A stretch of 64,000 bases of DNA from a bacterium (lineage in GTDB: Bacteria > RBG-13-61-14 > DATKZS01): positions 256,001 to 320,000 of the forward strand of contig CAXXFL010000006.1 of assembly GCA_963674965.2 (NCBI GenBank). Reading direction: 5' to 3'. A program made the position numbers and the translations under genes. Positions within the stretch are counted from its first letter, which is position 1. Every line of letters begins with the position of its first letter. The notes under the pieces are model-generated. The model was not told the origin of the DNA. It saw nothing but the letters and a program-made list of their open reading frames with translations, and did not search any database. This document shows positions 1 through 64,000 of the stretch, in pieces.

Positions 1-3000
1 GCGGCGCCCGCGTCAGCGCTTCCAGTCCGGGTTCGAGCGCCCACAAGGCTCCCAGCAAATTACCGCTGTCCACGGTGGAAACGTAGCGTGGTTCAAGCGG
101 CGTCAGTGTCTGAATATCGTACCAGTTAAGCAAATGGCCCTCGTGCCGCTCAAGTTTGTCGACCATCCCCATCGTCAGCGTCAGTTTACGGACGATCTCA
201 TCCAAGGTTGCGTATCCAAAATCATGCGCGCTGAGTACAGTGACCAGATAGAGGCCGATATTGGTCGGGCTCGTCCGCATGGCCAGTTGATCGTTGTAGG
301 CGACCTGGTAATTGTCCGGAGGCAGCCACGAGGTCTCTTCCGTCACGAAGTCCGAGAAGTAACGCCAGGTTCGCCGAGCTACATTCCTTAAAAATTGTCT
401 GTCCTCGGCCGGAAGCTGCAATTGGGGCGGCTTTCTGGATGGTCGTCGGTTAAGGAGCCATCCAATCAGGGGGCAGAAGAACCAGAGAGTCAGCCAAGGC
501 GCGGCCACCCAAAAGATCTCCGGTCGAAAGAACCAAATGGCGCCACCGCCAAGGACGCTGAACAGGCTCGCCAGGCCCATTGCAAACAGAAACATGGGCA
601 CTTTGGCCTGTGCTCCGCCATTAGTCGCATGGGCTGAAGTCCATTCCAGCATTCCTCGATGCGAGATGTTTTTACGGTAGAGAACCCTGGCCACTGCGTC
701 CAGTCCCATCCAGGCCTGGCATGGAAGCAGCGCCGCTTCAACCAGCGCCCGTAGCAGATCATGGGCCTTTTCTCGGGGTGAGACGGCCTTTATACTCTGA
801 CCCTTTATCGCCCAGGTGAAAGGTTGCACCAGGGAGTGAAAGAACAGTTGGGCGCCGACAACCAATGTAGCGATCCACCCGGCCCGAGCGGAGATCAACC
901 AGGCGACCAGCAACAGAGCCATACTTGCCGCGGGCAGTAAACTTCGCCGCAGATTGTCCAGGATTTTCCAGCGGTCGAACATTCCGAGCGGATTTTGGGT
1001 TTTCCCTCCGCCGGATTTAGGGACACGGGGCAGAATCCAGTCCACTATCTGCCAGTCGCCGCGAATCCAGCGGTGCTGCCGCTTGGCGTAACTTAAGTAA
1101 TCCTGGGGAAACTCGTCGAATAGCTCGATGTCGCTGGCCAAACCCACCCGGACGTGAGCGCCTTCAATCAAATCATGGCTCAAAAGTGTCGCCTCGGGAA
1201 ATTTACCCGAGAGCACGCGGCTGAATGCGCGCACGTCATAGATGCCCTTCCCGTGATAGGAGCCCTCTCCGGTTAAATCCTGGTAGACGTCGGAAGCCGC
1301 GCTGGTATAGGGATCAATGCCGATGGGGTCGGAAAAGAGCCGGCTGAAGGGTGAACCGTTGGCGCTGGACAGGGAGGGACTCACCCGCGGCTGAATGATC
1401 GTATAGCCGGAGAGGACCCGGCCGGCGTCATCCAGGCGCGCCCGGTTCAAGGGGTGAGCCAGGGTCTCGATCATCCGTCGGGCGGCGTCATGCGGCAATT
1501 GGGTGTCGCTGTCAAGAGTGATGACGAACCTGACATTCGATAGTTGGTCGGGGTCGCCGACATAAACCAGTCGGTGAGCGGAACCAGACCTCGTGCCGTC
1601 AATCAGGCCGTTGAGCTCTTCGAGCTTTCCCCGTTTACGCTCCCACCCTATATACTTCTGCTCGGATTCGCTCCATTTGCGCTCCCGGTGGAACAGGAAA
1701 AACCGCTCGCCGCCATGACGCCGGTTGAGGCCTTCGATGCGTTGGGTAATGGCCTCGAGCAGGGGCGCGTCCGTTTCACAATGCGCCTCGTCCGCGTCCT
1801 GGAAATCCGAGTAAAGGCCAAAGAACAGATTCTCCTCTTTATTGACCAGATAACGGACCTCCAGTTTTTCCGCCTCTTCCTCAATGGTTTTTTGGTCCAC
1901 CAGCATCATTGGCACGACCACCAGCGTTCGGCAGGCGTCGGGAATCCCAGAGGCCCGGAAATCCATCTTTGGCAAGATACGCGGAGGCAAGAGCCTTGTC
2001 ACCAGGTAATTCATCCCTTCCAGCGCGAGCTGGCTCGCGGGGATGAACAGGAGAGCGGCAAGGACAATAAAGGTCCACGGGGCATGGGCGCTCAGTCCCA
2101 AAGAAAGAGCCACGACAATTAATGCAGCCGAAAAAAAAGTCAGCCCGATGAAGTATACCGCCGAATGATGACGATAGGTCCATTGCCTGGCGCGGGTCCC
2201 CCAATCGTCATGGCACTCGATGAGTCGAGCCAGGTCTTTTCTTTTTTCGCCAATTAAATAGGCGCCGACGTGACTGGCCTCTTCGCCCTGGCCGGGATCG
2301 CGGCCGGCCCGGGTTGCCATCTCAAGGGCAAGGCGGGCGACTTGATCCTCTGATTGCCCTGATCCGCGGTGTAGGTCCTCAACCACACGGCGATAACGGT
2401 CGCGGGTGGCGAAATCCATCCGCGGATAGACTCCGGCGGGATCTTGCCGCAGCGTCTGCTCCACTCCGGAGAGTTTCTCGAAGCATTCCTTCCAATCGAG
2501 CTGGGCGAGATGACGCAGGCTGTTAAAGGCATTACCAACTGAAATTTGATCCTTGTTCTGGCGGTTTTTCTCGCGCAATCCGAGTTCGGCGAGGGATTTG
2601 TTGAAAGTGCGTTCCAGCCAGGCCTGCACCGGAGCCAGCGCCGCTGCTTCGTCATAAAGGTAATCGATCAGTTGCGTCGCTAAATAGGGGCTTGGCCGCG
2701 CTTGGGTTTCGGTCAGTTCCGCCAGGATCGAGAACAACTGGTTGGGATCTCTGCGGCTTGCGGTAATGAGCCGGTTTGCCCAGAAATCGGCGAATTCCCC
2801 TTCACGCAGTTCCGTCAGGGCCCGCTCGGCGATTAGCTGGATGTTTTCGATCAGGACGATCCTCAGCATCTGGGGGACGGCCCAGAGTTCGCCGATCGAA
2901 AGCGGACTCACCGTTTGATAAGACCCGATATAGTCAAGGATGTTTTCCTGATTCAGTCGCAGGTCGGTCTGAGACGCTAGCTCCCGCGCCATACTGTAGA

Positions 3001-3847
3001 TGCGCGGCAACCCCTGGCAGGGCTCACTTGCGAGCGCCGGCAGTTTTCGGTAGAAGCGCCGGGGAAGGTTCAGCCGGACGTCACGCGCGTTGCCCTCGAA
3101 GATATATTCGTTGTCGAGGAGCCACTCGGCGGTCGGCGGCGCGCATTGTTGAAGTAGATAAGCTTCGGAGAGATCCAGACATGCTTTTTGAAACCACTGA
3201 CGGCGCAGCTCGAGTTGCTTGAGCAATTTGGTGTCCCGTATCGGTTTGGGGTCCAACTTATGTTCCGCGGCCAGGCGAAGAGCATGGTCCCGCACCTGAG
3301 ACGAATTGGGTGGCTTTTCCTCACGGCTCCACTCCTCTCCGGCGGGACTGTCGCGGCGGGGGTGAAGGACAAAGACCGCGGGCGGTCTCTCACCGCTTGC
3401 CAAAAGCAGGACAAAGGGCGGACGCAGGGTTTTGATCGGCCCCTGGATGATAATGACGATTTCTCCTGGAAACAGACGGCGCGAATGATTTTCAATTAAT
3501 TCTTTATCGACGCCGAACCTCGATCGTCGTGTCCACACCCCGTTAACCAGGAACCCTAGCAGTCCACCCGCCAGAAATGGGAGAAAATAAACCGGGCCAA
3601 AACCAAGCATCGGCGTCGGTAGTCCAAGCCACATTGAAATTGCCTCGGCCAGAACTCCGAAAAGAATAATTGCCAACACGGCGCGCACGACCCAAATTCG
3701 GCGAAAGGGATCCATCTTTTGGAGTTTTCCTTCCACGCTTTTGCTCACCAGCGCAATTTGACGGATACTCTCTCCTTGCAATTTGGCGAAGGCTTCACGA
3801 GCTTCATCTGGTTTCGCGAAGTAGCTTATGAGGATGCCTTTTTTCAT
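1..3847 (-). CDS. Cyclic beta-1,2-glucan synthase (Cgs/NdvB-like), N-terminal part; runs off the left edge
   Basis: Not in the ORF track because there is no stop in the window. Manual translation from ATG 3847 (MKKGILISYF..., AAGGA upstream) gives AEWLLDNEY, GWERKRGKLEELN, VITLDSDTQLP, GYTIIQPRVS, GEGSYHGKGIYDV, LLSHDLIEG, RQHRWIRGDWQ and GHLLNWYDIQTL...YVSTVDSGNL. Frame at position 2 agrees with the start; not every codon was checked. Confidence 0.88.
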   Translation of the reverse strand, partial: MKKGILISYFAKPDEAREAFAKLQGESIRQIALVSKSVEGKLQKMDPFRRIWVVRAVLAIILFGVLAEAISMWLGLPTPMLGFGPVYFLPFLAGGLLGFLVNGVWTRRSRFGVDKELIENHSRRLFPGEIVIIIQGPIKTLRPPFVLLLASGERPPAVFVLHPRRDSPAGEEWSREEKPPNSSQVRDHALRLAAEHKLDPKPIRDTKLLKQLELRRQWFQKACLDLSEAYLLQQCAPPTAEWLLDNEYIFEGNARDVRLNLPRRFYRKLPALASEPCQGLPRIYSMARELASQTDLRLNQENILDYIGSYQTVSPLSIGELWAVPQMLRIVLIENIQLIAERALTELREGEFADFWANRLITASRRDPNQLFSILAELTETQARPSPYLATQLIDYLYDEAAALAPVQAWLERTFNKSLAELGLREKNRQNKDQISVGNAFNSLRHLAQLDWKECFEKLSGVEQTLRQDPAGVYPRMDFATRDRYRRVVEDLHRGSGQSEDQVARLALEMATRAGRDPGQGEEASHVGAYLIGEKRKDLARLIECHDDWGTRARQWTYRHHSAVYFIGLTFFSAALIVVALSLGLSAHAPWTFIVLAALLFIPASQLALEGMNYLVTRLLPPRILPKMDFRASGIPDACRTLVVVPMMLVDQKTIEEEAEKLEVRYLVNKEENLFFGLYSDFQDADEAHCETDAPLLEAITQRIEGLNRRHGGERFFLFHRERKWSESEQKYIGWERKRGKLEELNGLIDGTRSGSAHRLVYVGDPDQLSNVRFVITLDSDTQLPHDAARRMIETLAHPLNRARLDDAGRVLSGYTIIQPRVSPSLSSANGSPFSRLFSDPIGIDPYTSAASDVYQDLTGEGSYHGKGIYDVRAFSRVLSGKFPEATLLSHDLIEGAHVRVGLASDIELFDEFPQDYLSYAKRQHRWIRGDWQIVDWILPRVPKSGGGKTQNPLGMFDRWKILDNLRRSLLPAASMALLLVAWLISARAGWIATLVVGAQLFFHSLVQPFTWAIKGQSIKAVSPREKAHDLLRALVEAALLPCQAWMGLDAVARVLYRKNISHRGMLEWTSAHATNGGAQAKVPMFLFAMGLASLFSVLGGGAIWFFRPEIFWVAAPWLTLWFFCPLIGWLLNRRPSRKPPQLQLPAEDRQFLRNVARRTWRYFSDFVTEETSWLPPDNYQVAYNDQLAMRTSPTNIGLYLVTVLSAHDFGYATLDEIVRKLTLTMGMVDKLERHEGHLLNWYDIQTLTPLEPRYVSTVDSGNLLGALWALEPGLEALTRAP

Positions 3848-3986
3848 TCACTATCCTTAAGGAGAGAATTAGCCGGAAGGCTATCGATCAATCGCGGCGC
3901 GGACCGATCAACGAACTTCGCTATCCCTGCTTCAAGAAGTTTATTGAAGACGGTGATTTCCGTCGCGCCGATCCAAAAGCATTCCT

Positions 3987-5012
3987 TTAGCATTCCTCCG
4001 TTTCCCCTGATCGCGCCGGGCCCAATACGACCCGGTTCTTGCCGATCCTCTTCGCCTTGTAAAGCGCCTGGTCCGCTCTTTCGACAAGCGCTTGAGTCGA
4101 AGTTATCGTGTGGTCGCATACGGCAACTCCCACGCTAACGGTAATTCCTTGTCCCTGACCAGTCAGGCTTTCGACGCCTTTCCTGATTCTTTCCGCGATT
4201 TCGAGCGCTTCGCCGGCGTTTTTTGTGGACGGCAGAATCACCGAGAATTCCTCACCGCCAAAGCGGCAACAAATATCCGATTCTCTTACTTGCTCTTCCA
4301 TCGTTTTAGCAACTTCGAGAAGTATCCGGTCTCCTTGTTGGTGGCCATACTGATCGTTGATTGACTTGAAGTCATCAATGTCCATCAGAATCAAAGACAA
4401 GCCGGCTCCATATCGTCTGTGGTTTTTCAACTCCAGCTCAAGCAACTCGTAACAGCTCGAGTGGTTGAAAAGGCCCGTCATTCCGTCGCGCATCGAAAGA
4501 TTCGCTAATTCTGAAACATAAACCTCGGTGATCAGTGTTGGCCTCTTCAAGGACTTCGTAATGTTCGAAAGGTAGTCCAATGTGGCGACGGTAATGCGTA
4601 CGTCTCTGCCCAGTTTTTCCGACACAAGGTACTTGTGAGACAGGATTTCTCTCCATAAACCCTCGGCAATCTCGGGTGCAAAGTATTGGTGGGAAATAGA
4701 ATATAAAAGATCAGAATAAAACGCGCTTCCTCTACTGTCCTTCTGTATACGTATGAGGGTCCTTTCCGCCTCGGAAATTTCACGGTCTCCTGCGAAAGCA
4801 GACACTAATTTAATGCTCATGGCATTGGGAGTTATCGTTCTCCTTAACCGATCAGCATTGTTTTCGTTTTGTGAAATTCTATTAATTTCACCGCCGCTGC
4901 CAACCATAAGTTGTTCTCCTTTAGCAATTACTTCTTTTTTATCTGTTTCGGCCAAAACCTCAAGTTTCCTCCATGTGCATGATGAAAAAGCGCTTGTATA
5001 CTCGGACGGCAT
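3987..5012 (-). CDS. Diguanylate cyclase (GGDEF domain)
   Basis: DGMTGLFN, DIDDFKSINDQYGHQQGD, RESD I-site, RFGGEEF, ADQALYKAK. True start may be internal (e.g. 4820). Confidence 0.9.
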   Translation of the reverse strand: MPSEYTSAFSSCTWRKLEVLAETDKKEVIAKGEQLMVGSGGEINRISQNENNADRLRRTITPNAMSIKLVSAFAGDREISEAERTLIRIQKDSRGSAFYSDLLYSISHQYFAPEIAEGLWREILSHKYLVSEKLGRDVRITVATLDYLSNITKSLKRPTLITEVYVSELANLSMRDGMTGLFNHSSCYELLELELKNHRRYGAGLSLILMDIDDFKSINDQYGHQQGDRILLEVAKTMEEQVRESDICCRFGGEEFSVILPSTKNAGEALEIAERIRKGVESLTGQGQGITVSVGVAVCDHTITSTQALVERADQALYKAKRIGKNRVVLGPARSGETEEC

Positions 5013-5101
5013 TCATCAGATCGCCTTTCGAATGGCTTGCTCCGCGGACTTTGCCAGCCCGAGCGAGAATCGGCAAAATCCGAAAGGACAGCCATATTTG
5101 T

Positions 5102-6064
5102 TTACGCCATCTTGGCCAGGGCCGGCTCCGGATTGTCGAGCGGATCTCTCACCGTCTGGTCAGCCTCGATCATGGCGGTTCGCATTTGTTCGGTCAGGGA
5201 GGTGAGATTGCCCGGAGAGTGCGGAATTAGAATAGCGTTCGATCGCGACGAGGCGCCGATCTCCTTTAGCATGTCAAAGTACTGAGTCATGAGGATAAGA
5301 TTCATCACGTCCTTGGCCGTCGTGCCGGGCACGGACTTCTGGAACTCGTCCACTGAATCGCGCAGACCAGCGACGATGGCCTGTCGTTGATCGGCAATGC
5401 CGCGGCCTTGCAGGGCCTTGCTCTGGGCGTCGCCCTCCGCCGCCTTGACCTTCAGAATTCGATCCGCTTCCCCTCTCTCGGTAGCAGCCACTCGCATCCG
5501 CTGAGCCGCGTTGATTTCGTTCATCGACGCCTTCACCATCGCGTCCGGGTCGATGTCCGTAACAAGAGCCTTGAGAATCCCGTAGCCAAAGCCCTCCATG
5601 ACCTGGGCAAGCTCGCTCATAACGATGTTGGCGATGTCATCCTTCTTCTCGAAGACGTCATCGAGTTTGATCTTCGGGACCTGAGCGCGCACGACATCAA
5701 AGACGAACGAAGTGATCTGACGGTTGGCGTTGTCCAGTTTATAGAACGCCTCGTAGACCTTTTCCGGCAGGACGTAGTACTGCACGGCGACCACCATGCG
5801 GACGAACACGTTGTCTTCCGTCTTGGTCTCGATCTCGACGTCCAGTTGCTGGACGCGCAGGTTTACACGGCCGACCACCTTGTCGATGAAGGGAATCTTG
5901 ACGCGGACGCCGGGTTCGGCTTGCCGTATGAATTTTCCCAGCCGCTGGACGATCGCGGTTGTCCGTTGCTCCACGGTAAAAATAGTGGCTGTAAGAAACG
6001 GTACCGCCGCGGCTACCAATAAAATCGCGATGATGACGAGGTAGTTCATTGGTCCAATTTGCAT
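5102..6064 (-). CDS. SPFH/band 7 domain membrane protein
   Basis: N-terminal TM helix, ETKTEDNVFV, LVTDIDPD, QALQG-like GDAQSKALQGRGIADQRQAI; AGGAG before ATG 6064. Confidence 0.9.
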   Translation of the reverse strand: MQIGPMNYLVIIAILLVAAAVPFLTATIFTVEQRTTAIVQRLGKFIRQAEPGVRVKIPFIDKVVGRVNLRVQQLDVEIETKTEDNVFVRMVVAVQYYVLPEKVYEAFYKLDNANRQITSFVFDVVRAQVPKIKLDDVFEKKDDIANIVMSELAQVMEGFGYGILKALVTDIDPDAMVKASMNEINAAQRMRVAATERGEADRILKVKAAEGDAQSKALQGRGIADQRQAIVAGLRDSVDEFQKSVPGTTAKDVMNLILMTQYFDMLKEIGASSRSNAILIPHSPGNLTSLTEQMRTAMIEADQTVRDPLDNPEPALAKMA

Positions 6065-6095
6065 GAGATTTCTCCTGTTTGATTTTCTGGTCTTA

Positions 6096-6344
6096 TTAAA
6101 TTTTGCCACGCTTTCCTGACTTTTTCTTTTCTTTTTCCGATTCGTCTTCAGCATAGCTATTAAGGATTTCACCTTGTTGCATTAGGCTCTCCCATTGATT
6201 TTTGTCCACGTTGGACAGTTTGTGTGCATAGTTGAAAACTTTCTCCCGGGTGAAGCCCTTAGCGTAAAGGGCCTTAGCGCAACGACAAGCTTTGACGCCA
6301 TCGTTTGTATTGATTGCGTCTTTCAAAGCATCCTCGATTTTCAA
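6096..6344 (-). CDS. Hypothetical protein (82 aa)
   Basis: Co-oriented with neighbours; AGAGG upstream of a TTG start. Confidence 0.55.
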   Translation of the reverse strand: MKIEDALKDAINTNDGVKACRCAKALYAKGFTREKVFNYAHKLSNVDKNQWESLMQQGEILNSYAEDESEKEKKKSGKRGKI

Positions 6345-6542
6345 TTTCTTACCTCTTTATTGTATTCAATGAAGCAGATTAATGGCTTGTCATATCCGGT
6401 GGCGCGGCATCTCTCTTATGTCGCGCCATGTTCGAGCGACCGTTCGCGCGAGTGACGCGACCCTGGAACAGCTCCGGTTCGAGGGGACGCGACCTCTCCA
6501 GCCGGGCTGTCCTAGGGACGGTCCTTGCGGCGTCGTGGCCGA

Positions 6543-6794
6543 TTAATCCCGAGGCTCGAAATGGGCCAGCGCCAGATTCACTTGAGCGTCAAATAGCTCC
6601 TTCTTCGGGACCACGGATTTCACGATGTTATGAATCTGCGACCTGGAGTACCGCGCCTCGCGAGTGTCCGGGTGATCGGACATGACGCCCTTGTAAAGAT
6701 CAAGAGCCCCATGCAGGTCCTTTTCAGTGTAGTGCGCCGCATATGCCGCCGCGTACCGCATGCCCGCTTCAGAATGTTTTGTTTCGTTCTTCAT
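6543..6794 (-). CDS. Small helical, TPR-like hypothetical protein
   Basis: AAGGAG RBS; pattern ALDLYKGVMSDHPDTREA resembles a TPR helix pair. Confidence 0.65.
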   Translation of the reverse strand: MKNETKHSEAGMRYAAAYAAHYTEKDLHGALDLYKGVMSDHPDTREARYSRSQIHNIVKSVVPKKELFDAQVNLALAHFEPRD

Positions 6795-6959
6795 TATTAT
6801 TCTCCTTATTCTAAATATTGTTTACGGATAAAACGCTTGACCTCATGATTAAGCGTATATCCGTATCGTCGGGACATTCTTCCTTTAAACCGCTTCTCCC
6901 GTCCTCATGATTCCATCGCGCCGAAACCTTTCAGCTTGCTGCTACGTCTCGGGGGAAAA

Positions 6960-8480
6960 TTACATACTCCTTTCTTTACTTTCACTCCCGATTTTTGACA
7001 GGGAGACCGGCGCCTGGTCCTTGAACCGTTGCACCAACCCGGCGATTTCTTCGCGGGTCTTGTTCCAGGTGAGGTTTACACGGTCCTCGGCTCCCGTCTT
7101 CATCTGTTTAACCACTTCATTGTAAAAAATATTTTTGGTTACCCACTTCCTCTGGAGGTTCCGGCTGTAAGTACGGAGGAATACGCCAATCATGTCGAGT
7201 TTGGAGATGCTTTTTAATATTTGTCCTGTTGAGTAGAATTTACCAAGAGCCTTTATGGTCTCCACTTGAAGTTCGAGAGGGGTTATCCGTTTAGGTTCAT
7301 GCACTACGTGGAGGGCGTCGTAGAGACCCCAGTCCTTGGTCAAAATCCTTCGTTCGGCCTTAAGCTCATCGTATTGCTTTGATCCGGGCAAGGGGGTCAG
7401 GATCATGAACTGGACCGTGTCCAATTCGTTCTTTTTGGCAAACCGAACCGTTTGCTTGACCGTGTCGACCGTATCTTCATCGCTTCCTAAAACAAACATG
7501 CCATGCACCCGGATACCATGACTGTGAAATAGGGCTATTGACTCCTCTATCTGCTCCACGGTGATCTTTTTATTATAGGCGGTCAGGCTGCTCTGGTTTA
7601 CCGATTCGATTCCCACGTAAGCGTAAAAGCAATTGGCTTTGCGAAACAGGTCCATGAGTTCACGGTCACGGGTCACGTCTGCCCTGACCTGGGCCGTCCA
7701 GCGCGGAGTAATCTTCTCCGCGATCATCATCTCGAGAAGTTCTTTAGTGCGCTCGCGGTTGGCCGCGAAGTTGTCGTCGTAGAAGAAGATTTTCTTCTTT
7801 CGGTCGATGCCTCGGAGTTCGCGGAGCACGTTCTCCTTTGACCTGAAGCGATACCCGCGGCCGAACATCCTGGTGACGGTACAGAAGGAGCAGTTGTAAG
7901 GACATCCCCGCGAGGTCATCACCGGCCGGATCGTACCGATCGGTTTCCGGATCAGGCTCAAGTCCGGAAAAGGCAACGTATCGAGTTCCTGGCAGGAATG
8001 ACCCGGCTGGTTCTGGTAAATAATATTGCCCTCTTTGAAGCTCAGGCCCGGGACGTCTTCAAAGCCCTCGCCGCTTTCCATGGCCTGGACAAACGGCAAA
8101 ATCGAATTTTCCGCTTCCCCTCGGAAAACATAATCGGCGTACTCGAGGGCCTCTTCGGGCAGAAAGGTGACATGGGGACCACCGAGTATCACGGGGATAC
8201 CGCTTTTTTTGATCTGAGAAGCAAGGGCATAGGCGCGGGGAGCGGTCGAAGTAATGGTCGAGATGGCGACAAGGTCAGCCTCGAATACGGACTTGAAATC
8301 AATCGGCGCTATGTCCTCGACAAACACTTTCACGAAATATCCTTGCCGCTCCAGGATGGCTCCCAGGATCAGACATCCCAGGCGGGGTAGCCGGTACCGA
8401 CTGAAAACATGGTAATCGGGCGAGCGCGGTTCGATAAAAACAATATTTTTCATTCCAATACCAATCCTTTCCTTGTCCAC
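6960..8480 (-). CDS. B12-binding domain radical SAM protein
   Basis: LGGPHVTFLPEEAL B12-binding segment, TSRGCPYNCSFC cluster motif, FYDDNF, VGIES. Confidence 0.92.
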   Translation of the reverse strand: MDKERIGIGMKNIVFIEPRSPDYHVFSRYRLPRLGCLILGAILERQGYFVKVFVEDIAPIDFKSVFEADLVAISTITSTAPRAYALASQIKKSGIPVILGGPHVTFLPEEALEYADYVFRGEAENSILPFVQAMESGEGFEDVPGLSFKEGNIIYQNQPGHSCQELDTLPFPDLSLIRKPIGTIRPVMTSRGCPYNCSFCTVTRMFGRGYRFRSKENVLRELRGIDRKKKIFFYDDNFAANRERTKELLEMMIAEKITPRWTAQVRADVTRDRELMDLFRKANCFYAYVGIESVNQSSLTAYNKKITVEQIEESIALFHSHGIRVHGMFVLGSDEDTVDTVKQTVRFAKKNELDTVQFMILTPLPGSKQYDELKAERRILTKDWGLYDALHVVHEPKRITPLELQVETIKALGKFYSTGQILKSISKLDMIGVFLRTYSRNLQRKWVTKNIFYNEVVKQMKTGAEDRVNLTWNKTREEIAGLVQRFKDQAPVSLSKIGSESKERSM

Positions 8481-8531
8481 CTTGTTGAATTGCTTGTGTC
8501 ATCATTAAGGACCCGGCCCTTGTCCGCGGTC

Positions 8532-8561
8532 CATGCCCCCGGCCCCATGGCCGGGGGCATG
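8532..8561. other. Perfect 13-bp GC-rich hairpin, intergenic
   Basis: CATGCCCCCGGCC-ccat-GGCCGGGGGCATG; no U-tract on either side. Confidence 0.6.
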
Positions 8562-8623
8562 ACACTCCCCCTTGCAATTTTCCAATCATTAATGTTGGAA
8601 AATTATCAAACCGACTCGTTGTC

Positions 8624-9670
8624 CTATTTCACGATGACGGTAAACAAGACCCTCATGTTGGACTTGGCCGCATCGGATTCAAGGTCGTCGGGATACGGCT
8701 CATAGGTGGCCGGTTTGTTCTCGCCATAACCAACGGTCACAAGGCTGTCCGCGGGAATGCTTCCATTCTTGACAAGATAATCTTTGACCGCGGCCGCGCG
8801 TCTCTCGCTTAACTTCTGGTTGTATTCATCGGTGCCGCTGGCGGAAGTATATCCTGCGATCAGGATATCAACATCCGGGTTGTCCTTCAGGATTTTGATA
8901 TTTTTATCAAGAATCTCTAGCCCTTCCGGAGTGATTTTCGAGCTGTCGAATTCAAAATGCGCGTCCCTGAGCTCAACCAGGGCCAGCCGGGGTTTCAATT
9001 TGGGTGTGGGCGGGGGTAGCGCGGCGGCTTTTTCCGGAGGGAAGATGTAATCCACCAATCGCTGGACTTCGTCGGAGGATTTCAGGTCGGAGCCGAGCAA
9101 ACCCAGGCCGCAGCGGCCAGCAAAAGCGATATCGGCGAGCAAATCTGCCCCCCTCTTATCGTCTCCGTACAGGACCGTGAAAATGCAGACCTTGTCGCCG
9201 AACTCACGCTTGATTCTTTTGGCCTTTTTAACTGAGTTGACCCAGCCGTTGTTCTTGCCGTCGCTCAACAAGATGACAGCGGTTTTCCCTCTGGAATAGG
9301 CCAAGGCATCCCTTGCTTCCTCCAGAGAGGCTCCGATCGGTGTGGTGCCGTTGCCGTCAACGATTTTACCGGCTGCGGTTTTGAAACGAGCCCTGTCCCA
9401 GGCGCTCACTGGATACCACCAGTTCATCTGCGGCCCATCCTTGTGTCCGAAGGTCAAGAGACCGGCGGATTTTACGTAAGAGGGAAAACGGTCATTCATG
9501 TCCTGCACGAGCTTTTTTGCCGCAGGCACGTGCTTGCCCTGGCTCATGGTCCAGGAGACGTCAGTAACAAAGAGGATGCTGTCATGACGGTCCTGCGCCA
9601 ATACGGGCAACGCGGCCATCACCACCAACAGTAACCCTAACCAGATCGTCGCTTTTATCATGTTTTTCAT
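8624..9670 (-). CDS. Secreted vWA + OmpA-like peptidoglycan-binding protein
   Basis: Signal peptide, DVSWTM MIDAS-like motif, TPIG, LLSDG; C-terminal HFEFDSS...YNQKLSERRAAAV...GYGE. Confidence 0.88.
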   Translation of the reverse strand: MKNMIKATIWLGLLLVVMAALPVLAQDRHDSILFVTDVSWTMSQGKHVPAAKKLVQDMNDRFPSYVKSAGLLTFGHKDGPQMNWWYPVSAWDRARFKTAAGKIVDGNGTTPIGASLEEARDALAYSRGKTAVILLSDGKNNGWVNSVKKAKRIKREFGDKVCIFTVLYGDDKRGADLLADIAFAGRCGLGLLGSDLKSSDEVQRLVDYIFPPEKAAALPPPTPKLKPRLALVELRDAHFEFDSSKITPEGLEILDKNIKILKDNPDVDILIAGYTSASGTDEYNQKLSERRAAAVKDYLVKNGSIPADSLVTVGYGENKPATYEPYPDDLESDAAKSNMRVLFTVIVK

Positions 9671-9793
9671 TGAAATGATCCCTTTTTTTCTCATCGCTAC
9701 AGTTATTGACACCAACCCTAACAACTTGGCCTCGGTGTTAAACCTAACTTTCTCCATGGCCCAAAATATTTGCCCCCACTTTGGAACGCCAAG

Positions 9794-10618
9794 TCATTCG
9801 ATGGCCATCAAATTTTTCACCGCCAGCACGCCGTTAATGTCGTTGGTGAGGAGGGTTGCCAGGGTTTTCTCGGCCGCGTTCTTTGCCGTGCCTGACAAAG
9901 TGACCACACCCTTGTTCGTTTTCACCTTGGTCTTGAGGGCGCTGGTGGAGCGATGGGACAGCAATGCATACTTGACCTGGGCGGTTATTGACGCGTCATC
10001 AACGGTATACGCCGCGTAATTGAGCGCGCTATTGGCGGAGCTAGACGCGTCATCAACGGCATCCCCCAAGTAATCTTTAGCGATATTGTAGGTCGCTTTC
10101 CAGGAGCCGGACACGACCATCTCGTTCTTGACTTTTTTTACGCCATCGACGTCTTCGGCGTATGCTGTCGTCAATTCCTTTTTGGCCTGGCTGGCTGTAA
10201 AGCCCTTCAGAAAAATGACGCCGTCTTTGGCGGAAACGTCAATTTTGCTGTCGTTGACGTTTCGATGCACCGCTAGCGTGATTTCCACCTTCTCTTGAAT
10301 CCACGCATCCGAGTTGGCGGTGGCGGCCTCGTCCTTGACGGTCAGTCGGTTGTCCACTTTTTTGACCCCGGGCATAGCCGCGGCGGTCGTTTCGGCCAAT
10401 AGTGCGCGGGAGGCCCCGGCGACGACCCCGGTCAAAGTGACCACCCCGTCCTGGGCCTCGACTTTAATGTCGTCATTTGCGAGGAAAGTTTTGAAAACGT
10501 ACGTATCCTCGACGGATTCCACGATTTGAGCATCCGTCGCGGACGCTTGCGCAGGCAAGATGATCGTCATCATAACGACCATAGCCGCCATAAAAGCCAT
10601 ATGATATTTTCCCTTCAT
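9794..10618 (-). CDS. BON-domain (OsmY-like) periplasmic protein, three BON repeats
   Basis: Signal peptide; repeated DAxI...GVVTLxG...GVxxVxNxL units. Confidence 0.9.
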   Translation of the reverse strand: MKGKYHMAFMAAMVVMMTIILPAQASATDAQIVESVEDTYVFKTFLANDDIKVEAQDGVVTLTGVVAGASRALLAETTAAAMPGVKKVDNRLTVKDEAATANSDAWIQEKVEITLAVHRNVNDSKIDVSAKDGVIFLKGFTASQAKKELTTAYAEDVDGVKKVKNEMVVSGSWKATYNIAKDYLGDAVDDASSSANSALNYAAYTVDDASITAQVKYALLSHRSTSALKTKVKTNKGVVTLSGTAKNAAEKTLATLLTNDINGVLAVKNLMAIE

Positions 10619-10921
10619 TTACTTGTCTCCCATTGTATCCTTAGCCCCTGATAATTCTTTGAAAGAGGCTTCGAGGTTCTCCCAATTTTCCTCAATGTCG
10701 GACTTGAAGCCGTCCCACTTCTCGCTGCCCGCCGCTTTGACCTCGTCCAACTTTGCCCGCGCCTCCGCGAGCTTTTGCTTGAGCGGATCAATGCGCTGGT
10801 GATGGGCGGCCTTGGTCTGAGCGTCGGTCGCCTCGGTCTTGTGCACAAGCGAGTCGAGTTTCTCCTCCCACCGCTTGATCAGCTTTTCCATCTTTTTCAC
10901 GTTTTCTTCCATCTTGGTCAT
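10619..10921 (-). CDS. Small coiled-coil stress protein (sll1863-like)
   Basis: WEEKLDxL...KLDEVKAAGSEKWDGFK pattern; paralogue of 11745-12026. Confidence 0.75.
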   Translation of the reverse strand: MTKMEENVKKMEKLIKRWEEKLDSLVHKTEATDAQTKAAHHQRIDPLKQKLAEARAKLDEVKAAGSEKWDGFKSDIEENWENLEASFKELSGAKDTMGDK

Positions 10922-10957
10922 GAATCTCTCCTTGCGGTCTCGGATTCGAGCTCGGCG

Positions 10958-11458
10958 TTATTCTTGCGCCGAGGCCACGATTAGTCCCCATTCCGCCTGG
11001 GGGGCGTCATTTACGGTGAGGGATAGAGAATACTTTCCTTCCTCTAGTTCCGTCGGAAGGGCGAAGGTCATGCCGCCGACCACTTCCCCCTCGTTCACGT
11101 TGTGGTCGAGGAGCGAAACAACGCGGCCGTCCTGGTCTTGGATCAAGACCTCGACCTCGGCGTCAGCCGGGGCGCGCCCGCGCAGAGCGAAGGCGAACTC
11201 CTGGCCGGGAGCCACTTTCATGGTCGTGCCGGATTCGTAAATGCCCCCTGTGGCATAGTCAACCACCAGCGCAACCACGCCCGGGACCACCGCCGCGAGC
11301 AGCCACAGGCAATCCATAATTAAGGCCGAATTGTCAATAGTACCGCCCGTCTGCCCTTTGCGCTCCGGATGCATAAGAATCCCGCAGTTTACGGTTGCCA
11401 AGGTCAATGCGGCCATTATCGCCAGCGTCAAAACCTTGTTTTTCAATAAACGTTTCAT
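10958..11458 (-). CDS. Putative lipoprotein/membrane protein
   Basis: Signal peptide ending in Cys (NCGILMHPERKGQ), then a hydrophobic segment (DCLWLL...PGVVALVVD). Confidence 0.7.
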   Translation of the reverse strand: MKRLLKNKVLTLAIMAALTLATVNCGILMHPERKGQTGGTIDNSALIMDCLWLLAAVVPGVVALVVDYATGGIYESGTTMKVAPGQEFAFALRGRAPADAEVEVLIQDQDGRVVSLLDHNVNEGEVVGGMTFALPTELEEGKYSLSLTVNDAPQAEWGLIVASAQE

Positions 11459-11561
11459 TATTTTTCCCTTTCTTGAGATGCACCGGACCGTCAAGCGACC
11501 GGATGCTTCTCGGTTGATAACCCTAACCGTTACAAAGGGGTTATAGTCAAACGAGCGCTTC

Positions 11562-11720
11562 CTAGAACGCCCTTCGACCCTGTATGACTCGCACCAGCAC
11601 CGCGATAATGGCCGCCACCAACAGAAGGTGAATGAGCCAGGCCATGCCGCCGACCGAAACGTGGGTTAATAAACCCGCCAGCCACAGAATCACCAGAATT
11701 GCCACAATCATCCAAAACAT
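11562..11720 (-). CDS. lmo0937-family small membrane protein (52 aa)
   Basis: Not in ORF track. Manual translation MFWMIVAILVILWLAGLLTHVSVGGMAWLIHLLLVAAIIAVLVRVIQGRRAF*; AGAGGA RBS. Confidence 0.85.
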   Translation of the reverse strand: MFWMIVAILVILWLAGLLTHVSVGGMAWLIHLLLVAAIIAVLVRVIQGRRAF

Positions 11721-11744
11721 TTGATCCTCTTTTCGATATTGCTA

Positions 11745-12026
11745 TCATTTCATCATCTCTTCAAAGGCGTTTTCGAGGTCCTTCCAGGCGGCCTCGAGGC
11801 CCGCCTTGAGGCCGTCCCATTTCTCGCCGTCCGCTTTTCGGAACTCCTCGAACTTCACCCGTGCCGCCGCGCGCTTCTGCTTTATTAAGTTTATCCGCTT
11901 GTGGTACTCGATTTGAGGCTGTGCTTCGGCCATGGCGGCCCGATCTTTAAGGTCCAGCCGGTTGAATTTCGTTTCCCATCTCTTAAGTTGCGCCTCCATC
12001 TTCTCCACGTTTGGTTCCGTTGTCAT
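11745..12026 (-). CDS. Small coiled-coil stress protein (sll1863-like)
   Basis: VEKMEAQLKRWE...EKWDGLKAGLEAAWKDLENAF; AAGGAGG RBS. Confidence 0.75.
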   Translation of the reverse strand: MTTEPNVEKMEAQLKRWETKFNRLDLKDRAAMAEAQPQIEYHKRINLIKQKRAAARVKFEEFRKADGEKWDGLKAGLEAAWKDLENAFEEMMK

Positions 12027-12067
12027 CACTCCCTCCTTTCTCATTCGCAAACCCGAGGGTCTGCCAT

Positions 12068-12280
12068 TTAAGCCGCATCTAAATGGGTTTTCTGCCGAGG
12101 ACGCGCCAGGAATACTATCTCGCGACCATCCATGCGCATGACGTCGCCGAGCATGATGGCGACCAGAGGTCCTTTGGTCGGGTCTGAAAGAGGGAGTTCG
12201 TCAACTTCGTCGTAAAGGGCTTCCACCATATCCCCCAGAGTGCATCCGAATTCTCGATCCTCCATTGGGCAACTCATCAC
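12068..12280 (-). CDS. Hypothetical protein
   Basis: Paralogue of 30585-30794 (CxLGDxVEALYDEVxELPLSD). Confidence 0.7.
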   Translation of the reverse strand: MMSCPMEDREFGCTLGDMVEALYDEVDELPLSDPTKGPLVAIMLGDVMRMDGREIVFLARPRQKTHLDAA

Positions 12281-12321
12281 TTTTCCCCCCTTTTCGGGAA
12301 ATGGTTTAAAAAGGCCATCTG

Positions 12322-12999
12322 TTATTTCAAGAATAGCCGTTTGGATATCACGTCCTCGGGTTCGGATGCCTCGTTCTGACTATCGAGCCGTAGAGCCAGG
12401 GCATGAGGGTTTTTCCAGGCCCATCCGTTCTCTCCCTGAAGTTCGGCCTGGTACGCGGCTTCGTGCCGGAAGGCGGTGATCGCCGACTCGATATGACTGA
12501 CCAGGACCGGCGTCGAAAAGGGCTTGGGCAGAAAAGCGTATCCTCCTCGCTCGATGACGGCTTGACTGATGGTCTCGGGGTCATCGCCGGAAATTACAAT
12601 GACCGGCAGCTCGGGACGTTGGCGCTTGAACTCGCTCAAGAGGTCCAGGCCGCTCCCGTCGGGAAGTTGCACGTCCAGCACCGCGGCGTCGGGGGCATGC
12701 ATATTGTATATCTCCCGTGCTTCCGCCAGGGTGTGGGCCAACAGGAACTTCCACTGGGGTCGGATTTCATTCATATACCGAGTGGCGGTCTTGACCAGGT
12801 CGATGTTGTCATCCAAAAATAGCAGCTTCGTGGGCATGATTGTTTCTCCTTCCCGTGTTGAGGGCATTTCCCGCGCTTGTCCATTGATTCTCCACTTGCG
12901 CTGTAATTTTTCAGCCACCTTAGTCAGTTTGGAATCAGAGGCCCGCGGGAAATGACGTCTTAAAATGTTGATGATGATTTCGCTTCTGACCTGTGTCAT
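12322..12999 (-). CDS. Response regulator receiver protein with N- and C-terminal extensions
   Basis: FLDDN, VLDVQLPDGSG, ISG, FLPKPF; no recognisable DNA-binding domain. Confidence 0.85.
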   Translation of the reverse strand: MTQVRSEIIINILRRHFPRASDSKLTKVAEKLQRKWRINGQAREMPSTREGETIMPTKLLFLDDNIDLVKTATRYMNEIRPQWKFLLAHTLAEAREIYNMHAPDAAVLDVQLPDGSGLDLLSEFKRQRPELPVIVISGDDPETISQAVIERGGYAFLPKPFSTPVLVSHIESAITAFRHEAAYQAELQGENGWAWKNPHALALRLDSQNEASEPEDVISKRLFLK

Positions 13000-13125
13000 T
13001 TTTCTCGCCTCCTTGATTCCGCGCTTTGATCCGGCACATGGTAATCGGATACTGGTTTCATTCATCGCCCTTTTTCCTGTAGTCCATCCGCCCTACCTGG
13101 CAACACTCCAGCCGCCCGCTGTCCG

Positions 13126-13440
13126 TTACTTAAGGATATTGACGCCGACCAGAAATTGATAGGGGTCAGCGGAGGACTGCGGGCGGGCAATGCACCAACT
13201 CACTTTAATCGGGACTTGTTCCATTTCGCATGAACTGGGCAACCGAGCAAAAAGAACGCCGCGCAGTCCCGGCTTTATATTGGCAACTGACGACAGACCG
13301 ACCCCGGTGGAAGTCACATCTCTTATTTTCACCTCGTTCAAGGCCCCTCCGAAAACGGCAAACCCCTCAAAGTTGAATCGCATTCTGTGTTCAGCGCGTC
13401 TATCTTTCATCGTGATGATCCTTTCCTCTTCGGGGAACAT
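13126..13440 (-). CDS. PilZ domain protein
   Basis: RxxxR (DRRAEHR) and DxS/TxxG (DVTSTG) c-di-GMP-binding motifs. Confidence 0.8.
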   Translation of the reverse strand: MFPEEERIITMKDRRAEHRMRFNFEGFAVFGGALNEVKIRDVTSTGVGLSSVANIKPGLRGVLFARLPSSCEMEQVPIKVSWCIARPQSSADPYQFLVGVNILK

Positions 13441-13458
13441 ATAGCCGCATTATTGACT

Positions 13459-13746
13459 TCAATTAACAACTTCAAGAACCCTGTAATCAGTTATCCGGAT
13501 TGTTCTAATCCCCGTTTTCGCCGCCCGGATGAAACCCTTGACCTCGACCCTCTTTCGAATATGATCGAAGAGTTTATCTCCCATTGCGTCCCGCTCAATT
13601 ACAAAATCCAACTCCTTGTCGGTGGATAAAACGATAGATGCCATGGCCGAATGCTCATCTCTGTCGCCGGGGATAATGACCCCCTTAAGGAGTAATTCTT
13701 TTCCCCTTAATCCCGCTTCCAGTATCTTATGCTTATCGTTGTTCAT
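13459..13746 (-). CDS. Hypothetical beta-rich protein, first gene after the promoter cassette
   Basis: Intact copy of a gene present as fragments near 32546-32703, 35840-35900 and 48640-48730. Confidence 0.7.
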   Translation of the reverse strand: MNNDKHKILEAGLRGKELLLKGVIIPGDRDEHSAMASIVLSTDKELDFVIERDAMGDKLFDHIRKRVEVKGFIRAAKTGIRTIRITDYRVLEVVN

Positions 13747-13777
13747 CGATCTTTTTCGTTGTCCTTAGTTATTACTA

Positions 13778-13924
13778 TTCATACATCATGCCAATTATCT
13801 AAGTACCTGATATTTAAACATTCACTTAACAACATGGGCCATGTTTTGGAACGAGGAAGTCCGATTTACGTATGCGTTGCGGTCCTCAAACAGGGTGAGA
13901 AAGATGGAACCGGCAAAGTTTGCC
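13778..13924 (-). promoter_or_regulatory. Putative sigma54 promoter cassette, copy A
   Basis: Minus strand TGGCATGATGTATGAA (13778-13793; -24 match, -12 is GA rather than GC), IHF consensus TATCAG-N4-TTA (13800-13812), palindrome GGCAAAGTTTGCC (13912-13924); directly downstream of a GAFTGA activator gene. Confidence 0.62.
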
Positions 13925-14059
13925 CCGGCCGCGCCTTCCCGAGTAAATCCCCGGCAGGCAGAAAGGACTGAAAAAGTTAACTTAATATTCGGTCTGAATT
14001 CGTGGAATCAGGAGAATTGCGTAAAAAGAATGGAAGGACTGGGCGAGTGGATTTGGGCC

Positions 14060-15505
14060 TTAAAGTTCCGATTTTTTCTTTTTGCTCTTCCGCCGGGGGG
14101 ATTTGTATTTGGCTTTATCTATCTTATATTTTGTCAACAGCTTATTAAGTTGGCGGACCCCAATCCCCGCGGCCAGAGCGGATTCATCGATTCTTCCCTT
14201 GTATTCGGCCAGCAGTTGCTTCAAGTATTGGCGGCGGACGCTGTCGATGGCCTCCTGCGTGACTGTGGCCATGGGGAGCGCGGTGTTGAGATGGATTTGG
14301 GCCGTCGAGCCCCCGGAAAAGAGTTCGGACGGAAAGCTCTCCGGGGTGAGTTCGCTGGATTGCTCCACAATATGGGCGCGCTCGATCAGATTCTCCAACT
14401 CGCGGATATTTCCAGGCCAAGGATATCTCAGCAAGGCTTCCATGACGCCGGGATGGATCGAAAGAATTTTCTTGCTGCGCTCGCGATTGCACTTGTCTAA
14501 AAACTCCTGGACAAGAACATCAATGTCCTCGGCTCTCTCCCGCAGCGGAGGGATCTCGAGCGGGAAAACATTCAAGCGGTAATACAGGTCCTCCCGGAAA
14601 CTCCCCTCCTGGATCGCGGCCTGCAGATCCAGGTTGGACGCGGCGATTACGCGAACATCCGCTTTAATCGTGGCCTCGCCGCCGACGCGGGAATAGATTT
14701 TTTCCTGCAAAACCTGTAAGAGTTTGATCTGGATCGATTGGGCCACGGTCCCGATCTCATCGAGAAAAATTGTTCCGCCCTGGGCGATTTCGAACTTGCC
14801 CAGTTTTTTTGTGATCGCGCCGGTGAACGCTCCTTTCTCGTGGCCGAACAGTTCGCTCTCGACCAGGGTTTCGGGGATGGCGCCGCAATGGACGCTGATG
14901 AATTGACTCTCGTTGCGGCTGCTGTGGCGGTGGATGAGCTTGGCCATGACCCCTTTGCCCGTGCCGGTCTCTCCGGTCAAAAGGACGGTGGTCAGGGTCG
15001 GGGCCACCGACCGGATCTGGTCGATGACTTTTTGCATCACAGGGCTTTGGGTGCGGACAATGGAGCCGGATTCGTCTTTCCAGAACTGGTCGCGAAGGTA
15101 CTCCAACTCTGAATGAGTTCTGATGGTCTTCGTGATGTTCTCCATAACCAGGCGCACTTCTTCCTGATCAAGAGGAGAGATGAGATAATCGTTGGCGCCT
15201 TCCTTCACTGCCTGAACAAGTTCGCGGATGTTGTTCTGAGGCGACGTCACTATGATCGGAGTCAGGGGAAAGACTTTCATAAACGGTCGGAAGGCCTTGT
15301 TGTAATCGACCTTGGAGCGGGACTGGCCAAGCGGAGCTAAAATGGTTAGATCAATGAAAATGACTGAACACTGCCGTTCGAGGAACTTGGCCAGACCTGA
15401 TTTCCGGTCTCCCGCGGTCTCAAAGACATACTCTTCTTCTCCCAAATATCTCTGGAGGGAGGAGACCATGGCATCATCTTTGGTGACTATGAGAATAGTG
15501 TTCAT
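14060..15505 (-). CDS. Sigma54-dependent activator (NtrC/Fis family) with atypical receiver domain
   Basis: [48 protein letters not shown]-terminal HTH. Confidence 0.95.
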
Positions 15506-15799
15506 CCAAGACTTGATTTTATCACACTTCCAATCTCATTTTAAAGTGGTGAGGACATGGATCGAGGCGTGGGCGCTGATTGTCCGGAGTTTTTTCGAAG
15601 GAGAAAATCCTGATGAATGATCTTGCGAAGAACTCAATCGTGGATGTCGTTCTTCAATGCCCAGAGGAGGGTTCAGCAAAATATTCTTAGGTCGTCCTTT
15701 GCAATCTGATTGGACACAAAAAGGCTGTTAATTTTTGAAAATACTCAGTGACAGAAAATTAAAATCAAATTATTTCAGAAGGTTGTAAGGAGGAAAAAT

Positions 15800-17077
15800 T
15801 TAAGGCTGCGGGATCATACCCGCAGCCTTTCGCTCTCTAAATACCTGAATTAAATCAATTAAATGGAGGCGGCGGGAATCGAACCCGCAAGCCATTTGGC
15901 GATTTTCGTCTTGTAACACAAGGGATTTTAAGGGGTTTTTGGTGTGCACAGGTGCACGAGCATCGTCATGGTGCACGTATTTAGCACACCTTTTTTGTTC
16001 ACTTATGTCCCTGGACAGCTTCTCTGTCAGTTGGGATAACCTTTGATGCGAGGTTTTGGCATAGGTGTTCATCGTCAGTTCAGGAGTGCTGTGCCGGGCC
16101 AATGCCTGGGCCTCTTTAACGTTTGCGCCAGCCTCGATCACCCTGGTGATAAAGATTGATCTGAAGGAATGGAAGTCTACTTTTCCTTCCGGAGTGGACT
16201 TGGGGATATCGGCGGCCTCCAAATCCTTGTCGAGCTCACGAGCGGTATGAGAAGGGACATAAAGGAGAGGAGAGCTTGGAGGTTTGCCGAAGGATTCTTT
16301 TTCCAGTTTTTCAAACAGCCATCTCGGTATTGGCTGAATGCTTTGCTTCCGGTTCTTGGTCCAGCGAGCGTGAAGGTTGAGCCCGCAAGCGTCCGGGTTC
16401 AGGTCCTTCACCTTGAGTGAGCGTATCTCTTTGGCGCGAAGGCCAGTGCTGAGAGCTACCTCATAGAGCAAGCACCTATCTTCGGGCGCGGCTTCCAGGA
16501 GTCTTTGTATTTCTTCCGGGGTCATTGCCCGCCGGTAACTGCGAGGCCGGGTATTGTACCCGGATAAATTCTTCAGCGGGTCTTCCAACAGATAGCCTCG
16601 ATCAACTGCCCAGTTGCAAAAGGCGCACAAGGACTCGCTGTAGTTCTGAAGAGTCTTCCCACTCCGGCCTTCAGCATGGAGTTTCCTCATGGCTGATTCG
16701 ACACGTGGAAGGATTCCATCGAGGTCGGCAAGGATGCGAAGACCGAGACGTTCTTTCCACCATTCAAGATGAGCCTTCCTCATCCTGGCGTGGACCTCGC
16801 CCCAAGGCATGCCGTTTCGTCCACCTTTGGACTCACCCCAGGCCCTGTATTCATCCACGACCTCGGAGAATGGGCGCTTTCGCTCTTCATGAAATTTTTT
16901 CGGAGGAGGCCGATAACCGAGGCTTACCTGGCGATGCTCGTCCTCAAGCCGCTCGGCCATCCGCTTGGTTTCGGTCCTGTTCGTAGTGCCGGTAAAGAAC
17001 TTCCTCTTTCCCTTGGAGTCATTGTACCATGCTTGGTACTTCCCGTTCTTAAGCGGTTTTTTTCTTACCCCTGCCAT
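15800..17077 (-). CDS. Tyrosine recombinase/integrase
   Basis: TGLRAKE (R), TKN (K), FHSFR (HxxR), LARH...TMNTY (H, Y); N-terminal arm-binding-like region. Confidence 0.93.
   Translation of the reverse strand: MAGVRKKPLKNGKYQAWYNDSKGKRKFFTGTTNRTETKRMAERLEDEHRQVSLGYRPPPKKFHEERKRPFSEVVDEYRAWGESKGGRNGMPWGEVHARMRKAHLEWWKERLGLRILADLDGILPRVESAMRKLHAEGRSGKTLQNYSESLCAFCNWAVDRGYLLEDPLKNLSGYNTRPRSYRRAMTPEEIQRLLEAAPEDRCLLYEVALSTGLRAKEIRSLKVKDLNPDACGLNLHARWTKNRKQSIQPIPRWLFEKLEKESFGKPPSSPLLYVPSHTARELDKDLEAADIPKSTPEGKVDFHSFRSIFITRVIEAGANVKEAQALARHSTPELTMNTYAKTSHQRLSQLTEKLSRDISEQKRCAKYVHHDDARAPVHTKNPLKSLVLQDENRQMACGFDSRRLHLIDLIQVFRERKAAGMIPQP
15802..15829 (-). terminator. Intrinsic terminator-like hairpin downstream of the att fragment
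   Basis: AAGGCTGCGGG-atcata-CCCGCAGCCTT followed by a T-rich run on the minus strand; homologue at 54207-54230. Confidence 0.75.
15861..15888 (-). repeat. att site: displaced 3' end of tmRNA (ssrA)
   Basis: Minus strand GCGGG-TTCGATT-CCCGC-CGCCTCC-A, i.e. T-arm plus 3' acceptor strand typical of tmRNA; 26 bp identical to 54264-54289; overlaps the integrase 3' end. Confidence 0.8.
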
Positions 17078-17620
17078 GATAAGCTCATTCGCTGTAAAGC
17101 CACTGATTAAGCGGCTTAGCGCTGTTTATGATTATAGCACAGATGCAGAAGATTTCAGTAAAATAATTGACCTGGAGATCCCAAAATTTGTCTATGCTGG
17201 GGATTGTAATGGTTGTGTGCGGCTTTTGTAGGTTGTTTGTATGATTTCGGATTATCAATTTTACCCATAAAAATTTTCTTTTTGCTTTCATAATCCCCAA
17301 CGGTGGTTTCTTCATGATGAGCTCAAACAAATGCATTCAATAGTTATCCGGTACTGTGGGACTTGAACCCCCACAGGAGAGGTGTGCTCATACCGATGCA
17401 AAAAGAAATTTAAGCTATTATATCAGCCACTTACAGGCAAGATAAAATATGTTAGGGAAATCACAATAACGGTAGAATGCGGGTTTGCTGCGATTTTTTT
17501 TGGTAGACTTTTGGTAGAGTACCGATCGGTACAACTGATCGAACGGTTGGTAAACAAGCACAACGAGGCTGGACGAGATCACGAAGTCTCTGGCACGGTC
17601 TGCAGCCATGCCGATGCGCA

Positions 17621-18514
17621 TCATTTTGCCTCTTTGCTCAGCGCTTCGAAGCCTGAAATAACGTCGAACAGTTCCTCATCGATCCCGCTCTGGCGCAAAC
17701 GATGGAATGTCCCGTTGAGGTCCTCCAGCAATTCGTCGATGTTTTTGTCCGCGCGTTGCATAGCCGCCAGGCGGCTCGCGTTCTCGCTGGCGAGGGATTC
17801 GGCGCACGCCCGGAAGAGTGAGACAAAAAGATATTCGCGGATGAGCGCCCGCAAGGTCGCGTTGCCGCCACCCATAACCTCGGGCAAGTTTCCCGTCGGC
17901 CAGGGGAGTTCAGCCAGTTTTAGACGCCAGGCTTCATCCAGCGGCAGCAGCCGCTTGGTTACGGGCGCATAAACCGCCCCGGATGTAGGACGGTTGTAGA
18001 AGAGATGGAGTTCGCCGACCTCGCCCCGGCTGTGACGTGTCTCGCTCTCCACGAGAATCTGCCCGACAAGCGGGGTGATGGCCTTGACGGAGTTCGGCAC
18101 GGTGAAAACGCTCAGCAGCGGCAGGCCCGCGTCCGCCATCCGCGCATGAACGCGCTCACCGACGGCCCAAATTTCGGGTTTGCCCGGCAAAGCCTCCAGC
18201 GTCTTGACCGCATAATCGGCCACCACATCATTAAACTGGCCCACCAGTCCCTGGTCTGAACCAAACACGACCGCGCCAATCGCTCCTGTAACTGTTTGTT
18301 TTTTCCGCTCCGCGATTAAGGGCGCCGAACCGCCTTCCCTGAAACATGCGCCCAACCCCAGTTCCACAATGTGATAGTAGTCGGCCAAGGCGCTCACCGA
18401 TTTTTCGTATTGTCCGATGCTCGAGGCGGCCACGACCTTCATCGTGCGGACGACGGATTGGAGATCTCCCGCGCCTTCAATCTTTCGGCGCAGACTCGCC
18501 GTGGTTTCGCTCAT
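17621..18514 (-). CDS. atpG: N-type (alternate F1F0) ATPase gamma subunit
   Basis: [42 protein letters not shown]. Confidence 0.95.
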
Positions 18515-20115
18515 GTCTTTCCCTCTGGTTCAGGCTTATTAGGTTTAGGTTTGACCTCCGGTTGGACTTCCTGTTTGGACTCTGGCTCAGGCTTGGGCTG
18601 GAAGCGAGCAAGCGACTTGCGAGCGAGTTGGATAATCGTTTCACGGTCATCGTCGCTCAATTTTTCGGCGGTATCCAATCGCTCGCTCACTTCGGCCGGA
18701 ATATCGGCTGCCGCCTCGCGCAAAGCCTGCTCGGCGTCCGTCATCTGTTCAAGCGGCACGCGGTCGAAGAGTTCCGCAGTCAACGCCAGCAGCACTGCTA
18801 TTTGCTCGGGCACGGACACCGGGGTGAATTCCGGCTGTTTGAGGCAAGCGCGAATTCGCCTTCCGTGCTCGATGATCTTGCGGGTGTCTTCATCCACGCG
18901 GGCTCCGAACCTGGAAAAGGTTTCGAGTTCCTCAAACTGCGCGTAACCGAGTTTGAGGTCGCCCGCGACTGCACGGTAGGCCGCGCGTTGCGCTTTACCG
19001 CCAACGCGCGAAACGGATTTTCCGACATCGACCGCGGGCAGCACGCCCAGTTCGAAGAGCGACGGCGAGAGGTAGATCTGCCCGTCCGTGATGGAAATCA
19101 AGTTGGTCGGAATATAGGCGGAAATGTCCTGCGCTTCGGTTTCGATGATGGGCAGTGCGGTAAGGGAGCCGCCGCCAAGCTCCTTGCGCAAGTGCGTCGA
19201 GCGTTCGAGCAGCCGCGAGTGGATGTAAAAGATATCGCCGGGAAACGCTTCGCGACCGGGCGGACGGCGGAGCACAAGAGAAAGTTCGCGGTAGGAGCGC
19301 GCGTGATGGGTGAGGTCGTCGTAAACAATCAGTACATCTCGGCCCGCTTCCATGAAAGACTCAGCGATGCTGGTTGCGGCGTAAGGAGCGATATAAGCGA
19401 GACCCGGCGGGTCGTTGCCCTCGGTCACGACGACGACGGTGTAATCCATTGCGCCCTTTTCCCGCAAGGTTGCCACAGCTTTTGCGACGGCGGACGCGCG
19501 TTGACCGATCGCACAATAAACGCACAGCATCTGGTGGTTGCGCTGATTGAGGATGGTGTCGATCGCAATGGCGGTCTTGCCCGTCTGGCGGTCGCCGAGA
19601 ATCAACTCGCGCTGGCCGCGCCCAACGGGAATGAGCGCATCGATGACTTTTAGGCCGGTCTGGAGAGGCGCTGTGACGGGAGCACGGTCCATGATAGGCG
19701 TGGCGGGGCGTTCAACTGGCAGACGCTTGCTGGAATCCACCGGACCGTTGCCATCAAGTGGCCGACCGAGCGGGTCGATGACGCGTCCCAGCAATCCGTC
19801 GCCCACAGCCACGTCCATGACACGGCCCGTGCGCTGAACTTCATCTCCAGCGTGGAGATGCCAGTATTCGCCGAGCAGAACGACGCCAATTTCGTCTGCG
19901 TCCACGTTGAACGCAATGCCGAGCACAGCGCCGGGAAAGGTTACCAGTTCATCATATTCAACGCCCGGGAGTCCCGACACCTTGGCAATGCCGGTGGAGA
20001 CACTGGTGATCGTACCCACCTCCCGTGGCGTCAGTTGTGGCGTGAATACTTCCCGCACTTGGCTGATTCCATCAAACGCGCTGTCGAAAACTTTCTGGAG
20101 GCTCTCAGGTTCCAT
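18511..20115 (-). CDS. atpA: N-type ATPase alpha subunit
   Basis: [35 protein letters not shown]. Confidence 0.97.
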
Positions 20116-20120
20116 GTTTA

Positions 20121-20939
20121 TTAGCTCTCCGTTTCGGGCTCAGGTTCTTCAGGTTTAGGCTCGGCTTTAGCTTCAGGTTTTTCCTTCTCTTTCAGAAGTT
20201 CAGCGACGCCCTTTTCCAGCGACGTCAGATAATCCGCGATGCTCCACGCCACCTTTTGTCCATTCGTGGTGAGTTCAATGCCGCTGATCAGGTCCGGCGC
20301 GGTCTCGAATCGGACGTGGATTTCAGCCGAGAAAGTTTCGTTGAGCGCGTTTTGTATCGCCGCGCGTTGTTCCGCGGGCAGATCAAACGTGCTGCGCACG
20401 AGCGCTGGGTCGGACGCTGTCTTAAGGGCCTCGGCGAGGCCTGCTTTCGCCTGGCCGTCCATCTCTCGCAAGCGGCGAGTGAATACCTCTCCCAGGCGTT
20501 CTTCCAGACTTGTCGTGGCGAGATCCGTCAGCGCCTTTCGCGCGATGGCAAACACTTCCTCCCGGGTCCGGCGACTGATGGCTTGGTTTAAGCTATGCGC
20601 GTCGTTTCTCATCGTTTCCATCCGATTGGCACTTAAGGCCTCTGCCTCCTGCCGCGCTTCGTCGAGGAGCCGCTGACGTTCGGCTTTCGCCTCGGCCGTC
20701 GCCTTGCTCAAGAGTGTGGCGCGATGCTGGTCGAACTCCTCATTTTTGTGCTTGAACTCATCACTCTCCTTTTGGGCTTCGGCCTTTTTCTGGTCGGCGT
20801 TTGCGAGTTCTGTGGCGATCCGCTTCTCCCGCTCATCGATGGCGTGAAGGATGGGTTTGAAAAGGAAGCGCTTCATCAACCACACCAGGATTAGAAAGTT
20901 GAGCGCCTGTGCTCCAACTGTGAACCAATCGATCAACAT
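20121..20939 (-). CDS. atpF: N-type ATPase b subunit (long form with delta-like C-terminus)
   Basis: [21 protein letters not shown]..., coiled coil, C-terminal PDLISGIEL...KVAWSI. Confidence 0.93.
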
Positions 20940-20943
20940 AGGT

Positions 20944-21225
20944 TTACTTTCCTGTGGCTTGGGCGATGACGTGGTTCCAAAACGGGTTGGCGAAAATGAG
21001 AATCATCGAGACCACGAAACAGTAGATGGCCGTTGACTCGATCATCGCCAGGCCCACGAACAAGGTCCGAGTTATGGTAGCGGAGGCATCAGGCTGCTGG
21101 GCCAACGAACTCAGTGCCGTTGCGACCGCCTTCCCTTCCGCCAGCGCAGGCCCCATAGTGCCAAAACCGGTGGTGATGCCGGCGATGACAATCGATGCCA
21201 CCGCGATAATAGTCATGTTATCCAT
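20944..21225 (-). CDS. atpE: N-type ATPase c subunit
   Basis: AQQPD loop, Glu in helix 1 (ALAEG), ESTAIY Na+-ligand motif. Confidence 0.95.
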   Translation of the reverse strand: MDNMTIIAVASIVIAGITTGFGTMGPALAEGKAVATALSSLAQQPDASATITRTLFVGLAMIESTAIYCFVVSMILIFANPFWNHVIAQATGK

Positions 21226-21285
21226 AGTATCTCCTATGATGGTTGTCTACCCAACCTTTTAAATTAGCTGAATTATTTTACAAAC

Positions 21286-22302
21286 TCAGCCTTTCGCTAT
21301 TACTCCGTTCGGGAAGTCCTCCCAAATCAAGTTTTCCTGTAAAGTGATGTAAATGATCTTCAAAAATTTGCGAGCCAGTGCGATGATGGCCTTGCCCGCG
21401 CCGCGCCTGGCCTTGATACGCTCGTAGAAGCTCGACAAATAAGGGCTGTAACGCTTGGCGATGAGGGCGCATTGGACCAGGGTAGTGCGGCCGAGTTTGT
21501 TGCCCCGCTTCGTGATCCGGCCCGAGCGGCTGGTCTCGTTCGAGTTGCTAACCCGGGGGACGATGCCGAAGTAGGAGGCCAGCTTGCCCTCGTCGGGGAA
21601 GTCCTTGACGTCAACGATCACCGACAAAAGTATGGCCGAGCCAAGGTCCCCGATACCCTTTATGCTCTTCAAATTCTTGTGACCGGGAAGCTGATTGCCC
21701 GAGTCCTTGATGGCGGCCTCAAGCTCCTTGACCCCGGCGTTCAAGCCCCGAATCTGCTCCACCAGGACGCGGACCTCGGTCTTGACCATGGGGTCGAAAG
21801 GTATCTCCTGCACCGTCTCAAGGCCCTTCTCGCTGGAAAGATATTCCTTCTTCAGGTTGATGCCGTGGGCCGAGCAGATGTTGTTGATCTTGTTCTTCAA
21901 GGCCGTGCGAAGCTTCACCAGCTTGTCCCGGCTTTGAGTGAGGCTTTTAACCTGAGCGTGTTCCTTGTTCGGCATCCTCACCTCCGGCAAAAGGCCCTTG
22001 GACAAAAACAGGGCAAGGCGTCTGGCGTCGTTGCCGTCCGTTTTGTTGACCGACTCGCTGATGACCTTGAACTGGCGAGGGTTGACAACCACGACGCGGG
22101 AAACGAGGCCGCGAACGGCGTCGTAAAAAAGGCGGACGTTGCCCGTGACCTCAACCGCGATCTCGTCGGACTCGCGAAGCGTCGAGCAAAACTTCTCCAA
22201 ATCCTCGAGACGCCAGTCCTTGAGATAGTTCCGTCCGTTCTCGGCCAGGACGCAAGAGGTGAAACAATTCCTGTGCAGATCGATTCCAATGTACCTTCCC
22301 AT
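21286..22302 (-). CDS. IS110-family recombinase/transposase
   Basis: YIGIDLH, AVEVTG, KTDGNDA (DEDD RuvC-like); IKGIG...YFGIVPRVSNS...ITKRGN C-terminal domain. Confidence 0.95.
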   Translation of the reverse strand: MGRYIGIDLHRNCFTSCVLAENGRNYLKDWRLEDLEKFCSTLRESDEIAVEVTGNVRLFYDAVRGLVSRVVVVNPRQFKVISESVNKTDGNDARRLALFLSKGLLPEVRMPNKEHAQVKSLTQSRDKLVKLRTALKNKINNICSAHGINLKKEYLSSEKGLETVQEIPFDPMVKTEVRVLVEQIRGLNAGVKELEAAIKDSGNQLPGHKNLKSIKGIGDLGSAILLSVIVDVKDFPDEGKLASYFGIVPRVSNSNETSRSGRITKRGNKLGRTTLVQCALIAKRYSPYLSSFYERIKARRGAGKAIIALARKFLKIIYITLQENLIWEDFPNGVIAKG

Positions 22303-22330
22303 TTCCTTACTCCTCCCTAGAAATAAATTT

Positions 22331-22492
22331 GATCTAAGGTCGGAGTAGACACGCTTTGAGGGGCCGCCAAACTCCTATACAAGGTCTAGCCTTACGGTGG
22401 CGCTCCAGTCGCGGGGCTGACTAATCTCCTTTACGAGGTCATAAGCCTCACGAAAACGATCCAGCCCACGACCCGCCTACTCCAATAGATCA
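22331..22492 (-). ncRNA. Candidate IS110 bridge/seek RNA, copy 1
   Basis: Outer stems GATCTA/TAGATC and TTGGAGTAGGC/GTCTACTCCGA enclose two arms with the same scaffold CGT-NAGG-loop-CCTN-GT, followed by AAAGGAGA (matches target) and ATAGGAG (matches donor junction). Confidence 0.7.
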
Positions 22493-22563
22493 TTCCTAAC
22501 CTAGTTGAAGTATTTACCACCTCAAAACTCTTCATTCATACCATCTCCTTTTTATGTCTGGGT

Positions 22564-22890
22564 TCATGCCTCAATGTTTTCCTCGGGTTCAGGCTCGGGC
22601 TTACGGACTCGCGTGGCGGCCGCGATATAAACCGCTGTCAGAATACTGAAAATGTAGGCCTGAACCATGCCGGTGAGCAGACCGAGCGCGGTCATGATGA
22701 TCGGAAAAATATAGGGCACAATTGTGAGTAGAATACCGATAATCATGGCGCCGCTCATCATGTTTCCGAACAGACGGATGGCCAGGGCCAGCGTGCGCGA
22801 AAGTTCGCTGATGATGTTAAACGGCAGCATGATGAACGTCGGCTTCACATAGGACTGGAGGTAGTCGCCCAAACGCATGTTTGGGTTCAA
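22564..22890 (-). pseudogene. atpB: N-type ATPase a subunit, C-terminal half only
   Basis: PFNIISELSRTLALAIRLFGNMMSG and VQAYIF; 5' half and upstream atpD/C/Q/R are absent. Confidence 0.88.
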
Positions 22891-24569
22891 TCATGTTTCT
22901 TCCTCAAGCCATTTCCCGGCGGCGCATCCTGCGCAAGAGCGTCGTCGACAATCGTCTGGGCTTCCGAAAGGATGCGGCGCAGATGATCCGCTCCCCGGAA
23001 GCTCTCTCCGTAAATCTTGTAGATGTTCTCGGTCCCGGACGGACGCGCCGCGAACCAGCCGTTATCGGACACCACCTTCAACCCGCCAATCGCCGCTCCG
23101 TTGCCGGGCGCGTTGGTGAGGACCGCCAGGATTTTTTCGCCCGCCAGATCGCTCTGCTTAACCTGCTGTGGTGAGAGTTTCGCCAACGTTTTCTTTTGCT
23201 CCGGAGTGGCTGGCGCCTCAACGCGGTCATAGGCTGGCTCACCGAACTCGCACGTGAGTTCGTGGTAGATTTCGCCGGGATCGCGGCCCATCCGGGCGGT
23301 AATCTCCGCAGCCAGCAAAGCCGGGATAATCCCATCTTTGTCCGTCGTCCAGACTCCGCCATCCAACCGCAGGAAGGACGCGCCCGCGCTCTCTTCGCCT
23401 CCAAAACCGAGCGAGCCGTCCAGCAAGCCATCCACAAACCACTTGAATCCGACCGGCGTCTCGTGGAGCTTCCGGCCCAACTTCGCGGTGACCCGATCAA
23501 TCATCTGGCTGCTCACCACCGTCTTGCCGACCGCCGCTTTCTGGGACCACTTCGGTCGGTGCTGGAAGAGGTAGAAAATGGTGGCGGCCAGGTAATGATT
23601 GGGCGGCATCAATCCCGCGCTGCGGGTGACGATTCCGTGACGGTCGGCGTCCGTATCGCAGGCAAAGGCGATCTCGAACCGGTCCTTCAGGCCAATTAAC
23701 CTCTGCATCGCATAGGGGGATGAAGGGTCCATGCGGATCTGACCATCCCAATCCACCGTCATGAAACGAAAGGTCGGGTCAACGGCCTCGTTGACGACTG
23801 TGAGGTTCAAACCGTAGCGCTCGGCAATCTGCCCCCAGTAATGGACCCCGGCGCCGCCGAGCGGATCAACCCCCAGGCTGATCTTCGCGCCGCGAATGGC
23901 GTCCATGTCCAGCACGTTCTCGAGATCGGCCACGTAGGCATTGAGATAGTCGTGACGGTGCGTCGTGCCCGCGCGGAGCGCTTTTTCCAGAGCCATACGT
24001 TTTACGCCCGCAAGCCCCTGCTCGATAAACTCGTTGGCCTTGGCCTCGATCCAACCAGTGACGGAGGAATCCGCCGGCCCGCCATGGGGCGGATTGTATT
24101 TGAACCCGCCGTCGGGTGGCGGATTGTGCGACGGGGTGATAACGATGCCGTCGGAGAGGCCGGTCTTGCGTCCACGGTTGTATGTGAGAATTGCGTGGGA
24201 AACGGCAGGGGTTGGGGTATATTCATCCCCCTCTGAGATCATGACTTCGACCCCGTTTGCCGCCAGCACCTCAAGCGCGCTGGCAAAAGCCGGCACGGAA
24301 AGGGCATGAGTGTCCAGGCCAAGGAACAACGGGCCGTCGATCTTTTTCTGCTCCCGGTACAGACAAATGGCCTGACTGATGGCGAGAATATGCCATTTAT
24401 TGAAAGCCTTGTCGAAGGCGGAACCGCGATGTCCCGAGGTGCCGAAGGCAACCCGTTGCGCCGGCGCTGAAGGGTCAGGCTCCTCCGTGTAATAGGCCGT
24501 GACGAGTCTGGGCACATCCACCAGCATTGATACTTCGGCCGGCTTTCCGGCAAAAGGACTTACAGTCAT
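22887..24569 (-). CDS. pgm: Phosphoglucomutase
   Basis: [35 protein letters not shown]. Confidence 0.97.
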
Positions 24570-25702
24570 GACTCGTCCGCCAAATGTGGCGATGACCTTT
24601 GCGCCAAGGCTTCCATCAGCTTGTCGAACGGCTGGTTGAATTTCTTGACCCCTTCGTCCTCAAGCTGCTGCGTCACATGGTCGATATTGATGCCGAGTTC
24701 CGGCAGTCGTTCTAATATTCGGCGGGATTCCTCGACATCTTGCTCCAAGCGGGCCTTCGGGTCGCCGTGGTCGCGGTAAGCGTCGAGGGTTTTTACCGGG
24801 ACCGTGTTGACCGTGTCCGGTCCGATGAGGGCCTCGATGTATTTAACGTCGCTGTAGTCCGGATTTTTGGCGCCAGTGCTGGCCCAGAGAATCCGCTGTG
24901 TGCGAGCACCCTGGCCGGCAAGTTTTTTAAACCGGTCGCTCTCGAAGATTTCCTTGTAGATCTGATAGGCCATCTTCGCGCTGGCGATGGCAACCTGACC
25001 GCGCGCCTTCTTCGCTAGATCCGCCTCCTTGCCGCCTTGCGCGATAAGTTTGTCCAGCAGCGGATCCACCAGCACGTCAATGCGACTTACAAAGAAGCTG
25101 GCCACCGAGGCGACCTGCTTCACCAGCTTGCCTTGGACCACGCGCGCCTCGATGCCGGCGAGGAAAGCTTCCACCACTTGCAGATAACGTGGTAATCCAA
25201 AAAGCAACGTCACATTGACGTTGATACCTTCGCTGATAAGTTGCTGGATAACGGGCAGTCCATCGGCCGTCGCCGGGACTTTGATTAAGACATTGGGCCG
25301 GTTCAGCGCGGCCCACAACCGGCGGGCCTCCTTCATCGTACCTTCGGTGTCGTGCGCCAAGTGGGGATTGACCTCCAGGCTGACATATCCATCTTGGCCG
25401 TCAGTCCGGTCATAGAGAGGCTGAAACTCGTCGGCGGCGCTCTGCACGTCGCGCTGGCTGAGGGTTTCGTAGATTGCCTGAGCGCCTTTCCCCTTTGCCG
25501 CGATGGCCCGAATGTCCTCGTCGTATTCGTGGCTGTCCGCAATGGCCTTCTCGAAGATGGATGGATTCGAGGTCATCCCCCGCATTCCATCATCCTCGAT
25601 CAGACGCCTGAGCCCGCCGCCAGCGATCAAATCTCGTCGGATGTAGTCCAGCCAAATGGATTGGCCGAGCATTTCCACTTGTTTCAAAGGATTGCTCTTC
25701 AT
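24566..25702 (-). CDS. tal: Transaldolase
   Basis: [41 protein letters not shown] before ATG 25702. Confidence 0.96.
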
Positions 25703-25743
25703 GCTCGTGCCTCCACGCTTTCTTTCAGATTGCGTTCCCGCGG

Positions 25744-26151
25744 TTAAGCGGGGTAACTGTGCTCTCTTTTCGTTTCCGGCGGGCCTGGCTCTCGGACCCA
25801 CTCCCAGGCTTCCTCTAGTTGCGGGGTGGAAAAGAACTTTACTTCTCCTTGAATGAAATGGGAGCTGAACCGGACCCCCCACTGAAACCACTCCGGCCCG
25901 CCCACCACCGCCATTTTTTCCAGGTGGAAGCCTCCCTCCACCAGGCCGAACTTGACGTCATCTATCATCGCCTTGACCTCAAAGCCCTCGAAGTCATCCT
26001 CCGCGACGAATATGACCCGGATCCGGCCGTGGCTATGGATCACCTCTTCCAGCCGGGGGGTCAGGACCTGCTCGTAATCCTTTCCGCTCAGTCGGCCGCT
26101 AGCTTTAATCCCTAGAATATTGCCTTTGCTTTCTTTTAGAATCTCAATCAT
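25744..26151 (-). CDS. SpoIIAA-like (STAS/SEC14) protein
   Basis: MIEIL...ASGRLSGKDYE...KMAVVG...VKFF...EAWEWV. Confidence 0.85.
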   Translation of the reverse strand: MIEILKESKGNILGIKASGRLSGKDYEQVLTPRLEEVIHSHGRIRVIFVAEDDFEGFEVKAMIDDVKFGLVEGGFHLEKMAVVGGPEWFQWGVRFSSHFIQGEVKFFSTPQLEEAWEWVREPGPPETKREHSYPA

Positions 26152-26296
26152 TGGTTGCCTCCATCTCACCCGCGCGGGGCGATCAATTCTCGGCCGGGGC
26201 CAGATTCACTCCGGCAATGATTTTGCGCCAAAAACTCCCTCATGAGTCTCCTTTAGGGACCCGGTTGGGTTGGCGCGGTCGCGGCCGAAATGCACA

Positions 26297-27736
26297 TCAC
26301 ATCAGCGGCGACAACAGCCGGGCGAAGCTGTCTTTCAGTTTTGCCAGGTAACCCCTGCGATCAAGGTCCTCTTCGGTCACCTCCTTGCTTACCGCCTGGT
26401 CGCGGTGGAAGCGAGCTTCCAATTCGCCCGCGAACACCGGGTCCAGTACCAGGCCCCCTAGTTCGAAGTTGAGTCGGAAGCTGCGGATGTCGAGATTGGC
26501 GCTTCCAACGATGCTCCATCGGTTATCGACCATCAATGTCTTGGCATGGAGCATGGAAGGCAAATACTCGAACACGCGCACGCCCCCGCGCGTCAGCGAT
26601 GGGAAATACGATCGCGCCGCCGCGCCCACCAAACGAATGTCACCCTTGCCAGGCACTAGTACACGTACGTCCACCCCTCGCATGGCCGCGCTGATCAGGG
26701 CCTTTAAAATGGCGTCATCCGGGATGAAATAGGGGCTGGTCAGATAAATCTTGCTCCGGGCCGAGGCAATGCCGGCGAAGAAGACAAAAGAGTTGGCGTT
26801 ATGTTCCTGATCGGGCCCGCTCGGTATCACCGCCACGATGGAAGCGTCATCCGCTTCGGGCAGCGGGTGGGGCGGCGGCGACAACTGCTCATCGGCAGCG
26901 AAAAACCAGTCCTCCGCAAAGGTCTGCGCCAGTTCGCCCACCGCCGGGCCACGCATCATCAGGTGGGTGTCGAGAAAGACCATGTCCCCTTTCCGCCGTG
27001 ACGATCCAGAGTATTCGTCGCCGACGTTCATACTGCCGGTGAAACCGATTTTGCCGTCCACGATGATAATTTTACGGTGGTTGCGCAGGTGCACGGACCA
27101 GCGCCGACGCAGGGGGTTGATAGGCAGGAAGGCTTCCACCTTGCCGCCCGCGGACTTGAGGGCCTTAAGCCGCGCCGCGTCCAGGCCCATCGAGCCCAGG
27201 GCGTCATAAAGAAGTCTGACCTCCACCCCCGATCCGGCCCGCTCGGTCAGGGCATCAAGAAAGCGATGGCCGGTCTCGTCGTTATTAATGATGTAATATT
27301 CCGCCCAGATGCTGTGTCGGGCGGACGAAACCGCGGCCATCATCTTTGCAACCGCATCCTTGTTGTCGGCCATCAGTTCGACCCGATTGCCGGCCGTTGG
27401 AGCCAGTCCGGTCAGACGGACCGCGAGTTGCAGCAGCGAGCCTTCCAGCGCATCCACGGAGAGCCCCGGCGCGGCATGCCCCTGCCGGCTAAGGGTCCTC
27501 CGCAATGTCATGGCCGAGATGCGCTTGCGTCGAGTGACGCGCCTGACCCCGGCCCTGGTGAGCAACAGGTAAGAAACGGCGCCCACCACCGGCAGGGCCA
27601 CGATGGCGAACATCCAGGCCAGGGTCGCCTCCACCCCGTGCCGCCGCGATACCGCGCGGAACAGGGCGTAGGCGGAGAGCGTGTAAACGCACACCCAGAA
27701 CAAAGTCATCTTGCTCATTGGCGGCCGAACGACCAA
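26297..27736 (-). CDS. cls: Cardiolipin synthase
   Basis: Two N-terminal TM helices and two HKD motifs (NHRKIIIVDG, LHAKTLMVD), NLDIRSFRLNFE. Confidence 0.93.
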   Translation of the reverse strand: MVVRPPMSKMTLFWVCVYTLSAYALFRAVSRRHGVEATLAWMFAIVALPVVGAVSYLLLTRAGVRRVTRRKRISAMTLRRTLSRQGHAAPGLSVDALEGSLLQLAVRLTGLAPTAGNRVELMADNKDAVAKMMAAVSSARHSIWAEYYIINNDETGHRFLDALTERAGSGVEVRLLYDALGSMGLDAARLKALKSAGGKVEAFLPINPLRRRWSVHLRNHRKIIIVDGKIGFTGSMNVGDEYSGSSRRKGDMVFLDTHLMMRGPAVGELAQTFAEDWFFAADEQLSPPPHPLPEADDASIVAVIPSGPDQEHNANSFVFFAGIASARSKIYLTSPYFIPDDAILKALISAAMRGVDVRVLVPGKGDIRLVGAAARSYFPSLTRGGVRVFEYLPSMLHAKTLMVDNRWSIVGSANLDIRSFRLNFELGGLVLDPVFAGELEARFHRDQAVSKEVTEEDLDRRGYLAKLKDSFARLLSPLM

Positions 27737-27739
27737 GGC

Positions 27740-28228
27740 TTACCCGATGTTTGAGTCATGCGATCTCCTGCGCCGGGTCAAAGGTTGGGAGCCTGATTTC
27801 TGTCTTGGTTTTGCCTTCGGGGAATTATCTTTAAACCACTTTCGAACCTTCGCCGTGATCTGACGGTCCGTCATCTTGTCAACGGTTTCAACGCCCACGA
27901 TGCGGTCGTCAAGATTGTTAGTTTCGAGACGTTTGCGCAGTTCGTCTTTTGCCTCGCCAGGACCGAATATCAGGATTGCCTCCGAATTGCTAATACTCGC
28001 GATTACGGCATCGTAGAAAATGTTGAGCTCTCCCTCAAATTTTCTCTGGCGGCTATCGTCCTCCGGCACTAGCTGTGATTCATAGGGACCCTCTAGAGGC
28101 GAATCACCGGAACGACGGAGTTGTTTTTCAACCTTCGAGAGGATCAGCCTCACCTCTTCCCCTTGATCCGTAAGCGCCACTATTCTGGCCTTCTTGTGGT
28201 CAATCCATAGACCCACTTTGGTTCTCAT
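27740..28228 (-). CDS. eRF1-like/host-attachment-type hypothetical protein
   Basis: GLWIDHKKA, ILIFGPGEAKDEL, VETVDKMTDRQI; its RBS is the insertion site of IS110 copy 2. Confidence 0.7.
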   Translation of the reverse strand: MRTKVGLWIDHKKARIVALTDQGEEVRLILSKVEKQLRRSGDSPLEGPYESQLVPEDDSRQRKFEGELNIFYDAVIASISNSEAILIFGPGEAKDELRKRLETNNLDDRIVGVETVDKMTDRQITAKVRKWFKDNSPKAKPRQKSGSQPLTRRRRSHDSNIG

Positions 28229-28289
28229 CAATCTCTCCTATGATGGTTGTCTACCCAACCTTTTAAATTAGCTGAATTATTTTACAAAC

Positions 28290-29306
28290 TCAGCCTTTCG
28301 CTATTACTCCGTTCGGGAAGTCCTCCCAAATCAAGTTTTCCTGTAAAGTGATGTAAATGATCTTCAAAAATTTGCGAGCCAGCGCGATGATGGCCTTGCC
28401 CGCGCCGCGCCTGGCCTTGATACGCTCGTAGAAGCTCGACAAATAAGGGCTGTAACGCTTGGCGATGAGGGCGCATTGGACCAGGGTAGTGCGGCCGAGT
28501 TTGTTGCCCCGCTTCGTGATCCGGCCCGAGCGGCTGGTCTCGTTCGAGTTGCTAACCCGGGGGACGATGCCGAAGTAGGAGGCCAGCTTGCCCTCGTCGG
28601 GGAAGTCCTTGACGTCAACGATCACCGACAAAAGTATGGCCGAGCCAAGGTCCCCGATACCCTTTATGCTCTTCAAATTCTTGTGACCGGGAAGCTGATT
28701 GCCCGAGTCCTTGATGGCGGCCTCAAGCTCCTTGACCCCGGCGTTCAAGCCCCGAATCTGCTCCACCAGGACGCGGACCTCGGTCTTGACCATGGGGTCG
28801 AAAGGTATCTCCTGCACCGTCTCAAGGCCCTTCTCGCTGGAAAGATATTCCTTCTTCAGGTTGATGCCGTGGGCCGAGCAGATGTTGTTGATCTTGTTCT
28901 TCAAGGCCGTGCGAAGCTTCACCAGCTTGTCCCGGCTTTGAGTGAGGCTTTTAACCTGAGCGTGTTCCTTGTTCGGCATCCTCACCTCCGGCAAAAGGCC
29001 CTTGGACAAAAACAGGGCAAGGCGTCTGGCGTCGTTGCCGTCCGTTTTGTTGACCGACTCGCTGATGACCTTGAACTGGCGAGGGTTGACAACCACGACG
29101 CGGGAAACGAGGCCGCGAACGGCGTCGTAAAAAAGGCGGACGTTGCCCGTGACCTCAACCGCGATCTCGTCGGACTCGCGAAGCGTCGAGCAAAACTTCT
29201 CCAAATCCTCGAGACGCCAGTCCTTGAGATAGTTCCGTCCGTTCTCGGCCAGGACGCAAGAGGTGAAACAATTCCTGTGCAGATCGATTCCAATGTACCT
29301 TCCCAT
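28290..29306 (-). CDS. IS110-family recombinase/transposase
   Basis: Protein identical to 21286-22302. Confidence 0.95.
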   Translation of the reverse strand: MGRYIGIDLHRNCFTSCVLAENGRNYLKDWRLEDLEKFCSTLRESDEIAVEVTGNVRLFYDAVRGLVSRVVVVNPRQFKVISESVNKTDGNDARRLALFLSKGLLPEVRMPNKEHAQVKSLTQSRDKLVKLRTALKNKINNICSAHGINLKKEYLSSEKGLETVQEIPFDPMVKTEVRVLVEQIRGLNAGVKELEAAIKDSGNQLPGHKNLKSIKGIGDLGSAILLSVIVDVKDFPDEGKLASYFGIVPRVSNSNETSRSGRITKRGNKLGRTTLVQCALIAKRYSPYLSSFYERIKARRGAGKAIIALARKFLKIIYITLQENLIWEDFPNGVIAKG

Positions 29307-29334
29307 TTCCTTACTCCTCCCTAGAAATAAATTT

Positions 29335-29496
29335 GATCTAAGGTCGGAGTAGACACGCTTTGAGGGGCCGCCAAACTCCTATACAAGGTCTAGCCTTACG
29401 GTGGCGCTCCAGTCGCGGGGCTGACTAATCTCCTTTACGAGGTCATAAGCCTCACGAAAACGATCCAGCCCACGACCCGCCTACTCCAATAGATCA
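29335..29496 (-). ncRNA. Candidate IS110 bridge/seek RNA, copy 2
   Basis: Same sequence as 22331-22492. Confidence 0.7.
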
Positions 29497-29642
29497 TTCC
29501 TAACCTAGTTGAAGTATTTACCACCTCAAAACTCTTCATTCATACCATCTCCTTTGTCTATTTGCTTATCCTCTGGCAGCGCCAACATTTCGCGTCGCGC
29601 CGGCCGCCAACGAACCGGCGTCATAAGTTCTGAAACTCAGGC

Positions 29643-30467
29643 TTACTCGATGGTCATCAGGTTTTTTACCGCCAGCACGCCGTTAATGTCGTTAGCGAGC
29701 AAGGTGGCCAGGGTCTTTTCGGCCTCGTTCTTGGCCGTGCCGGACAAGGTGACCACGCCCTTGAACGTTTTCACCTTGGTCTTGAGGGCGCTGGTGGAGC
29801 GATGGGACAGCAAGGCGTACTTGACCTGGGCGGTGATGGACGAGTCGTCAACGGTATACGCCGCGTAATTGATTGCGTTTTTGGCGGTTCTGGACGTGTC
29901 ATCAACGGCGTCCCCCACGTAATCTTTCGCGTCAATGTAGGTCGCTTTCCAGGAACCGTTCACGACCATCTCGTTCTTGACGCTTTTTACGCCATCGACG
30001 TCTTCGGCGTATGCAGTCGCCAATTCCTTTTTGGCCTGGTTGGAGGTGACGCCCTTCAGGGTAATGACGCCGTCTTTGGCGGAAACGTCGATTTTACTGT
30101 CGTTCACGCTTCTATGAACGGCGAGCGTAATTTCCACCTTCTCTTGGATCCACGCATCCGAGTTGGCGGTCGGGTCCTCATCCTTGATGGTCAGCCGGTT
30201 GTCCACTTTTTTGACCCCGGGCATGGCCGCTACGGTCGTTTCGGCCAATAGTTTGCGGGAGGATCCGGCGACGACCCCGGTCAAGGTGACCACCCCGTCC
30301 TTGCACACGATTTTAATGTCGTCGCCCCTGAGAAAGGTCTTGAAGATATACGAATCCTTGACGGACGACATGATTTGAGCATCCGTCACGGACGCGCGCA
30401 CCGGCGTGACCATCGTCATCAGAACGGCAATGGCCGCCATCAGAAACACGTTATGTTTTGCTTTCAT
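29643..30467 (-). CDS. BON-domain (OsmY-like) protein
   Basis: Same length (274 aa) and close paralogue of 9794-10618. Confidence 0.9.
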   Translation of the reverse strand: MKAKHNVFLMAAIAVLMTMVTPVRASVTDAQIMSSVKDSYIFKTFLRGDDIKIVCKDGVVTLTGVVAGSSRKLLAETTVAAMPGVKKVDNRLTIKDEDPTANSDAWIQEKVEITLAVHRSVNDSKIDVSAKDGVITLKGVTSNQAKKELATAYAEDVDGVKSVKNEMVVNGSWKATYIDAKDYVGDAVDDTSRTAKNAINYAAYTVDDSSITAQVKYALLSHRSTSALKTKVKTFKGVVTLSGTAKNEAEKTLATLLANDINGVLAVKNLMTIE

Positions 30468-30584
30468 GATACTTCCCCCTTTTCTTGTTGCGTTTGTTGC
30501 TTGGTCGTTTTGCGGTGAAAAACTTCAGTCCTATCACCGCCAGCATCGGGTAAAGCCGCATATCATCACGGAGACTCCCCGCTT

Positions 30585-30794
30585 TTACGCCGCCTCCATA
30601 TGATTATTTTTCCGAGGATTCTCCAGGAAAAATATCTCGCGACCGTCCTGGTTTATGATGTCGGCGAGCATGATGGCGACCAGGGCCTTTTTGGCCTGGT
30701 CCGAAAGCGGGAGTTCGGCCACTTCATCATAAAGAGCTTCCACCAGGTCTCCCAGAGAGCATTCGTCATTTCGATCCAGCCGTTCGTAATCCAT
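30585..30794 (-). CDS. Hypothetical protein
   Basis: GAGGAGG RBS before ATG 30794; paralogue of 12068-12280. Confidence 0.7.
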   Translation of the reverse strand: MDYERLDRNDECSLGDLVEALYDEVAELPLSDQAKKALVAIMLADIINQDGREIFFLENPRKNNHMEAA

Positions 30795-30838
30795 GGCTGT
30801 TACCTCCTCTTCTGGTAAGGGTGAAAAATTTCCATCCA

Positions 30839-31521
30839 TCATTTTAAAAAATACCGAATATCCTTAACTGCCTCCGGTTCAGAGACCTCGATTTTTTGAA
30901 CCTCGGACCGGAGAACCAGGGCGTGTGGGTTTTTCCAACCCCCGCTGTTCCCCGACGCCGGCTCCGCCCGAGCATTATCTTCGTCCTGATACGCTGCGAT
31001 CGCCGACTCAATATGACTCACCAGAAGCGGCATCGAAAAGGGCTTTGGTAAAAACGAATACCCCCTCGCTCAATGGCCGCTTGACTGATGGTCACTGGGT
31101 CATCGCCTGAAATTATAATTACCGGCAGCTTTGGGCTGTTGCGCTTCAACTCGCTCAAGAGGTCCAGGCCGTTGCCGTCGGGCAGGCCCACGTCCAGCAC
31201 CGCGGCGTCGGGGGGGTCATATTGGTTGTAGATCCGGCGCGCCTCCGCCAGGGAGTGGGCGAGCATGAACCGCCACTGCGGCCGGATTTCGTTCATATAC
31301 TCAGTGGCGGTCTCGACCAGCATACGGTTGTCGTCCACAAATAACAGGGTCGTAGGCATGACTTTTTCTCCTTCCAGAGACGGGGACACTTGAAACCCCT
31401 GGCCGTTCATCCCCAATTTGCGCTGCAATTTCTCAGCAAGCTTGGCCAGTTTGGAATCAGGCGCCCGCGGGAAATGGTGTTTTAAAACATTGATGATGAT
31501 TTCACTTTTGGCCTGGCTCAT
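30839..31521 (-). pseudogene. Frameshifted response regulator
   Basis: Paralogue of 12322-12999; one base missing at the C-run near 31061 turns GGYSFLPKPF into GGIRFYQSPF, and the rest continues in ORF 30839-31033. Confidence 0.85.
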
Positions 31522-31573
31522 TTTTTTCCTCCTCCCGCGATCTGTTCGGGGACCTCATAATCAGTGGTCCGAA

Positions 31574-32374
31574 CTACTCGCCGCCTTTATCCAAGATGAT
31601 GGTAAACAGGACTCTCCGGTTGGCCTGGGCGGCCCGTGACTCAATGTCCTCGGGGAACGGTTCATACTCGGCCGGCCGATCCTCTCCATATCCGATTTTC
31701 TTGAGCCGATCCGGGGCAATGCCGCCATCATTGATGAGGTATTGCCTGACCGCGGTTGCTCTTCTTTCGCTCAGCTTTTGGTTATATTCGTCGGCGCCGC
31801 TGGCGGAGGCATATCCGGCAATCAGGAAACGAAGAATCGGGTTGTCTTTCAGCGTCTGGATGTTTTGATTCATGATCGCCTGCCCTTGCGGAGTAAGGCT
31901 CGAACTATCGTGGGCGAAATGAGCATCATCAAGCTCGATGAGCACTACCGGCGCCGTGGTAAAGCTCCAGGCGCAACTGGTATGCAGGACCTTGCCTTCA
32001 TTGGTAATCGCGGCGGAATAGGTGGTATTGGGGGCAAAAGGGGCGTCCGGTGAAAAGGTGATCATTTTGGCGTCCACATCATTGGTGACTTTTCCGTTGA
32101 CGTTGGAATGGTCCGATCGGGTTAGAATAAAGAGTCCTTTGGGCATGGGCGCACTGAAGCTTGCGGTGATATTCTTGGCGACGGACACATCGACGGCGCC
32201 ATTGTTGGGGCTGACGAAACATTTTGTGATGGCGGGCGGCGGCGGGTCCGAGGCCGCACCCGCTTCGCCATTTCGGCCATTCCACTCGCACCCGGCGGCC
32301 ACAAAAACGGCCCAGAGCGCCACCGTCGCTAAAATCGCATAGTTTCTAAATGATCTCATTTTTAATGGCCTCAT
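31574..32374 (-). CDS. Lipoprotein with Ig-like domain and OmpA-like C-terminus
   Basis: Lipobox AAGC; SPNNGAVDV...ASFSAPM...FSPDAPFAPNTTYSA...WSFTT Ig-like pattern; YNQKLSERRA...NRRV. Confidence 0.87.
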   Translation of the reverse strand: MRPLKMRSFRNYAILATVALWAVFVAAGCEWNGRNGEAGAASDPPPPAITKCFVSPNNGAVDVSVAKNITASFSAPMPKGLFILTRSDHSNVNGKVTNDVDAKMITFSPDAPFAPNTTYSAAITNEGKVLHTSCAWSFTTAPVVLIELDDAHFAHDSSSLTPQGQAIMNQNIQTLKDNPILRFLIAGYASASGADEYNQKLSERRATAVRQYLINDGGIAPDRLKKIGYGEDRPAEYEPFPEDIESRAAQANRRVLFTIILDKGGE

Positions 32375-32475
32375 TTATTTCTCTCCTCTTTTTTTCTTTG
32401 TAATTTGCTTTGCATTAAATTAACCTGTTCCCCTTTCCAGGACCTCAAAATCAGTGGTTCGAATTACCCGCCGTC

Positions 32476-32703
32476 TTATTCAAGAATGACGGTAAACAAT
32501 ACTCTCCGGTTGGCCTGGGCGGCCCGTGACTCGATGTTCTCGGGGTCCCGCTCAATCACAAAATCCAACTCCTTGTCGGTGGATAAAACGATAGATGCCA
32601 TGGCCGAATGCTCATCTTTGTCGCCGGGGATAATGACCCCTTTAAGTAGTAATTCTTTTCCCCTTAATCCCGCTTCCAGTATCTTATGCTTATCGTTGTT
32701 CAT
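32476..32703 (-). pseudogene. Chimeric ORF: hypothetical N-terminus fused to an OmpA C-terminal tail
   Basis: First about 53 aa match 13459-13746; last 22 aa (PENIESRAAQANRRVLFTVILE) match the end of 31574-32374. Confidence 0.8.
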
Positions 32704-32734
32704 CGATCTTTTTCGTTGTCCTTAGTTATTACTA

Positions 32735-32881
32735 TTCATACATCATGCCAATTATCTAAGTACCTGATATTTAAACATTAACTGAACACCATGGACCATG
32801 TCTTGGAACCAGGAATTCCGATTTACCCATGCGTTGCGGTTCTCAAAGGGGGTGTTAAAGATGGAAAAGGCAAAGTTTGCC
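32735..32881 (-). promoter_or_regulatory. Putative sigma54 promoter cassette, copy B
   Basis: Same 16-mer (32735-32750), IHF site (32757-32769) and GGCAAAGTTTGCC (32869-32881); remnant of the activator 3' end at about 33018-33085. Confidence 0.6.
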
Positions 32882-33150
32882 AATACCGCGCCTTCCCGAG
32901 TTCATCTCCGACAGGGGAAAGGGCCTGAATCATTTAACATATTACTCAAACTTAAATGGAAAAATCAGCAGAGGCATGAAAAGAATTGGAAAGGCTGAAC
33001 GAGAGGTTTTGAACCTTAGAGTTCCGATTCTTTCTTTGTGCTCTTACGACGGGTGGATTTGTATTCGGTTTTATCTATTTTATCGGGGATTACTCCATCG
33101 AGGGGCATGAAGATTCCGTGGCGATGTTTTTAACGTGCCGCATAACCAGT

Positions 33151-33195
33151 CAAAAAGGCCGGAGACCAACAATAATGTTAGCCCCGGCCTTTTTG
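33151..33195 (-). terminator. Intrinsic terminator, possibly bidirectional
   Basis: CAAAAAGGCCGG...CCGGCCTTTTTG inverted repeat. Confidence 0.75.
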
Positions 33196-33249
33196 GTCTG
33201 TGTTCATGCTATTGTTCGCAATCTTTCAATTCTCATTCTTAAATCTGGC

Positions 33250-33396
33250 TTACTTTTTGGTTTTTTCCTTGATTCCTTTCCTTCCTCCTGTCATTGGACC
33301 TTGACCAGGGCTATTGCCCTTACCCTTACCCTTACCTTTACCATGACCGTCTTTCGGTCCCTGACCTTTTGGTCCAGTTCCATCTTTATCTGGCAT
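33250..33396 (-). CDS. Small Gly/Lys-rich protein, DUF5320-like (48 aa)
   Basis: Not in ORF track. AAGGAGGTG RBS; MPDKDGTGPKGQGPKDGHGKGKGKGKGNSPGQGPMTGGRKGIKEKTKK*. Confidence 0.8.
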   Translation of the reverse strand: MPDKDGTGPKGQGPKDGHGKGKGKGKGNSPGQGPMTGGRKGIKEKTKK

Positions 33397-33482
33397 ATTA
33401 ATCACCTCCTTCCTGCTGGCGAACGATAGCGACCGCTAATTTGTCGTCGCCTGAATCCGCCTTATTGGCTGATCTTACCTTT

Positions 33483-34253
33483 CTATCGTGGTTTACCTTG
33501 GTCCGCTACAGCCTTCGTTGCTTGCGCCACAGATTCTGAATTCCCCAAATAGTAATGTTTGATAGGCCGCAGTTCCTTATCCAGCTCATACACCAGCGGT
33601 ATTCCAGTAGGAATATTCAGAGTAACAATGTCTTCGTCTAAAACATTGTCGAGATACTTCACCAGTGAACGTAGACTATTGCCGTGAGCTACGATGATCG
33701 CTCTCTTCCCCGCTTTTACGGCAGGTGCAATAGATCCGTGCCAATAGGGCAAAAAGCGCTCGGTCGTGTCTCTTAAACATTCTGTTACTGGCAAATCGCG
33801 AACATCCAATTCCTGATAACGCGGATCATGGACCGGATATCGTTCATCCGTTTTCGCCAAAGCCGGGGGCGCTATATCATAGCTTCTGCGCCAAAGGAAT
33901 ACCTGATCCTTCCCAAAGCACTTTGCGGTCTCCGCCTTGTTCAAGCCTTGCAGAGCCCCATAGTGCCGCTCATTCAGCCGCCACGAACGCTCGACAGGAA
34001 TCCACATTGGGTCAAGTTCATCCAGCACAATCCAAAGTGTGCGTATGGCGCGTTTCAGCACTGAGGTATAGGCTATATCGAAGTAGTAGCCTTCAGATTT
34101 GAGCGTCTTGCCAGCTTCTCGAGCTTCGATCCTGCCATGACCAGAAAGATCGACATCCGTCCACCCCGAAAAACGATTTTCCTTATTCCACAGGCTTTCA
34201 CCGTGCCGCAAGAGAACCACTTGACGGAGATCGCATTTCGCTTTATCTTTCAT
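33483..34253 (-). CDS. gpmA: 2,3-bisphosphoglycerate-dependent phosphoglycerate mutase
   Basis: [39 protein letters not shown]. Confidence 0.97.
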
Positions 34254-34313
34254 CAGGGTATCTCCCGGTTTTGAGTTCTGCCACTTTCACAAGCAGGCCA
34301 AGCTTCGAGCGCT

Positions 34314-35468
34314 TCATGCACGCGCACCAAAGGGAAAATGAAGCCCCCAGATGATGTCGGGCCTGGAGAACCAACCGGTGCCAATGCCGACGTAAGGCTC
34401 CACCAACGCGTTATCGAGTTCCACGTGTTTCTTAACAAGAGCCCCGTCCATGAGCACCGACTTTAGCACCACGGCGCCTTCCTCAATCCGCACATCCGGA
34501 CCTATGATCGAGTCCTCGATGACGGCCCCTGCAATCCGGGCCGAGGACGAAATCATGGAATTTTTTATGCGCTGGTGGCCGTTAACGTAATCGCGGACGA
34601 TTTGCTCTTGGGAGAAGGGGATGCGCTTTAGCCCGGACAAGTTGTCGAAATTAAGCTCTTGGCCGTGCCCGTTCAAGACTTCCATGCTTGTCTCCATGTA
34701 AGCCCGAAGTTCCCCGATGTCGCGCCAATAGACCTGGCCGCCGTTTTCGTTCTTACAAGAAAAAGCCCACGCCTCTCCTTGCCTAGCCAGCCTCGGCATT
34801 ATGTCCTTGCCGAAATCATGCGAGCTCTCGCTCCGATTTTCATCGAGACAGTCGAGGAGAAAGCGGGTGGTGAAAACATAGATGCCCATGGAGGCGAGCG
34901 GATTTTTATCCGGGGGGACGACCGCATCGAGGCTTTGGGGTTTTTCGTGAAAGCTCTCGATCTTCCCGTCCTCCCGAACCTTGACGATTCCGAAGCGGTG
35001 AGACTCGTCTCTTTCGCATTCGACCGCTCCGACCGTTACCGCGCCTCCATGGGCCTGGTGGAATTCGATCATGGGGTTGTAATTCATCTTGTAGACGTGG
35101 TCTGCGGCCAGGACCACGGTGTATCGCGGAAGCCGCTCCCTCCTAGATAAAACCTGCCACACCGCGTTCGAAGTGCCCATGTATCTCCCCAGCGGAGATT
35201 TGTCGGAGGGCATGATTTCCAGGCGTCTGCCTATCGCCTCATACGATCCTTTCCAATTGACGCGAAGGAAGTTGTCCAAAATGTCCGAAAGGTACTGGGT
35301 AAGCACTAGGCAATCCCCTCCCATCGAGGCTTGGCAGTTGTAGAGGGTGAAGTCAATGATCCTTCCCGAAGCCCCGAACCGGACCAGGGGCTTGGGCCGA
35401 TTCGAGGTCAAGGGCATGAGCCGCTCTCCACGGCCGCCCGCAAGCAGACAGTACAGTATGTCAGGCAT
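34314..35468 (-). CDS. glgC: Glucose-1-phosphate adenylyltransferase-like nucleotidyltransferase
   Basis: LAGGRGERLMPLT..RPKP, LTQY, ADHVYKMNY, FHEKP, ASMGIYVF, HDFGKDI, YWRDIG; divergent. Confidence 0.8.
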   Translation of the reverse strand: MPDILYCLLAGGRGERLMPLTSNRPKPLVRFGASGRIIDFTLYNCQASMGGDCLVLTQYLSDILDNFLRVNWKGSYEAIGRRLEIMPSDKSPLGRYMGTSNAVWQVLSRRERLPRYTVVLAADHVYKMNYNPMIEFHQAHGGAVTVGAVECERDESHRFGIVKVREDGKIESFHEKPQSLDAVVPPDKNPLASMGIYVFTTRFLLDCLDENRSESSHDFGKDIMPRLARQGEAWAFSCKNENGGQVYWRDIGELRAYMETSMEVLNGHGQELNFDNLSGLKRIPFSQEQIVRDYVNGHQRIKNSMISSSARIAGAVIEDSIIGPDVRIEEGAVVLKSVLMDGALVKKHVELDNALVEPYVGIGTGWFSRPDIIWGLHFPFGARA

Positions 35469-35529
35469 GCCATTCCTCTTTTGCCCATGGAAAAGCAGCC
35501 GGACATGCCTATGCCGCGGTCAGGGCTTT

Positions 35530-35905
35530 CCTGTTCACTATTGGTATCGATCACGGCGGCGGCGGAATACGCATCCAACTCACCGGCCACGACAATCCCC
35601 TTGAGTAATACTTCTCCTACGCGTAATCCCGGTCTCTCAATATGGTTACTGGTTTTATTCATCGTTATTTTCCTGTAGTCCATCAGCCCGACATAACAAC
35701 ACTCCAGCCGCCCGCTGTCCAGTTTATTAAGGATCTTGAGGCCGACCAGAAATTGGTAGGGGTCAGCGGAGGGCTGCGGGCGGGCAACGCACCAGTACAC
35801 TTGAATCGGAACTTGTTCCATTTCGCATGAACTGGGCAACGACCCCTTTAAGTAGTAATTCTTTTCCCCTTAATCCCGCCACCAGTATCTTATGCTTATC
35901 GTTGT
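35530..35905 (-). pseudogene. Mosaic of PilZ 3' fragment and hypothetical-gene fragments
   Basis: 35700-35839 matches 13105-13242 (PSSCEMEQVPI...ADPYQFLVG); 35840-35900 matches 13678-13740. Confidence 0.7.
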
Positions 35906-35920
35906 CCCTGGTTATTACTA

Positions 35921-35955
35921 TTCATACATCATGCCAATTGTCTAAGTGCCTGATA
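35921..35955 (-). promoter_or_regulatory. Putative sigma54 promoter cassette, copy C
   Basis: Same 16-mer (35921-35936) and IHF site (35943-35955), downstream of the second activator. Confidence 0.6.
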
Positions 35956-36202
35956 TTTAGACATTCACTGAAAACCATGGGCCATATCTTGGAACGAGGA
36001 ATTCCGATTTTTGCGTGTGTTGTGGTCCCCATAGGTGGTGAGAAATATGGAACCGGAAAGGCTTGTCGGCGCCGCGCCTTCCCGAGTTCATCTCCGACAG
36101 GGGAAAGGGCCTGAATCATTTAACATATTATTCGGTTTGAATTGGAGGAATCAGGAGAGGGACGTATAAAGGATTGAAAATTGCGAACGAAGGGTTTGGA
36201 CC

Positions 36203-37648
36203 TCAAAGTTCCGATTCTTTCTTCTTAACCTTGCGGCTGGAGGGTTTATATTTGGCTTTATCTATTTTATATTTTGTCAACAGCTTATTCAGTTGGCGGA
36301 CCCCGATCCCCGCCGTGGACGCGGTCTCGTCGATTTTTCCTTTGTATTCGGCCAACAGTTGCTTCAGGTATTGGCGTCGGACGCTGTCGATCGCATCCTG
36401 GGTGACTGTGGCCAGGGGAAGCGAGGTGTTGAGGTGGATTTGAGCCGTACTGCCCCCTGAAAAGAGTTCGGACGGAAAGCTCTCCGGGGTGAGTTCGCTG
36501 GACTGCTCCACAATATGTGCCCTCTCGATCAGGTTCTCCAACTCGCGGATGTTGCCGGGCCAGTGGTATCTTAGCAGGGCTTCCATGACGCTTGGATGGA
36601 TCGAAAGAATTTTCTTGCTGTGTTCGCGATTGCACTTGTCCAGGAACTCCCGCACCAAAATCTCGATGTCCTCGACCCGCTCCCGCAGAGGCGGGACCTC
36701 GATGGGGAAAACGTTCAAGCGGTAATAAAGGTCCTCCCTAAAACTACCATCGTTGATCGCGGCCTGCAGGTCGAGATTGGACGCGGCGATGACGCGCACG
36801 TCCGCTATAATCGTCGTTTCCCCACCGACGCGGGAATAGATTTTTTCCTGCAATACCTGCAAGAGCTTAACCTGGATGGACTGGGCTACGGTCCCGACCT
36901 CGTCGAGAAAAATCGTTCCGCCCTGGGCGATTTCGAACTTGCCCAGTTTCCTGGAGATCGCGCCGGTGAAGGCTCCTTTCTCATGGCCGAACAGTTCGCT
37001 CTCGACCAGGGTCTCGGGGATGGCGCCGCAATGGATGCTAATGAATTGATTGTCGCTGCGGCTGCTGTGCCGATGGATGAGCTTGGCCATGACCCCTTTG
37101 CCCGTCCCGGTCTCTCCGGTCAAAAGGACGGTGGTCAAGGTCGGGGCCACCGACCGGATCTGGTCGATGACTTTTTGCATCACAGGGCTTTGGGTGCGGA
37201 CAATGGCGCCGGATTCGTCTTTCCAGAACTGGTCGCGAAGGTACTCCAGTTCCGAATAAGTTCTAATGGTCTTCGTCATGTTCTCCATTACCAGGCGCAC
37301 TTCTTCCTGATCGATCGGAGAAATGAGGTAATCGTTGGCGCCTTCCTTCACTGCCTGAACAAGTTCACGGACGTTGTTCTGAGGCGACATTACTATGATC
37401 GGAGTCAGGGGAAAGACTTTCTTAAACGGTTGGAAGGCCTTGTTGTAATCGACCTTGGAGCTGGACTGGCCAGGCGTAGCCAAAATAGTTAGATCAATGA
37501 AAATGATTGAACACTGCCGTTTGAGAAACTTGGCTAGACCTGATTTCCGGTCTCCTGCTATCTCAAAGATATACTCTTCTTCTCCCAAATATCTCTGGAG
37601 AGAGGAGGCCATGGCATCATCTTTGGTGACGATAAGAATAGTGTTCAT
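36203..37648 (-). CDS. Sigma54-dependent activator (NtrC/Fis family)
   Basis: 481-aa close paralogue of 14060-15505 with intact GAFTGA. Confidence 0.95.
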
Positions 37649-38316
37649 CTAAAAGTGGACAATATCACACATCCGAACTTAATACCACCAATAAACGAAC
37701 AGACTTTCGTTAAATTGGAATTCCAAGTTCCAATAGATAGCGCCGCTACATATTTTATAATTAAATATCAGATAGTTAGATAGCTGGCATTAACAATGGC
37801 CAGCACGTGCGTTCCCATTGTCAAAAAAGTGCTCTAATTTGGTAGAGTACCGAATGGTATAGCCATCGCAAATTCCATTTAACTCACCTTATTCAAGGTC
37901 ATGCAGTAAAAGCATGATTTTGCTTGCCGGTCGTTGGCAATGACACTATATGTATGACGTAATTATGTGGCATCCCGCCCTTCATAAGATTTTCAGTAGC
38001 TTGATCCATTGATCGCCTACCATCGCTGTATGCCCGCTGTAATGGAACTAGCCCTAAAGTTCTTTTTCATCGAGTTCCCTTATTTTGTCGAGGATACTTT
38101 TCGCCGATCCCTCGTCCGCGATTTCGAAAATTCCGTTCATGCGGTACTCTTGTTTTGTGTCAACGATCAGAATTCCTTAACAAACCCCTGAGAATGGTTA
38201 AACACCACGGACCACCTCGAACTAAACCAGTGGGATATTTCCATCTTTCTCATAACGATTTCAACCTGGCCAGCTTCATATCGGCAAGAGCCTTGTCGAA
38301 TTCCTTCCAGTCATAA

Positions 38317-39934
38317 TGTCCTGCCTCAGTTGAAAATGGAGAACGCCTCCGCGAGGATAGTTATATCGAGAAGGAGGCGGGACGATGGAAGGGAGACGAA
38401 GAAGATTTACGGCGGAGGAGAAGGTTCGGGTGCTGAGGCGGCACCTGGTTGACAAGGTGGCAGTGTCGGAGCTTTGCGAGCAGGAGCGGATTCAGCCGAC
38501 CCAGTTCTACAACTGGCAGAAGCAGTTCTTTGAAAACGGCGCGGCGGCCTTCGAACGGCAGCCCTCCCGGCCGGAGCGGCGCGAGGCAGAGCGGATCGAG
38601 GCGCTGGAAGCCAAGCTTCGGAAGAAGGACGAGGTGATTTCAGAGCTGATGGAGGACCACGTCAAGTTAAAAAAAGAGCTTGGGGACCTCTGAGGGCCGC
38701 ATGGGTCCCCCCCGACACGCGGGACGAGGTGGTTGACTACGTCGGCTACTGGCTTTCCCGCGCGGAGCTTCCGGCGGCCCGTCTGATCGATTGGCTGGGG
38801 ATATCGAGCTCGAAGTACTACGACTGGAAGAAGCGCTACGGCCTGGCCAACGAGCACAACGGCAAGGTCCCTCGGGACCATTGGCTTTTGGATTGGGAGA
38901 AGCAGGCGATCATCCGCTATCATTTCGATCACCCGCTGGAGGGTTACCGCCGGCTGGCGTTCATGATGCTTGATGAGAATCTGGTATGCGTGTCTCCGGC
39001 GAGCGTTTACCGGGTGCTGTCGGAAGCGGGTTTGCTGGGTCGGTTTTCGGGCCAGCCGTCGCTGAAGGGCACGGGTTTCGAGCAGCCCGAAAGGCCGCAT
39101 GAACACTGGCACATTGACGTGAGCCACATCAATATTTGCGGGACGTTTTATTACCTGTTCAGCGTGATTGACGGCCAAAGCCGCTACCTGGTCCACTGGG
39201 ACATTCGAGAGAGCATGAAGGAGTGGGAGGTTGAAGTGATCCTGGAGCGGGCGAAGGAGAAGTATCCGGCTGCTCGGCCTCGCATCATCTCGGACAATGG
39301 GCCGCAGTTCATCGCCCGGGATTTCAAGGAGTTCATCCGAGTGAGCGGGATGACGCATGTTCGGACCTCGCCGTACTATCCGCAAAGCAACGGCAAGAAG
39401 GAGCGGTGGTATCAAACGCTGAAGAAGGAATGCATCCGTCCGAAGACGCCGCTTAGTTTGGATGAGGCCAAACGGATCGTGGGCGAGTATGTGGAGCATT
39501 ACAACAACGTGCGGTTGCACAGCGCGATCGGTTACATTGCGCCGGCGGACAAACTGGCTGGCCGGGAGGCGGAGATTTGGGCGGCTCGGGACCTGAAGCT
39601 GGAAGCGGCGCGGGAAGAGCGGAAGCGGCGGCGGATGGTCGAACGCGGCGGGCTTGACATGGCGTTGGCGGTTGGAGTAGCCTGAGCTTGCCGGGTGAAA
39701 CAGAGGCGGGCACTGCTGGAGAGCAACCCGCCGAGGGATAGCCCGGCGGGGCTCATCGCGTTGATGAGAGGGCGTTGGGGAACACCCTCAGCGCCCGGCC
39801 TAAACTCATCAAACGATAGACCCCCAATGCCTTCTTAAAACTCCCGCCCGAAGGGCGGAATCTTGAGGGTGAGTGCGAAGGCCGTACTCACTTAGCAAAA
39901 GCGGGGGTACTCCATTTCCCGCTGAACCAGGACA
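38317..39934 (+). mobile_element. IS3-family insertion sequence (1618 bp)
   Basis: TG...CA ends; imperfect TIRs TGTCCTGCCTCAGTTGAAAATGGAG / TGTCCTGGTTCAGCGGGAAATGGAG; ATAA target duplication (38313-38316, 39935-39938). Confidence 0.93.
38385..39685 (+). CDS. IS3 transposase OrfA/OrfB joined by programmed -1 frameshift
   Basis: OrfA HTH (38385-38693); A7G slippery site 38669-38676 followed by GGGGACC/GGTCCCC hairpin; OrfB DDE motifs WHIDVSH, SDNGPQF, NGKKERW. Confidence 0.92.
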
Positions 39935-39972
39935 ATAAGAGCGAAGTCGATCACAGCATCAATCCTCGCCCA

Positions 39973-41181
39973 TCAATAAGCATCATCCAACTTCTGGCCT
40001 TCACGTATCTGGTCAAAAAACGGTGTGCTCCGTTGCTCCACGCATATGGCGGAATATAGATACATCGCAGCCGACCATGACTGCCAATCGACTCCGCGAG
40101 GAGCACCGTCCTGCGCCCGAAACCACTCGTTAAAGCCGAATTCGACCTCTGCTTCGCGTGCGGGGCGCACCAGATCGGTCAAGGCCATAAGCTTCTTCTC
40201 CGCCAGGCGGAACCTTCCAGTGGCCACGATCGCGGCCACGTAGAAGCCGCAGACAAAGGGCCAGATTCCACCATTATGGTATTCCCCAGGCATATTGTAC
40301 CGTTTGTATCTAGGTCGCCAATCTGGATCCTCGGGCTGAATGTACGGGAAGTAGTTGGGGGGAAGGTCCAACGCCAAAAGGCCCTGTTTCCGTAGGCTCT
40401 TGGACTCGCGTTCGATCCATGAAACAATGGACTTGGACCGCGAGGGGGAAGCCAGGCCGCTCAATACCGCCAAGCTGTTCCCTAATAGATCGAACCGTTC
40501 ATCGCTTAAGACCTTGTATGACCACGTTGCGAAGTAAGGCTTGTGCGGCAGAGATAACCCCTCATGGACGTGCCGGTTCTGGACTTCCCCCCGGATGGTG
40601 AAACGGCCCATTTGATTTTCCAGGCGGTTGGCTTTTTCATGTTCGCCGAATAGACGGAGATAACTGTACACGATCGTGTTCACAAACAGCCCGTGACCCA
40701 AGACCCACTGTTCATCGCGCCAGTCGCTGGTCGGCAGTTGCTGCACGATAACCCTGTCCGTTGGACTCTGATATTCCATCCAGGTCATCGACTTTTTTAG
40801 GGCGTCCTCAAGGAAATCATTTTCTCCAGTCGCCTTTTGAAAAATGCCTACGCTCAGAATGAATAGAGGAGTGGTGTCGCTGGCTCCGCGATCATCTCTG
40901 TCGTGTACCAATCCAGGAATATGTCCCAACCGACTCTGGTTTTTGGCAAGGGTCAGCAGTACTCGCCGCAGACTTTTGATGAGCTTCTGGTTTCCACACG
41001 CCAGGAACCCGAGCCCGCATATCATGAGATCACGGGTGTAGGGCTCTGGATATCCGAATCCGGCAGTTCTTGGAAGTGAACGATAGGGTCCGCGTGAATT
41101 TTTGAGCAGAACTTCCAGGGCCGCTTGCTTAGCTTGTTCCACCCGGGCTTTGTTTTTAGCATTCATTTTATGATATTCCAA
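39973..41181 (-). CDS. Six-hairpin glycoside hydrolase, GH100 (neutral invertase)-like
   Basis: YTRDL, SDTTPLF, FDLLGNSL, YHNGGIWP, FNEW, QSWSAAMY. Confidence 0.75.
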   Translation of the reverse strand: MEYHKMNAKNKARVEQAKQAALEVLLKNSRGPYRSLPRTAGFGYPEPYTRDLMICGLGFLACGNQKLIKSLRRVLLTLAKNQSRLGHIPGLVHDRDDRGASDTTPLFILSVGIFQKATGENDFLEDALKKSMTWMEYQSPTDRVIVQQLPTSDWRDEQWVLGHGLFVNTIVYSYLRLFGEHEKANRLENQMGRFTIRGEVQNRHVHEGLSLPHKPYFATWSYKVLSDERFDLLGNSLAVLSGLASPSRSKSIVSWIERESKSLRKQGLLALDLPPNYFPYIQPEDPDWRPRYKRYNMPGEYHNGGIWPFVCGFYVAAIVATGRFRLAEKKLMALTDLVRPAREAEVEFGFNEWFRAQDGAPRGVDWQSWSAAMYLYSAICVEQRSTPFFDQIREGQKLDDAY

Positions 41182-42310
41182 GCCTCTCTGAAATTATCTG
41201 CAGGAATCTTTTGGCCACCAATCTGTAATCATAATTCTCAACCACTCTCTTCCTGCCTGCTTCTCCCAAGTTTCTTCGCAATTCTGGTTTTTCCATCAAA
41301 TCAATCAGGTATTTTGCTATATCATAAACACTAGCCCGATATTCGACCGTACGGGGAGTTTGAAATACCACACGATGACCTTTTTCCCAGCCCGACTCTT
41401 CTCCAACCACCGTTTCCCTGCTGACAACCTCCGTGGCAACGGAGGCCAGCAAGGCGGTTTCTCCATGCACCAGCGTGTCCATCATGGCCATGGCATTCAT
41501 GCTGAGGACCGGTTTGCAGCAAGCTCCGGCCTCCACTTGGGGCATGCCGAATCCTTCCAGGCGTGATGGCGCGGCGTAAATGTCACACGCATTTATCAGA
41601 TAGGGTATGAAGTTCCTGGACACAACATTGGCAACATATACAACATTTTTATCAATTCCCAGAGAACTCGCCAGTTTAAGATCGATCAGGTTCTGTTCAA
41701 TCGTTCGCGGCTGGGGCCACACCTTGCAGATGTATTTCCAGGCCGGGGCTTTGGCGTGAATGGTTGCAAGGCCCTGCATCACTTCCTGGGCTCCCTTGGA
41801 GGCGGCATCACCACCAATGGTGAGGATTATAATGTCGTCAGGCGAAACTCCCAGCGCTTCGCGAATGCAGGATACTCGGGGATCGCTCTTGTCACGCGGC
41901 TTGAACGAATCAGTGTCAACGCCTACCGGCAGAACATCGATATTCTCGCCGTTGATCCCGTCCCGGATATATACATCCTTTACCCAATTGGAAGTGACTA
42001 GAATAAGGGGCAGATCGTTCAAAATTTCCTGAAAGTTGGCAATATAACCGTCGGCCACAAGCCAGGGCACGGCCTGGATCCCGTATTGTTGGGGATGAAG
42101 GACTAGATGGGGCAAATGTCCCCAGTAACCCACTCCGACCACAATGTCCGGCTTGAACCAGCGGTAGTACCATTCCTTTTCCTGGGGAGATTCAAAGTTG
42201 ACAGCATGGGCTTCAACTCCCAGTTCCAGAAGCCCCCTGTAGAGTAAATCTCCCTGGGTGGCCAACCCTCCCGGAGACGCCGGATAATCGTAGAGAACCA
42301 GTACCTTCAT
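41168..42310 (-). CDS. GT4 glycosyltransferase
   Basis: PVGVDTDSF, PSRLEGFGMPQVEAGAC. Confidence 0.88.
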   Translation of the reverse strand: MKVLVLYDYPASPGGLATQGDLLYRGLLELGVEAHAVNFESPQEKEWYYRWFKPDIVVGVGYWGHLPHLVLHPQQYGIQAVPWLVADGYIANFQEILNDLPLILVTSNWVKDVYIRDGINGENIDVLPVGVDTDSFKPRDKSDPRVSCIREALGVSPDDIIILTIGGDAASKGAQEVMQGLATIHAKAPAWKYICKVWPQPRTIEQNLIDLKLASSLGIDKNVVYVANVVSRNFIPYLINACDIYAAPSRLEGFGMPQVEAGACCKPVLSMNAMAMMDTLVHGETALLASVATEVVSRETVVGEESGWEKGHRVVFQTPRTVEYRASVYDIAKYLIDLMEKPELRRNLGEAGRKRVVENYDYRLVAKRFLQIISERLGIS

Positions 42311-42325
42311 GACCTCCTCCAGTGA

Positions 42326-42985
42326 TTATTTATATTTAGACCTATTGCAGGACTCAAGCCACCTATCATATTCAGCGAAAGAAGAAAATCGCCAGAACGA
42401 CTCCTGTTTCTGTGCTGCTAGAGATTCGTAGGAGTCAGGAGAAAAACCATAGATGTTAATGACTATTCTGCGTTTCTTCGCTAATATTTCTTCCGGCAGC
42501 CCGAATGTGCCGTGAGCGTTTTCGATCGGGAGGGGCGGATCGTCTTTTCCTCCCATTCCATTGTCGCAGTAAGCGAACATCCACAATTCGGAGACGCGCA
42601 CGGACTGTTTTTTCCATAGCGCGGCAACCGCAGCGCCTGTTTCTTCGTGCCTGAGGTGTCTCGTATATTCTCCGAACGGGCTGTGTGTGACAATAAGATC
42701 AAAACTTTTCGAGGGCAAAAGAGAAATTATCGCATTCTGGACATGCGCCTGGGAAAGAGGAGTCTGGTCAGGACGATCGTCCAGGTCCCCGATTATCGCA
42801 GTCGCCCCAAGCTCATTAGCGGCTTGCTGAAATTTAGGGCTCCTTTCCGGATCGCTGCCGCGGCAGAGCGAGACCACCGTCCAGCGCCATTGCTTGCGCA
42901 TGATGATCAAGCCCCCGGACCAGATGGTCTCGTCGTCGGGGTGCGCCACCACAACACAACCGGATAGAGAGTTTTGCTGTTTCAT
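42326..42985 (-). CDS. PIG-L/LmbE-family N-deacetylase
   Basis: VAHPDDE and TH...GEYTRHLRH metal-ligand motifs. Confidence 0.85.
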   Translation of the reverse strand: MKQQNSLSGCVVVAHPDDETIWSGGLIIMRKQWRWTVVSLCRGSDPERSPKFQQAANELGATAIIGDLDDRPDQTPLSQAHVQNAIISLLPSKSFDLIVTHSPFGEYTRHLRHEETGAAVAALWKKQSVRVSELWMFAYCDNGMGGKDDPPLPIENAHGTFGLPEEILAKKRRIVINIYGFSPDSYESLAAQKQESFWRFSSFAEYDRWLESCNRSKYK

Positions 42986-43100
42986 GCAACCTTTCGTTGT
43001 TTCAAGTCTCTGTTGTTACAAGCGACCCCGGCGAAGAGTAAATAATGAACTTTTCACATTTTTCTTCCCGCAAAGGAGCAAGATGTAAAGCCCCCGACCG

Positions 43101-44579
43101 TCAGTGTGCCGGGCGCATGCAGTTGATTAAATCACTTACATTAACGGTTGCTATTTCAGATACGCTATCAGCAGTGGCGTAGGGAATAACCAACTTGTTA
43201 TTGTGGATGATTGCTCCGCAGGTATAAACAACATTGGGGACATAGCCCTCGCGCGTATCCTCATGCGGCGAAATAAGGGGCTCGTCCAGGCGCGCAATGA
43301 TTTTTCTCGGGTTTTCAAGATCAAGCAGCATGGCGCCAATGCAATACTGGCGCATGGGGCCGACCCCGTGGGTGAGCACTATCCATCCTTCATCTGTTTC
43401 CAGGGGCGAGCCGCAGTTGCCGATTTGGATAAACTCCCAGGGATGTTCGGGTTCCTGGAAGATTTCCGACTCCTGCCAGAAATAGATATTGTCTGAGAAC
43501 ATGATATGATTGTTTTCACCGTCCTGGCGAGAGAGCATGACGTATTGACCGTCTATTTTCCTGGGAAAAAGGGCCATCCCCTTGTTTTGTACAGCCTCGC
43601 CGTTGAGAGTTGTAACCTTGAATTTGATAAAGTTACTTGTTTCAATCAACTGTGGGAGAATATTAATATCGTTATAGGCCGTATAGGTCGCATAATAGGA
43701 AAACTCGCCGTTATCATCGATAAATTTCACGAAGCGGGCGTCTTCAATTCCCCGACTTTCATTTTTTGAAACGGGAAAGATGACCCGTTCGGATATCAGG
43801 CTGTCGGGTTCGAAATCCATACTGTAATTGGATTTCGCAAGCCAGAAAATGAGTTCGAAGGTTTCTATCGATATCGGCTCGGCGAAAACTAATTTAGCGC
43901 GAATCTTCGCGCTTATTTCTTTCAGTTCATTATAGGTGAAATAGTCCGGCAAATGGTCAAGAAGATTAGACGCCATCTCATTGTCCGCTTCCATTTCATT
44001 TAGCTTCAATAGAAAAGAATGCTTGTCGTAAACTGGTTTAATATGCTCTCGCGGGGTCTCGACATATTCGCTGATCGGGTCGAAAATAAAAGTGTTGAAT
44101 TTATCAATTATTCCGCTGCGAAACACGATCGAGGAAACGTGTCCTTCGCCGGTTGCCCTAAGGCTCATGATAAATCGAAGGCTGCCTTCGGGCAGGCCGC
44201 CTTGGTCGGGGTGGGGAACGATTGAAGGGTTAAAAAGCGCCGCTGATTCAATGGAATACTCAGAAGTGAAATAGGCCCCGATTAGCGCCCTTTTGGTTTC
44301 ACTTAGTACGGCGCCGGGCGGGACTAATGCCAACACCTTTTTCAGGTTGTGCTCAAAAATTCCCATTAGGTCCTTGTGCCGTTCACAAAAAATAAGTAAA
44401 ACTTGCGACAGAATATTTTCGGCTTTTTCTTCAGGCAGGTCTAATACGCGCTGAATGATGTTGCATATGCGATTTTTACCACCTGCATTATAGTACCTGG
44501 TAATGACGCGTGAACTGTCGCCTTTGATTCTTTTCTTTTTGCGTTTTACTTTTGGACAAGATAATTTATTTTGTGTCAT
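43101..44579 (-). CDS. GH130-family glycosidase/phosphorylase
   Basis: ALFNPSI, SLRATGEGHVSSI, GIEDARF, YTAY, NKGMALFP, LTHGVG, EGYVPNVVY. Confidence 0.88.
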   Translation of the reverse strand: MTQNKLSCPKVKRKKKRIKGDSSRVITRYYNAGGKNRICNIIQRVLDLPEEKAENILSQVLLIFCERHKDLMGIFEHNLKKVLALVPPGAVLSETKRALIGAYFTSEYSIESAALFNPSIVPHPDQGGLPEGSLRFIMSLRATGEGHVSSIVFRSGIIDKFNTFIFDPISEYVETPREHIKPVYDKHSFLLKLNEMEADNEMASNLLDHLPDYFTYNELKEISAKIRAKLVFAEPISIETFELIFWLAKSNYSMDFEPDSLISERVIFPVSKNESRGIEDARFVKFIDDNGEFSYYATYTAYNDINILPQLIETSNFIKFKVTTLNGEAVQNKGMALFPRKIDGQYVMLSRQDGENNHIMFSDNIYFWQESEIFQEPEHPWEFIQIGNCGSPLETDEGWIVLTHGVGPMRQYCIGAMLLDLENPRKIIARLDEPLISPHEDTREGYVPNVVYTCGAIIHNNKLVIPYATADSVSEIATVNVSDLINCMRPAH

Positions 44580-44635
44580 AAGACATGACTCCTCAATTGA
44601 TGCAACAATTCATGATGACCCTGAGGTCTCCACTC

Positions 44636-45655
44636 TTATCGTTTGGTCTTTCCAATGACCGTTTCATAGACCTGAACATACTCGTCAACCATCCGGTCGA
44701 CGGTGAAATGCCGTTCAACGTGTCGACGGCAGCCCGCTCGGTCAAGATCATTGACGCGCGCCACGGCTTTGACGGCTTCGTCCACTGTTTCAACGAGAAA
44801 ACCGTTCTTTCCGTTTTCGATCAACTCGGGCATGCTGCCACGGTTAAAGGCGACCACTGGGGTACCGCATGCCATGGCCTCGATGACAGACAAGCCGAAA
44901 GGCTCGTTGAAGTTGATGGGATGCAAAAGAGCGCAGGACTTGCCCAGCAACTGGTTGCGCTCAGCCGGACCCACACTGCCGACATAGTTCGCCGGATCGG
45001 CATCCAAGTATGGTTTGACGTAACTTTGATAATACTCCTGGTCCTGGATGATTCCAGCCATGATCAATTTCTTATTGCAGGCTCTGGCGATTTCAAGGGC
45101 CTCGCGAGCACCCTTGTCATGGTGGATCCTTCCAAAAAAGATCAGATAGTCGTCAGGCTCCGAATTAAAATCGAACTGTTTGAGATCGATCCCATGATGG
45201 ATGGTTTTTATATAGTCAAGATCCAGGCAACGGTCGGCGTCGCTGATGGAAACATAGAAAGCTTTATTGTTGTATTTTTTATAAACCGGCAAGATCCTAG
45301 GCGAGGAGAACCCATGAATTGTGTTAATGATCGGGGTTGTGACCAGGCCGGAATAGGTCAAGGGCAGGAAGTCAAAATTGTTGTGAATAACATCGAAATT
45401 CTGGGCACGCTCAAACAATTCCGAAATGTGCAGGCACTCCCATACCTTTGGATCCAGGGATGGATCTTCTTCATATCCTTGCGGGCAGACAGCATGCAGT
45501 TTGCCGCTTGTCTCCGAATCACCGGTTGCAAAAAGGGTGACGTCATAGCCCCTCGAAACCAGTCCCTCGGTCAGAAGTGATACCACGGCTTCCCACGGAC
45601 CGTAGTGTCGTGGTGGCGTGCGCCAGGCGATCGGCGAGAGCATGGCAATGCGCAT
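44636..45655 (-). CDS. GT4 glycosyltransferase
   Basis: PPRHYGPWE, GRIHHDKG, EPFGLSVIEAMACGTPV. Confidence 0.92.
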   Translation of the reverse strand: MRIAMLSPIAWRTPPRHYGPWEAVVSLLTEGLVSRGYDVTLFATGDSETSGKLHAVCPQGYEEDPSLDPKVWECLHISELFERAQNFDVIHNNFDFLPLTYSGLVTTPIINTIHGFSSPRILPVYKKYNNKAFYVSISDADRCLDLDYIKTIHHGIDLKQFDFNSEPDDYLIFFGRIHHDKGAREALEIARACNKKLIMAGIIQDQEYYQSYVKPYLDADPANYVGSVGPAERNQLLGKSCALLHPINFNEPFGLSVIEAMACGTPVVAFNRGSMPELIENGKNGFLVETVDEAVKAVARVNDLDRAGCRRHVERHFTVDRMVDEYVQVYETVIGKTKR

Positions 45656-45670
45656 GACCGCTCCCTTATC

Positions 45671-47977
45671 CTAAGCGCTTGCAGGGGACGGCGGTTGTTT
45701 TAATACTTCATCATCGTAAAGCTTTTGCAGCGTCATCAGCGAAAGCAGCCATGCAAGCGTGGACTCAGCGCCTTCGTTCTGGTTGACGCCATCAGCCGTC
45801 AGCCCGTCACGGCAGCCACCGGTCTTGGGATCATAGAGCGGAATGTTGAGGTCGTTCTGTCCGAGAAACCAGTTAAAACACATGACCGCGTTTTCGATCC
45901 ATGTTTTATCCCGGGTTATGTTGTAGGCTTCCACACAGGCTTCGATTATGGCATTGGCCTCAATGGGCTGCTGGTCGAAACGGGTCTTGGCGCCTCCTTG
46001 TTCATACCATCCGTTGCTGCCTACGGGCGCAAAGTGACCGTTTTCGGTTTGGGTGCTGATAAGCCACGTGAGAGATTGGAGTCCCACATCTATCATGTCC
46101 TTTTGTTGCATCCAGTGGCCGGATAGCAGCAGGGCATGGGGCAGTTTGCCATTGGCATAGTTCAAAGAGTTTTCAAGCCAGGGCCAACCGTCTGTTTCAT
46201 TCTTTGTAAACTGATCAAAAAGTTTTTTTGCGAGAACTTCCTGGATCCTGCGCACCTCACTGTCGCCGGAAAATTTTTCCAGGTATGCATGAATTCCCAC
46301 CAGGGCAAAGGCGATGGCCCGGGGTGAATTAAAGTGCTCGACGGCTTTGAGCGTCTGGTTGAAGAGCGTCGCGCTGATAGCGAAATGTTCGGGGTTGCCG
46401 AGAAAACCCAAAGAGACGCCCAGGCACCAGAGTGTACGGGCGTGAGCATCTTCAGATCCCACCTCCGTAGTCCACTGACGCGGATAGGTCATAAAATCGC
46501 GAAACCGCCCATTTTCGATATTGAATGCGTACATCAGAAAACCGAGATACCGGCTGTAGAGGGAATCGAAAAAAACGCTTTCCTCGAGCAGGTATTTGCG
46601 GCCCATGGCCGCGACCATCAGCGCTCTGGCATTGTCGTCTACACAGTAGCCGTAGAGACGATTGGGGATGGTATAGGTGGCATGCTGCAATATACCCGTG
46701 TCGTCGGTAAGCGTTTTCAGGTGATTAAAATTAAGCTCCGGAAGCTCGAACTTGGTGATGGATTCAATGTTTTCATCATATGAGTGTCGAGGACGAGGAT
46801 GCCGGGAGCGGCTGATCTGGACCTTGCTGAAAACTTCGAGATATCTTCGGGATACCTCCTTCCAGATTGCCTCTCGACAAAATGTATAGGCCTTTTTGCG
46901 CATCTTTTGCAGTTTGACGTCGTTGTCCAGCAGGTCGTTGATTTGTTCAGCCATGGCGTCAGGGTTATTGAAGGGAACGATTATTCCCCTTCCTTCGGCA
47001 AGCATCTCGGCCGCATACCAATAGGGGGTCGAAATGACCGCTTTGCCCGTACCCATGGCATAGGCGAGCGTCCCGGAAGTGATCTGGGCTTCCTCAAGAT
47101 AAGGAGTCAAGTATAAATCGGCGGTGCCGAGAAACTCGCATAATTCTTTCAACTCTACAAAACGGTTTTGAAAAACCACGTGGTCGCTAATGTTGAGTTG
47201 GCGCACGAGTTGTTGCAGACTCAGACGGTATTCCTCACCGTGATGTTTAAAAATGTGCGGGTGGGTCGCTCCCAGGAGAATATAGGCAACGTCTGGATGT
47301 TTTTTGATGACTGCCGGAAGCGCTTTCAGGACGGTTTCAATGCCCTTATTGGGGGAGAGCAAACCGAAAGTAAGAAGCACTTTTTTGCCTTCCATGCCGA
47401 ATTGGTCTTTGTAAAAGCTGGGATCAATAAAAGGCGTATCTGGAATACCGTGATGGATAAAAACTATTTTCTCTTCCGGTACGGAATAGACATCCTGGAG
47501 GAGTTCAAAGGCCTTTCGGCTCATCACAACCAGTTTTTCAGACAGATTAGACAGCTTGCGCATGACTTCGCGATATTCGGGATCGGGGTCTTTCAAAACC
47601 GTATGCAGCGTTGTTACCACCGGCATGCGAAGATCTGCAAGCAATTTTAAGATATGGCTGCCGGCCGGGCCCCCGAAAATACCGTATTCATGCTGCACGC
47701 AGACAATGTCCGCATTGCTGATATTGAGATACTCCGATGCGACACTATAATCGGAAAGTTTTTTTTGGTTGATCTCAAATCGAACTTTTTCCGGATAGGC
47801 ATACCCCTCAGGTATGTCATTCATGGCCATCGCCCAGCAGTTAATATCAGGGGCCTCTTTCGACAAAGCCTCAACCAGATCAGTGGTGAATGTAGCAATG
47901 CCGCACCGCCTGGGTAAGTAGTTGCCGATTACGGCAACCGAGTCAATCCCTTCAAAATACCGAACAAGAGCATTCAT
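45671..47977 (-). CDS. GT4 glycosyltransferase fused to a C-terminal hydrolase-like helical domain
   Basis: GNYLPRRCGIATFT, QHEYGIFGG, QITSGTLAYA; C-terminal GYCVDDNARAL, FDQQPIEA, NEGAESTL. Confidence 0.88.
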   Translation of the reverse strand: MNALVRYFEGIDSVAVIGNYLPRRCGIATFTTDLVEALSKEAPDINCWAMAMNDIPEGYAYPEKVRFEINQKKLSDYSVASEYLNISNADIVCVQHEYGIFGGPAGSHILKLLADLRMPVVTTLHTVLKDPDPEYREVMRKLSNLSEKLVVMSRKAFELLQDVYSVPEEKIVFIHHGIPDTPFIDPSFYKDQFGMEGKKVLLTFGLLSPNKGIETVLKALPAVIKKHPDVAYILLGATHPHIFKHHGEEYRLSLQQLVRQLNISDHVVFQNRFVELKELCEFLGTADLYLTPYLEEAQITSGTLAYAMGTGKAVISTPYWYAAEMLAEGRGIIVPFNNPDAMAEQINDLLDNDVKLQKMRKKAYTFCREAIWKEVSRRYLEVFSKVQISRSRHPRPRHSYDENIESITKFELPELNFNHLKTLTDDTGILQHATYTIPNRLYGYCVDDNARALMVAAMGRKYLLEESVFFDSLYSRYLGFLMYAFNIENGRFRDFMTYPRQWTTEVGSEDAHARTLWCLGVSLGFLGNPEHFAISATLFNQTLKAVEHFNSPRAIAFALVGIHAYLEKFSGDSEVRRIQEVLAKKLFDQFTKNETDGWPWLENSLNYANGKLPHALLLSGHWMQQKDMIDVGLQSLTWLISTQTENGHFAPVGSNGWYEQGGAKTRFDQQPIEANAIIEACVEAYNITRDKTWIENAVMCFNWFLGQNDLNIPLYDPKTGGCRDGLTADGVNQNEGAESTLAWLLSLMTLQKLYDDEVLKQPPSPASA

Positions 47978-48076
47978 ACCTACTCCTCAAGGGCTATTTA
48001 AGAGGACACCAGCTCTCTAAAACACTTCCCAAACAACTAATTATGCTTACTTATTAATAAACTGACAGGCCATCCG

Positions 48077-48625
48077 TCATTTCAAGACAAAGCGTCTAGT
48101 CCTTTGGTCCTTCGGTTCATAGGTCTCGATCTTTTGATCTTCGAAACGGATGGCCAGTGCGTGAGGATTATTCCAATCCCCGCCGGTTCTCGACTGCGGC
48201 TCCGCCTGGGCCCGGGTTTCCTTCTGCAAGACGACGATCGCCGACTCAATATGACTCACTAGAGCCGGCGTCGAAAAGGGCTTGGGCAAAAACGAGTATC
48301 CCCCTCGATCAATGACTGCTTGACTCAGGATAACTGGGTCATCCCCGGAAATTACAATAACCGGCAGTTTGGGGCGAAGACGACTGAACTCGCTCAACAA
48401 GTCCAGGCCTCTGCCGTCGTGAAGACCCACGTCCAGTATCGCGGCATCGGGAATATATTGGTTGTATATTCTGCGCGCTTCCGCCAGTGAGTGGGCGAGC
48501 ATGAACCTCCACTGGGGTCGGATTTCATTCATATACCGAGTGGCGGTCTTGACCAGGTCGATGTTGTCATCCAAAAATAGCAGCTTCGTGGGCATGATAG
48601 TTACTCCTTCCTGTGTTGAGGGCAT
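48077..48625 (-). CDS. Response regulator receiver protein, third paralogue lacking the N-terminal extension
   Basis: FLDDN, ILDVG, FLPKPF, WNNPHALAIR. Confidence 0.8.
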   Translation of the reverse strand: MPSTQEGVTIMPTKLLFLDDNIDLVKTATRYMNEIRPQWRFMLAHSLAEARRIYNQYIPDAAILDVGLHDGRGLDLLSEFSRLRPKLPVIVISGDDPVILSQAVIDRGGYSFLPKPFSTPALVSHIESAIVVLQKETRAQAEPQSRTGGDWNNPHALAIRFEDQKIETYEPKDQRTRRFVLK

Positions 48626-48749
48626 TTCCCGCGCCTGACCGAATGCTCATCTTTGTCTCCAGGGATAACGACCCCTTTAAGTAGTAATTCTTTTCCCCTT
48701 AATCCCGTCACCAGTATCTTATGCTTATCGTTGTCCCTGGTAATTATTA

Positions 48750-48784
48750 TTCATACATCATGCCAATTGTCTAAGTACCTGATA
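48750..48784 (-). promoter_or_regulatory. Putative sigma54 promoter cassette, copy D
   Basis: Same 16-mer (48750-48765) and IHF site (48772-48784). Confidence 0.6.
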
Positions 48785-49098
48785 TTTTGTCATTCACTAA
48801 CACCATGGGCCATGTCTTGGAACGAGGAATTCCGATTTTTGCGTGTGTTGCGGTTTCCAAAGGTGGTGAGAAAAATGGATAGGGGAAAGTTTGCCTGTAC
48901 CGCGCCTTCCCGAGTTTATCCCCGGCAGGCGGAAATGATTGAAAAAGTTAGCATTATATTCTGTCTTAATCCGTGGAATCAGGAGAGGGACGTATAAAGG
49001 ATTGAAAATTGCGAACGAAGGGTTTGGACCTCAAAGTTCCGATTCTTTCTTCTTAACCTTGCGGCCGGAGGGTTTATATTTGGCTTTATCTATCTTAT

Positions 49099-50471
49099 GA
49101 GCCTCTTGCAAAAGTCTCAGTGATGATGATTTTTCCAAAAAATAAGCCGACTCTTCGTGGTAAAATATTTGGTGCAAGCCAAAATATCGACCACGGGAGC
49201 GGCTTAATGAATAAGATATCACAAGTATGGGGCCACATTCAATCCTCTTTGTTTCCTTTTCTCGAGGAAGAGCTCGACCCTCTGACCGAGAAGCAAAAAA
49301 AGCTCGTGGCGATCCTCGAGATGATCCGCATCGAGGACTTCCTGCCCCCTCGCTGGTGGCATCGGGGCCGACCGTCCAAGGACCGCGTCGCCTTGGCGAA
49401 GGCCTTCGTGGCCAAGACGGTTTACAACTGCTCGGCCACCCGCGAGTTGATGGACCTTCTCGCGTCGACGCCGAACCTCCGCCGCCTTTGCGGCTTCGAG
49501 AGCGTACGCGCCATCCCGAGCGAGGCGACCTTCTCCCGCGCCTTCGCCGAGTTCGCCGACAACTCGCTCGCGGCCCGCGCCCACGAGGCCTTGATACGAA
49601 CGTATCATGGCGAACGTTTGGTCGGCCACATCAGCCGCGACGCCACCGACATCGAGGCCCGCGAGAAGCCCGCTCGCAAAGCCAAGAAGCGGCCCCAGCC
49701 GAATCGCAAGCGCGGCCGGCCCCGGAAGGGCGAGGAGCGGCCGGCGCCCGAGCCGACCCGGCTGGAGCGGCAGGAGTCGATGGACCTCGGCGAGATGCTG
49801 GCCGATTTGCCCGCGGCTTGCGACTGGGGCGCGAAACAAAAAAACGGTAGAGTATTTCATTGGAAGGGCTACAAGCTGCACGTGGACTGGGCCGACGGCG
49901 AGGTCCCGGTGAGCGCGGTTTTAACTTCCGCTTCCGTTCACGACAGCCAGGTCGCGATCCCGCTGGCCGAGATCAGCGCCGAACGGGTGACGAGTTTGTA
50001 CGACCTGATGGACTCGGCCTACGACGCCGGCCTGATCAAGGCGCACTCGAAATCGCTGGGCCACGTCCCGATCGTGGACCCCAACCCTCGCGGCGGCCGG
50101 AAGATCGAGATGGCCCCGGCGGACAAGCGCCGTTACGACGAGCGTTCGACGGCGGAGCGCGGTTTCTCGATGTTGAAGGAGAGCTTCGGCGGAAGGAATG
50201 TCCGTGTTCGCGGGCACGGCAAAGTCGAGGCCCACCTTATGTTCGGGCTTTTGGCTTTGGCGGCGGAGCGATTATTGAATTTTCTGATGTAAATGTGGGA
50301 GAAAAACCGGTGAATTTGGAGAATTGACGGACGAGCGCGCCCGAATTTTGGGTCCGCTTCGAGGAACGCGGAAAAATTTGGTCGATAACATGCAATCTCG
50401 ATGAAAACCGTCATGGAGATTCAAGGCGAGGTCCCCGACATGGCGGTCCGAAAGGTTTTTGCAAGAGGCTC
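49099..50471 (+). mobile_element. Insertion sequence, IS1182/IS5-like (1373 bp)
   Basis: Perfect 15-bp TIR GAGCCTCTTGCAAAA; flanks TTAT/TAAT (imperfect duplication); family assignment tentative. Confidence 0.85.
49207..50292 (+). CDS. DDE transposase
   Basis: PSEATFSR, RDATDI, GYKLH, MDSAYD, RSTAERGFSMLK. Confidence 0.9.
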   Translation: MNKISQVWGHIQSSLFPFLEEELDPLTEKQKKLVAILEMIRIEDFLPPRWWHRGRPSKDRVALAKAFVAKTVYNCSATRELMDLLASTPNLRRLCGFESVRAIPSEATFSRAFAEFADNSLAARAHEALIRTYHGERLVGHISRDATDIEAREKPARKAKKRPQPNRKRGRPRKGEERPAPEPTRLERQESMDLGEMLADLPAACDWGAKQKNGRVFHWKGYKLHVDWADGEVPVSAVLTSASVHDSQVAIPLAEISAERVTSLYDLMDSAYDAGLIKAHSKSLGHVPIVDPNPRGGRKIEMAPADKRRYDERSTAERGFSMLKESFGGRNVRVRGHGKVEAHLMFGLLALAAERLLNFLM

Positions 50472-50548
50472 TAATATTTTGTCAACAGCTTATTAAGTTG
50501 GCGGACCCCAATCCCCGCAGCCAGAGCAGATTCATCGATTCTTCCCTT

Positions 50549-50837
50549 GTATGCAGAATTGATAAATGTACGGCTTCAACTACTCCGTCTTATCCCCGGA
50601 ATCAAAATTGAACTGGTGGGAGGTGGCTGTTGCGGCATGGGCGGAACCTTTGGCGCAAGGAGCAAAAACTACGAAACCTCCATGAAAATCGGCGGCCCGG
50701 TTTTCGACGAAATCTTAAAAGCAACCCCTGACCTTGTAGTCACTGATTGTCTCGGTTGCAAACTCCAGATTCAGCACGGCACGTCCATTAAAACCACGCA
50801 TCCGATCTTGATCTTGAAACAGGCTTATGGGCTATAA
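50549..50837 (+). pseudogene. C-terminal fragment of a GlpC/HdrD-like CCG-domain Fe-S protein
   Basis: CCGMGGTFG...TDCLGCKLQI...HPI; no N-terminus, abuts the activator remnant. Confidence 0.8.
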
Positions 50838-50864
50838 TTAACAAACATGAAAGATAAACAGAAA

Positions 50865-52213
50865 GGGTCTTCCCAAGAATCTGTGGGTGTTCTTTGACAT
50901 AGTTTAGTTGAAAAGCACGGTCGTTTCAGGCTAATAGGGTTATGCGAAAACAATCCTGAAGCCTGAAGGAGTCGACCGTGCTTGTAGAGAGTCTTGTACG
51001 AGAAACGCTTGGCGTCAAGGATCACAAGGTTAAGAGCGTCAGCGGAGACGCGGCGGGGCTTACGGTTCTTATGGATCGCAAGAAGCTTCGGAAGCTCACC
51101 TGCTCTTGTTGCGGCTCTCGATCTTGGGTTTACGACACGCTTGCCGAGAGGACCTGGCGTCATGTTCCGTTGTGGGGCATCCCCGTGACCATCGTTTACA
51201 GCCCGCGCCGGGTGAACTGCCCAAATTGCGGCGTCAAGGTCGAGCAGGTCCCGTGGGGAATGGGCAAAAGTCGGCTCTCCCTGCCGCTGATCATCGTGCT
51301 CGCCGCCTGGGCCAGGCTCCTGGCCGTCGGCGTCGTGGCCGACCTTTTCGGCTTGAGTTGGTCCACGGTGGGGGCGGCGGTCAAGCACGCGGTGGCTTAC
51401 GGCCTCGAACACCGCGACGTTTCCGGCGTGCTTTACATCGGGATCGACGAGGTCTCTCGCAAAAAAGGCCACGTCTATCACGCCCAGGTTTACGAGATCG
51501 GCAAGAGGCGGCGTCTTTTGTGGTCCGGAGAGGGGCGCAAGAAAGAGACCCTGGAACGTTTTTTCGATGAACTTGGCGAGGAGGGGGTTGCCGCCATCCA
51601 GGGCGTCTGTTGCGACATGTGGGCGCCTTACGTGGACGTCATCAAGGAGAAGGCGCCCAAGGCGGTCCTTGTTTTTGACAAATTCCACCTTGTCCGCCAC
51701 TTGAACGACGCCGTGGACAAGGTGAGAAAAAAGGAAGCCGAGAAGCTCAAGGAAAAGGACCCGGAGCTTTTGAAGGGCACGAAATACATCTGGCTTAAAA
51801 ACCCCTGGAACCTGACGCCCAAACAGAAACAGCGGCTTGGTTACCTGGAGAGCATGAACCTTAAGATCAACCGCGCTTACCTTCTCAAGGAGAGCTTCCG
51901 TGAATTGTGGTCCTATCAGAGCAAGGGTTGGGCCAAGCGTTATTTGGACAAGTGGTTCTGGTGGGCGACCCACTCTCGCCTGGAACCGATGCGTGATTTT
52001 GCCTGGCTTCTTCGCCGTCATGAGGAAGACGTCCTTAATTGGTTCAACGTTCCGATCGATAATGGGGCGGTGGAGGCAATGAACAACAACGCCAAGGCCA
52101 TCAGTCACCGAGCCAGAGGTTACAGGAGCGAAAAATGGTTCACCCTGATACAATTACATTGCCTGGGTCAAATGCCCATGCCGGAATCCACCCACAGATT
52201 TGCGTGAGGAGCC
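50865..52213 (+). mobile_element. ISL3-family insertion sequence (1349 bp)
   Basis: TIRs GGGTCTTCCCAAGAATCTGTGGGTG / GGCTCCTCACGCAAATCTGTGGGTG; 8-bp duplication AACAGAAA (50857-50864, 52214-52221). Confidence 0.94.
50978..52207 (+). CDS. ISL3-family transposase
   Basis: Zn finger CSCCG/CPNCG, GIDE, CDMWAPY, DKFHLV, NGAVEAMNN, RARGYR. Confidence 0.95.
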   Translation: MLVESLVRETLGVKDHKVKSVSGDAAGLTVLMDRKKLRKLTCSCCGSRSWVYDTLAERTWRHVPLWGIPVTIVYSPRRVNCPNCGVKVEQVPWGMGKSRLSLPLIIVLAAWARLLAVGVVADLFGLSWSTVGAAVKHAVAYGLEHRDVSGVLYIGIDEVSRKKGHVYHAQVYEIGKRRRLLWSGEGRKKETLERFFDELGEEGVAAIQGVCCDMWAPYVDVIKEKAPKAVLVFDKFHLVRHLNDAVDKVRKKEAEKLKEKDPELLKGTKYIWLKNPWNLTPKQKQRLGYLESMNLKINRAYLLKESFRELWSYQSKGWAKRYLDKWFWWATHSRLEPMRDFAWLLRRHEEDVLNWFNVPIDNGAVEAMNNNAKAISHRARGYRSEKWFTLIQLHCLGQMPMPESTHRFA

Positions 52214-53034
52214 AACAGAAAAATCAGGTAGAAGATCTGACAGCCTTCGGCAAAGACGATAAATGCATTGAACATTTCGACGTGGAAATATCAAGTTCAG
52301 GCGCTAAAGAAATAATCAGTCTCCCCATAGTCACCGAGTCCCTCGTCGTACTGTCAATTAACGGGCAGGAATTGGTGACCATCCTTTGCACTCCGGCAAA
52401 TATAGAGGAGTTGATCGCTGGTTTTCTCTGGAATGAAGGGGTCGTGAAAAGCCCGGATGAAATTCAGTCAATCGATGTGTCCGCCGATGGGCAAGTTTCC
52501 GTTTCGATCCCCACGGCCAGGATTGATGTAGATTTCAAAAACTACAAGCCCTCCTTTACTTCTGGCTGTGGCAGGGGGACGGTCCTTCACGATTCAACCG
52601 ATCATAAGAGGCTTAAGCCCAGAGAATTCGACGTTACGATTACAGAAGAGATCATCTATCAGCGGATGATGCAATTACTCCAGGAGGCCCGTTTGTATAA
52701 CGCCGCTGGTTCAATCCATTGCACCGGCCTGGCGGATATGAAGAAGCTACTCTTCGCCTTCGAAGACATCGGAAGACATAACGCCGCTGATAAAGTGATC
52801 GGGAAAATTTTTCTGGATCGTTTGGATGCGAGCAATATGTTGATGCTCACTACCGGCCGCATGTCATCCGAGATCGTAGGTAAGGCCGCCCGTGCGGGAA
52901 TACCCATACTGGTGTCTCTTTCCGGCCCGACGAATCTCGCGGTGGAGGCCGCATGTTACTACAACATGACAATGATCGGATACGTCAGAAAGACCGTTTT
53001 CCGCGTTTATGCACACGCTGAGCGGATTTTGTGA
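52135..53034 (+). CDS. fdhD: Formate dehydrogenase accessory sulfurtransferase; native 5' end displaced by ISL3
   Basis: CTP...ELIAGFL, SGCG, EDIGRHNAADK, TGRMSSE, SGPT; native start at 50847 (MKDKQK|NQVED). Confidence 0.9.
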   Translation: MVHPDTITLPGSNAHAGIHPQICVRSQQKNQVEDLTAFGKDDKCIEHFDVEISSSGAKEIISLPIVTESLVVLSINGQELVTILCTPANIEELIAGFLWNEGVVKSPDEIQSIDVSADGQVSVSIPTARIDVDFKNYKPSFTSGCGRGTVLHDSTDHKRLKPREFDVTITEEIIYQRMMQLLQEARLYNAAGSIHCTGLADMKKLLFAFEDIGRHNAADKVIGKIFLDRLDASNMLMLTTGRMSSEIVGKAARAGIPILVSLSGPTNLAVEAACYYNMTMIGYVRKTVFRVYAHAERIL

Positions 53035-53082
53035 TTATGAATGAGATTAATAGCATTCAATCAATTTAAAGGAAAATGAACC

Positions 53083-53517
53083 ATGGGACATCAAGACGCT
53101 CCAAATTTTTCGCGAAAACATCCGAGTGATGAAAAGCCTGACCAGGCCATCGCAGACGCTGTGAAAAAATCAGCCAACAAGGACGGCATCTCCTGCGCTT
53201 CCGCCTTCAAGATAGTGGCAAACCTTGATGTCAGCGCTGCTGAAGTCGGGAAAACAATCGACCTCCTCGACCTCAAGCTGATGAAATGCCAACTGGGCCT
53301 CTTCGGGTACGCTCCTGAAAGGTCAATCCTAAAACCTGTTGAATCAGTCCCCGCCGACCTCGAAAGCGCGATCAAGAACGCCATGAAGGATGGACGACTC
53401 TCATGCCTCAGCGCCTGGGAGATTGCTAAGACTATGGATCTAAAAAAGCTGGACGTGGCCTTCGCCGCCGAATCAATGGGTATCAAAATCAAACCCTGCC
53501 AACTCGGTGCTTTTTAA
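53083..53517 (+). CDS. Conserved hypothetical protein with two internal repeats
   Basis: Two CxxAxxI...CQLGxF units; AAGGA RBS. Confidence 0.75.
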   Translation: MGHQDAPNFSRKHPSDEKPDQAIADAVKKSANKDGISCASAFKIVANLDVSAAEVGKTIDLLDLKLMKCQLGLFGYAPERSILKPVESVPADLESAIKNAMKDGRLSCLSAWEIAKTMDLKKLDVAFAAESMGIKIKPCQLGAF

Positions 53518-53596
53518 TTTCCCAGTTTGTCTGGAAGGCCCCACAACGGTTGGGATGTGGTACCTTCCTGTCATTCTTCCTTTGAGATCTGAATAG

Positions 53597-54042
53597 ACAC
53601 AACAGGAAATGAAGAATCAGACAGGGTCTCGCAAAGGACGTACGATCTTTTCGAGTACCTATCAACCCTCAATCAACAAAAATCTCTTGACACAAATTTC
53701 AAGTCTGTGAATAAGCGCGCCGCCTACTTCGCTCCATGCCATCTCAAGGCCCAGGGTGAAAACTTGATATACCTACGTCTCGAACTGCTCCGTCTTATTC
53801 CTGAAATGAATGTTGAGTCGGTAGGAAGTAGCTGTTGTGGCATGGGGGGAACCTTCGGCGCAAAGAGCAAGAACTACGAAGCATCAATGGAGATCGGCAG
53901 GCCGTTGTTCGAGGAAATCAACAAGGCAAATCCGGACATCGTGACGACGGATTGCCTTGGATGCAAACTCCAGATTCAGCATGGCGCATCCATAAAAGTC
54001 ATTCATCCGATCCTTCTTTTACGGGATGCCTACCGTTTGTAG
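53597..54042 (+). pseudogene. Second GlpC/HdrD-like CCG-domain C-terminal fragment
   Basis: TYDLFEYL...YFAPCHLKAQ...CCGMGGTFG...TDCLGCKLQI; frame starts after an in-frame stop. Confidence 0.75.
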
Positions 54043-54206
54043 CCTATGTCATGAAGGCCCACAACGGTTTGGGATTTGGTGCTTTCCTATCATGCATCCT
54101 TTGAGTTCAGAATGGACACAAAAACTCTGTCAGTTTTTGCAAAATACTCAATGATGGAAAATTTTAAACCAATGATTCCATATGGTTGGCAGAAGACAAA
54201 ATTTAA

Positions 54207-54230
54207 GGCTGTGGGATCATACCCGCAGCC
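54207..54230 (-). terminator. Terminator-like hairpin downstream of the second att fragment
   Basis: GGCTGTGGG-atcata-CCCGCAGCC; homologue of 15802-15829. Confidence 0.65.
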
Positions 54231-54263
54231 CAATTTGCGATAAGTGCTTGAATTAACTCAATA

Positions 54264-54289
54264 AAATGGAGGCGGCGGGAATCGAACCC
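54264..54289 (-). repeat. att site: second tmRNA 3'-end fragment
   Basis: GGGTTCGATTCCCGCCGCCTCCATTT, identical to 15861-15886. Confidence 0.8.
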
Positions 54290-54587
54290 TCTGAAAACAA
54301 AGGGAAATTCCGGACAAAAGGCCTCCACTCCACCTTCAAAAAACGACAAAACACCTTCAGAATCAGACCCCTCTAAAAATGGTGAGGGCACCTCTGAAGA
54401 CACTTTCCTGGCACAGCATAAACACAATCCCCAAGGTTCATTACAGGAAATCTGTGCCCTATGTGTGCCCCAGCCCTCAGACCAGCTTCAGCCAGAACTG
54501 AAGATTGTCATTGAGTCCTGGGCCGATCTCTCAGAAGAGATTAAGAACAAAATCATTCAGCTAATTTTTCAGGAGGAAAAAAAATGA
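54264..54587 (+). pseudogene. Start-less open frame crossing the att core
   Basis: KWRRRESNPLKTKG...PELKIVIESWADLSEEIKNKIIQLIFQEEKK*; no ATG; stop overlaps the next start (ATGA 54584-54587). Confidence 0.5.
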
Positions 54588-54886
54588 AAATCAAAAACGT
54601 AACACCAAAAGCCCATCTTTGTCCCTATGGCGCATGCCCCGCTATCTATGAAACTGACCGAAACTCATTCTTGGTTGTGGGTAAAAAGGTTACTTTCTCG
54701 GCTAATGTTCTTCAGGGCAAAGTAAGCCCTGATGAGACGGTTGTAGAAATCCCCATAGGCCTTCTTAACGATTTCAGCCAATCAAATGAAAGGGAACCGC
54801 AAAATGTAGGTGAAAAGTACACCGGGGGGACACAAAATCAACTTAATAAGGGGAAAATAATATGGCTGAACAAATCAACATCATAA
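54584..54886 (+). CDS. Small Cys-motif hypothetical protein
   Basis: AGGAGG RBS; HLCPYGACPAIY...VVG...DETVVEIP. Confidence 0.7.
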   Translation: MKIKNVTPKAHLCPYGACPAIYETDRNSFLVVGKKVTFSANVLQGKVSPDETVVEIPIGLLNDFSQSNEREPQNVGEKYTGGTQNQLNKGKIIWLNKSTS

Positions 54887-56022
54887 CCCGTAATATGGTT
54901 GCGCTGCTTCTTTGGCTTGCGATCATGGCCATAAGCATCGTAATTCACAGTTGTGTCGTTTTTGCGAATTACATGGCTTCCGCGGCGGCTTTTGAACTAC
55001 TCGGATATGAGGATAAACCTCTCAGCGCGGATGCCCTCCTGGGAGCTTACATGGGTGCCTTTCTAGGGAAATCGACCCTGGCTCACCTTTATGCCCTATC
55101 TCTCTCCGTGACCCTAGCGTGGAGTTTCTTCATGGTTTTTCATCTCGGATTCAGAATCTTTGAGATGATTTTCGATCGACGCACCTATATCGAGCAGGGC
55201 GACGAAGCCAGCGCACGCTTGGCGAGCCGGCTCATTATCCGCGACTTGGCCCTAATCGTTGCTTTCGCAATTCCACTGGCTTTTGCGCTCTATTGGGACC
55301 TCGAATTGTTCAGATTCAGGTCGGTTTGCGGAGCATTGCAGATTACTGACCCGTCTGTAGCAACGTCCTCCATCAGCAATTGGAGCCTCCAATTCCGAGA
55401 ACGGTCACATTTGTTCACCTGGGTGATCGCAAAGATTGGAGGGTGGGGTTACCTTGCTGTAACCGCTTTGGTCTGTATTGCTCTTGAGTTTTCGTTCCAT
55501 AAAATTGGGGAGTCCTGGGCAAGACTGCTCTCCGGCTTTCAGGGAATTATCGAGCCAGGAGCAAGCGCCGACCGAGAATTGGAGTTGTACGGGTACGATG
55601 AAAACGGCCAGCCCGTTTACCATCCGGACGGAGATGTAGTCTATGGCGTAAACGGGAATCTCTTAAGACGGCCTTCTGAACAGTATCCCACCGAAACGGG
55701 CGTGGCCAGCGGGGATCAGTCACCCGAATTTCTGGCATCGCCAATGGAAAGACCCGAGGTTCAACCTGCCACAACCTGTTCCGGCAATGATCAACTTGAT
55801 GAAGGGGTCGAACCTTCAGGGCGTCGTTGTGGGCTTGATGACGATCAACGCCAAGAGGTTATCGCGTCGCCGACAGACGAGCGCCTGACTTTCGCCGAGG
55901 CCCAGGCGAACCGCGACCTTTACCACGTTGATATAGCCAACCGGCAGATATGGTGGCGGCAGTATTGGGTGCATATCCATGAACAAGCCTCTGAATCGTC
56001 GGATACCGCTCAGGCGGCTTGA
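54862..56022 (+). CDS. Multi-pass membrane protein with acidic C-terminal region
   Basis: Four or more hydrophobic helices in the first 215 aa, then an acidic tail; AAGGGG RBS. Confidence 0.8.
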   Translation: MAEQINIITRNMVALLLWLAIMAISIVIHSCVVFANYMASAAAFELLGYEDKPLSADALLGAYMGAFLGKSTLAHLYALSLSVTLAWSFFMVFHLGFRIFEMIFDRRTYIEQGDEASARLASRLIIRDLALIVAFAIPLAFALYWDLELFRFRSVCGALQITDPSVATSSISNWSLQFRERSHLFTWVIAKIGGWGYLAVTALVCIALEFSFHKIGESWARLLSGFQGIIEPGASADRELELYGYDENGQPVYHPDGDVVYGVNGNLLRRPSEQYPTETGVASGDQSPEFLASPMERPEVQPATTCSGNDQLDEGVEPSGRRCGLDDDQRQEVIASPTDERLTFAEAQANRDLYHVDIANRQIWWRQYWVHIHEQASESSDTAQAA

Positions 56023-56038
56023 GAGAGGAGAGATACTC

Positions 56039-57001
56039 ATGAAACACTCCAGAGCGGCATTTTGTATAATGCTCGTCTTCGCGGTTCTCGTGAGCCCTGT
56101 TGCCGTCGCAGAGATAATTCAGCCAAGGAATGAAATAGTCATCATCGTCGATGCCAGCGGCTCATTCAGTTCACGCCAAGCCGAGGCCGTTGAGCGCACT
56201 GTAGAGCTGCTCGACGGCATTGCCGGACAAGAACTGCGCCGATGGGAGGAAAATCGGGACCGGGTGGTTATCATCAGCCTCGACGCTCTCCCCGAAGTCG
56301 TCTGGTCTGGCAGTCTTCGGGACCTCAAGGCGGCGGAGACCACCTCGTGGGCGGAAAGGTTTCGCGCACGCACCGATTATGCAAACTGTACAGACGTAGG
56401 AGCGGCCTTCCGGCTTGCCACGAACTATCTCGACGGAGACCCACGTGAAGTCAGCCGTTACCTGTTTGCTTTCAGTGACATGATCAACGAGCCGCCCACC
56501 ACCTCAATTCGGCAATGCCGTCCTGCCCAGATACCCTCGCCTCCACCAGAAGATTTCCCTTGGGATGTTTTGCGGGGAGTTGCAGTCAATATTTTCTGGG
56601 TACCCGCTGATCAGAAATTGATTTGGACCAGGGTCGCTGAACAACATGGATTGAAAGGTGCATTTGCCATGTTCACGTCATCTGAGTCGGAGGTGGTCCC
56701 GATTATGGCTCCCGCCCCTGCCCAGCTTGCCACGGAAATAATTGAAGAGCATCGTCAGGAGACGACCCAACGAGCAAAAACTTTTGGCAAAAGGATATTT
56801 ACATGGGCAGGATGGGGGGTAGGTTTTATCTTCTTGCTGCTTGCGCTCGCTATATTAGGAGCCTTTCTTTCTTCTCGAATTCGCTCAAATCGTAGAGAAG
56901 TGGCTGTCAGTCGAAGGGTTAATAGACCGGTACCGCCGCTGAATCGTGCGGGCCATCAAAGAGCTTCCTTTCCTTCTCCTGGCAAAGGTGGCCAGCGTTA
57001 G
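56039..57001 (+). CDS. Exported vWA-domain protein with C-terminal membrane anchor
   Basis: AGGAG before ATG 56039; signal peptide; DASGS MIDAS, TDV, FSDM; TM helix then basic tail. Confidence 0.82.
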   Translation: MKHSRAAFCIMLVFAVLVSPVAVAEIIQPRNEIVIIVDASGSFSSRQAEAVERTVELLDGIAGQELRRWEENRDRVVIISLDALPEVVWSGSLRDLKAAETTSWAERFRARTDYANCTDVGAAFRLATNYLDGDPREVSRYLFAFSDMINEPPTTSIRQCRPAQIPSPPPEDFPWDVLRGVAVNIFWVPADQKLIWTRVAEQHGLKGAFAMFTSSESEVVPIMAPAPAQLATEIIEEHRQETTQRAKTFGKRIFTWAGWGVGFIFLLLALAILGAFLSSRIRSNRREVAVSRRVNRPVPPLNRAGHQRASFPSPGKGGQR

Positions 57002-57030
57002 GACGCATAGTTTGAAAAGGAGTAAGAGTT

Positions 57031-58590
57031 ATGATCGGAAACGGCGCATGTGGTCACGGAGCCTTTCCTTGTGACCTTGGACGGGTGATTCTGGCAAGTA
57101 GTAAAGCGCGTGACACTCGCTCCGTGCTGGTACTCACACACGACCGGGGACACGCAATGGGAACCATCAAGCATGTCGTAATGGATGTCGAGCAACCTCT
57201 CTATCATTTCACCGTCTCTGGCCGGAGAAGGTGGAGCAACGAAAAAATCCAGTGGGAGAACATAGGCAACGGTAATTCCAATGCTCACAACCTGCTCCAG
57301 GCGGCTTATGAATTGCGGAGCGGAGGCATAGTGGTTATGGAGGACGTGATGCCGTTCCTGCGCGATGAAAATGGTGATCTCCTGGCCAGGGACATGATGC
57401 GGACCATGCTTTCGTCCGAGCCCCGACAACACGGCCTTGTGCTTGTTTTTCTTGAGCCGCCGGAGTCAGAGGGTAGCTTGCCTTCGATCCTTGCAGACCG
57501 CTTCGTAAGGCTCAACGTGCCCCATCCCCGGACAAACGAACTCGAAATCATAGCCCGCGAGGAAATTGCCAAGGCAAATCTGGGGTCTGGAAATCGTGTT
57601 GATGGGGACACCATCCGTGAAGCGGCCCGAAGAATGGGAATTGAACTCGTAGGATTGACTCAGAGCGCAGCCCGAGACGCTGTCCACGACGCTCTTGCAC
57701 CGGATCCGATGGATTTCGATTCAGCTTACCAAGTACTTCGGAAAAGAAAATCCAAGCTATTTCAGCGCGAACTGTCGATGCGTGTATTAGATGACGATGA
57801 GGAGACGCCTATTGGCATACCCTATTTAATGAATTACATAAAACTGCAGGCTCCGCGCATGCGCTTGTCGGGGACCAACCGCGCTCGGGGCATCCTTCTA
57901 GTCGGACCTCCCGGCACCGGCAAGACGATGTATTCGAAGGCCATCGGAAGACAGGTTGGATTGCCCGTCGTTGAGTTCCGAATCAGCTCGCTGATGAATT
58001 CCCTTCTTGGCGAGACCGAACGGCGGTTTGCCAAGGCGTTTGCGACACTGGAGGCAATGGCCCCCAACATAACTTTCATAGACGAAATCGAAAAGGCTTT
58101 TGGTGAAGGAGGCGAAAACGACGGCGGCACGATGATGCGATGCACGGGGAGTCTCTTGACCTGGCTTTCCGACAACCCCAGCCCCAACTATATCGTTGCG
58201 ACCTGCAACTCCCTCAAGAGGATGGGAGAGATTGGGAAAACCATGACAAGGAGTGAACGCTTTGATGACGCTTTTTTCGTGGATGTCCCCAACATTGATG
58301 CAAGGCGAGAGATGCTCGAACGATGGCTTAAAACGCATGTGCCTGATCCAGCATCCTGCGCACAAGATATCGCATTGATCACGGAGAAGTTTTCCGGGGC
58401 AGACCTGCGAAGCCTGGTGAAACACGCCGTCGCCCAGGCCGAGCACGAAGGTAGAGACGTTACCCTGGATTTGCTCAAGGTTGAGGCAGAGCGAAGGCGG
58501 ATGCGGGCGATTGCTCTTTACGATGAATTTATGGAACTACGCAGGTGGGGCCGGATGTACTGCGAGCTGGCTGGCCCCGTTGACAATTAA
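57031..58590 (+). CDS. AAA+ ATPase, Ycf46/SpoVK-like
   Basis: GPPGTGKT, FIDEIEK, ATCN, TRSERFD, FSGADL; degenerate N-terminal AAA-like module. Confidence 0.9.
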   Translation: MIGNGACGHGAFPCDLGRVILASSKARDTRSVLVLTHDRGHAMGTIKHVVMDVEQPLYHFTVSGRRRWSNEKIQWENIGNGNSNAHNLLQAAYELRSGGIVVMEDVMPFLRDENGDLLARDMMRTMLSSEPRQHGLVLVFLEPPESEGSLPSILADRFVRLNVPHPRTNELEIIAREEIAKANLGSGNRVDGDTIREAARRMGIELVGLTQSAARDAVHDALAPDPMDFDSAYQVLRKRKSKLFQRELSMRVLDDDEETPIGIPYLMNYIKLQAPRMRLSGTNRARGILLVGPPGTGKTMYSKAIGRQVGLPVVEFRISSLMNSLLGETERRFAKAFATLEAMAPNITFIDEIEKAFGEGGENDGGTMMRCTGSLLTWLSDNPSPNYIVATCNSLKRMGEIGKTMTRSERFDDAFFVDVPNIDARREMLERWLKTHVPDPASCAQDIALITEKFSGADLRSLVKHAVAQAEHEGRDVTLDLLKVEAERRRMRAIALYDEFMELRRWGRMYCELAGPVDN

Positions 58591-58628
58591 GGTGAACGAA
58601 AAACCAACCAGATCAGGAGGAATAGCCA

Positions 58629-59408
58629 ATGAGTAATACAAGTGTCGTCACGCCCTATGCTCCGCCGCCATCTCCACCGCCGCCCGAATTGGCAGAGGCC
58701 ATCCAGAAGGGGCTATCGGCGATGGCAAAATGGCTGACGGATATTTCAGAAGAAGAACAAATCGCCTTGGATAATTTAAAGGATGTAAAAAGAAAGGAAC
58801 GTCTCGCTCGAAGCACTGCGAACTGCCTGGACGCACCCAGGGCATCATGTGCTTCTGAGATTTCCTCCGTTTCACTGCACCTGAAAAACGTATCCAGCCT
58901 CATGGAGTCGGCCCAAAAACTTGGATACCAGAAAGTCCTCTCGTCTCATTCGGACCCAATTTCAGGGGAAAATACTGTTCTCTTGCAAAATGGTGACAGC
59001 CAACGACTTGCTATCCAAGTTGGACTGAACGGTCAACTTACCCTGTATGTCTCTGGGAACCAGCAAAGATTGAAGAGCCTGGTCCGGCAACATACCCTGG
59101 ACCGGACCTTGGCGCATCTTACTGCCAAGGGGATGCAGGTGGAGACCCGATCCAGCAGAGGAGGAGAGGTGGAATTAGTTGCCACTGAGCCTCATGATGT
59201 TCATGGAGATGGTAGGGCTGAGGTCAGGGCGAAGATAAACGACGAAGGCCAGATTCAGTTGGATGTCGGCAATATAGAGGGGCCTCGTTGTCAGCAGATC
59301 ACCGAAAGCCTTGCAGAAGCGGTCAATGGAGAAATTTCCCGAGACAAGAAGAAGGACGTCTATTGGCGACTGCCAGGCAATTCAAACCGAGTGAAGCAGA
59401 GAATTTGA
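58629..59408 (+). CDS. Hypothetical protein with C-terminal DUF2997-like domain
   Basis: INDEGQIQLDVGNIEGPRCQQITESLAEAV...KKKDVYW; AGGAGG RBS. Confidence 0.7.
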   Translation: MSNTSVVTPYAPPPSPPPPELAEAIQKGLSAMAKWLTDISEEEQIALDNLKDVKRKERLARSTANCLDAPRASCASEISSVSLHLKNVSSLMESAQKLGYQKVLSSHSDPISGENTVLLQNGDSQRLAIQVGLNGQLTLYVSGNQQRLKSLVRQHTLDRTLAHLTAKGMQVETRSSRGGEVELVATEPHDVHGDGRAEVRAKINDEGQIQLDVGNIEGPRCQQITESLAEAVNGEISRDKKKDVYWRLPGNSNRVKQRI

Positions 59409-59411
59409 ACC

Positions 59412-60521
59412 ATGTCCAAAAGGTCGGAGCGAATTCGAGTTTTGGACGATGGCAGGTTGGAAATTATTGACCCGACCTTCAGCGATGTCCCTCTCCTGCG
59501 AGAAATCAATCCCGATTTCAAAATCGAAACCGCGCCACTCTTGAATTTTTCGTTCCCCCGTTTTCAGCGTTCTCGACAGCTGGGGTGTGGATTCTCTCAG
59601 GAGGAGCTTCGGTGTAAGGGTGATGATTGGCTTTGGGCCTTGCATGATCAGATTTGTTGTGACGGCCCCACTGGTCTGCGCAAGAATGGCGAGGTATCCC
59701 TGCTTGACCTCAAAATAGAACTGGCCCGACGCCAGTTGATGAACTGCAACCTATGCGCTCACCGCTGCGGGGTTAACCGCCTTAAGGGCAAAACAGGGGT
59801 CTGTGGCCTTGGCCCTGAAGCCCATGTTGGAGATTGTTTCCCTCACATTGGGGAAGAAGCACCCATCAACCCATCTTATCTTATCAGCCTTTACGGATGC
59901 GGGTTGAGGTGCCAGCATTGCCAGCAATCACAACTGCTCGATATATCATCGTTGATTGGAGACCCATTGATGTCTATTTCATGGGAGGATGTCATGGGTT
60001 GCCCGGTCAGGTCAATATCATTCGCCGGTGGCAATCCGGATGAAAACCTATATGGCATCCTGCAATTTATGAATTCCGCTCCCGAATCCTTCATGCTCCC
60101 GATCGTTTGGAATTGCCATGGTTACTCCACTTCAAATACTATCAAACTGCTTGACGGGGTTGTAGATGTTTATGTCCCTGACTTCAAATATTGGAAAAAT
60201 GACTGCGCTCAAAAGCTGTCCTCTGCTCCATGCTATGGAAAAATCGCATTGTCCACCATAAAGCAAATGTTGACCCAAAGTGTGCCCGTCATTGTGAGGA
60301 TACTTGTGCTTCCGGGGCATGCTGATTGCTGTCATCTTCCAACAATTGATGCCTTACGAAAAATCATGGATGATAATTTGTTGATTTCGATACGTAATCA
60401 ATACTCTCCTGGTTCTCTTGGTCTTTGGGTGGGTTCAAATAATTCTTTGCTCGCAGCAAGGCCCATGGAAAAAGATATTAAGGCCGTGAAAGACAGTTTG
60501 CTCGATTTAAATTATATTTAG
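59412..60521 (+). CDS. Radical SAM protein, PflX-like
   Basis: CNLCAHRCGVNR...GVCG, HIGEE, GCGLRCQHCQQ, VDVYVPDFKY, RILVLPGH. Confidence 0.87.
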   Translation: MSKRSERIRVLDDGRLEIIDPTFSDVPLLREINPDFKIETAPLLNFSFPRFQRSRQLGCGFSQEELRCKGDDWLWALHDQICCDGPTGLRKNGEVSLLDLKIELARRQLMNCNLCAHRCGVNRLKGKTGVCGLGPEAHVGDCFPHIGEEAPINPSYLISLYGCGLRCQHCQQSQLLDISSLIGDPLMSISWEDVMGCPVRSISFAGGNPDENLYGILQFMNSAPESFMLPIVWNCHGYSTSNTIKLLDGVVDVYVPDFKYWKNDCAQKLSSAPCYGKIALSTIKQMLTQSVPVIVRILVLPGHADCCHLPTIDALRKIMDDNLLISIRNQYSPGSLGLWVGSNNSLLAARPMEKDIKAVKDSLLDLNYI

Positions 60522-63272
60522 ATTAAGAGCTAGACTAATTGCAGCTTCCTCTGGAAATGGAAGTCGTTCTGCCATCTTGTCTGTCGTACGAACATCGGTA
60601 CGATACTTTTCGCCCATTACCACCTTGAACCATCTCTCACGGTCTATAACGACTCTATACATTTTTTCGTCTTGGGTCGCTGATATATAGGGCAGATAGA
60701 CCGTTATCGGCAGGCCACAACGCTCAACCTTGGCTCCGATTCGGTCTATTCTTCCTGTTCGTTGCTCCAGTGTAGAGGGATTCCAGCAGAGATCATGATG
60801 TATCACATGTCGGCAATTAAGGTGAAGGTCAACTCCTTCAGCCATGATCATTGAAGCCACGAGTATCTCTGGATAGAACGGTGTATTGAAGGTCAACATA
60901 AGCCGCTGCCGGATCGCATTCGAAGTTCCGCCATTGGCCAGCCTTACCTGCCCACCGGTGGTTTGAATAGAGTCGAGCGCTTCCAGGTAACGGTTACGTT
61001 CATCGATTCCACACTGTTCAACCAGGAATTTGAAAAAATCCTCCAGCAACGATTCTAGGGTCATGCCCGATGCATCCGTACGTTTAAGGGCGACAAATGC
61101 CATTTCCTCAGTCATTCGTGATTCGCCAAGAGGGAAATATCTCGCCAGGAATGAGCGCGTGCGGGCATATCTGCGCACGACATCAAGAATGGATTCCCGG
61201 TGTCCACTCAGTTCCTGATATTCCGCGCGATCAAGTATCTGCGACACCGCCTTGTCGAGTCCTCTTCGAATGGGTGACTCTTTTTTGTTAAAAAGCTCTC
61301 CCACCCTCTCCAGTTCAACCCCTGCTTCTTCATGGCTTGCTCCCAGCTTAGTAGACGCCAAGTGAGTAATCTCCTGATGAATGGCTCGTGAGATACCCTT
61401 CTCAAGAATCGATCCGGTTGCTAGATAATGACAGAAAACCAAAACTTTTTCCCCGTTTTTCCATAGGTCAACGGTCTTGTTAATGGTCGCGTTCACTTTC
61501 GGATGGGCTTCAACAGCCTTCATCGAATCGGACCCGAGAATTTTATCAAGTTTTTCCAGGTACCATCCCGCATGTCCATCACTTGCCGAAGGTGTTACCG
61601 CTTCATCATCCTCATCGGTCGCCGATGACGGAGCGGAGGCGTTCGCCTTCTCTGCGCGCTGGGATCTAGTATCCAGAAATGCTGAATAGCTGGACGCTAA
61701 ACCTTCGGCGAAAACAGGCCTGGCATCCGGATTGAGAGCGGTCACCCTTGCCGCGAGTAGGAATGGGAGCAAGGCTTCGCCTTCAATATCAATTCCAAGT
61801 TCCTCCTCATTCTTCGCGGCCTCATCAATTATCGAACGTCCGGAATGTCTAATCCTCCTCGTCTTTTTTCCAAGCTTCCCAAAGTCGATTGTCTGGGGAC
61901 GAGTATGCCTGATGACGTACTTCATCAGGATTTCCTGGGCGTATTGCATCCTAGACCTAGTCTGGTTGAAGCGGTCAATAGCCACCTGTCCTTTTGCGGA
62001 AAGATGCCCTCCCATTAGCGCGACCTTCCACCATTCATCGATTTCATGAACGGAATAGATTTTCCCTTCCGCGACGAGATCATCCGCTTTTAATTGTCCC
62101 CAATGGGCGTCAAGTCTGACCGCCGATTCCTGAGCTGCATTCAGTCTACTTCTGATAGTTTCCAAATCCAGCTCGTATCCATCTCGACCAAATCGTGGGG
62201 CTCGCTGTCCTTTCCACGAAATACCCCTGAATCGCTCTAGGACGTTACACAATTCATAGTGGCCAAGTTGAAATGGAGTGGCCGTGAGAAAAAGCATCCG
62301 CTCGAAAACTTCCGCGAGCGGACCTTTTAATTCTTCCGCGTCTGCCTCCGCCTCCTTTGAATGGAACAGGGATGCCAATTGGGTTCTTGCATTTTTAAGA
62401 TGATGGGCTTCATCAAGAATCAACAGCGGCAGTTTAAAGCTAAGTGACCTGATGCAAGTATCCCATAAATTGGTGATTTCCTGATTTACTGCCTGTCTGG
62501 CTTCCTTGAGCCTTTCGGAGATATTTGGCCCTGTTCGCAACGGCATTTTGGCGTTTAAGGTATTGTAGAAGTCGGTTAGATCCATTTCTCCGAGAGCATT
62601 GACGATTGCTTCAGGTACTGGATCGTCTCCATCGTCAGGTTCAGAATCATACTGTCTGAGCAATTCCAGCCAATGATCGGGACTGGATTGAAGCAGGTCC
62701 CACCAAAGATCTTCACAATAGTGATAGTTAGATTTGAGTCGAAGGAGGTCAGGCAAATACCTGCACAGAGAACGTTTCAGCGCCCCTGTATCATGCCTGC
62801 GATACAAAGCTCTTTGAATCAACGCCAGTTTTACCCACCGGTCCTGCATTTTTTTTTGCGGACTCATTGCGCCATGAGTAATGAAGATCAGGGACACTCT
62901 ATCCGCCGGTTTATCGTCCAGGAGTTTTAGAAAATCAACAGCATTTTCAACGGATTTACAAGCCAGATTCAACTTCAGGCATTTTTCGGTGAAAAGTTTA
63001 AAATCTTTGGGCCACTTCTCACGTAGCGAAGGGGGGACCATGACTACCACCGGTCGTCGGTCTCGATCACCAAGAGCCACGGAACAGGCGACCGCAAGGG
63101 CAACGAAGGTCTTGCCCATTCCCACTTCATCGGCCAAAATCAGGCCGGGAAGCTCCTCAAGGCGTCCAAGAATGGCCCTGGCTGTCTCCGCCTGGCGGAT
63201 GGCATCTTTCTCGGAAATTCTGCCAGGCACATGCAAATTGATTGACTTATTGAACTCATAAGACCAGCTCAC
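60507..63272 (-). CDS. SF2 (SNF2-like) helicase
   Basis: LADEVGMGKT, DEAHH, TATP, EKVLVFC, EGVDLH, WNPSTLEQRTGRIDR. Confidence 0.92.
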   Translation of the reverse strand: MSWSYEFNKSINLHVPGRISEKDAIRQAETARAILGRLEELPGLILADEVGMGKTFVALAVACSVALGDRDRRPVVVMVPPSLREKWPKDFKLFTEKCLKLNLACKSVENAVDFLKLLDDKPADRVSLIFITHGAMSPQKKMQDRWVKLALIQRALYRRHDTGALKRSLCRYLPDLLRLKSNYHYCEDLWWDLLQSSPDHWLELLRQYDSEPDDGDDPVPEAIVNALGEMDLTDFYNTLNAKMPLRTGPNISERLKEARQAVNQEITNLWDTCIRSLSFKLPLLILDEAHHLKNARTQLASLFHSKEAEADAEELKGPLAEVFERMLFLTATPFQLGHYELCNVLERFRGISWKGQRAPRFGRDGYELDLETIRSRLNAAQESAVRLDAHWGQLKADDLVAEGKIYSVHEIDEWWKVALMGGHLSAKGQVAIDRFNQTRSRMQYAQEILMKYVIRHTRPQTIDFGKLGKKTRRIRHSGRSIIDEAAKNEEELGIDIEGEALLPFLLAARVTALNPDARPVFAEGLASSYSAFLDTRSQRAEKANASAPSSATDEDDEAVTPSASDGHAGWYLEKLDKILGSDSMKAVEAHPKVNATINKTVDLWKNGEKVLVFCHYLATGSILEKGISRAIHQEITHLASTKLGASHEEAGVELERVGELFNKKESPIRRGLDKAVSQILDRAEYQELSGHRESILDVVRRYARTRSFLARYFPLGESRMTEEMAFVALKRTDASGMTLESLLEDFFKFLVEQCGIDERNRYLEALDSIQTTGGQVRLANGGTSNAIRQRLMLTFNTPFYPEILVASMIMAEGVDLHLNCRHVIHHDLCWNPSTLEQRTGRIDRIGAKVERCGLPITVYLPYISATQDEKMYRVVIDRERWFKVVMGEKYRTDVRTTDKMAERLPFPEEAAISLALNLNII

Positions 63273-64000
63273 GACATGGCCTCCTTGCGTGCTTCTTTAA
63301 TGTACCCCTTTAATGAGGGCGTAGCATGATCGGCGAAATGGGAGGCTTTTGCCAACAGATCGCCTACGATGGTTCTGATTTCAGTTTGGACGGTTTTAAC
63401 GGGCAGAAAACCCGGAACGGTGCGTGGAGTCGCCCTTGATATTTCGAGGGCGAGTTCTGTAAGCAGAAACGAACTTTCATCACCTCCACGAGATTCCTTT
63501 AAAATTGCATCGGCAACCGCCTGCACCCCTACCGGTCCCCTGAGCCTCCAGTCAAGAGCGTCCATCGACGAAACGGGGCGTTCTAACCTTTCTCGCAGTC
63601 CCCGCAAGGCTAAAGAAACCCGCCTGGTCTTTTGAAGAAGAAATCCCGAGGTCTGTATTCGTTTATGGGGATCAAAGGGGTCTACATAGCGTTCCTGGTC
63701 TTTGGAGCCATCCTCCCTAGTTTTTAACCATCGCTTCATCGTCTGGTATATGGGCCTAGCGCTGGTGAGAATATTTATCAGCACCTCCAAGGGAAGGTCC
63801 TTCAACTCCTCAGGGGGAGGTAGGCTGGCGGATTTGTCGACGTTGACCGGCCACCAAGCGCTCATAGCGGCTCCCTTCCAAGAAACTTCGAAGCCGGAGG
63901 GGGGACGATCATGAAGCCATTTGAAGGTCATGGTCTCCGGGTTGCCCAATTGATCCCAGGCTATGCTGTCCAGCAAAATATCGTTTTCTCCCAGAGTAGT
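63269..64000 (-). CDS. C-terminal part of an unknown protein coupled to the helicase; starts beyond the right edge
   Basis: Frame is open to the window edge (TTLGENDILLDSIAW...); stop overlaps the helicase GTG start. Confidence 0.7.
   Translation of the reverse strand, partial: TTLGENDILLDSIAWDQLGNPETMTFKWLHDRPPSGFEVSWKGAAMSAWWPVNVDKSASLPPPEELKDLPLEVLINILTSARPIYQTMKRWLKTREDGSKDQERYVDPFDPHKRIQTSGFLLQKTRRVSLALRGLRERLERPVSSMDALDWRLRGPVGVQAVADAILKESRGGDESSFLLTELALEISRATPRTVPGFLPVKTVQTEIRTIVGDLLAKASHFADHATPSLKGYIKEARKEAMS

Follow-up and report, generated by a model that had tools for sequence, protein, structure and literature searches.

An IS110-family insertion sequence with a predicted bridge RNA whose target guide matches a Shine-Dalgarno sequence

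Described start-site insertions and guide RNAs

IS900 and IS901 of the Mycobacterium avium group have been described as inserting between a Shine-Dalgarno sequence and its start codon (accessible part of PMC2942039, citing Doran 1997 and Inglis 2003). According to the accessible part of PMC8141618, IS900 additionally carries hed, an ORF thought to use host signals, which lies on the strand opposite to that of the transposase; the transposase would therefore lie antisense to the targeted gene. Our literature search returned no RNA-guide explanation for IS900. The IS110-family element IS621 of E. coli, in the part of PMC11208160 that was available, targets REP elements and not ribosome-binding sites. 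A further group of relatives, the IS1111-type elements with seekRNAs (ISEc11, ISKpn4, ISPa11), is characterised in the available part of PMC11187229 by recombinases of 330-350 aa, by subterminal inverted repeats of 7-17 bp, by a non-coding region downstream of the recombinase gene and by guide segments of which the first is the complement of the top strand and the second matches the bottom strand.

The window, i.e. the whole analysed stretch of 64,000 nucleotides, contains two copies of a 1314-bp IS110-family element, which are both located on the minus strand and differ in a single base. Altogether ten copies with 99.9-100% identity and one fragment of 42 nt were detected in the genome. The boundaries were derived from an alignment of the ten genomic copies and from a tandem pair of the element with a start-to-start spacing of 1314. 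By convention the AGGAG at the recombinase-distal end was assigned to the element and the AGGAG at the opposite end to the target. The features of both copies and their surroundings are as follows:

20944..21225, minus strand: atpE, ATP synthase c subunit, 93 aa (Pfam PF00137), downstream of copy 1
21231..22544, minus strand: IS copy 1, 1314-bp unit
21231..21285, minus strand: short non-coding end of copy 1, 55 nt, terminating in CATCATAGGAG and adjoining the host start codon
21286..22302, minus strand: recombinase of copy 1, 338 aa, IS110 family, with DEDD RuvC-like domain and Tnp domain
22303..22544, minus strand: long non-coding end of copy 1, 242 nt, upstream of the recombinase, encoding the predicted bridge RNA
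22545..22551, minus strand: half-site AAAGGAG of the target at the upstream boundary of copy 1, original atpE Shine-Dalgarno sequence
27740..28228, minus strand: gene downstream of copy 2, 162 aa from its ATG, without Pfam family
28235..29548, minus strand: IS copy 2
28235..28289, minus strand: short end of copy 2
28290..29306, minus strand: recombinase of copy 2
29549..29555, minus strand: half-site AAAGGAG of the target at the upstream boundary of copy 2

The recombinase matches the Pfam families PF01548 (DEDD_Tnp_IS110; 2.5e-15) and PF02371 (Transposase_20; 1.6e-21) and reaches 221.5 bits with the NCBIfam model NF033542 (cut-off 140); the Pfam matches likewise exceed their cut-offs. It shares 27% identity with the IS621 recombinase, and its residues D8, E51, D89, D92 and S254 align with D11, E60, D102, D105 and S241 of IS621. 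These five catalytic residues (D, E, D, D, Ser) are invariant across 33 homologues. The family set used below comprises 80 metagenome loci with a protein identity of 64-85%. Among 40 other genomes, close relatives of the host, just two distant matches were detected (G019 with 55%, partial; G031 with 34%). The species-genome collection yielded a single locus with 29% identity, and the top match in the plasmid collection reached 49.8%, with no named insertion sequence near. The recombinase of ISEc21 gave no usable alignment with that of the element (E 0.19).

Junctions and empty sites

At all nine independent genomic insertions the left flank ends in AAAGGAG, while the right ends of all copies consist of CATCATAGGAG followed by variable sequence. 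Seven of the nine insertions are located 5-8 nt before the start of an ORF of at least 93 aa (93-354 aa). Five of these seven ORFs contain Pfam domains, four of which align from profile positions 1-2. The remaining two sites lack a credible gene downstream. The element is always oriented in the same direction as the downstream gene. The first-pass annotation, which had been made from the two window copies, had proposed to collect all copies in the genome and had named insertions unrelated to AAAGGAG as the observation that would speak against its reading; among the nine independent insertions no such case was found.

The empty sites reconstructed in the first-pass annotation were recovered for both window copies. 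Removal of copy 1 leaves ...CATAAAAAGGAG-ATACT-ATG (atpE start, 21225-21223), and removal of copy 2 leaves ...GACAAAGGAG-AGATTG-ATG (ATG of the ORF, 28228-28226). The ATG of atpE is positioned 5 nt past the AGGAG of copy 1, and that of the gene at 27740..28228 lies 6 nt past the AGGAG of copy 2. The ribosome-binding motif cATAGGAG, which was said to be brought in by the downstream end of the element, indeed forms its recombinase-distal end (CATCATAGGAG). Both unoccupied AAAGGAG sites listed as potential targets are present in the window (12033-12039, minus strand; 57016-57022, plus strand).

The claim that excision restores an atpB-atpE gene order held with respect to the empty site. However, the upstream “atpB” is only a C-terminal piece of 108 aa, which covers positions 114-216 of the 217 positions of the Pfam profile, and a full-length a-subunit gene (atpB) is present elsewhere in the genome. 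Since its a-subunit gene is truncated, the atp cluster struck by copy 1 may be dispensable. In contigs of related organisms atpE is joined to atpB without the element, and the same single AGGAG precedes ATACTATG.

The AGGAG found at both junctions of every copy could also be explained as a target-site duplication, or as a ribosome-binding site present at both ends of the element, with the site being chosen by the protein or at random. We regard this as very improbable. The two bases ahead of AGGAG differ in every copy (AA on the target side, AT on the element side), the tandem unit carries one AGGAG per 1314 bp, and the empty sites of the relatives carry one AGGAG as well. Neither terminal inverted repeats nor a target duplication were detected at the junctions of the ten copies and in the empty sites of relatives. 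Furthermore, variant flanks follow variant guides in the family, and this co-variation, which is described below, already contradicts a choice of sites without RNA. The stretch common to both junctions, AGGAG, exceeds a core of 2 nt. The crossover is located somewhere inside AGGAG, and the exact nick in the shared core is unreadable from the junctions.

The tandem pair yields a joined-ends sequence in which CATCATAGGAG is directly followed by ATGGTATG. The same joint was detected in one contig of sequencing run X3, in which a tandem and a circle are indistinguishable. A pattern ...AGT(A/T)GACA-N-CATCATAGGAG characterises the short end in 64 of 81 loci. As read by eye, the TAGACA in the short end of the element resembles a possible -35 box; a scan with consensus promoters called none at the tandem joint, TAGACA included. 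The joined ends may nevertheless provide a promoter. The RNA run X6 does not cover any part of the interior of the element, and all four sequencing runs consist of contigs and are therefore uninformative on expression.

Predicted bridge RNA and co-variation of guide and flank

The long non-coding end folds with a z score of -4.64. A consensus structure based on 60 homologues contains 45 pairs, of which 15 are supported by compensatory changes, and the predicted RNA consists of two modules, each composed of a stem, an internal loop and a hairpin. This RNA is presumably expressed from the long non-coding end. An Rfam scan of positions 20800-30000 at E values of up to 1 produced no match. The following parts of the RNA were assigned from the loop structure and the comparison with IS621:

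22372..22378, minus strand: predicted donor guide AUAGGAG, 3' strand of the second loop, same as the final 7 nt of the short end
22424..22425, minus strand: AU at the IS621 handshake-guide position, equal to the first two bases (AT) of the long end of the element
22426..22432, minus strand: predicted target guide AAAGGAG, 3' strand of the first internal loop, at the IS621 right-target-guide position plus extension
22450..22461, minus strand: U/G-rich 5' strand of the first loop (GAUCGUUUUCGU), putative weak second guide for the sense-strand AG and the spacer
29430..29436, minus strand: predicted target guide AAAGGAG of copy 2

The 3' strand of the first loop (GU-AAA-GGAG-AU-UAGU) was compared with nt 72-86 of the IS621 RNA and shows the identical layout of a GU linker, a guide of 7 nt (3+4), an AU handshake and a linker of 4 nt. 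In IS621 the AU is likewise found at positions 81-82, opposite A6 and T7 of the donor. Both elements share furthermore the protein family, the location of the non-coding end upstream of the recombinase, the two-loop RNA and a CT core, and both lack inverted repeats and a duplication.

They differ in the order of the guides. In IS621, as checked in E. coli W, the left flank ATCAGGC-CT corresponds in sense to the 5' strand AUCGGGCCU, whereas in the present element it is the 3' strand that reads in the same sense as the left flank. The element hence does not follow the IS110-type (IS621-like) strand order, which, viewed in the orientation of the recombinase, combines a 5' strand in left-flank sense with a 3' strand antisense to the right flank. 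The CT core is located on the recombinase-sense strand in IS621 but on the opposite strand in the present element, and the loose U/G-rich strand takes the place of the long 5'-strand guide found in IS621. An assignment of AAAGGAG as a left target guide in the style of IS621 was rejected on the basis of the loop parsing and the direct check of IS621.

The reversed order of the guides does not constitute a novelty, since IS1111-type and IS110-type RNAs already differ in this way according to the available part of PMC11187229. The guide segments are arranged as in the IS1111-type seekRNAs, and the recombinase of 338 aa falls within the size range given there. In contrast to the IS1111 type, the non-coding region is located upstream of the recombinase gene. 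Near the ends of the element the inverted match, judged by eye, comprises only about 6 bp (GATGGT), compared to the 7-17 bp given for the IS1111 type. This likeness to the IS1111 type is one of description and not of protein comparison.

The first-pass annotation had located AAAGGAGAT in the non-coding end (22424-22432), where it was found on the minus strand, and had interpreted it as a guide of 9 nt matching the first target at all nine positions. The interpretation as a guide holds, but the target is read by 7 nt only (AAAGGAG). In 66 of 67 relatives the guide is followed by AU. These two letters correspond to the bases with which the element itself begins, and the match of nine positions at the first target is therefore partly a coincidence.

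The relation of guide and target was analysed in 66 related elements from metagenomes. In 55 of them the guide 7-mer is identical to the left flank, and in the other 11 both differ by 1-2 mismatches. After permutation of the guide/flank pairs, a mean of 32.3 and a maximum of 42 identical pairs were obtained, and 55 was reached in none of 5000 permutations. Variant guides (TAAGGAG, GAAGGAG, TGAGGAG, AGAGGAG, CAAGGAG) match their flank in 14 of 18 cases, with 1.67 expected. These pairs show that the guide is reprogrammed naturally (A, T, G or C at position 1 and A or G at position 2), with the insertion sites following. For the handshake positions of the donor loop and the first two target bases no significant co-variation was detected (p 0.26).

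Together with the nine genomic sites, the co-variation in the 66 elements supports the earlier interpretation of the non-coding end as a guide RNA. We assign a probability of about 85% to the reading that the element is an active or recently active, bridge-RNA-guided insertion sequence of the IS110 family.

In 44 of 55 family loci an ATG is located 5-10 nt past the element, compared to 9.3 +/- 2.8 in shuffles. These loci and seven of the nine genomic sites resemble IS900 and IS901 with regard to the placement and the single orientation, a comparison made by description and not by sequence. In the present element the recombinase and the downstream gene run in the same direction and AGGAG is restored, whereas the orientation in IS900, as deduced from the portion of PMC8141618 available, would be the opposite. 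The earlier statement that no such case had been described thus applies in part: insertion at start sites had been published before for IS900 and IS901, while its link to a guide was not found in the literature. Our search found no paper that ties a bridge-RNA guide to AAAGGAG; the supplementary per-guide motifs of Durrant 2024 might include AGGAG-type targets.

Site choice at initiation regions and its significance

According to the proposed mechanism, AAAGGAG of the RNA would pair with the strand antisense to the Shine-Dalgarno sequence (5'-CT-CCTTT-3'), in which CT would represent the canonical IS110 core and CCTTT the right target. AUAGGAG of the second module would pair likewise with the short end of the element itself. 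Recombination at the core would place the element right after the target sequence, with the cleavage presumably between AAAGG and AG, in the orientation of the downstream gene, and the old AAAGGAG would remain at the upstream junction. Since the short end terminates in ATAGGAG, the downstream gene would retain an AGGAG at the original distance from its start codon, and it is probably expressed by read-through. The U/G-rich 5' strand would pair just loosely with the A-rich spacer, and the site would be decided by about 7 nt.

The guide AAAGGAG is consistent with the idea put forward in the first-pass annotation that the element targets translation initiation regions, but a recognition of the start codon is unsupported and the bias may result from selection against gene disruption. 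Of the 2030 unoccupied AAAGGAG sites in the genome, 1450 fall within gene calls; the others comprise 298 that resemble a Shine-Dalgarno site and 282 elsewhere between genes, a classification based on crude gene calls. One explanation is that the guide reads the 7-mer only and that the bias arises after insertion, copies inside genes being purged by selection; the element would then not be tuned to initiation regions other than by its 7-mer. We give this explanation slightly less than even odds. If non-coding sites alone were tolerated, 51% of the insertions would be expected at Shine-Dalgarno sequences, from which seven of nine does not differ significantly (binomial about 0.10). The spacers of the nine sites share no common sequence, and the second guide fits them no better than background (2.0 of 7 positions, compared to 1.85 for all AAAGGAG sites). 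However, none of the nine insertions is located in coding sequence although 71% of the sites are found there (about 1e-5). The ten copies are nearly identical and therefore young, and the purging would have to be very efficient. The gene calls behind this comparison are rough.

Alternatively, an extra determinant may steer the element to real initiation regions, either the wobble-tolerant U/G-rich second guide acting on A/G-rich spacers or, at operon junctions, DNA that is single-stranded or transcribed. This appears possible, but we consider it rather doubtful. U and G account for 59% and 22% of the final 9 nt of the 5' strand, and A for 45% of the spacers. Among ten registers tested in 46 loci, only the predicted one was significant (z 3.97; 0 of 500 permutations), the U-rich strand preferring its own spacer across the family, which indicates that the spacer is read at least weakly and also argues against an effect of selection alone. 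In locus L042 all nine positions pair, three of them via wobble. The effect is nevertheless small (3.41 versus 2.76 Watson-Crick pairs of 8), and there is none within the host genome.

With the guide RNA corresponding to the ribosome-binding consensus, the guided reading of the element offers a testable reason at the sequence level for the long-described insertions of some IS110-family elements between ribosome-binding site and start codon. The element seems to represent a natural bridge system that works with a strict specificity of about 7 nt and copes with a second guide of poor fit; this is relevant to the off-target rules of bridge recombinases. In the annotation of genomes, true translation starts are marked by copies of this clade, and where such copies are found inside operons a loss of downstream expression should not be assumed.

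More tentatively, and with less than an even chance in our view, the family may represent a large environmental clade of bridge-RNA elements specialised on the commonest functional motif of bacterial genomes by combining a strict guide NNAGGAG with a second, U/G-rich guide that is kept loose deliberately. If this holds true, nearly any ribosome-binding site would serve as a landing pad, and the co-oriented insertion and the resupply of AGGAG would make an insertion into an operon nearly harmless, while read-through transcription by the host would provide the RNA and the recombinase of the element. The clade would then illustrate how half-site targeting serves as a life strategy in nature, and it would provide a mobile means to uncouple or re-tune the expression of downstream genes.

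Element copies, junctions and insertion sites

The window (C6:256001-320000 of an assembly of seven contigs, C1-C7, and 6.5 Mb) contains two copies of the element, copy 1 next to atpE and copy 2 next to the gene at 27740-28228. Each copy consists of a 55-nt end, a 338-aa ORF and, upstream of this ORF, a non-coding end of 242 nt:

21231-22544, minus strand: element copy 1
22302..21286, minus strand: recombinase ORF of copy 1, 338 aa
28235-29548, minus strand: element copy 2
29306..28290, minus strand: recombinase ORF of copy 2, 338 aa

The ORF contains the Pfam domains PF01548 and PF02371 and scores 221.5 bits (cut-off 140) against NCBIfam NF033542 (“IS110 family RNA-guided transposase”). It shares 27% identity with the IS621 recombinase of E. 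coli W, whose catalytic residues D11, E60, D102, D105 and S241 (PMC11208158) align with D8, E51, D89, D92 and S254. All five were invariant in an alignment of 33 homologues.

According to a BLAST search the genome harbours 10 full copies, 99.9-100% identical, along with a single 42-nt fragment of the long (non-coding) end. Two copies on contig C7 (L003 and L009, C7:6730-9359) form a head-to-tail tandem with one AGGAG common to both at the joint. Their start-to-start spacing fixes the element unit at 1314 bp, with the joined-ends sequence CATCATAGGAG|ATGGTATG, which the tandem places permanently in the chromosome. Counting the tandem as one site leaves nine independent sites.

The insertion of the two window copies after AAAGGAG just before start codons, as described in the first-pass annotation, is confirmed and turned out to be representative of the genome: in recombinase orientation AAAGGAG closes the left flank at 9/9 sites, and the element then begins with ATGGTATG. 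The right end likewise reads CATCATAGGAG at all nine, the next base being A (six sites), G (two) or T (one). Since the two bases before AGGAG are AA (from the target) at the left junction and AT (from the element) at the right, and the base after AGGAG varies at the right junction only, the crossover lies inside AGGAG. A perfect target AAAGGAG survives at the element's left junction. If a further copy entered it, the outcome would be precisely the C7 tandem, and we infer this origin for the pair. The long-end fragment (C6:1074153-1074194), possibly a remnant or else a duplicated junction, is preceded by ...CCCAAAGGA, and its 45-nt upstream flank closely resembles that of the C7 copy.

In seven of the nine right flanks a start codon lies 5-8 nt past AGGAG and opens an ORF of 93-354 aa; the start is read as ATG in all seven, although for copy 2 the script had picked a TTG in the same frame, 3 nt further upstream. 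One of the remaining flanks has an ATG with only 9 codons and the other has no start. Pfam domains were detected in five of the seven ORFs (ATP synthase c, cytidylate-kinase-like, DUF4190 plus zinc ribbon, nitronate monooxygenase, zinc alcohol dehydrogenase), the match beginning at profile position 1-2 in four and at 103 in the best stretch of the nitronate monooxygenase.

Empty sites were sought among contigs of four public runs aligned to 20900-22900, which is contig evidence and silent on expression. Several contigs join the start of atpE to the end of atpB without the element, with 28-32 other letters between; their likeness of only 90-95% assigns them to related organisms. They retain AGGAG before ATACTATG, the preceding two letters reading as target-type AA. 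In run X3, one contig spans the joint between two element ends (“goes back 1314”).

Upstream of copy 1, the gene for the ATP synthase a subunit (22564-22890, minus) encodes a 108-aa C-terminal piece only (Pfam profile positions 114-216 of 217) and adjoins a phosphoglucomutase-like ORF (22887-24569). A full-length a-subunit gene is located elsewhere (C1:536337-536945), and the relatives' contigs diverge beyond about 22871 (loose ends). The atp cluster at copy 1 therefore looks rearranged and is perhaps dispensable.

The predicted bridge RNA and co-variation of guide and target

The long end folds with -92.9 kcal/mol (z -4.64), and the consensus structure of 60 homologues comprises 45 pairs, 15 of them with compensatory changes. 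The predicted RNA consists of a 5' hairpin and a basal stem (GGAGUAGAC/GUCUACUCC) enclosing two modules, each made up of a stem, an internal loop and a hairpin. The 3' strand of module 1 reads GU-AAAGGAG-AU-UAGU, and its 5' strand is variable, U/G-rich and 11-12 nt long; the 3' strand of module 2 reads GU-AUAGGAG-NN, opposite a very short 5' strand. Base for base in length, the module 1 3' strand has the layout of the 3' side of the IS621 target loop, namely linker G72-U73, guide extension 74-76, right target guide 77-80, handshake guide A81-U82 and linker 83-86 (PMC11208158). Read by this layout, AAAGGAG would pair with 5'-CT-CCTTT-3' (canonical CT core and right target) on the strand antisense to the host gene, and AUAGGAG with CT-CCTAT of the short (55-nt) end. 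The AU of module 1 would lie opposite the AT that comes before the core when the element's two ends are joined; in IS621 an identical AU lies opposite A6 T7 (PMC13626964).

The element was absent from the 40 related genomes sampled (only matches 55%, partial, and 34%), and the species-genome and plasmid collections contained nothing close to it (best 29% and 49.8%). The 34%-identical IS110-family gene has 17 matches (within L014-L039) with open frames up to 436 aa in a single-contig genome of 1.5 Mb (G031) and is a separate, expanded element. In the protein collection the 8000 scored proteins included at least 4456 with E up to 1e-30; the nearest among the matches listed share 84-86% identity and lie mostly on metagenome contigs of 1.1-2.4 kb. 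Scanning metagenome contigs with the 33-protein alignment yielded 291 relatives, the best 80 of which (L041-L120, 64-85% identity) were used. Among the resulting 81 elements, window copy included, the long-end start was placed in 69, the short end (...AGT(A/T)GACA-N-CATCATAGGAG) in 64 and both ends in 55. NNAGGAG closes nearly all left flanks of these loci.

Module 1 was parsed in 67 of the 69 long ends (L074 and L113 left out), 66 of them with a left flank. The guide 7-mer is AAAGGAG in 48/66 loci and a variant in 18 (TAAGGAG, GAAGGAG, CAAGGAG, TGAGGAG, AGAGGAG, GGAGGAG or TCAGGAG). It equals the left flank in 55/66 loci (permutation mean 32.3, maximum 42, 0/5000 reaching 55), including 14 of the 18 variant guides where 1.67 were expected, and differs by one or two mismatches in the other 11. 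Since each locus represents a separate insertion, this co-variation strongly supports an RNA-guided choice of site. The earlier proposal that the element's own guide directs it to Shine-Dalgarno sequences is supported.

The 5' strand was compared in 10 registers over 46 loci, L058 and L076 being left out because of their repeated short ends. Only the predicted register (last U opposite core A, next base opposite G, then spacer) stood out, with 3.41 vs 2.76 Watson-Crick pairs of 8 (z 3.97, 0/500). This effect is small, and was absent at the nine sites of this genome (2.0 vs 1.85 of 7). The two variable bases after AUAGGAG were unrelated to the target (p 0.26).

Five relatives (L073, L074, L088, L095, L097) carry runs of GAG triplets (GAGGAGGAG...) past the short end, perhaps because recombination at the core slipped or was repeated, or because the native ribosome-binding sites are unusually long. 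Partial end duplications are present in L048 (272-547, about the first 45 nt of the long end in tandem) and in L058 and L076, whose right ends repeat the terminal TAGACA...CATAG(G/T)AG block.

Possible start-site preference and proposed consequences for the downstream gene

AAAGGAG occurs 2049 times in the genome, and at 465 of these sites a start follows after 3-10 nt with an ORF of at least 60 aa (reverse-complement control: 168). According to rough gene calls made for this analysis (4763 genes, 86% of the genome), the 2030 unoccupied sites comprise 1450 inside genes, 298 Shine-Dalgarno-like and 282 other intergenic ones. All nine insertions lie outside genes, for which the random expectation is 0.29^9 (about 1e-5), but seven of nine at start sites is unremarkable among non-coding sites (expected share 51%, P about 0.10). 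The preference for the AAAGGAG motif is therefore certain, whereas that for true starts could be due to selection.

The distance to the start codon, which the first-pass annotation had proposed to measure in further copies, is similarly short in the relatives: ATG lies 5-10 nt past AGGAG in 44 of the 55 loci whose right flank extends for 15 nt or more (mode 6-7), compared with 9.3 +/- 2.8 (maximum 18) in 1000 shuffles of these flanks. A stricter start-plus-ORF rule held in 41/57 loci, several misses being merely short contigs.

We propose that the 7-nt guide would bring the RNA-recombinase complex to AAAGGAG, and that recombination at the AG/CT core would insert the element, in the same orientation as the gene, between Shine-Dalgarno sequence and spacer. 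After insertion the gene would read ...CAUCAUAGGAG-spacer-AUG, so that AGGAG and its spacing would be kept. At the upstream junction AAAGGAG is followed by AUGGU-AUG AAU GAA GAG UUU UGA, a five-codon mini-ORF (22522-22539, minus) whose AUG lies 5 nt past the host AAAGGAG and whose sequence ATGGTATGAATG is conserved across the element family.

Read-through into the downstream gene seems plausible from the sequence, since no terminator-like site in the sense direction was found from the recombinase stop to the short end; the single site in this interval points the other way. A terminator-like hairpin in the short end (GGTTGTCTACCCAACC then TTTTAAATTA; 21241-21256, plus) faces into the element from the downstream-gene side, antisense to the recombinase. 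Across the joined ends, TAGACA-N17-TATGAA (TTGACA in many relatives) was picked out by eye as a candidate for the usual junction promoter; a consensus promoter scan of the joined ends did not call it. In two preprints IS110 elements are proposed to transpose by a copy-out route and to undergo “half-match” recombination; both would fit the 10 identical copies and the loose second guide.

Relation to IS621, IS1111 and IS900

In the IS621 reference of E. coli W (annotated “IS110-like element IS621 family transposase”, 5789-6769) the junctions in gene orientation are ATCAGGC-CT|TGTATTATCC and ACAGTAT-CT|ACG, and the 5' loop strand AUCGGGCCU has the sense of the left flank. In the present family this order is reversed, with the left flank matched by the 3' strand and CT on the strand that does not encode the recombinase. 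Reversed guide order is not new in kind, as it also distinguishes IS1111-type from IS110-type RNAs. IS1111 transposases have 330-350 aa, and a few IS1111 members possess an upstream non-coding region (PMC11187229). Compared with IS1111 by description, the element appears to combine IS1111-type guide order and protein size with the RNA-gene position of the IS110 type.

IS110-family elements have already been described in print as inserting between Shine-Dalgarno sequence and start codon (PMC2942039, citing Doran 1997 and Inglis et al. 2003). The first-pass annotation, which knew of no described case, has to be corrected in this respect. By their titles, Doran 1997 and Inglis 2003 reportedly concern IS900 and IS901. 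Our literature search returned no link of bridge or seek RNAs to ribosome-binding sites or IS900; the supplementary tables of Durrant 2024 and Siddiquee 2024 may list AGGAG-type targets. The texts of both papers contain no relevant mention of IS900, ribosome or Shine, the sole “ribosome” match (Siddiquee 2024) being the ribosome-binding site of a cloned resistance gene.

The hed ORF of IS900 is encoded opposite the transposase and lacks its own ribosome-binding site and start (PMC8141618), so the IS900 transposase is presumably antisense to the host gene, unlike that of the present element. A 282-aa antisense open frame through the recombinase gene (21472-22320, plus; also 28476-29324) is reminiscent of hed, and may be a by-product of composition.

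New here are the explicit match between guide and Shine-Dalgarno sequence with its natural reprogramming, the co-oriented design restoring the ribosome-binding site, the loose second guide and the size of this unnamed environmental clade.

Follow-up and report, generated by a model that had tools for sequence, protein, structure and literature searches.

The window, meaning the whole 64,000-nt stretch of bacterial DNA analyzed here, carries an IS110-family insertion sequence of 1,314 bp at positions 21231 to 22544 (copy 1; its length counts one shared AGGAG), and the segment under study, 22331 to 22492, falls within the 249-nt left end of this element (22303 to 22544 plus the core). These and all window features below are on the minus strand. 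The right end measures 55 nt, and the recombinase gene occupies 21286 to 22302. A DNA search of the same genome recovered 10 full copies of the element at 100% identity, together with a 48-bp fragment. Alignment of the flanks of these near-identical copies set the exact ends and defined nine independent insertion sites. A second copy within the window (28235 to 29548, with its bridge RNA at 29335 to 29496) differs from copy 1 by one base, located inside the recombinase gene. At the left border of every copy AAAGGAG abuts the element start ATGGTATGAATG, CATCATAGGAG terminates every copy at the right border, and an ATG follows 5 to 9 nt beyond the right end at eight of the nine independent sites. 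For copy 1, the left target half-site AAAGGAG (22545 to 22551), which is identical at 9/9 independent insertions, is a host Shine-Dalgarno motif that ends, on its 3′ side, in the core AG, and the right target flank ATACTATGGATAAC (21216 to 21230) comprises the spacer and the ATG (21223 to 21225) of an ATP synthase c-subunit gene. The donor halves, placed by the flanks of the copies and by comparison of the ends, are ACCATCATAGGAG on the left (right end of the element, 21231 to 21243) and ATGGTATGAATG on the right (start of the left end, 22533 to 22544). The reconstructed target is supported by a contig of a related organism (run X3), which holds an uninterrupted, element-free site reading ...CAAAAGGAGATACTATGG. 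Copy 1 separates the ATP synthase c-subunit gene from a truncated a-subunit gene. The a-subunit open reading frame (22564 to 22890) encodes only 108 aa, matching profile positions 114 to 216 of 217; it lacks the N-terminal half and adjoins a complete phosphoglucomutase gene, indicating that the operon is rearranged or decayed on that side.

The 338-aa recombinase contains both Pfam domains, DEDD_Tnp_IS110 (PF01548; E = 2.5e-15, 57 bits) and Transposase_20 (PF02371; E = 1.6e-21, 76.9 bits), each above its cut-off, and its start is preceded by a GGAGGAG of its own. It matched the IS621 and ISCro4 chains distantly (E = 6.6e-13 and 1.7e-12, respectively), the match to IS621 being chiefly in the C-terminal domain. 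A single-protein scan of a collection of genome contigs revealed one distant locus, and a phylum-wide genome search one distant match among 12 other genomes. An alignment of 51 recombinase homologues, in turn, led to 80 metagenome loci at 64 to 85% identity. Two more distant relatives proved informative for the RNA: a Tardibacter plasmid relative (L104), whose recombinase is 49.8% identical to that of the window, and an IS110-family element of Rhizobiales (L123 and L125 to L129), at 28.5% identity. In a recombinase tree of 17 rows, one of which (own_L105) is a 169-aa fragment and none of which is an IS621-type reference, branches were long, the deep forks remained open and the place of the Rhizobiales element was not settled. 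Kinship with the Rhizobiales element therefore rests on ends, target and weak RNA matches rather than on the protein.

Inverted repeats at the element ends are only 4 to 6 bp long, the longest across the junction being the 6-bp ACCATC/GATGGT. Elsewhere in the genome, two copies lie head to tail with one AGGAG in common (L003/L009, G000 C7:6724-9370), so that the sequence between them equals the expected circle junction. A run X3 contig links 22542 with 21229, 1,314 positions away, a join that is indistinguishable from this tandem pair. The right end plus its flank (ATAGGAG followed by AT) differs at one position from the target (AAAGGAG followed by A) and may invite a second insertion. The 48-bp fragment (L011, G000 C6:1074153-1074200) is a solo AAAGGAG with the first 41 nt of the left end and no element beyond it; the flank in which it lies is similar to the one left of the tandem pair. 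By eye, a TAGACA (21244 to 21249, candidate -35) stands 17 nt from a TATGAA (22535 to 22540, a weak candidate -10 element within the donor right half) across the tandem junction; a sigma-70 scan called no promoter-like site there. After insertion, the host AAAGGAG stands 5 nt before an ATG-AA that is conserved in the left end (22520 to 22544 and homologues). The frame that it opens reads ATG AAT GAA GAG TTT TGA here and spans 4 to 13 codons in relatives, and the same ATGAA forms an inverted repeat with a TTCAT in the right end, 4 bp long here and 7 bp in the Rhizobiales element. This conserved ATGAA may act as a mini-ORF, as a repeat or as a -10 element. The right end also contains a hairpin, GGTTGGGTAGACAACC, after a run of A (21241 to 21266, and L003:2796-2811); judged by its sequence, it is terminator-like on the opposite strand and would stop transcription entering the element from downstream.

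An earlier note, made from the letters alone, had described 22331 to 22492 as a two-armed RNA resembling a bridge RNA, and the stems and loop sequences that it reported were all found in place on the minus strand. The RNA core (22340 to 22485) is bounded by a closing stem, P1 (22475 to 22485 with 22340 to 22350), around both arms. Arm 1, the target-binding loop (22408 to 22472), consists of an outer stem (22462 to 22472 with 22408 to 22419) and an inner hairpin (22435 to 22449), and arm 2, the donor-binding loop (22365 to 22402), of an outer stem (22398 to 22402 with 22365 to 22369) and an inner hairpin (22381 to 22393). As the earlier note had also observed, the scaffold is repeated, with a U, a hairpin with a bulged A, G-N and the guide succeeding one another in both arms. 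The minimum free energy structure of 22325 to 22500 reproduced the outer stem and arm 1 (-65.6 kcal/mol, z = -2.30); 3 of 200 shuffled sequences folded as well, so the single-sequence fold alone is only modest evidence. Homologues were more telling. At least 200 nt of upstream sequence was available at 68 of the 80 metagenome loci, and 65 distinct upstream sequences plus the window made up alignment A2 (n = 66). The proposed pairs were formed in 84.7% of its 2,892 cells, versus 28.5 to 43.0% when the partners were slid by one to three columns. The covariation score reached 0.139, compared with 0.109 for shuffled alignments, a value attained by none of 500 shuffles, and 13 pairs had changed on both sides. 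The P1 core GGAGUAGAC/GUCUACUCC is paired in 66/66 sequences and nearly invariant within the clade, and L104 shows a fully compensated replacement of it (GGUGAGGCGGA/UCCGCCUCACC). A covariance model built from this clade (R1) gave a full-length match upstream of the L104 gene (59.7 bits, E = 8.5e-14). Double changes affect three pairs of the arm-1 outer stem, the inner hairpins switch between AU and GC in 24 and 27 sequences, and the arm-2 outer stem is 99% paired, with one-sided changes only. The outermost stem assigned by the earlier note, GATCTA/TAGATC, is present in the sequence but is not conserved among the 66 homologous sequences: its 5′ strand found the better partner upstream in 31, downstream in 31, with ties in 4. 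At four helix positions, 42 to 66 of the 66 sequences have G-U pairs, which would be A-C mismatches on the other strand; this indicates that the RNA is read in the sense of the recombinase gene. A search of Rfam at E values up to 10 returned no family match, only one chance hit. The two-armed structure, kept with compensatory changes across 66 sequences, is real. A chance origin was considered and rejected.

Both arms could be parsed in 67 loci, L047 being the unparsable one. The 3′ side of arm 1 reads G-U-N-A-A-G-G-A-G-A-U-U-R-G-U across loci, and in the window (22424 to 22432) it comprises AAAGGAG (22426 to 22432), the left-target guide, and AU (22424 to 22425), a candidate handshake guide. 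The earlier claim that the loop repeats its target held at all nine independent insertions, where AAAGGAG is the same as the left flank. So did the expectation that loop and flank should vary together: in 50 of 56 loci the variable N repeats the letter at flank position -7, which in 14 of these is a letter other than A (3 T, 9 G, 2 C), and the next letter is identical to position -6 in 52 of 56, three G included. Neither count was attained by any of 5,000 permutations. Flank positions -8 and -9 bore no relation to the arm-1 3′ side in the same 56 loci. Having the same sense as the left flank plus AG, this 7-nt guide pairs with the bottom strand. The adjoining AU corresponds, in the same sense, to the two bases with which the left end starts. 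A handshake role is supported by L104, which carries CU at this position and whose own left end starts with CT; L034 is a counter-example to the pattern.

The 5′ side of arm 1 (GAUCGUUUUCGU, 22450 to 22461) is hypervariable and would be the right-target guide, antisense to the core plus the spacer. Scored by local antiparallel pairing against AG plus the right flank, it averaged 11.40 with the cognate flank and 9.95 with non-cognate flanks (n = 30), an excess that none of 2,000 permutations attained. This set leaves aside six loci in which a repeated GAGGAG or a duplicated right end opened the right flank; over all 36 loci the means were 11.03 and 9.75, and 6 of 5,000 permutations did as well. 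Contiguous pairing that begins at the core AG extends over 11 positions in L057, 10 in L025 and 9 in L102. A fixed-register RNA-by-DNA matrix for this side displayed a faint diagonal only. Within the genome of the window the picture is uneven. GAUCGUUUUCGU pairs at 9/9 positions with the flank of L005 and at 4/9 with the flank of copy 1 itself, and the nine flanks pair at 2 to 9 of 9 positions; the remark in the earlier note that ATCGTTTT fits the flank of copy 2 well, with wobbles, and that of copy 1 poorly was accurate. The nine occupied sites were not better matches to the arm-1 5′ side than other AAAGGAG sites in this genome: their mean score of 11.0 compares with 9.65 for all 2,039 AAAGGAG sites (P = 0.087) and with 10.78 for the 399 that have an ATG (P = 0.43). 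True start sites account for eight of the nine insertions versus 399 of the 2,039 AAAGGAG sites, an enrichment that could reflect selection after insertion.

The non-significant site test, the spread of pairing among the nine flanks and the faint diagonal of the fixed-register matrix are what would be seen if only the 3′-side guides worked, that is, if the 7-nt AAAGGAG and AUAGGAG matches directed insertion and the arm-1 5′ side were non-functional in this genome. We regard this as improbable. It is at odds with the cognate enrichment across the 30 or 36 homologous loci, with the 9- to 11-bp contiguous matches in L057, L025 and L102 and with 10-bp matches at two independent Rhizobiales insertions, and it would need either a 5′ guide or post-insertion selection to yield the start-site enrichment. 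A right-target guide on the arm-1 5′ side is supported by these sequence comparisons for the family as a whole, and it leaves the nine sites of this genome unexplained.

In arm 2, the 3′ side AUAGGAG (22372 to 22378) is the left-donor guide, of the same sense as the right end: it equals the last 7 nt of the element, both in the window and in all homologues for which a right end was found. The earlier proposal that this loop spells the circle junction stands for the right end and fails beyond it, since the next two letters mismatch the left end. Against the right flank, these two letters were identical in 12/31 and 11/31 loci, no better than shuffles, and a handshake reading of them was rejected for this lack of covariation. 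On the 5′ side, GCCAC (22397 to 22401) is the right-donor guide, antisense to the left-end start ATGGT with a mismatch at +1 and a wobble at +5, and it overlaps the arm-2 outer stem. Positions r4 and r7 of this side covary with donor position +4: within the clade, CCACC accompanies left ends in ATGG and UCAUC those in ATGA, a change that may represent a single event, and two registers fit. In L104, CCAGCUU pairs with GAG joined to CTGG in a 7-bp contiguous match.

The six Rhizobiales loci, whose records say "IS110 family transposase," decide between the registers. R1 matched them weakly, though consistently (13.3 to 16.9 bits, E = 0.0017 to 0.014), covering both arms and no closing stem P1, downstream of the recombinase gene in a right end of 262 to 264 nt. 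The left end reads (N)AAGGAG and then, from the border on, (G/A)TG(A/G)CATGAAAGAGG, and the right end closes with TTCTTTCATTGGAG. The ATG of an annotated gene lies 5 to 8 nt further on in five of the six (L125 to L129), whereas the flank of L123 has none. The element shares with that of the window the target, (N)AAGGAG followed after 5 to 8 nt by ATG, and the two-arm RNA with identical guide order, and its ends, CATTGGAG joined to (G/A)TG(A/G)CATGAA, are similar. It differs in the position of the RNA downstream of the gene, in the absence of P1 and in a 7-bp inverted repeat, CTTTCAT/ATGAAAG (by eye). Its arm-2 3′ side, AUUGGAG, equals its own right end, and the arm-2 5′ sides GUCAC, GCCAU and GCCAC accompany left ends GTGAC, ATGGC and GTGGC, respectively, i.e., three states with two compensated positions. 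For arm 1, the 5′ side AUGAGUGGCU of L125 is a perfect 10-bp complement of AG joined to CCACTCAT, all Watson-Crick. AUGGCAGUCU pairs at 10 positions at L128 (one wobble, with a 1-nt shift) and at 9/10 at L127; the fit is poor at L126, L129 and L123. Together with CCAGCUU of L104, these pairings place both right-hand guides on the 5′ side of their loops, reaching the core.

Two Shine-Dalgarno-like heptamers in the loops, 30 to 130 nt upstream of the recombinase start, could also be imagined as decoy ribosome-binding sites in a 5′ leader controlling recombinase translation, rather than as DNA guides. Such a leader is the least probable of the readings that we weighed and was rejected, given that the letters beside AAGGAG covary with the DNA flank outside the element, that the arm-2 letters covary with the element ends and that the homologous RNA of Rhizobiales lies downstream of the gene. 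The matches of the arm-1 and arm-2 guides point instead to a bridge RNA targeting the Shine-Dalgarno motif AAAGGAG. With the sequence identities, the covariation and the conserved structure as observations, we consider it highly probable that an IS110-family insertion sequence encodes its bridge (seek) RNA in this stretch. The guide matches and the covariation bear out the earlier proposal of an IS110-family bridge RNA in which arm 1 is the target loop and arm 2 a separate donor loop.

The same genome hosts other members of the family. A second IS110-family element of about 1,608 bp is present in four copies (L106 to L109, at G000 C6:741799, C6:789096, C2:8760 and C2:619295), with a left end of about 110 nt, a right end of about 400 nt (IS1111-like) and a recombinase only 26% identical to that of the window. 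Its right end contains TCGTGAGGCTTACGACCTC, which is identical at 19/20 positions to the arm-1 inner hairpin of the window RNA and is followed by AAUAGAUGG, which matches the right end of that second element, CATAGATGGGTT, in the same sense. The inner-hairpin motif was not found in the plasmid relatives H2 to H4 or in IS5075. Two further, different IS110-family recombinase genes, L105 and L120, occur as single copies.

Published bridge RNAs fall into two layouts. As described in the IS621 reports (PMC11208160, PMC11208158), each IS621 loop runs stem, LTG, stem-loop, RTG. Pairing with the bottom strand takes up 8 to 9 nt on the 5′ side, and pairing with the top strand 4 to 7 nt on the 3′ side; both guides include the CT core, and the right guide is followed by two handshake bases. 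According to Siddiquee 2024 (PMC11187229), the top-strand match precedes the bottom-strand match (5′ to 3′) in the IS1111 seekRNAs of ISEc11, ISPa11 and ISKpn4, and the order is the reverse in the IS110-type ISEc21. A table in a 2026 review draws the same IS110/IS1111 split (PMC13604230). The window element resembles IS621 (Durrant 2024, Hiraizumi 2024) in its two-domain recombinase, in the RNA within a long left end upstream of the gene and in two pseudo-symmetric internal loops, target loop then donor loop. Each loop likewise reads both strands, the two readings overlapping in a 2-nt core that is CT if the site is taken on the other strand; bulged A residues occur in the stems, a G-U linker follows the inner hairpin, and the short 3′ guide is succeeded by two bases compatible with a handshake role. 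In contrast to IS621, each arm has its bottom-strand (left) guide on the 3′ side and its top-strand (right) guide on the 5′ side, an extra closing stem joins the arms and the recombinase is only distantly related. The earlier suspicion that guide order and fold might depart from IS621 was thus correct as to order; the fold is IS621-like apart from the extra closing stem. The top-strand match 5′ of the bottom-strand match is shared with IS1111 seekRNAs, whereas the RNA upstream of the recombinase gene, the long left end, the short right end and end inverted repeats of 4 to 6 bp are not; the subterminal inverted repeats of IS1111 are put at 7 to 17 bp (PMC11208160). The layout, therefore, mixes features of both published groups, with an IS110-type RNA position and an IS1111-type guide order. 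According to a 2026 preprint, numerous bridge RNA models depart from IS621; the present layout is not described in its text (10.64898/2026.10.21.760802).

The stems being largely self-complementary, a similar shape might form on the opposite strand, and the reversal could then be that of an ordinary IS621-type bridge RNA whose strand, or whose element orientation, had been misread. We judge this very unlikely: beyond the conserved G-U pairs, R1 matched only the recombinase-sense strand in L104 and the six Rhizobiales loci, and reading the opposite strand would have the 5′ side match the right half on its bottom strand, an arrangement seen in neither published layout. When it is the DNA that is read on its opposite strand, a long 5′ guide ending in C-U, the core then being CT, is followed by a bulged-A hairpin, the G-U linker, a 3′ guide that is short (5 nt in addition to the core) and then A-U. 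This reading fits the IS621 scaffold, and the reversal is hence best described as a site polarity inverted relative to transcription. As far as sequence comparison goes, the guides of the bridge RNA appear arranged relative to the scaffold as in IS621, while the DNA sites would be bound in the opposite polarity relative to transcription.

Searches of the literature on bridge RNA or IS110 together with Shine-Dalgarno or ribosome-binding sites yielded no description of this clade. The type of site, however, has a precedent. For the IS110-family IS900 of Mycobacterium avium subsp. paratuberculosis, one report gives the target as CATGNNNNNNTCTCCTT and places the hed ORF, which is devoid of its own RBS and start codon, on the strand complementary to the transposase gene (PMC8141618). 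CATGNNNNNNTCTCCTT is the reverse complement of AAGGAGA-N6-CATG, i.e., a Shine-Dalgarno motif, a spacer and a start codon. Targeting between the Shine-Dalgarno motif and ATG is thus not new for the IS110 family, the IS900 motif being the same site type on the other strand. The IS900 recombinase, going by the strand of the hed ORF, would point against its target gene; that of the window element points with its own.

For transcription, protein binding, strand exchange and the order of cleavage we argue by homology. The RNA, made in the sense of the recombinase gene, would fold into a closing stem holding two internal-loop arms, of which arm 1 would read the target and arm 2 the joined ends of the element itself. 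The recombinase would then exchange strands at the shared AG (CT on the other strand), leaving the element between the Shine-Dalgarno motif of a gene and its start codon, in the same direction as that gene, and the ATAGGAG of the element would serve the target gene as a replacement Shine-Dalgarno motif. It is conceivable, and we give this slightly less than even weight, that the clade represents a third, transitional architecture between the published groups, in which the RNA gene changed sides within one lineage while guide polarity was conserved. Were this true, the clade and the Rhizobiales relative together would show that the scaffold conserves guide polarity and not RNA position. The element would, in addition, take advantage of ribosome-binding sites in sense orientation, replacing the Shine-Dalgarno motif that its insertion splits from the gene, and would set a short ORF opening with the conserved ATG-AA behind the motif of the host.

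Bridge recombinases are under development as programmable genome-writing tools, and their mechanism is known almost wholly from IS621 and close relatives. A natural scaffold with the opposite site polarity, which in the window also has an extra loop-closing stem and a long 5′ guide (up to about 10 to 11 nt), would place new constraints on what the RNA-protein core tolerates. In evolutionary terms, the layout weakens a clean separation of IS110 and IS1111 by RNA position. For genome biology, a widespread soil and sediment family emerges whose members insert with precision between Shine-Dalgarno motif and start codon, and the re-supply of the motif should make such insertions unusually tolerable inside operons.
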